A stretch of 57,568 bases of DNA, counting the filler, from Squatina squatina (taxonomy: Eukaryota): the NCBI GenBank assembly GCA_031763465.1. It is 3 parts of 3 records of this genome, joined end to end, with 100 filler letters (N's around TTAATTAATTAA, not from the genome) between each part and the next. Parts side by side here need not be neighbours in the genome. Positions count along the whole stretch, not along the records: positions 43,385 to 57,568 come from JARFOE010000016.1; 2 more parts are not named here. The stretch is one strand, 5' to 3'. The notes beneath the pieces were generated by a model that did not search any database, was not told where the DNA came from, and saw nothing but the letters and a program-made list of their open reading frames with translations. Shown in pieces: positions 1 through 57,568 of this stretch; positions within the stretch are counted from its first letter, which is position 1, and each line of letters opens with the position of its first letter. The translations under genes were made by a program, and so were the position numbers.

Positions 1-164
1 AGTTATCATAGATTTTTTGCAAAGTGCCCCATCAAGTGAATGACAGTTCAAGGATGTTGAACAGTAGTCAATCAGTACAGTTTAACACGGGTGTCCAGAC
101 TTGCAACTCCTGAGTCCTCGACGCCTAGGTGTTTGCCCCTGCTCCAACTGATCACCTATTTTTT

Positions 165-335
165 GAAATATTAATTCTCGGGATGTGGGCCGGCACTTAT
201 TGTCCATCCCTAGTTGCCCTTGGGAAGATGGCGATAGGCCGCCTTAAACCGCTGCAGTCTGTGTGGTGAAGGTATTCCCACAGTGCTGTTAGAAAATTCT
301 CGGATTTCAACCTAGCAATGATGAAGGAACGGCAA
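165..335 (-). mobile_element. non-LTR retrotransposon 3' end fragment
   Basis: ggatgtgggc...ttattgtccatccctagttgccctt recurs at about 21545-21610. Related internal fragments occur at about 25305-25375 and 42985-43155. Confidence 0.55.
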
Positions 336-953
336 TACACTTATTGGCAGATATAATCCATTTGTTCTGAACTGTGTCACGTTCTTACATTAGGGTGCCT
401 GTTGTAATATGCAGGAAATCTGTGTGTACCTGACTGCAAATGGAAAGGAATCGTATCAGAATCTAGACTGCCATTTGTCGCCATCATTAAGAGTTTGGAG
501 AATCATGATTTATTCACAACAAATTGCATTGTTTTATGAAAGACGACGTGGTTTTATTCATATTTTTAATGTGCCTTACACTTGTGTGGTTATATGACAA
601 CTGAAATCCATAAGGAGATTGTGCAGTAAGACGGTAAAGTTCAGAGTCTATTGTAATCAGTGCCTAACATTGCCAGAACCGGAAATGTACTTTAATTAAA
701 CTGTTCTGAATGTTACGTGGAGCATTCTGTCCCATTATTCTGTAGTCCAGTGTAAAAATTTATGAGTACAGCTACTGAAAAATATTAAATGTTTTTGATA
801 CGGTTTTAGAAAATGGAAGGCGATTTTTCTTTTTTTCATAGTCTACTCATCTATTCGGATGGGAAGTAATACGTGATAAACTGTTTTTTGTTTGAAAAAT
901 AAATTGTTTAAAATAATTAATTAAACTACATTTTGTTTAATTCGAAGTATGTG

Positions 954-1536
954 GGGGGTGAAATTGGCTGCTGGGCAAAGGCGTTATCGGGTCACTAAAC
1001 ATTCTTAAGCCATTTAGTGTCTCGAGCGAAATTCGCTAGGCAAAAACTTTAGGCGCTAATGTTTAGTGCCTCCGCGGCCAGGCGAGATCGTGTTTGCACC
1101 TCCGATGACGTCATCAATACGCACAATGCCTCGTTGGCGCCCCATTGCTAAATTCCCCAAATTAGAGCCTAAAATATGTAGAGAAAAACAGCGCCTAGAA
1201 AAGTTGTCGCTACGCATTTTTCACAGCCTGCGCCGCCATCTTGGTTCATCAATTAATTGTACGCTTGAGTGCCAGGACTACCAGTGGAAGCAAGGGTTCA
1301 TGCCATGTGCTCCTGGCAGTTCAAGGATATTGGAAGGTCAATCACAGTCATTATAAGTAGTCACACTACTTAAGTCCTTCAAGTGCCATACACTTTTGAA
1401 CCCAATTGGCCCATCAGTATGGGTACCATTCTAGCGGAAGACCATCTTCCTCTGCTGCACCTGAGGAAGTACCTCATCAGGAGGAGAAGGTGGAGACAGG
1501 AGCAAAGGGACAGGCTGCATCAGCCAGATGGACAGG
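954..1536 (+). mobile_element. PIF/Harbinger-like DNA transposon left end with start of ORF
   Basis: GGGGGTGAAATTGG terminus, CpG-rich subterminal region, then MGTILAEDHLPLLHLRKYLIRRRRWRQEQR. The organisation parallels 5161-5753. The catalytic DDE region is not visible. Confidence 0.45.
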
Positions 1537-2796
1537 NNNNNNNNNNNNNNNNNNNNNNNNNNNNNNNNNNNNNNNNNNNNNNNNNNNNNNNNNNNNNNNN
1601 NNNNNNNNNNNNNNNNNNNNNNNNNNNNNNNNNNNNTGATGACACATCAAAAGTACTTAATTGACCTTAAAGCACTTTGGGACGTCCTGAGGTTGTGAAA
1701 GGCGCTACATAAATGCAAGTCTTTCTTTTTTTTAAATTGAGTCAATACCTATCTAAAAATAACAGAGAAATGTAGTACAATATACAATATACAATATGCA
1801 GAAAAATAGACCCTTATAACTCCTCCATAGCATGGTAAAGGTTAAAGACAACAGAAATATAAACAGTGAGAGAAAAACAAAGTAAGTTGTAACAATTACA
1901 TAGGGTCATTTTGCAAGGCATTGCCGCTGGTGTGGAGCCTTGGGGGACTAAAGCTTGAGTCAGAGAATCATCCCTATTATTCTATACATTATATAGTTCT
2001 ATCTCTAGCCTGTCCTCCTATTTACTGAGGTTCTATGTCGGGACCACAACCTTGCAACAAGTAACCCAAGGTTACTTTTCCTTAACACTATACATTTTCC
2101 TGCATTCCTTGATCAAGTATCAAGAATAGTCTCCATGCTTTTCTTGGTGTATCCATATATAAAATATGCAGGAAAATTCCACACAGTGAGTTCCTACCCT
2201 ACAGGAATAAGCATTTGTGGCTTTCTCAGCCAATGGGATCCAGAAACAATTCAAACACAATTTGTATACTGGTCAATAAAGTTAAAGAGCATTTGAAAAA
2301 ATATACAGCAGACAGGTGAATGACAAGCCACAGCAAAATAATATTGGGATTTTCCTTCTTTCAAGGTGGTTTCTTTGAGCTACTATAGCTGATTAGTTTG
2401 GCATCACAATAACATCAATGGAAATTCCCTTTGATGCTCTCTTAAGGCACTGGGTTGATGTTGCAAAACTCATATAGAGGTATAAGCATCTTTTCCCTTG
2501 GGGGAGTGTAAGATATGTTTTCTATCTGCTTATACTGAAGTATTAATATTGCATTATAATCTACCTGGCAGCCATTCAGAAAAAAAACCTCTTTACAGCA
2601 TTGAGGGGAAAGAGTCTAAGAGTGGAGCATAATAGTCACACAAAGTCACCAAAACTGAAATGTGAAAGGTGGAATCAACAAATTTCCAAATTTTCACTCC
2701 AGCACAAAGTTTCACCACCAGAGTTCACAACACTCACACCCAAATTCCCATGATGAAATCCTGGGAGTGAATGTTGCTCCAAATTCATAGTTACCC

Positions 2797-3353
2797 TAGA
2801 GTTCCCAACTCTGGTTGAATGGATTACTAGAAGTTTGATCACTCAGTCACATGACATTCGATCACTGCAATTTAGAAACTTTATTGCACTTACCTCAAAG
2901 GCTGAGTTCCCTGGAGCTGAGTGCCTTTGCTCACATTTTCTTTCTGCTTAAGTTGTGAATTTTGGCAGTGGGACAATCAGCCATGAGGCAATATCAACAC
3001 GGAATGAATGGCCAATTGGCTTAAACCAAAGATGGGCAATGCCTGGAGTGCCTGGGAGACAGTCAGGATGGTGCAGGGCGGGAATTAAGAGTTTGGGCCC
3101 CAGAGATACATGGGCAAACTGCACACATAAAGTGCTTTTCTCCTGGGTCGTCAGCAGCGCGTGTGAGATCAATTGTCCATCCCGGCGGCGGGATGACCAG
3201 CACGGGCCAGGGATTGGCTGAAAGTGAAAACAGCCAGGATGGTGTGCATGCGTGAACTGCACATTCAAGGAACTTTTCTCCCAAGACCTCAGCAGGACAC
3301 CAAATGCTGATTCCGGGATACTCCTGGGCAATCCGACAGGGTTGGCAACCCTA
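2797..3353. mobile_element. non-autonomous hAT (Blackjack-like) element with TIRs and TSD
   Basis: Left TAGAGTTCCCAACTC and right GGGTTGGCAACCCTA imperfect TIRs, flanked by tagttaccc (2788-2796) and aagttaccc (3354-3362). The right end resembles MER81/MER94-type termini. Confidence 0.6.
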
Positions 3354-3404
3354 AAGTTACCCTATAACAAATTTTAGCAGGAGGCTGCATAGATCAGCAA
3401 CAGC

Positions 3405-3985
3405 TTGCCTGGTGAAGGACAGTCACCTGATGCAGTTCTCCACAGTCATATCCAGGAAAATAGCTTAGCCTATAGACGCTGTGGGGTGGGTAAAGTCTTC
3501 TGCGAGCAGCTCCTCTCTGCTGCAGTAGTCCAACAGGCCGACCTGCTGCTTGTTCTGGTTGTGAGACTGCTGCTGTTGCACCTCTTCCTCCATCCAAAAA
3601 GAATGCAGCAATATTAGCCTCCATGGTAAACTGCGAGAGCTTAAATCAGGGTGAAGGAAGCAAAAAAGCACAGAAACAAGCTCAAAAATCCACTGACAAT
3701 CCACTAAGCAATATCGTGCCATCAGCTGAGTGTCCCTTTAAATTGTGCTTCCAGTGCCTGAAGCCAATCCCTGAAGATTTTACTCAGCATGTTGGTGGCC
3801 CGGCGAGGATTCTGTCCTAATTACAACATAGGAGCCCAATTTTCATGAATTCATGAGGCACCTCAGCCACCTAACTGAAGTGAGCAGTTAAAATGGTGGG
3901 CAGCAATGGGGTGGCAAGTAAACCAATAGATTGTAACGATTCCTCTGCCCCATTCCTGCCAGGTGGGCTGCGTTAAAATTTACTC
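3405..3985 (-). mobile_element. Harbinger-like transposon relic
   Basis: The minus frame ...GAARRRLYPPHSVYRLSYF resembles the RR.YP.HRVYR.R.S. N-terminus of HARBI1-like transposases and is degenerate. Confidence 0.4.
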
Positions 3986-5052
3986 TTATGTCTATACTGT
4001 ATATCATCTGAGGCTAGGGTTTGACAACTATGCATATATGGATGTATTCCTGTAGGTTTCATCACATGACCTCCCATTTCCAATAGCCCAACCCAGTAAA
4101 GCAGCCTTCTTTAAAATCACCAACATTTTTACAATTAATAAACAAATATTTTCAAAGAAAATGACAAAAACACACAATTTTTTTTTACGACCCTATGGAG
4201 GGAATTTTAACTTTAAAAAGCGATTGAGGTGGGGTCGTGTGGGAAGTTAAAATGATAAAAATCTGAATCCNNNNNNNNNNNNNNNNNNNNNNNNNNNNNN
4301 NNNNNNNNNNNNNNNNNNNNNNNNNNNNNNNNNNNNNNNNNNNNNNNNNNNNNNNNNNNNNNNNNNNNNNCCTGCAGAAGTGTTTCTGTTGCCGCTGTCA
4401 TTTTTGCGCCAGGTTCACGGAGATAATAGAGCGGATTAGGTGGTGGTTAGCATTTATGATGCTACACACACTCTGGGGGTGATGCAAACTGGACATGAGA
4501 CTTGTAGTTATATAGAAGAAAGATAATTTCTGATCAGGATTACGTAACAGGATTTAAAATTGTCAATGTGCAATAAGAAACATTGCACTGCCTCAAAGAT
4601 TTCGAGGATTCAATCCTAGGGACCCTGGGAGGAGGGTTGGTGGGGCGCAGGAAGAAAGGAAGGAAAAAGAAAATACAAGGAAAGGCTAATAAAAACTTGC
4701 ACAACTACAGTGATATCCTCATTTTTCATTTTATTCCATTGTTTCAATTACAGCAGTCAGTTTAAGAACCAGAAAACATACTAAGGGTATTAACACTCAA
4801 CTGCAATGTTAAGTGAAAGCAGCACTTCTCTCTTGTCTGTAATACTGTATGTGAACATGACCATACAATCTAATGTACTCACACTGTGAAAGCATTTCTG
4901 CAGTCAAATAAACAGTCCAAATTGCATTCTACTCTTTTTGAAATGCTAATTAAGATGATATTGTCATCAGACCAAGTCAAATTAACAGAAGTGCCCTCTT
5001 TTTAAAGAGGCACAAACAATAAAGTCCAAATGAAACAAAAGGAAGAACTTAC

Positions 5053-5106
5053 CAAATCAACATTATTCCTGCTGTCGACTATGCATTCCAACTTGCATTC
5101 TAACAA
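5053..5106 (-). CDS. candidate 54-nt exon of an unidentified gene
   Basis: tttctgttacttttcag|TTG TTA ... GAT TTG|gtaagt. Only phase 0 is open (LLECKLECIVDSRNNVDL) and the length preserves frame. No protein recognised. Confidence 0.4.
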
Positions 5107-5160
5107 CTGAAAAGTAACAGAAATTCACACTAAGGTTCAACATGAACCAGAAATATCAAG

Positions 5161-5753
5161 GAGGCCCAATTGGTCTCCTCAACTCTCGTGGAAAACGATG
5201 CTAACATGGTGCTAAGGCCTTTGCGCTCGTTGGCAGCGCTATCGCCGTCATTTGCGAAATTGGTCTTGGATTTTCATGACCTCCAAAGAAGTTTGCGCTG
5301 CATTTTGCCGGCGGTGCGAGGAGTGGTGACTGATGGTGACGGGGGCGCTGGCACCGCCGGGAAATCATGATGTCATGGTGCCCTTTTGTATTGCTGACTC
5401 TTTTGTGGTTGGGGGCCTGTCGTGGAATACTGCAATTGGAAGGCTCATTTGTGGTGTGGATTTTAGGCATTGCGATATTGAGCAGGTCAAGGGGGATTTG
5501 CAACCATGGGTGGTGTTCTGGCCTTTGACTGGCTGCTGCATCAGCACCACCTCCGATATCTGAGACGAAGGCAGAGACATCGGCAGCAACGGAGGGACAT
5601 GAGGTGACTGCAGAATGCTGTAAGGGCTGAACATCAAGAGGATGAGGCACAGGGAGCTGGCCAGGCTGATAATGCTCAACCATATGGCCCTGCACAGCAA
5701 GATGCTCAGCAGCATCCTGCCAATGGAGGGAGAAGGTGCAGGATGGCCAACAG
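5161..5753 (+). mobile_element. PIF/Harbinger-like DNA transposon left end with disrupted ORF start
   Basis: CpG-rich subterminal region followed by MGGVLAFDWLLHQHHLRYLRRRQRHRQQRRDMR*LQNAVR... (in-frame stop, likely CGA>TGA), running into a gap. Confidence 0.45.
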
Positions 5754-6157
5754 NNNNNNNNNNNNNNNNNNNNNNNNNNNNNNNNNNNNNNNNNNNNNNN
5801 NNNNNNNNNNNNNNNNNNNNNNNNNNNNNNNNNNNNNNNNNNNNNNNNNNNNNNNNNNNNNNNNNNNNNNNNNNNNNNNNNNNNNNNNNNNNNNNNNNNN
5901 NNNNNNNNNNNNNNNNNNNNNNNNNNNNNNNNNNNNNNNNNNNNNNNNNNNNNNNNNNNNNNNNNNNNNNNNNNNNNNNNNNNNNNNNNNNNNNNNNNNN
6001 NNNNNNNNNNNNNNNNNNNNNNNNNNNNNNNNNNNNNNNNNNNNNNNNNNNNNNNNNNNNNNNNNNNNNNNNNNNNNNNNNNNNNNNNNNNNNNNNNNNN
6101 NNNNNNNNNNNNNNNNNNNNNNNNNNNNNNNNNNNNNNNNNNNNNNNNNNNNNNNNA

Positions 6158-6402
6158 TCCCACTGCCCTGCTAGGTATATTTCTCTGCTTCAAATGTTTA
6201 TCCAATTTCCCCGTAAAAGATGCAATGGTTTCTGCTTCAACAACTGTGGCAAAACATTTCAAACTCCAACAACAGTCTGCAGAAATAAATTCCTCTTAAC
6301 CTCCCTCCTCACTCTATTTGTGACCATTTCAAATAAATAACCATTGTTACTGACTCCCCAGTGAGACAAGTTAGCCTTTCCCCATTTATTCTATCAAGGC
6401 CT
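6158..6402 (-). mobile_element. CR1 LINE 3' fragment
   Basis: Minus-strand GLDRIN.E.L...GES...; VEAETIASFTGKLDKHL is the typical CR1 ORF2 C-terminus. Confidence 0.75.
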
Positions 6403-6935
6403 TCATTTGTAATGCCACTGTAGAGCTGGAGAAAATTTTGGGTCACTGGGCACTTAATATCAGACAGCACTGTGACAGCTGTGGAATTAAGGATGGTAGG
6501 GGAAAAGCAAAGTTGGGTGTCCTCCTTATACATGTGGGAGCTGATCCAGTGCTTGCAAATATGTCACCAAGTAGCACCATCTACGTGAAAGGTAGAAGGG
6601 GGCAAAGGACAGCTTTTGACACGCCAGATATGACGCAGAAATGGGAGGAATCAGAGCTCTGTTGGGATTGTAGGAGTGGAGCCTTGATATGGCAGTGCAA
6701 GAGAGATGAACAGTGGAGAGCTGATGGAGCAGGATCCATAGGAGGGGACGTGCTAGCCGTGTCGGAAAGGTAGCGAATGGGACCATGATACAATGGGGGC
6801 ACAGAAAAGAGCTGGTATAGAAGGATGGAGTGATCGATCATGTCAAGGGCCACAGAGCAGTTGAGGTGAATGAAGAGAGAAAGCACACTGTGGTTGCAAT
6901 CGCATTGGACATCAACGACAAGTGCCTGATCATTT
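6403..6935 (-). mobile_element. L2-type LINE reverse transcriptase relic
   Basis: Minus-strand remnants LNCSVALDMIDHSILL (cf. LDLSAAFDTVDH.ILL), GVSKAVLCPLLF (GVPQGSVLGPLLF) and YKEDTQL (YADDTQL), frameshifted. Confidence 0.7.
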
Positions 6936-7721
6936 TTATGGTTAGTGAAATATGGTCCATCCAAATCAAGTATTGTAGATGTGAGACAAGTTAACATGCC
7001 TAGAGAAGTTATTAGCATTTGATCACATATGTACATCTTTAAAGCCCTCTTGTTACCGTAAGTCTTTACAATTACGTTTCGGCTACATCATCCGAGATGC
7101 CATGTAATGCCAATACTCATCTGGTGGCAGAATAAAATTAAAATGTCATTTAAGTTAACACTATATTTTACTGTAGTACATTCAGGAAATAAAGCAAATA
7201 TTTTTCCTGCCATGATCTTTCAGAGAGGTAATTTGTGTATGTATTGAAAGACTANNNNNNNNNNNNNNNNNNNNNNNNNNNNNNNNNNNNNNNNNNNNNN
7301 NNNNNNNNNNNNNNNNNNNNNNNNNNNNNNNNNNNNNNNNNNNNNNNNNNNNNNAAGATTGGAAATTAAATAGCTGTGAAAAAGTAGTTTTTATATCACT
7401 TTTGCAGCTGTCAGCTATTCAAACCAATCCAGAGTTGTTGAGAACCTGACACACTTACCTGACGTGATCCCCGAGGGATGAGAACCTCGTAAAAATCGTT
7501 AGGACCTGGTAAAATGCTGATCAACTAGCTTTAAGCAGCTTCTTAACTGCCTCTATTGCCTGACACACTGCTTAGTGCCAGGTCTACAAACCGCAGGCAG
7601 AAAAATTCACAAGGAGGCGGGTTCAGAGCGGACTTCTGTCCAGCTGTCAATCATGACCATTTTGATAGCGGACCCGCCTTCAAACTCGCACTTGCAGCAC
7701 CAGTAAGACTCTGGCCATTGT

Positions 7722-8195
7722 GTGCAGTGCAGAGTCACCAGAATGATATTGGTGTTAAAAGGGTTAAATAATGAGGAAAGCTTGCATAGACTAGGCTTGT
7801 ATTCCCTTGAGTATAAAAGATTAAGGACTGACTTAATTGAGATGTTAAACATGATTAAAGGAGTTGATGGGATAAATAGAGAGAAAATATTTCCTCTGGT
7901 GGGGGTAGTCCAGAACAAAGAGGCTTAACCTTAAAATTACAGCTAGGCCGTTTAGGAGTGATGTCAAGCAGCACTTCTTCACACAAAGGATAATGGAATT
8001 CTGGAACTCTCTCCCAAAAGCTGTTGAGGCTAGATCAATTGAAAATTTCAAAACTGAGATTGATAGATTTTTGTCAGGTATTATTGGATATGGAACCAAG
8101 CTGGGTAGATGAAGTTAAGATACAGATCAGCCATGGTCTAACTGAATGGTGGAACAGGCTCGAGGGGCTGAATAGCTTACTCCTGTTCTTATATT
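7722..8195 (+). mobile_element. CR1 LINE 3' end
   Basis: EESLHRLGLYSLEYKRLRTDLIEMLNMIKGVDGINREKIFPL, followed by the cagatcagccatg...gaatggtggaacaggctcgaggggctgaatagcttactcctgttc 3' tail. Confidence 0.85.
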
Positions 8196-8941
8196 CTCCC
8201 AGGTCCATATAAGTCAGAAAAAATGTTGCATATATTGAATGAAGTCGGAAACTCAGTAACCTGTCACTACAACATAGAAATATGTCCAGTAATATGAATG
8301 AGGGTGAGAGAAGAGAGAGTACTTTACATCCTAGTCCGTATCACAGTTGCCATGTTAAAAAGTTATTAAAATGAAAAATGCTGTAGTGGAAGTTGTGTCT
8401 GAATAGCCTATCAGACAAAATGACTGCTACCCACTTCCTTTTTGACTGCAGTAAAATTATTATATTGTTAACTGCGCTGGACTGAAAACTTGAAGGTGTA
8501 GAACAGAACGCAATGAATCTAGGGCACACAATTTCAAATGCAAGACCCAAATATTAAAACTAGGTCACCTCTAAGCCCTCAGGTGTGAGGTTGCTTGCAG
8601 CTATACATAGCAACCAGATTCTTTTTTAGATATTATCCTGCAGATTTATGCCAATTTAAAATAGAATAAAGCATCCAACTCCAGGTAAAATACCAAACGC
8701 CATATTAAATAAACACTGTACAAGAGTCTGGCATTCAGCACCCCAGTAAGGATCGTATTTCAGTTACAATCCACAAACAAATTAAGGAACGACTTTGTAT
8801 ATACTGTTAGTGAATGTCAATAGGTTCTTCAACTGTGGGGANNNNNNNNNNNNNNNNNNNNNNNNNNNNNNNNNNNNNNNNNNNNNNNNNNNNNNNNNNN
8901 NNNNNNNNNNNNNNNNNNNNNNNNNNNNNNNNNNNNNNNNN

Positions 8942-9588
8942 GGATGGGATATCCCTGAAAGCTTTTTCTGGGAGCAATGCATTGCTTACAGGAGTTGTGT
9001 CTTCTAAAATCAGTTCCTTTTGAGTTGCGCTATTTCTTTGACCATACAAGTCGCTACCACTTACCATCAATCGGCCAGTGGACCCCACCACAATGATTTC
9101 CTGTTTAAAATCCCCAGGGACATTGAAATTCAAAGTCACAGTACAGCACACACCACCTTCTAAAACCATCTGAAAGGTGCAGAAGTCATCACTGGTGATC
9201 TGACGGATCCCTCTGATATGCTCTGTCTGCTTCACAAAGGTTTTCAGGAAGCCATGAACTTTGACAGCTTTTTGGCTGGTCAGAAAAGTCAAAAGGTCAA
9301 TAATGTAGCTTCCCACTGAATGTAGCCCTCCACCACCCATCAGGTCATCACAGCTCCAGTTGTACTTCTTACCCAGAAGACTTCCACTATGGACCTGAAC
9401 CTCACAGATCAACAAGTCCCCCACGTAGCCCTCTTGAATCATTTGCTTCATCTTAACAAAAGCAGGGAGGAAACGGAGAACATTACCCATTATACTCATG
9501 AGTTTGGGGTAATAATGTGCTGCGGACATCATCCTGAATGCATCCAGAGGAGTCGCAGCTCTGTCACAGATGACGTTCTTCCCAATTC
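8942..9588 (-). CDS. GFOD1: GFOD1 large coding exon (Gfo/Idh/MocA oxidoreductase domain), 3'-truncated by a gap
   Basis: Acceptor tttttaattag|GA ATT GGG, then an open frame (G)[43 protein letters not shown]...[19 protein letters not shown]...[12 protein letters not shown] up to the N-gap at 8941. It closely matches recalled human GFOD1 exon 2 ([24 protein letters not shown]) rather than GFOD2. SIRT5/RANBP9 neighbours support GFOD1. Confidence 0.93.
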
Positions 9589-10310
9589 CTAATTAAAAAT
9601 GAAAAGAAAATACATTAGCATACAGTCACAAATACTTATGCCTACTCAGAAGCACAGTGTTTAATCGCAACTAGATAAGATTTCTCAGAGTTAATCCGCA
9701 GTCTGTATTGAGTTGGTTAATCTCTGCTCGGGCAGCAATATGGGCACTCCAACTGACTTCAATGTCCCTGGAACATGGGGAGGACATTTGTCCAAGATTT
9801 CTACTCCTATCTCCAGCTGGAAGTATGTGCCAGTGAACATCGGGTGAAGGAAGTAATAAGCTTAGATACCCCACTGTCAAATAGCCTGCTGGCTCAAGGC
9901 TCACATATCAATAATGGCTACTTGGGTATAGTACCAGAGTACATTGATGGAACTGGAGAGAAAATTAGCAAGTAGCTTTAAAAGCCCCCAGAAAAGTCAG
10001 GCTGTCATTTCTCTATTTCCGTATCATTCTAATGTAAAGAAACAGCACAATGCAAATCATAGAGGAAAATGCTACTGATACTCCAGAAAAATAAATATTA
10101 AAAATATAAATGCAGAGTGTTCAAATACCTAACATTATAACTGGGAACAAGAATGCTCCAATATATCTATTATATATTAAAAATGCTGAGTGGGGTGCAA
10201 CATTACATTTCAAAATGCATTGAAAACTCCTATGTCAGGCTTCGTCTATGGGAAAAACCATTGTAAAAATGTCAATATTTGGATACAGTTCTGTTGATAA
10301 ACAGTCATAA

Positions 10311-10752
10311 AAAGAAACATTTGGATTTATATAGAACCTTTCACGATAACCAGAAGTCCCAAAGAACTTTACAGACAATGAAGTACTTTATTTTTGAAGT
10401 GTAGTCACTGTTCTAATGTGGGAAATGTGGCAGCCAATTTGCACACATGAAGCTCCCACAAACAGCAATGTGATAATGACCAGATAATCTGTTTTAGTGA
10501 TGTTGATTGAGGGATAATAAATATTGGCCAGGACATCTTTGAAATAGTGCCATAGTCCACCTGAGAGGACTGACAGGGCCTTGGTTTAATGTCTCATCTG
10601 AAAAACAGCATCTCTGATAGTGTAGCACTCCCTCAGCACTGCACTGGGAGTGCTGGCCTAAATTTATATCCTTAAGTCTCTGGACTGGGACTTGAACCCA
10701 CAACCTTCTGACTCAGAGGTAATGGTGCTACCCACTGATCTACGGCTGGCAC
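10311..10752 (-). mobile_element. DeuSINE/SacSINE1-like tRNA-derived SINE
   Basis: Reverse complement of the copy at 32943-33372: B-box-like gggttcaagtccc, Deu-like core gatgagacattaaaccaaggccctgtc...tggcactattt...gtcctggccaatattt, and an L2-like tail. Confidence 0.75.
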
Positions 10753-13700
10753 ATCCTGTGGCATTAGCTCAGAAATGAGTGGGGTAACTTTGAGCTAACC
10801 CGCCCGGTGGGAAACTGAAACCATCATCTAGGCTGACTGTTTTACACGCCACCCGAGTTTACTGTCCATTAACTTCAACGGAAAATAAATATGGCCAGCT
10901 TTAAAACAGGCTGCCAATCTGATTCTGCCAGCTTCTCGGCAGCTGGGTTGAGTTAAAATATCCACCGACATGCTGCTATTACTATATTTCAGTTGATTGT
11001 CACTTTTTGCAGTTCAATTCCCAAGCTACTGGGTGGCTGTACACCAGAATGTCACCAAGTTTTCTTCTTTGACCGAGGGGGCAGGAAGATCTTTTAAAGT
11101 CCTTGGTGAGTTGTAGCAAGGTCAATTTGTCGAATAGCAAACACATGAGCGCCTAGTCGCCTTCGTACTCCAGAACCTTTCCATTTTCTGGTTGATTCCA
11201 TGAAACTAATTTTGATTTTAATGCAGTCACTGGGAGACCCAATCAATTTTCATGGTGATGTCTCATTACCATTGAATCAACAATGCTGCCAGTGATAATC
11301 ATGCACTTAAAAGGCAGCTCGCCAATTGGAAATGTAGGAAATCTGGCCAGGCAGCTGATCTTGATGGGCCTGTAGCAGCACCTTAAATGGGAGGAGTGGA
11401 AGCATCGGGAGTAAAAGGGAGGAGTGGTTTATTGTGACAGGGAACGTAGGGAGATCAAATATTGGAAGTCTTTAAGGCTCAAAACACAAAAACGTCTGCA
11501 GTAAACATGAGTTTTACACCTGCTTCCATCTTTCCCTTACTGCAGCTAAGGAATCCTTTAAATACTGTTGGAAATGATCGCCTCCCAACATGTGCTACGC
11601 ATGATTTGTAGGCGCACTGAAAAACAATGTGGTTAGAAACGAAAATGAAGTGGGGGACTTAACTTCGTCATTTGACCTTTATTTGATTCTTAGGCATAAA
11701 TGGGGCAGTAGCAAAATGTAAATCAGCCCCTATGGCTTTGAAATGTTTAAGTTCTTTGGAGCAGAATACAACCATAATCTCTTATCACAACTCGCTATGT
11801 ATAGCCATTCCAGCTCCCCACTCAGTCACTGGACCGAGCCACCCTCACCTCCTGNNNNNNNNNNNNNNNNNNNNNNNNNNNNNNNNNNNNNNNNNNNNNN
11901 NNNNNNNNNNNNNNNNNNNNNNNNNNNNNNNNNNNNNNNNNNNNNNNNNNNNNNTGGCTTGGGAGTGCTTGATGGGCAGTTAAAGAAGTTTTACTCTGTA
12001 TCTGACCTATTCTAATAACCCATGATAAAAATAATATTTTGAGGATTGCATGGGTAACAATACTGCATGCCTTATTTTGCTTTAAAGCAATCTTTTGCAA
12101 ACTACTGCAAGCTGCCATTATTCACTATCCTTCCTGGTGCACTGCAAAAGCAAGTATCACAATGAGGGATTTAGCAAAATAAACCCAATTACTTGAATTG
12201 TGGTAAATGAGATTGTCACAACGCAAACTGAAGGAATGAACAAGGTGCCCTAAACCCTGAAATAATGCTCGGCAGAACTATGACAAAAATGTAATATTTG
12301 GTCCATGGATTTTTTTCCATTCACTATGGTTCTTTGTTTAAAGTAAGTTCCTTTTAAAAATAGCTCCCTCAAAATGGAAGCTCCATGACCATTAAAAAAG
12401 CCAGTGTATTCGATTCAAAAGTTGAGGCAACTGCACAGTTCGACGATGAAACAAAGAGGACGAATTTATCTCTAAAATGTCTTGAGGTACTTACTTGCCC
12501 TGGAGTAGCCAGTCTGTGATCCCATCATCCGTGATTTTAATGTGCTCTCATGCGTAGGTTAAAAGAACATCTGTCCAAATCTGGCAGGGTCTTTCTTTAC
12601 ATATGCATGTCAAGTCTGGTTGACATCATTAGGACNNNNNNNNNNNNNNNNNNNNNNNNNNNNNNNNNNNNNNNNNNNNNNNNNNNNNNNNNNNNNNNNN
12701 NNNNNNNNNNNNNNNNNNNNNNNNNNNNNNNNNNNGTCTCATTTAAATTAGTCAGCTCGCTGGCAAAGTAAACATCAATTTTATGTAGGTCATGGGAATG
12801 GGTGGGAGGGCGGCAGGCACTCAGGAGGGGGCCGAATGGGGCTGGCAACAAAGTTCTCACCTGCTGTGGAGCCGGGAGTAGCACACCAACTCCTCCAGCC
12901 TCCACATTCAGGTAACTATTTTTGCTCTTGCTCATGTGTTTACTCACGTCAACTTTTTTGTTAAACTTTATGTACAGTGGAAAATATGACCCCACGAGTT
13001 TTGACTTCAGTTCTTGGGGGTTTTAGTAATGAAAAGGAAGTAGACACCACCCTAGCTTAACAATTTGGATCAACGTTTTAGTGACTCAGCTTATCAAACA
13101 ATACCATTTGCTACACAATTTCCATTTATTCATAAGAAAATAACTGACATCATTAGCATAAAGGTCACAGCCTTTTATTATAGAGTGTCTGAGGTATTAT
13201 GTTTATAAACTCTGTGGTCTAATATCATTCAGTCAAAGCAATAGGTTAATGGATTACTTTTGAAACACAGTTACTATGTTATACAGATAAATGAAGCAGC
13301 CAATTTGCATACAGTAAGATTCCACAGCAAATGGATGAGTGGCCAGCTATTGCCCTGAAATTGTGATCGGATGCTTCCTGCATGTCTACGAACTTACCTG
13401 CGGGTCCTCGATCCACCCGAGCTTGCGTTTTTCTCACTCCACAGATGTCCATGGGCAGCGCGGCTCCTCTCATTTCCGGGGATGTCCAGCGGAGATTGTG
13501 GAGCAGTCACACGGGAGGGTCCAACCAATCAGGTAGGAGTATCTTTCATTCAAGCTTTTGACAGTTCTGACAGGACTGTGAAAGCTTGAATGAAAGATGA
13601 AAAACAACACAAGCACATCCCAAAACATCTTAAAAACTATTCTAACATTAAAATTTAATAAAAAGGAGATAAATANNNNNNNNNNNNNNNNNNNNNNNNN

Positions 13701-13775
13701 NNNNNNNNNNNNNNNNNNNNNNNNNNNNNNNNNNNNNNNNNNNNNNNNNNNNNNNNNNNNNNNNNNNNNNNNNNN

Positions 13776-14805
13776 AGATTTTTGATCAGCAAGGGAACCG
13801 AGGATTATGGAGAAAAGGCAGGAAAATGGAGTTGAGGCCAATATCAGATCAGCCATGATCTCATTGAATGGCGGAGCAGTCTCGAGGGGCCAAATGGCCT
13901 ACTCCTGTTCCTATTTCTTATGGACTCCTTTCTAACTCAATATGTAAAAAGCCTAACCAGGGAGGATTCGCTACTGGATCTAGTAATGGGGAATGAACCA
14001 GAGCAGATAAGAAGTAAAAGTAGGGGAACATAGAGGCAATAGTGACCATAATATAATATGCTTTAAGATGATAATTGAGAAGGGCATAAGGATGATGAAA
14101 ATTGGGGTAACAGATTGGAGAAAAGCTGATTTTGAGGGGCTGAGAATAGAACTTGGGGAAAATAAAGTGGGCGACAATATTGGCAAACAACGATGTAGAA
14201 CAGCAATGGAAAACAGTTAAAACTGTGTTCCAGAGTGCAGGAACAATATATTCTGCTAAAAAAAAAAAGAAACTAAACACCACTGAGAGTCCATGGATGA
14301 ATAAGGCTATAAGGGAACAATTGAGGGTAAAGAAAGAGGCATACATTAAGTACATAGACAGCAGGGGAGTGCATTTGGAGGGAGAATATGAAGAAATTAG
14401 GAGAGAAGTCAAAAAAAAAAGTTAAAATGGCAAAGAGAAACTATGAAATTAAATTATCAAGAACATAAAAGAAAATAGTAACATATCAATTAAAAAAAGG
14501 AAGCAAGGTAGGGATGGGAATAGGGCCACTAAGGGGTCGACAAGATAATACCACAGGTAATAATAGATGGTAAAAATATTGAAGAATTATTTTGCTTCAA
14601 TATTTACTGGCGAGATAGAACAGGTGGACATGACATTGGATGATGAGATTAGTAATGAGATAAGTACATTTAAAATAAAAAGAGGGTTTATATGAAATAA
14701 GCTAATCAAACTCAAAGAGGATAAAACCCCTGGTCCGGATGGATTGCATCCACGCATTTTAAAAGAATCCAGAGACGGGATAGCAGAGGCATTACTACAC
14801 ATATT
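13776..14805 (+). mobile_element. CR1 LINE fragments (3' tail then ORF2 endonuclease-RT linker)
   Basis: A CR1 3' tail to about 13920, then degenerate LLDLVMGNE...SDHN...W.KADF...PWMNK.I...NYFASIFT...KTPGPDGLHPRILKE. Confidence 0.85.
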
Positions 14806-15104
14806 NNNNNNNNNNNNNNNNNNNNNNNNNNNNNNNNNNNNNNNNNNNNNNNNNNNNNNNNNNNNNNNNNNNNNNNNNNNNNNNNNNNNNNNNNNNNNNN
14901 NNNNNGATTTAGAAAGGGACTAATAACTATCTGGATTTGTTATGAATTCGTTCTTTGGCTGCTACAACAGGGACCAGTGGTGCAGGGGCTTGTCACTGCA
15001 GATCAGCCCTTGTGCAGTTTACCAGTTTGACTGCCGATCTTAGAACCGTACCATGAGCAACTTGCTAACTTCTGGATATTCTGGAAATTAACTTCATGTT
15101 CCAA

Positions 15105-15665
15105 AGGAACAGTTATGTTAAAGTTGTATAGAACCTTGGTCAGACCACTCTTGGAGTACTATGACAGTTCTGAGTTCTGATCTCTGTGTTATAAAATGGA
15201 TGTAGAGGCACTGGAGAAGGTTCAAAAATATTTACAAGAACTGAGCAGTGGAAAAGGCTGAACAGGCTGGGGCTCCTTTCTCTGAGAGAAGACAGAAGGG
15301 TGACCTGATAGAGGTCTTTAACATTATGAAAGGGTTTAATAGGGCAGATTTAGAGAAGATGCTTCCACTTGCAGGCGAGACCAGAACTAGGAGCCATAAA
15401 TATAAGATAGTCACTAATAAATCCAATAGGGAATTCAGGAGAAACTTCTTTACCCAGAGTGGCTAGATTGTGGCACTCACTACCACAAGGGGTAATTGAG
15501 GCGCATAGCAAAGATGCATTTCAGGGGAAGCTAGATAAACCCATGAAGAAAGGAATAGAGGATATGCTTATAGTTAGACGAAGAAGGGTGGGAGGAGGCT
15601 CGTGTTGAGCATAAACACCGGCATGGACCTGTTGGACTGAATGGCCTGTTTCCGTGCTGTGAACA
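15105..15665 (+). mobile_element. CR1 LINE 3' end
   Basis: LKLYRTLVRPLLEY...RRQKGDLIEVFNIMKGFNRADLEKMLPL.GETRTRSH...FFTQ, plus the tail ggcatggacctgttggactgaatggcctgtttccgtgctgt. Confidence 0.85.
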
Positions 15666-15763
15666 CTTTGCAATCTTGGCTTTTTCCCCAATAACCAAGG
15701 CCTCAAATGGATGAGGGGGAATTGTGAAGTGTATTAAGATAAATGTGTGTTCTTGATTTCTAG

Positions 15764-15817
15764 TGCGCCAGATTCTAATACCGAGGATGCCAAAATCCCA
15801 GTCGAGAATCTTCCCAG
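15764..15817 (+). CDS. SIRT5: SIRT5 internal exon (54 nt)
   Basis: ttgatttctag|T GCG CCA ... CTT CCC AG|gtagaa encodes APDSNTEDAKIPVENLP(R), cf. human SIRT5 APEPGTQDASIPVEKLPR. Its phase-2 end matches the start of the next exon. Confidence 0.88.
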
Positions 15818-17278
15818 GTAGAAATGTTTGTACCCTGGCGTATATAATCATAGAACACATGTATTACTTTTGCATCTAATGGAACTGTAATTAGAAAGCC
15901 AATGTAACTGCTACATACCAAAATTCCAAATTCCAAACTTTTTTTTACTGCGGACTGACTTGATGCGGGGGTGGGGGGGAGGAGCTCCTTTTCACATCTT
16001 TGCATTTTCTAGAATGATTTTCATAGTGACTTGCTTAATATAAGCTTGGTTCAATGTGGTTTTCAAATGTCCTGATGGAGCACTTTTGTGCTTCACTTCT
16101 GCTGTGCTACAGAACAGTAATGTCTGTTGATCCTGCAAGGAGGGCAGAGCACCTCTTGCTGCTTTTGCATACCACAAGATTGGAATTGGCAGAGGCCTGG
16201 GGTAGCATCTCCTTGGCCAATTGGCTGGTGAACAATATATGATCTGAGAAGGATAAAGATTAGGGCAGAGGAGGAAATTATCTGCTCAGCAAGAAACCAT
16301 CAAAAAATTAATTCTGTGGCGTTCAACTCCTTTTCAAAAGTGCTGGATGAATGTTTGGTTATTAAATGGACTGTACATCATAGACACATGTCCTGCAGAT
16401 ATTACAGTTTGTTGAAATCATATTAAAGTTGAATTGTGTAGATAGTAGTGTTTACCTTGTTGAAATGTTAAGCAATTGCTCCATCACTTTTTCCTACCAC
16501 TGATCTACAGTCACATTTCTCTGTGCACTGGTCCTCCCAACACCAGCCTACTCTGGGTTCTCCACTTGCAGGCCCTCCAACGATTTCCTCACTCAGCATA
16601 TTTTCTTTGCGAACTTCCTGCCTGCAAAAATCTACTTGAGACTCTCCATCAGCAGTGCTTTTGCCTTCTTGACAGTCTTAATCTTTCTCCTCCCATCTGG
16701 CTTTGTGTACATTCATTGCCTATTGCCCTGCAAAATGCTTCGAGATTTTTTTTGTGCATAGTGAGTGCTGTAGAAGGTTGTTCACCTTCCTCGGCAGATT
16801 AAGTAAACTGGATATATGTCAATGCATGTGAAGGGATTGCTCAATAAAGTGAAAAGCTTTTCCTTGATCCAAATTTTCTCATGGTAAATTTGGTTTTTGC
16901 TCTCTGCCCCGTGCTTTATAGATGGATGCGTGGAACATGCTATAAATGCACACAACAAGGAAGTAGTTTTGATGTAATTGTTTTTAAAAATGTACTGTTT
17001 TAGGGGGTCTGTACTGCTGGCCTAACAATGGTGCATCACTAAGGATTGGACATGGGTTCTGTCCCTGTCCTGCTCTTACCTTACTATGCTGGGTTTCTAT
17101 CTGTTAATTTGTGGCGATGTTTACCAATCAATGAGTCTCATGGAAGCTGGTTCAAGCAATCTGTGGAGAGCATGGAACAGCTTTTCTCTACAAATGGGGT
17201 ATCAAAACACTAGAAAATTAAACTTTCCTTTTCTACCAAAAAAAAAAAGTTCTTTAGCATTATATCTAATGTCTTTAG

Positions 17279-17402
17279 GTGTGAAAAGTTTGGTTGCAAT
17301 GGTCTACTTCGTCCACATGTGGTGTGGTTTGGAGAGACCCTAGATTCTGATATCCTGATGGAAGTGAACAAGGAACTTGAGATCTGTGACCTTTGTCTAT
17401 TG
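17279..17402 (+). CDS. SIRT5: SIRT5 internal exon (124 nt; second Cys pair of the Zn module and PHVVWFGE motif)
   Basis: gtctttag|G TGT GAA ... CTA TTG|gcaagt encodes [41 protein letters not shown], cf. human [41 protein letters not shown]. Not in the supplied ORF track in this frame. Confidence 0.95.
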
Positions 17403-17969
17403 GCAAGTATATACTTTCTTAAGTTACTGCACAAACAGGATTGATTTCTAAATGTGATCCACCACTCGATGGTAATGATAACGAGCCAATGTTTGTTTGA
17501 TGCACAAAACTGGCTCACTTTTGACTGGCTAAACTGGTAGCATGGTAACAAGTGACTGTTGTAACTGATAATGCAGAAGTCTGATTGTTGAGATTTCACA
17601 TTTCAGTGGCTTAACTCTTTTTTAACACTGGCATAAAGTAGGATGAAACCTGTCCTAGAAATGCATGAATGTGTCATTTATAATTTCCACCATGCTTATT
17701 TAAATACTCAAATCAATTGCAAACTCAAAAAGACGCCATGAAATTATGCGATGCCGCTGCTTGTCTTGGCTGATGAAATGACCTTATCTAAGAGCTTTAT
17801 TCCTCTGACTGGCCAGTTATTGAATAGGAAAGGGTCTTTGAGAAATATCTTCCACATTCAGTAGTGCAAACTTCTAGGCTCTCAAAGATAATAAACACTG
17901 ATACGAAGTGGAAGCAATCGTCTTTTCAGTATCAAACTGATTAACCATTTTGGAAAGAAAAACAAAAGA

Positions 17970-18114
17970 GCAGAGTATTTAAACGGAGAAAAACTGCAGA
18001 AAGCTGCATCACAAAGGGATTTGGAGGTCCTTGTGCTTGAAACACAGAAAGCTAACACACAAGTGTAGCAGGTAATAGGGAAGGCTAATGGAATGTTGGC
18101 CTTTATTTCAAGGG
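17970..18114 (+). mobile_element. CR1 LINE fragment
   Basis: Y.LNGEKLQ...QRDL.VLV...KANGMLAFISRG, the CR1 ORF2 post-RT motif. Confidence 0.7.
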
Positions 18115-18244
18115 NNNNNNNNNNNNNNNNNNNNNNNNNNNNNNNNNNNNNNNNNNNNNNNNNNNNNNNNNNNNNNNNNNNNNNNNNNNNNNNNNNNNNN
18201 NNNNNNNNNNNNNNGGCTAATTATTGGAATATTTCTCTTTGCAG

Positions 18245-18320
18245 ATTTTATTTTAAAGGCCCCTGTGGAACAACACTACCACCAGCACTTGCTCGTCATG
18301 AAAGTGAAGTCATTTTTTAA
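18245..18320 (+). CDS. SIRT5: SIRT5 last coding exon
   Basis: tttctctttgcag|A TTT TAT ... TTT TAA encodes (R)[24 protein letters not shown], cf. human [25 protein letters not shown]. Confidence 0.92.
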
Positions 18321-19098
18321 GGAACTTTTGCAAATATTTCAACACATACCAGGGAATGAGCTGTTCTGATCAAGTTACATTTTCAAATGCATTATTTTAA
18401 CATTGTGTTGTTTCAGCAGTATGAAATCAGTGTCACCACTTGAATGACGAAGAACGCTTAATGACGCTAATGAATGATTTAATTACAAGATTCTTAACTG
18501 TTTTATTCCTGAAGATTTATAAGGTTGTTCCTTATAAACTCCTGTCAGCTGATTATTGTCAGAATATTCAGTCATTGTATTGTACAGATATGCCTATAAA
18601 TAAAACAATTGAAGAATTTAAGTTATTAGTCCCATTTTTAATTTCTGTCTTTATCTGTACAACGCTGCTCCATTAGAGTACTTTGCAAAGGTTTTATTTT
18701 CATTCACTTGTAAAATTTGTAGAAAGTGCAAATACTAACTGATACAAAATGAAATCTAGGCTGTTTTCAGTATGGTGCAGTGTGGAAAGTTAATTAGGGA
18801 AGAAGTGATTGATCAGGATTAGTTTTGAATATTGTGTTGCCATGCAATCATCCTCTATTGCTGNNNNNNNNNNNNNNNNNNNNNNNNNNNNNNNNNNNNN
18901 NNNNNNNNNNNNNNNNNNNNNNNNNNNNNNNNNNNNNNNNNNNNNNNNNNNNNNNNNNNNNNNGCCCCATCATGGTGCACAGTTCCAATAAGTTTCCATT
19001 TTCAGAATGTAAACCATGCTGTTTGACTAGTAAATAAACACTACCCATTCAATAGATTTAAATCTTTAATAGCTGATTAATTACGATTCATACATTTG

Positions 19099-19104
19099 TT
19101 TATT
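19099..19104 (-). promoter_or_regulatory. candidate polyadenylation signal of RANBP9
   Basis: AATAAA on the minus strand, about 1.1 kb downstream of the RANBP9 stop (with an intervening gap), in AT-rich UTR-like sequence. Confidence 0.35.
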
Positions 19105-20203
19105 GCAGTATAGTACTCACTCAAGCACTGCTTAAAAATGCAGAGTGTACAAAGTTTAAATTAAGACATTGCAGATTTTGACTAAGTATTTGGTTTAATA
19201 TAAATAATGTCATTACCACACAATGTGTTGACAAGTACTTAACACTGTTATTTTACAATGGTTAAAATGATAGGTGCAGAATTGGATTTCTCTGCATTTA
19301 AACAATGTCCTGGGGGTGGGAGTGGGGTGGGGTGGGGTGGGGCGGAAACAGGTGGAGATTGAGAGCATGTGCAGAGACAACCTGGGGAGATTTAAAAAAA
19401 ACACTGCAATCCTTCCGAAGTATTGAGACTGTCCATTTAGCTCCTGAGTAATGAAGATTTACAATACTCTCGGGAGGGATAAAGTCTCCCCTCTCCCTCC
19501 ATCCATCTATACTTAAAAGATCTACCAAATTATTCAAGCATTTAACTTTTTTTGATGTACATAGTAGAGGGATGGAAAACATCTTTTATCCATTTTGTAT
19601 TAGACATGCTCTCCATTGGAGATCCACTCACACAACAGCAATTTTAAATTTTGGTTTATCACAAAAGATAGATTTTTAANNNNNNNNNNNNNNNNNNNNN
19701 NNNNNNNNNNNNNNNNNNNNNNNNNNNNNNNNNNNNNNNNNNNNNNNNNNNNNNNNNNNNNNNNNNNNNNNNNNNNNNNNNNNNNNNNNNNNNNNNNNNN
19801 NNNNNNNNNNNNNNNNNNNNNNNNNNNNNNNNNNNNNNNNNNNNNNNNNNNNNNNNNNNNNNNNNNNNNNNNNNNNNNNNNNNNNNNNNNNNNNNNNNNN
19901 NNNNNNNNNNNNNNNNNNNNNNNNNNNNNNNNNNNNNNNNTCCACTGAAACAGATATACATGTTACAACTCCTCCAGACATTGCTATAAAAAAATAATGC
20001 AAAACATGTCAATGAACTGTGCATATAAGTTAGAAAACAGCTGGACCATGCTGTAAACTAGGAAGCAGAAGTAGAGTGACATTTAGGATCTGTCCCCAAA
20101 AGATCATTGGAAATTAAAAGTCAGTTTCCCTTCAGCAGATCTGGTGCTGAATTATGGTCACTAATATTAAGGTAGCTCTGGGATGAGCTGTACAAATGCA
20201 TAG

Positions 20204-20334
20204 CTAGTGCAAATATTCTTCTACTGTGGCAAATGCACATGAACCAATTCCCAATCGGGCCATCAACTCCAGACACTTTGAAGCCTGTCCAATGGCGAGT
20301 GCCAGCGGGGGCTGCTTTGGCAGATTGTGAGACT
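20204..20334 (-). CDS. RANBP9: RANBP9 last coding exon (CRA domain end)
   Basis: ttttcctatttcag|AG TCT CAC ... CAC TAG encodes (E)[42 protein letters not shown]. The residues LALA.GQA and [10 protein letters not shown] fit RANBP9 better than RANBP10. Confidence 0.93.
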
Positions 20335-21129
20335 CTGAAATAGGAAAAACAAAATAAGTAAATTTGACTGCAATTTCAATACAGTGAATGAAAACTACAA
20401 ACAATTGTCAACTTGAGGATTGTACAACATTCAGTGTAATAAACAGCTGTATGATGCATGCTGACCGAGGTCCCACTTGTGTACATTCCAAATACTCGCA
20501 GACAAGCGCTATGCTCCATCAATTTACGCAAAGCCAACATCTCACAAACTGTAATTGAGATAAATGACCACTTAATGTTCTTTTGGCAAAAGAAGAGCTT
20601 GAGCCAGAACTCTCAGCTTTTCCTTAAAGAGCACCATTGAGTTCTTGTGCAACATCTCTTCTGAAGACTGCACTAAAGTGTCAACCAGTAGGGCTTGAAT
20701 CTTCTGATTCCGAGGCAAGAGTGCTTCCAAATAAACCAAAGTTGACACAGATGTGCAAACTTGATTCAATTTTTCTTTATGTATTTATAGAATAAAAGAT
20801 ACATTTACACAAATTGCCCTTCTTACAATCTTTAAATTTCATTCGGATAATCGGAACTACCATATAGCATTACTGCACATTACTTAAAACTGCAAATTTG
20901 GCACAATTGTAAATTCTTTAGGATAGATTTTCTTTTAAAGGGATAGGTCAATTTGACAAGAAGTTTGGCTGGGTCATAAAGATCTTGCCAATACAGACTA
21001 GTAATCACAAACTGTTGGGCTTGACCATTTGTGAGTCTCCTGCACAGGTTCTATGTTGATCTGCTGATGCCTTCTGGGGATGTTCTGAGTGTCAGAGGGA
21101 GGATGACTCCTTTCTGCAACTGATAGCTG

Positions 21130-21530
21130 AATTCATAGAAATTTACAGCACAGGAGGCAGCCATTTGGCCCATGCCAGCCGATAAGGAGCTATCCAGCTT
21201 AATTCCACTTTCCAGCTCTTGGTCTGTAGCCTTGTAGGTTACGACACCTCGAGTGCATATCCAAGTACTTTTTAAATGCAATGAGGGTTTCTGACTCAAC
21301 CACCCTTTCAGGCAGTGAGTTCCAAACCCCCACCACCCTCTGGGTAAAAAATGTTCTCAACTCCCTTCTAACAATTACTTTAAATCTATGCCCCAGAATT
21401 ATTTACTTCCTTGTTAAAGGAAATAAGTCCTTCTTATCCACTAGGCCCCTCATAATTTTATACACCTCAATTAAATCTCACCTCAGCCTCTTCTGTTCCA
21501 AAGAAAACAGCCCCAGCTTATCCAATCTTT
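21130..21530 (-). mobile_element. CR1 LINE 3' end
   Basis: Reverse complement of the LGLFSLEQ.RLR.DLIEVYKIMRG...FTQRVVGVWNSLPERVVE region and the CR1 tail. Confidence 0.85.
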
Positions 21531-22154
21531 AGGCAAGTTTTTTTTTCGTTCATGGGATGTGGGTGCTGCTGGCAAAGCCGGCATTTATTGCCCATCCTTA
21601 ATTGCTCTTGATTCCCATTGACTTCAGTTTCACTAGGGCTCCTTGATGCCACACTCCGTCAAATTCAGCTTTTTTGTCCATGTTTGGATCAAGGCTGTAA
21701 TGAGGTCTGGAGCGGAGTGGTCCCGGCCGAACCCAACTGAGCATCGGTGAGCAGGTTATTGGTAACTAAGTGCCACTTAATAGCACTGTCGACAACACTT
21801 TCCATCACCGTGCTGATGATTGAGAGTAGGCTTTGTAGTCATAGGACCTGACCTGCAGTAATTGCAAGGTCAGACATAGACTTATAGTTTTCCAGACATG
21901 CCAATAACAGCTGGATCTTGGGACAAGACCAGAACAGGTTCAACAGTGTTGCTCTAACCAGAACTCATCCAGCAGGGAGGGTTGTAGTTGGCCGTCACAC
22001 CATTTACTGCATGCAGTGATTGCACCATCCATCATCCATCTTCATTTCTCCTTCNNNNNNNNNNNNNNNNNNNNNNNNNNNNNNNNNNNNNNNNNNNNNN
22101 NNNNNNNNNNNNNNNNNNNNNNNNNNNNNNNNNNNNNNNNNNNNNNNNNNNNNN

Positions 22155-22632
22155 AGGGATATCAAAATCAACACTTTTTTTACAATTATATTAGGAAAAA
22201 GAGGGTGGTCAGGAGCAATGTGGGCCTTGAAAACTTATTACGGTGATATTGTCAATGATAAGGAAATGGCAGACACGTTGAACAATTACTTTGCGTCAGT
22301 ATTTACAGTAGAGGAAGAGGATGGCATGCCAGAAATCCCAAAGAAACTATTATTTGAAAATGTTCAGTTGATCAGAGAGCGCCAGCATGGATTTGTGAAA
22401 AGTAGCTCATGCCTGACAAACCTGATTGAAATTTTTGAAGAGATGACTAAAGTAGTGGACAGGGGAATGTCTATGGATGTGATTTATATTGGCTTCCAGT
22501 AGGCAATTGGTAAAATCCCTCGTAAGAGACCGTTAACTAAGTTGAAGCCCATGGAATTGAAGGCAAATTGTCGACCTGATTCGGGAATTGGCTGAGTGGC
22601 TGGAGACAGAGAGTAGAGATAATGGGCAGAAT
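22155..22632 (+). mobile_element. CR1 LINE RT fragment
   Basis: MADTLNNYFASVFT...QHGFVKSSSCLTNLIEIFEEMTKVVDRGMSMDVIY, with an internal deletion. Confidence 0.85.
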
Positions 22633-22981
22633 AATGCCCTAGCATTTGCTTTTCAATACCATTTAAATACCTTGTATACCTCTATAAGCCTCTTGGTATC
22701 CAACTTTCAAGGCTGAAGAGTCCACGTTTTGTCGCTTTTCCTCTTAATTTGATTTTCTGTCTCTAGGAACTCGACTATCTCCAGAGATGTGAATATTTCC
22801 ATTGTGTATATCCCTCTGGAATCAATACAGTAAGATGCCCATCTCTACCGTTGTCTCGTTATAGCCTTGCTTCAAGTCTCTCTTGTGATTTCTGAAAGTG
22901 GCACCGCACGTCCAGAAAGTGCGACATCCTATTAGATCCAGAAAAGGAAATTCTGAAACGTGAAAAGTTTCATTCTCTTAC

Positions 22982-23145
22982 CTCAGTAGGCCTCTGAAGT
23001 CATCCGTAAAGTCAAAGGAACCATTGAGGAGGCCCAGCACCCCTTGCTGCTGTAACTGGTTCCTATATTTATCCCGAAACTGCATGTGGATATCATCAAT
23101 AAACTTGTCTATATACGTTAGTGTCAGGATTTTTTGGTAGCCCAC
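22982..23145 (-). CDS. SRPRA: SRPRA (SRP receptor alpha, SRX/longin domain) exon, isolated inside a RANBP9 intron
   Basis: cactttaccctgcag|GTG GGC TAC ... CTA CTG AG|gtaaga, 164 nt, encodes VGYQKILTLTYIDKFIDDIHMQFRDKYRNQLQQQGVLGLLNGSFDFTDDFRGLL(R), cf. human VGFQKILTLTYVDKLIDDVHRLFRDKYRTEIQQQSALSLLNGTFDFQNDFLRLLR. No other SRPRA exon was recognised in the window. Confidence 0.88.
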
Positions 23146-35294: not shown

Positions 35295-36659
35295 NNNNNN
35301 NNNNNNNNNNNNNNNNNNNNNNNNNNNNNNNNNNNNNNNNNNNNNNNNNNNNNNNNNNNNNNNNNNNNNNNNNNNNNNNNNNNNNNNNNNNNNNNNNNNN
35401 NNNNNNNNNNNNNNNNNNNNNNNNNNNNNNNNNNNNNNNNNNNNNNNNNNNNNNNNNNNNNNNNNNNNNNNNNNNNNNNNNNNNNNNNNNNNNNNNNNNN
35501 NNNNNNNNNNNNNNNNNNNNNNNNNNNNNNNNNNNNNNNNNNNNNNNNNNNNNNNNNNNNNNNNNNNNNNNNNNNNNNNNNNNNNNNNNNNNNNNNNNNN
35601 NNNNNNNNNNNNNNNNNNNNNNNNNNNNNNNNNNNNNNNNNNNNNNNNNNNNNNNNNNNNNNNNNNNNNNNNNNNNNNNNNNNNNNNNNNNNNNNNNNNN
35701 NNNNNNNNNNNNNNNNNNNNNNNNNNNNNNNNNNNNNNNNNNNNNNNNNNNNNNNNNNNNNNNNNNNNNNNNNNNNNNNNNNNNNNNNNNNNNNNNNNNN
35801 NNNNNNNNNNNNNNNNNNNNNNNNNNNNNNNNNNNNNNNNNNNNNNNNNNNNNNNNNNNNNNNNNNNNNNNNNNNNNNNNNNNNNNNNNNNNNNNNNNNN
35901 NNNNNNNNNNNNNNNNNNNNNNNNNNNNNNNNNNNNNNNNNNNNNNNNNNNNNNNNNNNNNNNNNNNNNNNNNNNNNNNNNNNNNNNNNNNNNNNNNNNN
36001 NNNNNNNNNNNNNNNNNNNNNNNNNNNNNNNNNNNNNNNNNNNNNNNNNNNNNNNNNNNNNNNNNNNNNNNNNNNNNNNNNNNNNNNAAGGAGAATGATG
36101 TACAGAGTCGCCTATCTTGCTGCAGTGACCTATCGATCTGCTGAAGTAAATAAATTTCAAAAGCTCACTATTTTTAATCTCAATTCCACAGTGAGCGCTG
36201 GCAGTACATCACTGTCACTCGACTCTCTCATTTGAGTTATTTAATCTTATTTTAATCAAATATTTTTGTTTCCTGACAGTCAAACCGATAGGCTTGTGTC
36301 ATATGCAGCTTGACAAATGGTACTACAAGATCTTGGGGGCAGGGGAGAAAGCTGGTCACCTGTAGGGAAATCAGTTCTTTTTACTTGTTAGAATGGAATG
36401 GATGCTCTAAATCACAAGTAAAGCAAAACTTCAGAAGGGTTTCAAACTAACTCTTATGCACAGTAGCTGAAAATCCTCTTGGTCACAAATCCCTTCATGG
36501 CCTCGCCCCATGCTATGTTTGCGACCTCCTCCACTCTGCACCTCCCCACTTTTCCGATTCCGACTGACTCTGCATTCCCCCTTCCTCTGTGCTGCACTGC
36601 TGGTGCCAAAAGCCATTAGTCATCATGGCCTTGCACGTTGCAGTTCTCTTCCTAAAGGC

Positions 36660-37092
36660 TTGCTACTGCAAGGATCAGTGTTGAGGCCGTTGCAATTTAC
36701 CACCTTTAACAACCACCGGGATGAAGGTGTCAAAAGGAACTATCCGCAACATGATATGTGCGGGTGTAGGATCTTAGATGAAGAAAATAGACTGCAGTCA
36801 GATCTAGGTGCACTGGGGGAATGGGCTGTGATCTGGTAGATGTCTTTTATTTTCGACAATTGTAAGGTAATGCACTTGGGTAAGGGCAACTCAAGTATGT
36901 GAACACCGTCCAGAGTTGGGAACTGAAGGCAAAATGCATATTGTGCGAGTCATTGAAGGTTCGTGACCAGTGGCACAAGGCTATTGTGAAAATAAATAGG
37001 GTGTTGGAATGTATTGCCAGAACAATTATACATAAAACAAAAAAAATACTGCCTTTATACAAGGCCTTGGTCAGATCACATCTGGAATACTT
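36660..37092 (+). mobile_element. old CR1 LINE RT fragment
   Basis: QGSVLRPLQF...LQSDL.AL.EWA..W...CKVMHLG...ILPLYKALVRSHLEY. Confidence 0.75.
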
Positions 37093-37240
37093 AATTTTAA
37101 CTCCAGGTGACTTGAGCGGGCGGATAGCAAGAGGAGGTGGNNNNNNNNNNNNNNNNNNNNNNNNNNNNNNNNNNNNNNNNNNNNNNNNNNNNNNNNNNNN
37201 NNNNNNNNNNNNNNNNNNNNNNNNNNNNNNNNNNNNNNNN

Positions 37241-38100
37241 TGTAGGATGACCTTGAGCAGCTCTGGGCCTAAAAGGCCCGGCTGCAGGCTGCACCACCTT
37301 GATACTAGTGGCAGCAGTCTGGACTGGCAGTCTGACCGGCAGCAGTAAAGGCACTAGCGGAGTGGCAGATCGCTGTCATCCTGAGAGAGGACAGCAGGTT
37401 CGTACTCCACAGAGCCACTGCCACTCCCCCGGGGTGGCGCCTCCCCATTCCTAGTAATCTGTTAGAGGTCAGATTGCTGGACTGCTGTGACACCCTGCAA
37501 GCCCCTTTCCACACTGGTAAACACAGCCACGATGGCAGCAGTCTGAGCTTGCGTGACAGCAAGCTGAGCCTTCAGCAGAGCAGTCTGCACTTCCACTGCA
37601 GCAGTGAGACATTGGGTCACTTCCGTCTGTGCTGCAAAGGAAGCTGCAAGATCGCCCATCGCACACAGCAGCATCTGTGGCTCCACAAGCTCTCTGCTGG
37701 GAGTTGTTCATCATTTCCATCCTTGAAATCCTGGACTCCAAGCTCTGCACAAAGCCCAGTGCAATGTTGGAGCTGGACTCCTCCATGCTCCTTGACACGG
37801 ACCAGACGCTGTCTGGAAAACTTGCCATTGCACCTAGCACTTCCATGTGTATGCCCATCCCACTTCTTGTGACTGCCAACCCATCAAGGTCATCATGTGA
37901 GTCCTGTGGAGCAGAACTCCTCAGGGGAGCTACTCTTTCCCCCTATCCTGGCTGCCCAGTGACTCACCACGTGCAGTTCCCACCAATATACTGCCCTCTA
38001 AAGTCCATGCAGTGCCACTTTCTGACCTGGTGTCTGAGAGTGTCAAATGCCGTGCCTTTTTTTCTTCTTCTTTGTCTGGGAATGAATGCTAAGGCCTGAA
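37241..38100 (-). mobile_element. degenerate transposon ORF, probably the Harbinger accessory (Myb/SANT-type) gene C-terminal part
   Basis: GC-rich stretch with frameshifted Ala/Gln-rich helical frames (EVLGAMASFPDS...RSMEESSS; LAASFAAQTEVTQCLTAAVEVQT). No splice structure recognised; the family assignment is inference. Confidence 0.35.
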
Positions 38101-39732
38101 TAATGCAGTGGAAAAGTAACCTCTGCATGTTCTGAATAGTGCATTTTGTAGTAAAGTCCCATGAGCTAAAGAGATAATGGTTACCAGTTGCCTATTTAAT
38201 GGGAAGCAAAAGGAGGTACATGACCCTTGTGCTAAATGTATAACATTTTTGTGAAAATATGAAGGCTTTTTAAAAAATCTATGTATTTTTATATGAAATT
38301 TACACCCTTAATATAGTTGCAGTGAAGAAATATATACATTGTTTATTCTATTGAGAGGCCTGTTTCTACTTCCATCCCTGTAGAGATTGTGTTCAGGTCA
38401 AGAAGACCTGAGTGCAAATTCCCCCAGGGTTTAATAGAGAAGGCTGCCCGTAGTCAGTTCATGTGCTGAAAGTATTATATTACTTGCCTGGTGCGTGTGG
38501 TGGCTTTGATTTCCAGTTTAAAATCAGGAGATTAGTATCGGGCGTTATATTAGCCTCCAACAATTCTAGGGCTGAAGAGACGTGAGCTTTTAACTGCAAG
38601 GAGCAATCAAAACAAATAAATGCTCATCAGTTTCACCCGACTGGTTGCTAAAATCCTGAAAATTTGCAGCAAAAGTTATGAGTTGTTCGAATTTGCCATC
38701 TTTTGAATGTAAACACGTTATTGAAAAACATAAGAGGGACAAAATGTCTGCTAANNNNNNNNNNNNNNNNNNNNNNNNNNNNNNNNNNNNNNNNNNNNNN
38801 NNNNNNNNNNNNNNNNNNNNNNNNNNNNNNNNNNNNNNNNNNNNNNNNNNNNNNCCCTCGGTTTGTTTGGATTAGATACATTCAGTAAGAACTTACTCTT
38901 TAGCTTAACGGTTATTTTTAGTTTGATTTCAATAGATATGGCAGAAGTCATGGAACACTGTGGTTGGCCGTAAAGCAGTCAACTGCAGTGACAGCACCAA
39001 GTAATTAAGAACGGTTTGTGGATTAAAATGTACTTTTGGTCACTTCTGGATTTCTGTAACACTTAGAGCACTGTTGAACTTGGTAATTTTGTCCCAGTTC
39101 TCTCAAACCTCAGAACCAGACTTCAGTAGAATAGTACATTATTAGTGGTTGCAGTATTGCTGACCCCAAATTGCACTCAGCTGTCAAGTGGGTTTGCACG
39201 ACATTAGATGTTGTACAATCGTGACAATTGATTGTTTCTAATAATATACGACTCCCAGCAGTAAATTCCATATCGTCACAAAACTGCAGTGCACAGCAAA
39301 CTGTGGAGTGCTTTCATACTGTACAACATAATTAACAAAAGATTCTTGAACAGACTTTTAAAGCAACTTTTTAAAGCCTTAAGGGCCAGTCGGATACTAG
39401 TGATGTACTTTAGTAAAGAAAGGCGTACTGTTGTCAGATCTGACCTCATAGACAATAACGCTTTTAGTTCGATAAAATGATTAATCAGGTTGGAAATCTA
39501 GCGGCAAAAAAATCTTGTTTCTTTTCAGATCTGAGTAATGTCTAGTCAGCATGTACATTTGAGGAAAACCCCAACATATCAAGGAATTCATTGCTCAATA
39601 ATACATATACAGTTCACATTCAAATATTACCGCAGAGCGTGCTTTTGTGAATCAGAGGGAAACTTGTTTGGGAATGTAATAAACGTTATAATTAGATTGT
39701 TTGATTTTTCTATTCAGAAGAATCATGCTTAC

Positions 39733-39769
39733 CTTCGCTGTTGCTCTCGTATTCAAAGCTTTGAAGAAG
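39733..39769 (-). CDS. candidate 37-nt exon of an unidentified gene
   Basis: attattttttccccag|CTTCTTCAAAG...CAGCGAAG|gtaagc has strong splice sites. Two open frames (LLQSFEYESNSE or FFKALNTRATAK). Confidence 0.35.
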
Positions 39770-40054
39770 CTGGGGAAAAAATAATTACTATAATTAAATG
39801 GTGTTGCAATAGAATTATCACCTTTCACAGTGATTAATTTCAATACATAATTCTGCTTAGTAACAGGAGATTCAGGCATGGCAACCGGAGCAGAAATTTG
39901 ATGCATTGAATGTTTTCTAACTGCTTATGAAAACAAAACTCTTACTTTTTGTCTNNNNNNNNNNNNNNNNNNNNNNNNNNNNNNNNNNNNNNNNNNNNNN
40001 NNNNNNNNNNNNNNNNNNNNNNNNNNNNNNNNNNNNNNNNNNNNNNNNNNNNNN

Positions 40055-40269
40055 ATGCCTCTCTCTAGTGCAATATTAGATTGTGGCCGACAACCAAACT
40101 TCAGTGTTTCAAGTCCATTTGGGACAGAAGGTTCGCTCTGGTCACCATACAACTTTTGAAACACATTCTTTTTGCAAACAGTGACCGAAGCAAATCTTCC
40201 CTCATTGTCCTTTGATATACCACTGCAGGCTCGAGGTATTCTAGATTCTTGTGTCACTGAAGATGGTTC
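40055..40269 (-). CDS. candidate exon of an unidentified gene, truncated by a gap
   Basis: ggttccttag|GAA CCA TCT opens about 71 codons (EPSSVTQESRIPRACSGISKDNEGRF...ALERG) running into Ns. Same strand as and just upstream of the 39733-39769 candidate. Confidence 0.3.
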
Positions 40270-43200
40270 CTAAGGAACCAATGCTTTATAAAAGCTAGAA
40301 CTGCAGATTTAACATACGAGTATGGGAGGGACTGTTTCATTCATGGTTCATGGCCCTGCACAATAGTAAATCATGTCAGGAATAAAATTCCACGTACAAC
40401 ACACCTCAACAACATTAAAACTAAGTGCCAATACTGTATAAACAGCACTTCACAAATTACTCAAACCATAATAAATCAGCTCCAGGAAAAAAAGCCCCAT
40501 ACATCACAAACCCAATTACAGTATACAGAAACTAACTGGGTACATACATCAGGAGCAGCAGTATGTGACTACCAGCAACTTAAACAGCTTATTTTAATTC
40601 TGGCCAATAGCACAAACAGGAAGCAACCATGTTGTACATTCTTTACCATAATTGCAAACAAAATAACAGAATTACATTTTCAATATGAGTAGAGAAATTA
40701 GAGAAAGAAAATACAAGGGAAAGGGACTTTGAGAGAAAAATGTGTCAGAGAGAAAATACAAGAGCGCAAGAAACAAGGNNNNNNNNNNNNNNNNNNNNNN
40801 NNNNNNNNNNNNNNNNNNNNNNNNNNNNNNNNNNNNNNNNNNNNNNNNNNNNNNNNNNNNNNNNNNNNNNNNNNNNNNNNNNNNNNNNNNNNNNNNNNNN
40901 NNNNNNNNNNNNNNNNNNNNNNNNNNNNNNNNNNNNNNNNNNNNNNNNNNNNNNNNNNNNNNNNNNNNNNNNNNNNNNNNNNNNNNNNNNNNNNNNNNNN
41001 NNNNNNNNNNNNNNNNNNNNNNNNNNNNNNNNNNNNNNNNNNNNNNNNNNNNATCTGCTGCTGGTGGTTGGGATGTTCGGGCTTAACAGGCTTCAAGCTC
41101 CACAAGTGACATCGCCACCACTTGTTCATTAAAATCACAAGTCAAGGGTGGAATTAACTGGCACACTGGTAGAAAAAAAGCTTTTCAGAAGTCGTTGAAG
41201 CCCTTAACCCGCAACCATTTTAAAAATGAGCTTTAATATGTATTTAGGTGAGAGTAACACTGTTCTTTTAAATGGCAGGTGCACTGAAACCTTGTGCACA
41301 GAAAGGAACTGTCAAGAACAATGGAAACATCTGTGGCACTACATAACAACAGTGACTGCACTTCAAAGCAATTCATTGTACGTGATGCGCTTTAGTACAC
41401 TTTTGAGAGGTGCAGTGTCAGTACAATTTCTTTCTTTCACTGTGAAGAACAAGCAAGGTTCTATAATACAGAAAAGTAAATTCATAGCTTTGTTCAAATA
41501 AATGACCATTGATATGTGCAGAGTGTAAGCGCTCATGCAGTTACCCTTTTTAATGCCACTTCCCCAAACAGCATGAAAAGCCATTGCTTTAAACACAAAC
41601 CACATTGTGGTCCAACACTAGTGCAACTTGTTGGAGCCTGACCCTCAATTTTCTTTTAGTGTTTTATTTCAACAAAGCAAACCACCATGTTTTAGATCAT
41701 CCCTAAAATAATAAGTAAGAAACTTCAACAATTGCCTCTCAGATGGTCAGAGCACAGTGGACAGTCGGTCCTGATTGAAGAGTGAGCCTTCCCTTTGTGA
41801 AGCTACATCTTGCCCAAACGCCATTCTCCCATTTAAAAGATGGAGATTATGGTAGCCCAAACATAAGCTATAGAAAAGAACAGGAAGAACACTATTGGAA
41901 AAGGATAGGGATAAAGAAAGAGTTGCAGCAACGAGAACAAGTGGGAAAGAAATTAAATTAGACAAAGATGCAAAGAAGTATGAAAACTGAAGAAAGTGCA
42001 TCTTTATTCGCAACTGTAACATGAATTCCAATTACCAAATTGCACAATGGTTAGACAAACGGCACATCACAACTTTACGATTCACTTTTCAAATGCTGCA
42101 CCCTATAATTTGGATACCTGCACTTTAAGTGAAAAAAGTTTAAAATGTCAGTTCTATAGAGGATACTGAGTGAACCTCATGCTTGTAAATGGGAGATCAG
42201 AATTACAATAATTAAGGCTCATGTTTATTTAAGAAAGCAATTATTTTGCTTTGCTGTTAATGTACTGTGCATAGGGAGCTAAATTAAAATCTGGTGATAA
42301 CCCAAGACAGAAACAGAAATGTTCATGGTAATTTGGTTTTGAAGATATTTTTTCAAAATATAGCATAAATATAACACCACCCCCACTCAAATACTTTTTC
42401 TATTTACATTGTTTCTATTTATATTTTCTGATGGGGTTTCCCCGCCACCCCCACCCACCTTCAGGGGCCCAGGCTCTGATCCCAGCCTGAACCCCCTAAA
42501 TGGGCCACAGTTACTCTAGGTGTCGGGAGGTGTGACACTACGGTGGATTTGCGGCCTGTTTTGAGTTGATTGGCAAGCGCCCTGTCTTTCCAGCGCTGAG
42601 CATCGGATTCAAGGCACTGAAGTCTCCAACTTCACACAAAATCGACTCGAAGTTTATTTTAAAATTAAAAACGCATCACTTGTGAAATTAGAAATTTGAT
42701 CTAAAATCAATCGATATGCACCATTTGTGATTAAAAAGTTCAAAATGTTCGAGAAAGTGCATACCCTTAGGAATGTGCATCATGTTGGGTGGGGGGGCAG
42801 CATTTGGGAAGCCTGTGTGCAGTTTGAAAAGAGAAACTTAGTGCTGGGAACACAATTCTCAGTTTGCTGCCTGTGTACAAGACTAAACTGAGCTGCAGTA
42901 ATACTGATATAGCCATTTACTCTATAATTCCAAACTGTCAGACCCTCTGCCTGGACCCCTGAACTGCCGTCGTGGACTGAGGCTTGATGAAAGGTAACTT
43001 TGCTGCAGTTTGTACTCTACACCAACACGCCAAGGCTTCTTTGGTAGCACATCCTGAACCCGTGACCTCCTCCACTGAGAAGGCCAGGGGCAGCAGACAC
43101 GTGGGAACACTGTCACCTCCAAGTTCTCCTTCAAGTCACTCACATTCCCGACTTCATACAGTCATGAAATGATACAGTACAGAACGAAGCCATTTGGCCC

Positions 43201-43284
43201 ATGATGCCTGTGCCAGCTCTTTGCAAGAGCAATCCAATTAGTTCCACTCCTCTGCTCTTTTGCCGTAACCAGGCAAATTTTTTC

Positions 43285-43384
43285 NNNNNNNNNNNNNNNN
43301 NNNNNNNNNNNNNNNNNNNNNNNNNNNNTTAATTAATTAANNNNNNNNNNNNNNNNNNNNNNNNNNNNNNNNNNNNNNNNNNNN
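43285..43384. other. artificial scaffold linker N44-TTAATTAATTAA-N44
   Basis: Identical structure to 28113-28212, with the 12-mer at 43329-43340. Confidence 0.95.
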
Positions 43385-43791
43385 TAGCACTTATGCTGGG
43401 TGTTTGACCATTTATAATATGTACTAGACAAATACTAGTTCTATTGTCAGTGTGGCTTGGCCTGTCCTGTCCTGCCATGATCAGCACAAAGCTTCTGTTT
43501 GCAATAGACAAGTTTAATGGAGATATATGAATTGCAGTGTCAGAAGTGGTTGAATTGTCCATATTGCTCATTTCATTTCATTTTTTAATTTTTTTAATTC
43601 TTAATATTGGTGCCTTTAGTCTTGCAGTCAAAGGGCTGTTAATTGATTCATAGTTTTTAAAAGTTAAAATTCTCTCTTGCCAAGTTAAAGCCCAGATTTA
43701 GATCTTTCTAGGTTTGCAATTTGTGGTGAAGCATGCACTCACCAAGCAATGTTCCTTTTGACTGATGTATGTATTCAAACTTATACTGTAG

Positions 43792-43881
43792 TATGCACCT
43801 GATGACTACAGCGGCCTTATTCAGATGAACGAACAAGCAAGGAGTATGTTTCAGGCACCCAAAGAGTGGGTCTGTTTGTAG
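43792..43881 (+). CDS. ESRP2: ESRP2 stop-containing cassette exon (full exon 43792-43908), canonical C-terminus
   Basis: atactgtag|TAT GCA CCT ... TGT TTG TAG encodes YAPDDYSGLIQMNEQARSMFQAPKEWVCL*, cf. human ESRP2 ...DDYTSLM...VLQAPKEWVCL*. A strong donor AAG|gtaaga follows at 43908/43909. Convergent with NFATC3, as at human 16q22.1. Confidence 0.92.
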   Translation, partial: YAPDDYSGLIQMNEQARSMFQAPKEWVCL

Positions 43882-45279
43882 ATGACCACCTTTACAAATT
43901 TCAATAAGGTAAGAGAGAAACTTCCCAGCTGGCTCTGTGGCCAGGCTTCACTCAAGTGAAATCACGTGGTGTTTCAAAACTGGGATTTTTATTTCTCTCT
44001 CTCCACCTCATCTCTGGGACTACTATCGTCTTTCTTGACACCTTCCAACGATGAGCTGCAAACACATGGTGAGGTGGTGGCAGCCACTTTTTTGAGCAGT
44101 GGCTGTTGCAGTGCTTAATCAATGGTAGAAAAGGAATTGGGTGAAGACTTTTTTTCTTGCATGACTAAGGTAATACGAATTCTCCACTCACTGCAGTAAT
44201 GCATTCACTTTGCGCACACACTAAACAAGAAGTTATTTCCACATGAGTTTAATGGAGATATTTCTTGTGTGTAGATTCTTTCCTCCAAGAAGGAACTGAA
44301 TAAATGTGGGTTCTTCCATTCTTAGAAATAAAAGCATCTTGAAGTGGAAATATTGGCAGAAAATGTTGGTGTACTATTGCACTGTTCCATAAAGTGGAAG
44401 TTGTGCCCATGCAATAAATTCTTTATTGGTTGCACTGAATGGAGACGAGATATGCAATTCCTGTAGAAGTTTGGGGAGGGGAGCAGGAGCCGGGAAGACC
44501 GAATCAACCCACCAGTGGCATTAACGGCCAAGCAGTTTCGGAATCAACTACTTGCCCTAATTTAGGTGGACTAATAATTAGAGTTTGTCAAAGACCCTCG
44601 AAAGTGGAATCGTTGACTGAGAACTGNNNNNNNNNNNNNNNNNNNNNNNNNNNNNNNNNNNNNNNNNNNNNNNNNNNNNNNNNNNNNNNNNNNNNNNNNN
44701 NNNNNNNNNNNNNNNNNNNNNNNNNNNNNNNNNNNNNNNNNNNNNNNNNNNNNNNNNNNNNNNNNNNNNNNNNNNNNNNNNNNNNNNNNNNNNNNNNNNN
44801 NNNNNNNNNNNNNNNNNNNNNNNNNNNNNNNNNNNNNNNNNNNNNNNNNNNNNNNNNNNNNNNNNNNNNNNNNNNNNNNNNNNNNNNNNNNNNNNNNNNN
44901 NNNNNNNNNNNNNNNNNNNNNNNNNNNNNNNNNNNNNNNNNNNNNNNNNNNNNNNNNNNNNNNNNNNNNNNNNNNNNNNNNNNNNNNNNNNNNNNNNNNN
45001 NNNNNNNNNNNNNNNNNNNNNNNNNNNNNNNNNNNNNNNNNNNNNNNNNACTGACCAATGTTAAGTACGTTGAACCATAATAGTTTAATTGTGGCAAATC
45101 CTATTGTTTAGCTAAACATTTTTTAAGTCTACCAGCTGGACAGGCCAAATCATTAGATTGACTTGGAGGTCAATTACCAAAATCTGCTGCTCCATCCAAG
45201 TTGCACGAGGCACACTGGAGACCCTCCAATTTTACACCAAAGAAGTTCCAAAAATCCTTCATTTTTTTTTCTTCCTCAG

Positions 45280-45438
45280 CTTCATGCAGATACGATCTTG
45301 GTTCTGTACAACTTTAATGGCCAGCCCAGTGGAGAAGCTTTGGTGACTTTCCCAACCCTTGAGATGGCTACACGAGCTGTGTCGGAAAAGAATGGACAAC
45401 TTATTGGTCATCAGTGTATAAACCTCAGATTGGTGTAA
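45280..45438 (+). CDS. ESRP2: ESRP2 terminal exon encoding the C-terminal half of a fourth qRRM (coding only if the cassette exon is skipped)
   Basis: Long polypyrimidine acceptor ttttttttcttcctcag|CTT CAT GCA ... GTG TAA, phase 0, encodes LHADTILVLYNFNGQPSGEALVTFPTLEMATRAVSEKNGQLIGHQCINLRLV*. It has the hnRNP F/H/ESRP/RBM12-type G.PSGEA.V.F motif and an .IG...I.L beta-4 strand. A gap separates it from the cassette exon. Confidence 0.75.
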   Translation, partial: LHADTILVLYNFNGQPSGEALVTFPTLEMATRAVSEKNGQLIGHQCINLRLV

Positions 45439-46111
45439 GACCCACAGATCGACTTGTCAGCCTTCATGCCCACGGGAAAAGCATGATGATTCCTTTCTAA
45501 AGGAGAGCGGCCTTGTACAGAACGCGGCAAAAAAAGGAAACTGCATGTGTAAGACACCCCCTTTCTGCCAAAGGGTTGCACACTAATGCAAAAGCCATAA
45601 TAGACTGCAATATTCTGCATCTACCTTTTTTTACCTGCCAACTCGCATTTATGATTTTGACTTTATACTGATGTGGAAGTGACTTGCAAAATTTGACAAT
45701 GCTAAGTGTAGTTAAGTTATATTTTATTTAAACCTAGTAGCTTCAGAGCCATAAGTAGACTCGCCGTTCTTAAAGTGCATGCAGTGTTTATGTTAANNNN
45801 NNNNNNCTGCTTATAGGTAATGCCTTTAATGCATGCAATAGGAATTTTTTGTATATGCCTATAAGCTATAAGGATGAATTTTTTTACACTAAGATGGCTA
45901 AGTGACAAACTATCTGCTGTTGGAGCACTAACACTTACGTTATCCATTACTTTTTCCCCCCCCCCCTCCCTGTGCCTTAATGCAAAGTGCAATATCAGCA
46001 GAACAAAGTTTTGAAAAGGCCTCGTGTGAGGCTGAGTTGTATGTACTTTAGTTAATAGAGCAAGTTTGAAACTTGCAACAGTATAAAATCGTATGCTTTG
46101 TATAGTCAAAC

Positions 46112-46117
46112 AATAAA
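46112..46117 (+). promoter_or_regulatory. candidate polyadenylation signal of ESRP2
   Basis: AATAAA about 670 nt after the terminal-exon stop, at the end of AT-rich UTR-like sequence. Confidence 0.35.
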
Positions 46118-46249
46118 AGTTTAAAGATGCATAAAAGTCTTTTTAGCAANNNNNNNNNNNNNNNNNNNNNNNNNNNNNNNNNNNNNNNNNNNNNNNNNNN
46201 NNNNNNNNNNNNNNNNNNNNNNNNNNNNNNNNNNNNNNNNNNNNNNNNN

Positions 46250-46485
46250 AGAAGATATTCAAGACAGAAATTGATAGATTTCAAGGTATTAAAGGCATCA
46301 AGGGATATAGCGATATTTCAGGAAAATGGCATTGAGGGGCCGAAAGGCCTACTCCTGTTCCTATTTCTTATGTTCGTATGAAACAACCTCTTAGCATCTA
46401 ATCTGTCAAGTCCTCTAAGAACTTTATACGTTTAAATGAGATTATTTCTCGTTCTTCTAAACTCCAGAGAATATAGGCTTATTCT
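46250..46485. mobile_element. CR1 LINE fragments in both orientations
   Basis: Plus-strand FKTEIDRF with the ggcctactcctgttcctatttcttatg tail, followed by an inverted LYSLEFRR.R.NLI.TYK piece. Confidence 0.65.
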
Positions 46486-47639
46486 ATTCAATTGGACATG
46501 AAGATATTAGAGAAATCTCCAGAGTTTATTCCATTCCACAGGCCCCTGGAGTGGAGCTAACAATCAGACAAGATCAAGGACACAATGAAATGTGCATAGA
46601 ATGGTTTGACAAGCAGGTGTTCCTACCTCATGAAGGTCTCGCATATCAATGCTTTGACCATATATAATTTATGATTAGCACCTACCAAAGCTTCTATATC
46701 ATGACTAATTTATAGATCTAACAGCTATAGCCAAATTGTCTCCAAACCTCCATTGAGATGAATGAAACTGTAGTTAGTTCATTAAATGGATACATTTTCC
46801 TATTTGATCCAGGTTGAAAATTCTGCTTTCCTTACACACATTTAACTGAAGAAGAATACATTTAAAGAAAAACAAAACAGATTTTATGTATATAGGAGGA
46901 AACACTTAAATCTTCTGAGCCACATCATTATGAGTAAGTGCAATTACATTTGCTTGTGTCTGTTGGTGAATCATAAAATACTAATCTCCATGACTGACAA
47001 CAATTTTCCTACCTTTGGAGAGCTTTGTTCACTGCAATTGTTTTTACCTACAAAGAGATGATCTCATCATTTCAGCAACCTGAAGAGTGATTGAGTACGT
47101 TTTGCTGCACAGGACAAATCAAACAATATTCAGACAATATGATCCTAATCACATCCCACGCAACAGTGAGACCAGTGTTCCAATTATTCTCATACAGTAA
47201 CCACATTGGATTATTATGTTTAAGAGTTTATCTGAATTGAGATGCATACATTTTTCAGAAGCAGCTAAATATTTTATAAACAACTAAAAAGAATTATATG
47301 TGCTGAACAGTGATTACAAACAGTAATGGCAATTACTGTCAGATGACATCACAAAACACAAGAGAGGCATTTGAGTCGCTCATAACCATCAATTTAACCT
47401 TGAGATCAACACTATGCATCAGATTTTATATAATATATATATGACGTACAGAACAACTTTATTATTTTTGTTTGTGGGAGATGTCATATTGACTAATAAC
47501 AGTGAGAATGTTCCATGTAATGATGTCCACACTGGAGGATTAACAAATGTGTCCTATTCACTGCAAATTCAGAGTAACTGCCTAAATTATTATTATAATA
47601 GGATAATCTATTTATTCTACATAAGAGGTTACCCTTATC

Positions 47640-47910
47640 TTCCACATATATGCTGACATCACTATCCCATCACCTCCTCCTTCAACTCCAAGGTCATTGA
47701 CACTCGCTCCTATTGCTGGTCTGACATTACGACCCGGATACGCAAGAACCTCCTCCAGCTTAAGATTGACATAATAGAAGCCACCTTCTTCAGCTCCCCA
47801 AAACACCCATGCACCTCGGCCCTCAACCTCCCTGACATGCAGCTCAACCCGAGCTCAGTATCTTCGCTCATATCTAATCCATTATCAAGATTGTCGTCTT
47901 CTACCTCTGC
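47640..47910 (+). mobile_element. L2 LINE fragment
   Basis: F.IYAD.T...LLVDI.TW...NLLQLKID.IEA..F...ARNLG.IFD-like degenerate L2 RT. Confidence 0.55.
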
Positions 47911-48549
47911 NNNNNNNNNNNNNNNNNNNNNNNNNNNNNNNNNNNNNNNNNNNNNNNNNNNNNNNNNNNNNNNNNNNNNNNNNNNNNNNNNNNNNNNNNN
48001 NNNNNNNNNNCCAACGTGGCGCTAACCAATTGGGAATCTTTAATGTTTAAATTATTGGAAAAAATGCATTTTTCTGTTCTTTTAAAAGTCTGATGCTGAT
48101 AAAAGCAGGCCTTGTGCCTTACACCTGCTTTTATCAGGCGTAAGAATTTCACGGGCATTCGTTGGGCAGAAGTTGGGCAAATAGCTCAAATCTCCGCCAG
48201 CAAATGCCCATTTCTGTCAGGTTCATTCGATCTGTCAGGAGAATTCTTGACAGATCACAAGTTCCGGGTTTCGACGCATGCCTAACCCCGGAACTTGGAG
48301 AATGCACCTCATACTCCCGTAGGGGCCACAAATTCAGCCCCATTGATTTAGATTTGCTGTAGATTTTGCTTTTTGAGAATAATAGAAGTTAGTATTCAAA
48401 GAGAAAAATAATTAACTGCATGATTATACATTTACCCTCAAATGTAACAAAACCCATTGGGAATGTTGTCTTCTACAAAAAACCTTTAACACAGAAGCTT
48501 TCACACCAAGTACTAACCTGAAGCTTTCTGAACATCAGAACTGGATAAC

Positions 48550-48740
48550 AACAAAAACTTGCATTTATCTAGCACCTTTAATGTAGTAAAATGTTGCAAG
48601 GCGCTTCATAGTAGCATTAACAAACAAAATTTGACATCGAGCTACATAAGGAGATATTAGGCCAGGTGACCAAAAGCTTGGTCAAAGCGGTAGGTTTAAG
48701 GGGCACGTTAAAGGAGGAAAGAGAGGCGGAGAGGTTAAAG
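48550..48740 (-). mobile_element. L2 LINE 3' end
   Basis: aacttgcatttatctagcacctttaatgtagtaaaatg...aaggcgcttca is the same tail as the SINE copies, continuing into LINE-like sequence. Confidence 0.6.
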
Positions 48741-51700
48741 NNNNNNNNNNNNNNNNNNNNNNNNNNNNNNNNNNNNNNNNNNNNNNNNNNNNNNNNNNNN
48801 NNNNNNNNNNNNNNNNNNNNNNNNNNNNNNNNNNNNNNNNNNNNNNNNNNNNNNNNNNNNNNNNNNNNNNNNNNNNNNNNNNNNNNNNNNNNNNNNNNNN
48901 NNNNNNNNNNNNNNNNNNNNNNNNNNNNNNNNNNNNNNNNNNNNNNNNNNNNNNNNNNNNNNNNNNNNNNNNNNNNNNNNNNNNNNNNNNNNNNNNNNNN
49001 NNNNNNNNNNNNNNNNNNNNNNNNNNNNNNNNNNNNNNNNNNNNNNNNNNNNNNNNNNNNNNNNNNNNNNNNNNNNNNNNNNNNNNNNNNNNNNNNNNNN
49101 NNNNNNNNNNNNNNNNNNNNNNNNNNNNNATGGGATTAGACTAGCAGACAAACACTGGCGCAGACTTGATGGCCTGCTTCTATGCTGTAACACTCTATGA
49201 CTCTATACAGGAATGGAATAATAATACATATTAGATGTAAAATTTGTTCGCAAATTAATTTCTTGAAGCTGCAGTGACAACATCACAGCTTTGAATACTC
49301 TTCCACAATGGTCATAATATAGGTGCTTGTACGTCAGCTTAATGCACAATCTTGGAACCACTTAAAAATGGAGACACCTTACTTTAGTTTGAAATTAAAC
49401 ACTTGATCAACGGCCATTTATTCTGTTATTTGTTATTTTACTAGTAGCTGACATATTATCTTAGTATTAAAAGAATGTGGAATTTAAAAAGAGTGAAATA
49501 TATAGCAATTATAAAGAGAACATTCAAGTCTTCTGCCTATATGTCAAGTAACTGATAAAAGCACTCAAGGTTACACATCTTACATTTTATTTAAACACTA
49601 TGATTTAAGAGCCTAGGATGCAAGTTCTTTCATTTCTCTCAACAGCACAGCAATCTTAAAATTCCTTACAAAATTTTAAAATACAAAATGTACATGAAAT
49701 TACAAGGCTCTGTAAACATCTGCAAAACAGTTGACTTAGCCTGTAGTAGTTTTGCTCCTTCTACAAAACATACAATTGTTGAACAAATCCGACCGTTAGG
49801 AATGACATCTGTTTTGAGTATCAAAAATAGAGTTTTAAAGCAAGTGTTCACACCAGCAAGTGAAAGTTTTTATTCTTTGGTTAAAAAAAGGATGGCAGTT
49901 CCATTGACATAGTAATGCTTTCCAAAGGATGAACATAATTGCACTGAAGCTAGTTTCAGTTCCAAATTATACAATCCTATTCCATCCTTTTTGTAACTAA
50001 CATGATTATAGTCCAGTACCCATAAATGTAGTTTACTTTACTAAAATGCAACCACAGTTCATTGAAATTTATAGATTTTTTTTCTTGTAGCTTTTGAACA
50101 AAAGAAGAATTAAGGCTTTCCTACAGCTTTCCAAACATTCTACGTTAGTCAGGAAACTTTTTCTTTTAAAAAATACACATCAGAGCAGTACAGAGGGTAC
50201 CACATACATCAAGCTTATTTTTTTTTTTTTAAAAAGAATACCAACAGGCCAAAACCCCAACGTGCTGTTTACAAAACTAAATTTGCATAGCCTAATAAGT
50301 CTGTGCTTTTACGACAATCGATTAAAACAACTGAGATTCATAAAAGTTGTATTTTTCTACACTCCTATGAANNNNNNNNNNNNNNGACCCTTGTACGTAA
50401 TCCTTAACAAAGCAGATACATAGGAGTGGTTGTCCACAGCTATAGATTTTTTTTTTAGGATTTTAGTTTTTTTTTCTCAAGCAGTTCTAGAATTTCTACG
50501 TCTTCAGGCGTCAAGGTAATTTGAAGGCATCGGGAGGTTCAGTGCATAGGATTTTCTGGGGGGTGTACAGGCTTCCGTACACTAGTACAGTACAGTTTCA
50601 CAAGTCATTCCAGAGGATTTGCAAAGAAAACTTGGATGGTGTGCCAGTCATTACAAACTCCACATGCTAAGATATCCAAGGTCAAAAGCTAAGGCAGGAA
50701 AACAGTCTAAACTTTCATAGATTTCTTTATGCAATAAGATATATTGTGAAATAAAACATGTCTGCACACTATATGGTACTGGTTCAGTACACGGAGATGA
50801 AAGCAACTGAACCTTTCACTACTGCATAAGCGCTATCTAACATTAAGAGTGATACTCAGCTCAGAGCTTCCGATTACAGAGATCAGTGGCATTAAAAAAT
50901 TATCCTGCTCAGTTAGCCATTTTATATTTGTTAGAATAATGTTTTTATTGGTACCTAACCAAACAATAATCTAATTGTAATTTGGCAGTTAGAAGATCGA
51001 CCCTAAACTCATAAAAGCTCACAATATAATTACTCCCAATTAACAATGAATAGGACATTTCACTGGCCCCGCAGTAATCCGAATTGTGCTCAGATGTGTT
51101 GTTCTTTTGGGATGGGTAGTAAAATTAAACATTTTCATGTGTTCTTTTTATATTCCTCATGTATGGTGCAGATTTCTTTTGCATTTAACAAGCAATTTCC
51201 TTAGCATTGCAAGCAAATAAAAAACAAAATTTATTATGCTGACAAAAATAAAAGCAACCTTTGTTTCACCTTTTATATTACATCATCTCCTGCCTTGTTC
51301 TTTAAACTGCATTTATGCTATTTCATAAAACAGTCTTTGAGTGTGCTTTCGGCATGAAACAGATGCAGACTGGCCTAATAATGGAGCTGTATCATTTGAA
51401 TTTTATTTGTTTTTATATAAATGTTTAGACTGGTATTCTATATCAGTGACTATTGCATTGTTTTTATAAATAGTTGATGATTAGGGANNNNNNNNNNNNN
51501 NNNNNNNNNNNNNNNNNNNNNNNNNNNNNNNNNNNNNNNNNNNNNNNNNNNNNNNNNNNNNNNNNNNNNNNNNNNNNNNNNNNNNNNNNNNNNNNNNNNN
51601 NNNNNNNNNNNNNNNNNNNNNNNNNNNNNNNNNNNNNNNNNNNNNNNNNNNNNNNNNNNNNNNNNNNNNNNNNNNNNNNNNNNNNNNNNNNNNNNNNNNN

Positions 51701-53598
51701 NNNNNNNNNNNNNNNNNNNNNNNNNNNNNNNNNNNNNNNNNNNNNNNNNNNNNNNNNNNNNNNNNNNNNNNNNNNNNNNNNNNNNNNNNNCTGCTCCTTC
51801 GTAGGACTTTCTTGATGTCAACCAGTGGAGATTCACGTGTCACATGGGCTATTGCAAATGACCAAAACACTTTAAAAGCACTTGAAATCCTCTGCAAACT
51901 GTAGTCATTTAACTTGTTATATTTCAATGGCTTCAACTTAAATCCTGTACATAGTAAAAGTTATTTATTCCAGAAGCCCCACTACAAAATGCATCAATTC
52001 TATGAAAGCTTCTGACAAACTCTAAAAGCTAAATTAGTAAGGCGCTTGTATTTGTGCTAACTTGAAGTACAGAGAAACATATCTACAAAGTTTCAAAAAC
52101 TCCTTGCATTTGGAATGTTATGTATCCCTGCCCCCCTCCCCAGCCCACCCCCCAATCCCGACCACATATTTCCATGATGGAATGGTCTGTTGAATCTACA
52201 GGATACCATTTTAAGTTTAGAAACAAATGCAGTACCACATTTGGCTTTGCTTCCTATTAACAAAGAATTGTTAGTCATTTTACATGATGGCTTCCATGAC
52301 ACTGGCTACACTGGACAGGTTTTCTTGTCTCTGGAAGTTTTCATTTTCAAGAAACCTTTTGCACAGTCTACAAGCTTAAACACTCTTCAGAATGACAAAA
52401 TGCAGAATNNNNNNNNNNNNNNNNNNNNNNNNNNNNNNNNNNNNNNNNNNNNNNNNNNNNNNNNNNNNNNNNNNNNNNNNNNNNNNNNNNNNNNNNNNNN
52501 NNNNNNNNGGCCAAGGAGCGGGTTTCACACCTTTGTCCCTGGAAGTAAATCATTCCCTGAAACTGTGATGCTAGTGCCATGGATGTGTGGTAAACATACT
52601 CTTCCTGGAGCAGAGAAAGGGTGCCAGTCAACAGCTCAATCTGATCCACTCACCAACTGGAGTTTGAGTCTGTCTGTCAACGGTGCTAGTTGTTAAATTC
52701 TGGGACAGATTATGTATGTGCCATTCTTATATTTAATCAACATCTTAAAAAAAAAAAATTCATGAGACTGAAAAGTGGAATCAATGATCAATTTTGGTGA
52801 GGTGCGATTTCACTTCAAAACATTCATCTTTCTTCAAGTAGTACCTATTGGAAAATCGTTTGGTTGTGCCAATAGATGATGTAATACTCAGGAACCAAAA
52901 ACACTTTGTTCAAAGTCATTTTCAACACCACTATGTTAATTGAGACAGCATTCATTTTTGAAGTACATGAGGATAATTGAATTTTTGCCAACACAGGTAA
53001 AAATATTCCTTTGCAAACTGGTTCAGGTCTGTCTGTGTATTATTTTTACACAATTCATATTGTATGTTATACATCATTACCTCACATGCCACCAAGACAA
53101 GACATTATATTTTCCAATATAGATATTTCTCACAGGTAAACTATTTACTTTAGGCCTGTAATGTACTCTCTGCATCTTGCTTAAGTAGGATGATGGGTTG
53201 TCCCATTCCATAAATATCTCTACAGACTCAATAATTGTCACTTACTGGAAAAGCACATGTGGCCTGGAAGGGAATAGGGTCACATAATGCTCACATTCCC
53301 TTTCCAAACCAGGTGAAAATCTACAAGTTCATTTTTGAAGGGAAATCCATAAGAAAATTTAAGTCAAAACAGGTTTTTAAATAGAAAGCAATCATTTGAT
53401 GCAATTTTAGTGCTAGTCCCAAAGTTGGATGATCAGCCATGATCATATTGAATGGCGGTGCAGGCTCGAAGGGCCTAATGGCCTACTCCTGCACCTATNN
53501 NNNNNNNNNNNNNNNNNNNNNNNNNNNNNNNNNNNNNNNNNNNNNNNNNNNNNNNNNNNNNNNNNNNNNNNNNNNNNNNNNNNNNNNNNNNNNNNNNN

Positions 53599-54287
53599 CA
53601 GGGATGCTCTCTCTGGTGTTGAAAATGGAGATGGATTACACACATTGTGATGTGTCAATGGAGGGGGTGCTGATAGACTTCCTAAACTCGTACTGTGTAG
53701 CTGTGGTGAGGTTTGTCCAGAGTGTGGAGAATGCCCCAGAGGATGAGCTGCTGTTGGAGTTGGTGATGAAGCTGGGCCTGGATTTGGAGAACAGTACATT
53801 TGCTGCATTTGTTGACATCCGAGGTTGATTTGAAGTGGCCCAGCTACATCAGGCTGATAAGATATTCTTTCATATCCCTGGCTAGAAGCAGAGTTCATGG
53901 GAAGACCTGGCTGTCCATTAAACATCATGTTAGATTGCATAGGCTGATAAGAAGGCCTGATAGGTGGAGCTGGTGTTGGGAAGGACTGATGCCCCAAGGA
54001 AGGCATAACGGGACATTCTGAACCTGGACTTATGCTTCTTGTTGGTAGGTGTGGCATACACGTTACTGATGGAGAAATCATAGGTGCATAAGTTTGCTGC
54101 ATTGGAGGACCAAGATTCCTCTGTGAAGTTGGTACCAAATTTTCATGAGGGTGTCCAATATCTGAGGAAGGCAGCTGGGACCCAACTTGATGTAGACCAG
54201 ATACACTAGCAGTGTGTGTAATAGATATTGGAAGAGTAGAAATGGTAGGCAATTCTATTTCATCAGTATGCTCCTGCTTGATTAAAA
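53599..54287 (-). CDS. NFATC3: NFATC3 large Pro/Ser/Gln-rich C-terminal exon, 3'-truncated by a gap
   Basis: ttttcttcacag|TT TTA ATC AAG CAG GAG CAT opens a 229-codon frame LIKQEHTDEIEL...PSSDIGHPHENL...SYQPMQSNMMFNG...INLGCQ...AHPLGHSPHSG...LSAPPPLTHHNVCNPSPF. Recalled human NFATC3 has LMKQEHREEIDL...SYQPMQTNVVYNG...VNLGCQ...LSAPSSLICHSLCDPASF. Confidence 0.9.
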
Positions 54288-54419
54288 CTGTGAAGAAAAT
54301 GGAAAAAAAATAAATGAAGGTGTACCGACAAACACATGCCATGAACGTACCAATGCACCCCAGTTTTCTCACTATTTCTCCTGAAGGTATGGTCTCATGT
54401 TGGAGTATGGTCCCTTAAG

Positions 54420-54710
54420 TATCATCTCAGCTAGCTCTCATCTAAGTCAGAATGCTGTGGGTTCAAGCCCCACTCCAGGACTTGAGTACACAATCTAGGC
54501 TGACACTTCAGTACAGTACTGCATGAATGATGCATTGTCAAAGGGGCAATTATTCAGATCAAATGTTAAACTGAGGACCTGTCTGACTGTTCTGGTGATT
54601 CACATGGACATAAAGATCTCCTGGCACTATTCGATGACAAGCAAGAATTTCTCCTCTCAAACACCACCATTAAAAACAGATCAATTGGTTATTCAGTTCA
54701 CTGCTATTTC
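54420..54710 (+). mobile_element. DeuSINE-like SINE (diverged)
   Basis: Homologous to 32943-33372: gtgggttcaagccccactccaggacttgag...aatctaggctgacact...aaagatctcctggcactatt. Confidence 0.7.
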
Positions 54711-56574
54711 NNNNNNNNNNNNNNNNNNNNNNNNNNNNNNNNNNNNNNNNNNNNNNNNNNNNNNNNNNNNNNNNNNNNNNNNNNNNNNNNNNNNNNNNNN
54801 NNNNNNNNNNNNNNNNNNNNNNNNNNNNNNNNNNNNNNNNNNNNNNNNNNNNNNNNNNNNNNNNNNNNNNNNNNNNNNNNNNNNNNNNNNNNNNNNNNNN
54901 NNNNNNNNNNNNNNNNNNNNNNNNNNNNNNNNNNNNNNNNNNNNNNNNNNNNNNNNNNNNNNNNNNNNNNNNNNNNNNNNNGCCCAATTTTTCTCCTCCT
55001 TAGCCCAGGTGCACTGAAGCCAAGTTGAACATCCCTACTTCGATCCGTGAATTCAGCACACACCAGGGACTAAATCTCCTGACCCGTGGCTCCGGGTCAT
55101 ACAAGGTAGTACTTTTATCACTCCGTCATTAATGGTGAAGTTTTAACATTCTGAGCACAATAATGTGAATTGTGCTACTTTGTAATAAGTGCAACTTTAT
55201 GGGGAGGTTCCTTTTTCATCTTTTAGAAACTGATTTAAAAACCTGTAATTACTGTTACTGCTCATACATCCTTTCCTATTGTAATACAAACTTTTATCTA
55301 GTCAAAAGTGTAGCTCAGCAGTAGAGGGCTCAGTCAAGGAGAAGACAGCTGCTTAAATGCATAAACACTACAACAGAATGCACCTGCTTTTCAAGCCAAC
55401 TCAGTTCCACAAATTATGAACATGCTCTTAAACTGGGGCCACAAGATTCCTGGTGATTCCTATGTAAATTGCATTCGGCATATAAATTAGACACATTAAT
55501 ATAAAGAAAATAAGGCAAAAACTAACAATGTAGGACTTTTTTTTTTTAAATAACCCTTGTTTTGAAAGCACTGTTCATATACCCCCACTATGACAGAACT
55601 GTAAAGTGTCAAGCACGGGAGGACAACTCAAAACAAAGGTTGTTTTTAAAGCTACTTAATTTTTACCTTACTTATCGAGTTTTCAAATGAGTGTGTTAAA
55701 ATCATTCTATAGTCATGTTACTTAGACTAATTTTTGTCAGTGGAATTTACGAACTGGTAGAGGGATAACACAGCTATAGTAGTTAGGAAACAAGAAAAAT
55801 TCTGAATCAAGTCATATTTTGCAGTGTAGCCAGATGGCATCACAAACTTCAGAACACTGGTAGTTTGTCTCCATTTAAACATATCGAATAGTTTGTGAAC
55901 CCTGCCAATGACTGTTAACAGCTGCTTTCAACATCTCTACCCAACTTAACTTTGAAGACATGTGCACAACCACTTATACTGCTTCCAGTGCTCCATTTAA
56001 AAGTTTCATATTCACTAAAAGGTTAAGCATTTTGATATTGTAAGATGAAGTTGTTTTTCTTGTGCATGCTAATGCACAAATTTTAGAAAAATACACTCGT
56101 GGGTCTCCCATGACATTGCTCATTTAGTTGGAGGATATGTTTTGTTATAATGACAGCAAGGTTGCGCCATGTAATGCACAACTTCTTATAATATGGTTGA
56201 CGTTCCGCACCATTTCTCACAAACAAGAAAAATATACCTCTATTCCTATAATTTTACTATAAAAAGTTAGTCATTACACAGTCCAATCTTAATCCACAGG
56301 TATGCACATGAAGATCATCTTCTGGCAAACTTTGTTACATGCATCCTGAAACTGCAAATTTCATAATAAATGATTTGTCTCTTTTATTTTAATCTCCTGT
56401 CAAAAATCTATTGTGTACAAATGACTCTCCTGGCTACCAACTTTAATCTTTGTTTGCACATATAAATACTCAAGACAGACAATACAATAGCTGTCTTTTT
56501 TTAAGTCAGCAAAATACCATAAAAATAAGTTATTTTACAAGGTTTCCAGAATTTAGAAGGTTTGAAAACCCTGA

Positions 56575-56674
56575 AAATGGTTGCCATGAAAATGAACTTA
56601 TAGAGTGCGTTCGGGATTGTTTCCTAGAGCAATATGTTATGGAGCCGACCAGGGAACAGGCTATCCTAGATCTG
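56575..56674 (+). mobile_element. CR1 LINE endonuclease fragment
   Basis: ELIECVRDCFLEQYVMEPTREQAILDL. Confidence 0.8.
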
Positions 56675-57568
56675 NNNNNNNNNNNNNNNNNNNNNNNNNN
56701 NNNNNNNNNNNNNNNNNNNNNNNNNNNNNNNNNNNNNNNNNNNNNNNNNNNNNNNNNNNNNNNNNNNNNNNNNNNNNNNNNNNNNNNNNNNNNNNNNNNN
56801 NNNNNNNNNNNNNNNNNNNGGGAGAGTAAATAATATCCGAAAATGAGATGAAAAATAGTTTCACTTTGAAAGGGGACCTTAACTTTGTATTATCACTTTT
56901 AGCCTTTTTCTAAAACAAACCAATTCTTAAAACTGAAGATTTGAGACAAGTAACCAAAAAGGCTTGGCTGCTTTACTTCAAATGCTCACATGACGGCAAA
57001 AGCCTACACATTTCACACTGCTTTCCCATTGCTTTGGGTGCCATACGCCCACACGTACACTGTTGTTAGCGATAAATTATTTGCGACAAGTTCAAGCCTC
57101 AGCTTCTGCCACTCAGTTTAGCAGAAGACCGTGGTTTACAGATAATAACTGGTTGCTGCTTAGCAGTACAACAAGCCACTTCCTGCCAACACCTGTCCTG
57201 ATCCATCATTGGTCCAGTAAACATTTCTTACAATGAAAACAGGAAACTCATCAAGTGGGCTGCTTTATGAGCACTCGGCTTTGGTGAAATAATGTTAATA
57301 CTACAGCTAAACGTAGGGCATTATTCACACAAACAGACATAATAGGAGAAATTTAACTCTCTCCTATTGGCTGGAAAGGAGCAGGGGAACAGTTAAAATT
57401 GAGCGGCTCCATTTCCTGCCGATTCTCCACTTTAATGCTGCTGGTTTCAGCAGAGAATGAGGCTCCTACGGAAGCTTCATTATAAATGTAAACCGGAGTC
57501 CCATGACTTACATGGGACCCCAAAGGCATTTTTATTCGCCCCTGCCAAGTAAAGCAGTTGGGAAGCCA

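Follow-up and report, generated by a model that had tools for sequence, protein, structure and literature searches.

What does the orphan half-RRM at the C-terminus of ESRP1 and ESRP2, the master regulators of epithelial splicing, belong to? Both proteins are described with three RRMs in the available text of several studies (PMC5478600; PMC4566030; PMC10853802), and the zebrafish Esrp proteins are likewise described as carrying RRM1-3 (PMC11245018). The question is raised by two exons in a 57,568-nucleotide stretch of DNA from the shark Squatina squatina (assembly GCA_031763465.1), here called the window, for which an initial annotation had proposed a switch between a 3-RRM and a 4-RRM protein. 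We consider it probable, if some way from certain, that a stop-carrying cassette, exon A, lies in the intron that splits an ancestral fourth RRM, and that its inclusion or skipping chooses the C-terminus of the protein; ESRP itself may well control that choice.

Exon A is a 117-nt cassette on the plus strand (43792..43908), which is entered through a phase-0 acceptor (...ACTGTAG/TAT at 43792), encodes 29 codons ending KEWVCL before a TAG stop at 43879-43881, and closes with the donor AAG/GTAAGA after position 43908. Its 3' splice-site region (43740..43791, plus strand) is weak, with a branch-point-like CTGAT and a purine-interrupted tract holding 11/20 pyrimidines. The last intron (43909..45279, plus strand, GT..AG) measures 1371 nt as assembled, including 423 N at 44627-45049, and leads to the coding part of exon B (45280..45438, plus strand). 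This second acceptor (...TTCTTCCTCAG/CTT at 45280) is also in phase 0 and is strong, with 19/20 pyrimidines, and opens a frame of 52 codons whose TAA ends at 45438. The two phase-0 acceptors, both frames and the exon A donor are thus present in the sequence as first annotated. Exon B is the last exon of ESRP2. Its 3' UTR, shared by both forms, is placed at 45439..46130 (plus strand), an end suggested by a candidate AATAAA at 46112, and RNA contigs continue past the coding part of exon B as far as 45790 or beyond, 45790 being where the compared stretch ends.

Exon A is 100% identical over 29 amino acids to the tail of ESRP2 X1 of the sawfish Pristis, and exon B shares 88-94% identity with ESRP2 of sharks and rays (94% for Heterodontus) as against 37-38% with skate and gar ESRP1; the locus is therefore a chondrichthyan ESRP2 gene at its 3' end. 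No ESRP exon other than A and B was found in the window by tblastn, which confirms that the half-RRM exon lies outside it; that exon is visible here only as a loose RNA-contig end at 43790, reading D-I-L-S-F-F-Q-G-Y-Q. The scaffold is fragmented, with 38 assembly gaps in the window. The spacers at 43285-43384 and 28113-28212 each consist of 44 N, 12 bases and 44 N, which makes a 100-base assembly spacer, and 20 further gaps are exactly 100 N each; the 12 bases of the first, TTAATTAATTAA, mark a join approximately 400 nt before exon A. On the minus strand, an exon-like frame at 25809-25930, bounded by AG and GT, has its match in Ran-binding protein 9 (7nsc_A, E 4.6e-15), and in RANBP10 with an E of 0.01. 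As this frame sits, on the opposite strand, where the upstream intron and exons of ESRP2 would be expected, the contig order of the scaffold is probably unreliable. A minus-strand peptide from the window had no match in the ESM Atlas, Rfam returned 0 matches, and frames at 7909-8109, 14011-14422 and 15245-15463 resemble, in six-frame translation, what we take to be broken LINE reverse-transcriptase/endonuclease remnants.

RNA evidence came from the Logan contigs of eight shark-type sets, out of 21 runs listed, their RNA status being guessed and not on record. Seven of the eight contain both the joint from the half-RRM exon to exon A and that from exon A to exon B, the latter skipping the 1371 nt between GT and AG, and in the eighth run, X21, the gene is without coverage. 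The assembly gap at 44627-45049 is bridged by an unspliced contig (run X7, record 14) spanning 43879 to 45307, and these joints together with the bridging contig indicate that exon B is not mis-scaffolded. A joint leading directly from the half-RRM exon to exon B was found in 0/8 contig sets, including two with a depth of approximately 300-440 at the A-B joint; contigs lose rare variants, and skipping in those shark samples is at most minor. Given inclusion joints and no skip joint, the 3-RRM form is the dominant one in the shark-type samples. A bird-like mRNA (L002) and a teleost-like mRNA (L003) have the same layout of half-RRM exon, A and B as the shark, and a bird-like genomic contig (L001) carries A and B together without a gap. 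We also considered A and B as alternative last exons and rejected this arrangement, since A splices to B, which then becomes 3' UTR. The last intron does contain three AATAAA hexamers within 120 nt (44299, 44327 and 44413), which could permit intronic polyadenylation with A as the last exon; the intron contigs support this neither for nor against, and in L001 there is one AATAAA, 1.15 kb past its exon A.

When exon A is included, the protein would end with a conserved 29-residue tail behind three RRMs, and exon B would serve as 3' UTR. A stop codon within 50-55 nt of the last junction, on its upstream side, escapes nonsense-mediated decay. The distance from the exon A stop to the last junction is 27 nt in the shark, 22 nt in L001 and L002 and 14 nt in L003, so that inclusion would swap the C-terminus while the message survives. 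The same distances rule out a reading of A as a poison exon acting through nonsense-mediated decay. The splice-site region upstream of A is itself conserved, aligning to the amniote locus L001 with a score of 37 (maximum 28 in 100 shuffles), and a 40-nt AU-rich block of the 3' UTR also aligns (42 against 31); the acceptor region of B gives no alignment (local score 19, shuffle 27). In three gene models (P0004, P0005 and P0085) exon A is read as far as K[ED]W and then continues in frame into B, which would take a GT inside A at approximately 43870; these models, and the five database proteins in which a portion of A is fused in frame with B, are probably prediction artefacts.

It is possible, though we would not favour it, that the purpose of the switch is to gain the exon A tail, with the loss of the fourth RRM as a side effect, an explanation that is compatible with the one we prefer. 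Among 69 stored A-form proteins, identity in the tail is 48-100%; the tail is found also in gar and pike ESRP1 and ends in the conserved motif KEWxC[LI]; moreover, the A form is the only one in the shark-type contigs. Against this, the short tail of a sea-urchin counterpart (P0168, discussed below) shares no sequence with that of exon A, mouse Esrp1 forms with and without exons 14 and 15 are reported to localise alike (PMC5478600), and the tail has no known partner.

When exon A is skipped, exon B would complete the fourth RRM, as it does in a zebrafish cDNA and is predicted to do in sharks. Exon B alone, encoding beta2-beta3-alpha2-beta4, matches positions 28-69/70 of Pfam RRM_1 (E 3.6e-6), and its sequence matches in the PDB are domains of hnRNP H and RBM12. 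Joined to the half-RRM it gives a full-length RRM_1 match, covering positions 2-69/70 in P0001, P0002, P0006, P0007 and P0133 and 2-70 in P0379; in P0133 the match falls at residues 653-721, and the A form has no such stretch. In an AlphaFold2 model of the Heterodontus B form, the region 650-725 adopts a beta-alpha-beta-beta-alpha-beta order (strands 650-655, 680-684, 690-698 and 722-725; helices 663-669 and 701-711) with block pLDDT values of 74-92, making it the best part of the model. This predicted domain superimposes on an RRM of RBM12 (2ek1_A) with Z 14.8 and an rmsd of 1.0 over 78/79 residues. The A-form model has no strands in the same region and a pLDDT under 50 at residues 672-703, although it is weak overall (mean pLDDT 51) and was built from an alignment of 21 rows as against 39 for the B form. 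The ESM Atlas returned only RRM leads below 0.9 for the fourth domain. Checked in these ways, the joined peptide bears out the expectation of the initial annotation, and the skipped product is predicted to be a complete RRM fold.

Whether this domain is also a fourth qRRM, as had been claimed, can be answered in part. In the structure of ESRP1 qRRM2 bound to RNA, F335, R397 and Y398 are described as essential and R331 and E400 as important for RNA binding, and single Ala changes at the clamp sites abolish or reduce it (PMC10853802). The first three domains, qRRM1-3, retain the clamp residues in 16/16 aligned vertebrate proteins. The fourth domain has Q at the R331 position in all 16, and the R397/Y398/E400 positions read Q/C/N in exon B of the window and in relatives of this gene. 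It shares the fold and the loop-1 and loop-3 motifs of the quasi-RRMs of hnRNP F/H type and RBM12 and of ESRP1 qRRM2, keeping a G-L-x-Y (G-L-x-aromatic) in loop 1 and an acidic residue in loop 3. It differs from qRRM2 (PMC10853802) in that the loop-5 R/Y/E clamp and R331 are replaced and that the chain stops right after beta4. A tree of 97 domains gathers every one of the 25 C-terminal domains on a single branch apart from qRRM1-3 (support 94/87, just below the starred level, the tree having few columns and long branches). Judged by sequence, then, the fourth domain is a qRRM by descent and fold, and with its R/Y/E clamp replaced it would be a degenerate one; ancestry and fold stand, and the clamp does not. 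We think it rather likely that the fourth domain has no GGU clamp like that of qRRM1-3 and serves as a module for weak RNA binding or for protein contacts, which may change the activity, partners or stability of ESRP2.

A working qRRM, as the initial annotation implies, that is, a fourth GGU-binding unit such that skipping of A raises the RNA affinity or reach of ESRP2, seems unlikely to us. Its case includes the retained loop-1 and loop-3 features, the R-Y pair in 6/104 stored vertebrate fourth domains (bichir, sturgeon and skate ESRP1) and the full R-Y-E in the fourth domains of Chromosphaera and Cyanophora. The replacement of R331 in every aligned vertebrate protein and the Q/C/N of exon B speak against it, as does the count of 80/104 stored vertebrate domains that keep none of R/Y/E, many of them from related teleosts, at sites where one Ala change suffices to cut qRRM2 binding.

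Direct evidence for both forms comes from zebrafish, in which the cDNA AAH45439 (736 aa; NP_954966, Q7ZVR8) is the skipped B form and AAH65688 (711 aa) is the A form, each paired with a near-identical Logan protein. RefSeq models of ESRP2 that run from the half-RRM directly to B exist for Mobula, Hypanus, Mustelus, Heterodontus and Heptranchias (all computed), and B-form ESRP2 is also annotated in bichir, sturgeon, gar, many teleosts, caecilians, lizards and birds; most B-form records are computed models, mostly alongside A-form isoforms from the same species. The zebrafish cDNA and the five shark and ray models agree with the proposal that B completes the upstream half-RRM when A is skipped. 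Among 205 stored proteins of the vertebrate search, a set biased to B by the choice of queries, 106 join the half-RRM directly to B, 69 have the A form, 5 join part of A to B, 17 are other and 8 lack the half-RRM. Both ends, or the B form, are annotated for ESRP1 of skate and gar, and the same pair of ends in ESRP1 implies that the layout is older than the split between ESRP1 and ESRP2. Two skate ESRP1 isoforms (P0347 and P0348) are short and lack the whole fourth RRM, first half included, as with exon 14 skipping in mammalian Esrp1. In pike ESRP1 (P0368 and P0163) the fourth domain has decayed, with deletions in both halves, and A and B-like ends are still annotated.

As no skip joint was seen in the shark, skipping there rests on the gene models. 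The proposed toggle is thus supported by zebrafish cDNAs of both forms, whereas the shark skip joint is absent from all eight contig sets. We nevertheless regard it as very probable that skipping of A takes place in the shark and ray lineage. It is quite improbable, in our estimate, that exon A is in effect constitutive in sharks, with B a slowly decaying 3' UTR relic and the shark 4-RRM models carried over from fish annotation. That account would fit the missing skip joint, the lost clamp residues and the visibly decayed fourth domain of pike ESRP1, but exon B keeps an acceptor in phase and an intact frame at the high identity across sharks and rays given above, so that the frame conservation expected of a coding exon was found. 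Exon B of the shark still shares 54-71% identity with its counterparts in devil, zebrafish, caecilian, anole and duck. Among the shark differences listed in B, 9/15 are synonymous against an expected 0.24-0.30 (p 0.003-0.015), and among the differences listed there are no indels within B compared with nine places in the UTR behind it. That B belongs to another, RBM12-like gene mis-scaffolded across 44627-45049, a doubt raised in the initial annotation, can be dismissed as next to impossible: RBM12 is the best fold match and a top PDB sequence match and the scaffold has its many gaps, but the A-B joints, the bridging contig and the gap-free L001 exclude it, 8/8 matches of one protein search are ESRP2 or unnamed, and the domain tree groups B-containing domains with other ESRP fourth domains.

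The switch we propose appears to have a limit within mammals. A 4-RRM isoform is annotated in the marsupials Sarcophilus and Trichosurus. No placental isoform of B type was found among the matches listed (8 matches; best 120 of 223; 4 of 152 candidates), the last of these searches having missed even bird proteins and being too insensitive to show absence. The switch has likely been lost in placental mammals. The suggestion of an ancestral isoform reduced in mammals therefore holds for the ancestry of the domain, set out below, and needs restricting for mammals, since marsupials keep the 4-RRM isoform.

A profile search of 1.84 billion representatives, of which the best 150 were used, found proteins of Mytilus, Trichinella, Hypsibius, Chromosphaera and Cyanophora in which an exonuclease-like domain and three qRRMs are accompanied by a fourth domain at the C-terminus. 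The model from Cyprideis has the second half only, and a fly-type fusilli (P0170, Zeugodacus) is without the fourth domain. Its occurrence in mussel, nematodes, tardigrade, Chromosphaera and Cyanophora marks the fourth domain, by sequence comparison, as ancestral. In the sea urchin, XP_792820 continues from FFQGYG into a full fourth RRM, and the Logan protein P0168, from one 3572-nt contig, continues from FFQGYG into a different 12-residue tail and a stop. Four short genomic read-throughs go on with V-S after the same point, the trace of a phase-0 donor in the same place as in vertebrates. The sea urchin thus has two C-termini that part at the vertebrate intron position. In Mytilus, a 628-aa form ends before the entire fourth domain, and the short isoforms P0320 and P0330 are without both halves of the fourth RRM, which may be compared with exon 14 skipping in mammalian Esrp1. 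For sea-urchin Esrp, Burguera 2017 (PMC5703972) lists a 132-nt Esrp-enhanced exon (34/16 to 8/5) that is not grouped with vertebrate exons, and the available text of that study states that no Esrp-dependent exon is conserved across phyla.

From this we would venture, tentatively and as something that may well prove wrong, a wider hypothesis: ESRP was ancestrally a protein with an exonuclease-like domain and four qRRMs, and since the deuterostome ancestor it would have truncated its own fourth RRM by favouring a stop exon that sits within a single phase-0 intron. The P0168 tail would then be the 132-nt Esrp-enhanced exon, the three-RRM ESRP1 and ESRP2 of human and mouse would be a locked truncated state, and exon 15 of mammalian ESRP1 would be a remnant of the switch.

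How the choice is made may be read in part from the flanks of exon A. A cluster of UGGUG/GGUGG motifs, candidate ESRP enhancer sites, lies at 43966..44080 (plus strand) within the first 250 nt past the exon. With a motif set taken from general background, this interval holds UGGUG-type 5-mers at 3 sites, 7 of them when overlapping ones are counted, against a shuffle mean of 1.1-1.2 (p approximately 0.003); only 2/172 gap-free 250-nt bins reach this number, and the 250 nt upstream of A hold 4 (p 0.009). GGU alone is not enriched in the 250 nt past A (p 0.24). The corresponding part of L001 has 6 overlapping 5-mers (p 0.03), and the shark and L001 introns downstream of A do not align. Sixty nucleotides before the A acceptor, beside a UGGUG, AGCATG at 43730-43735 contains a GCAUG core that we take to be an RBFOX-type motif.

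Published data bear on this from another side. Exon group CL013591.02 of Burguera 2017 (PMC5703972) comprises a 102-nt alternative exon of zebrafish esrp2 and a 110-nt exon of human and mouse ESRP1, and from size and position we infer that it is exon A. In that source the inclusion of the mouse Esrp1 exon, 59/57 in normal epidermis, is down to 32/33 when Esrp1/2 are knocked out, which makes it Esrp-enhanced (PMC5703972), the values coming from a frameshifted knockout transcript (PMC4566030); the zebrafish esrp2 exon has the entry NR and no event id, and the human exon has low coverage. Inclusion of an exon is promoted when ESRP binds downstream of it, and ESRP1 controls its own exon-12 splice site (PMC9550651). 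That a homologous mouse Esrp1 exon is Esrp-enhanced suggests self-regulation. ESRP would bind the UGG-rich sites past A and promote its inclusion, so that the 3-RRM form would be expected in ESRP-rich epithelium and the 4-RRM form where ESRP is scarce; given modest motifs and introns that do not align, we hold self-regulation in the shark to be a lead that could equally go either way.

The switch has partial parallels. The nearest in mechanism is exon 6 of RBFOX1/2 (PMC2777236), in which a cassette in a splicing factor decides, under the factor's own control, whether an RRM is whole; there skipping cuts the sole RRM, whereas in ESRP2 inclusion of A breaks an accessory fourth RRM, leaving three intact and without nonsense-mediated decay. 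At the CKLP 5' splice site of ESRP1 exon 12 (Peart et al., 2022; PMC9550651), ESRP likewise shifts its own isoforms through UGG sites; that event toggles a nuclear localisation signal, and exon A of ESRP2 would toggle a folded domain against a short tail, with self-regulation the inferred part. Mammalian Esrp1 has two last cassettes, exons 14 and 15, with a stop in exon 15 and an end in exon 16 when it is skipped (PMC5478600), and Burguera 2017 (PMC5703972) puts exon 15 in one group with the zebrafish esrp2 exon. These exons differ in that they are placed downstream of three RRMs, with no localisation effect and, in the available text, no function given (PMC5478600), whereas in ESRP2 skipping would complete a fourth RRM.

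The 4-RRM sequence as such has long been in databases, the zebrafish Esrp2 reference (Q7ZVR8/NP_954966) being the 736-aa skipped form. Swiss-Prot, we assume, may annotate a fourth RRM in Q7ZVR8. Neither a fourth ESRP RRM nor a stop-exon switch is mentioned in the open-access paper text searched.

The switch is directly testable, with cDNAs of both zebrafish forms available and RNA-seq from knockouts in the public domain. The four-domain isoform is made in zebrafish, chick and other models outside the placentals, and as the zebrafish reference is that isoform, rescue and overexpression results may hinge on the isoform that was cloned. If the wider hypothesis is true, the stop exon of sea urchin and vertebrates would be a cross-phylum Esrp-dependent event that the sequence-based clustering of Burguera 2017 left unjoined. 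For the family as a whole, the switch would account for the orphan half-RRM at the C-terminus of ESRP1 and ESRP2 and would make sense of a mammalian cassette exon that has been described but left unexplained.
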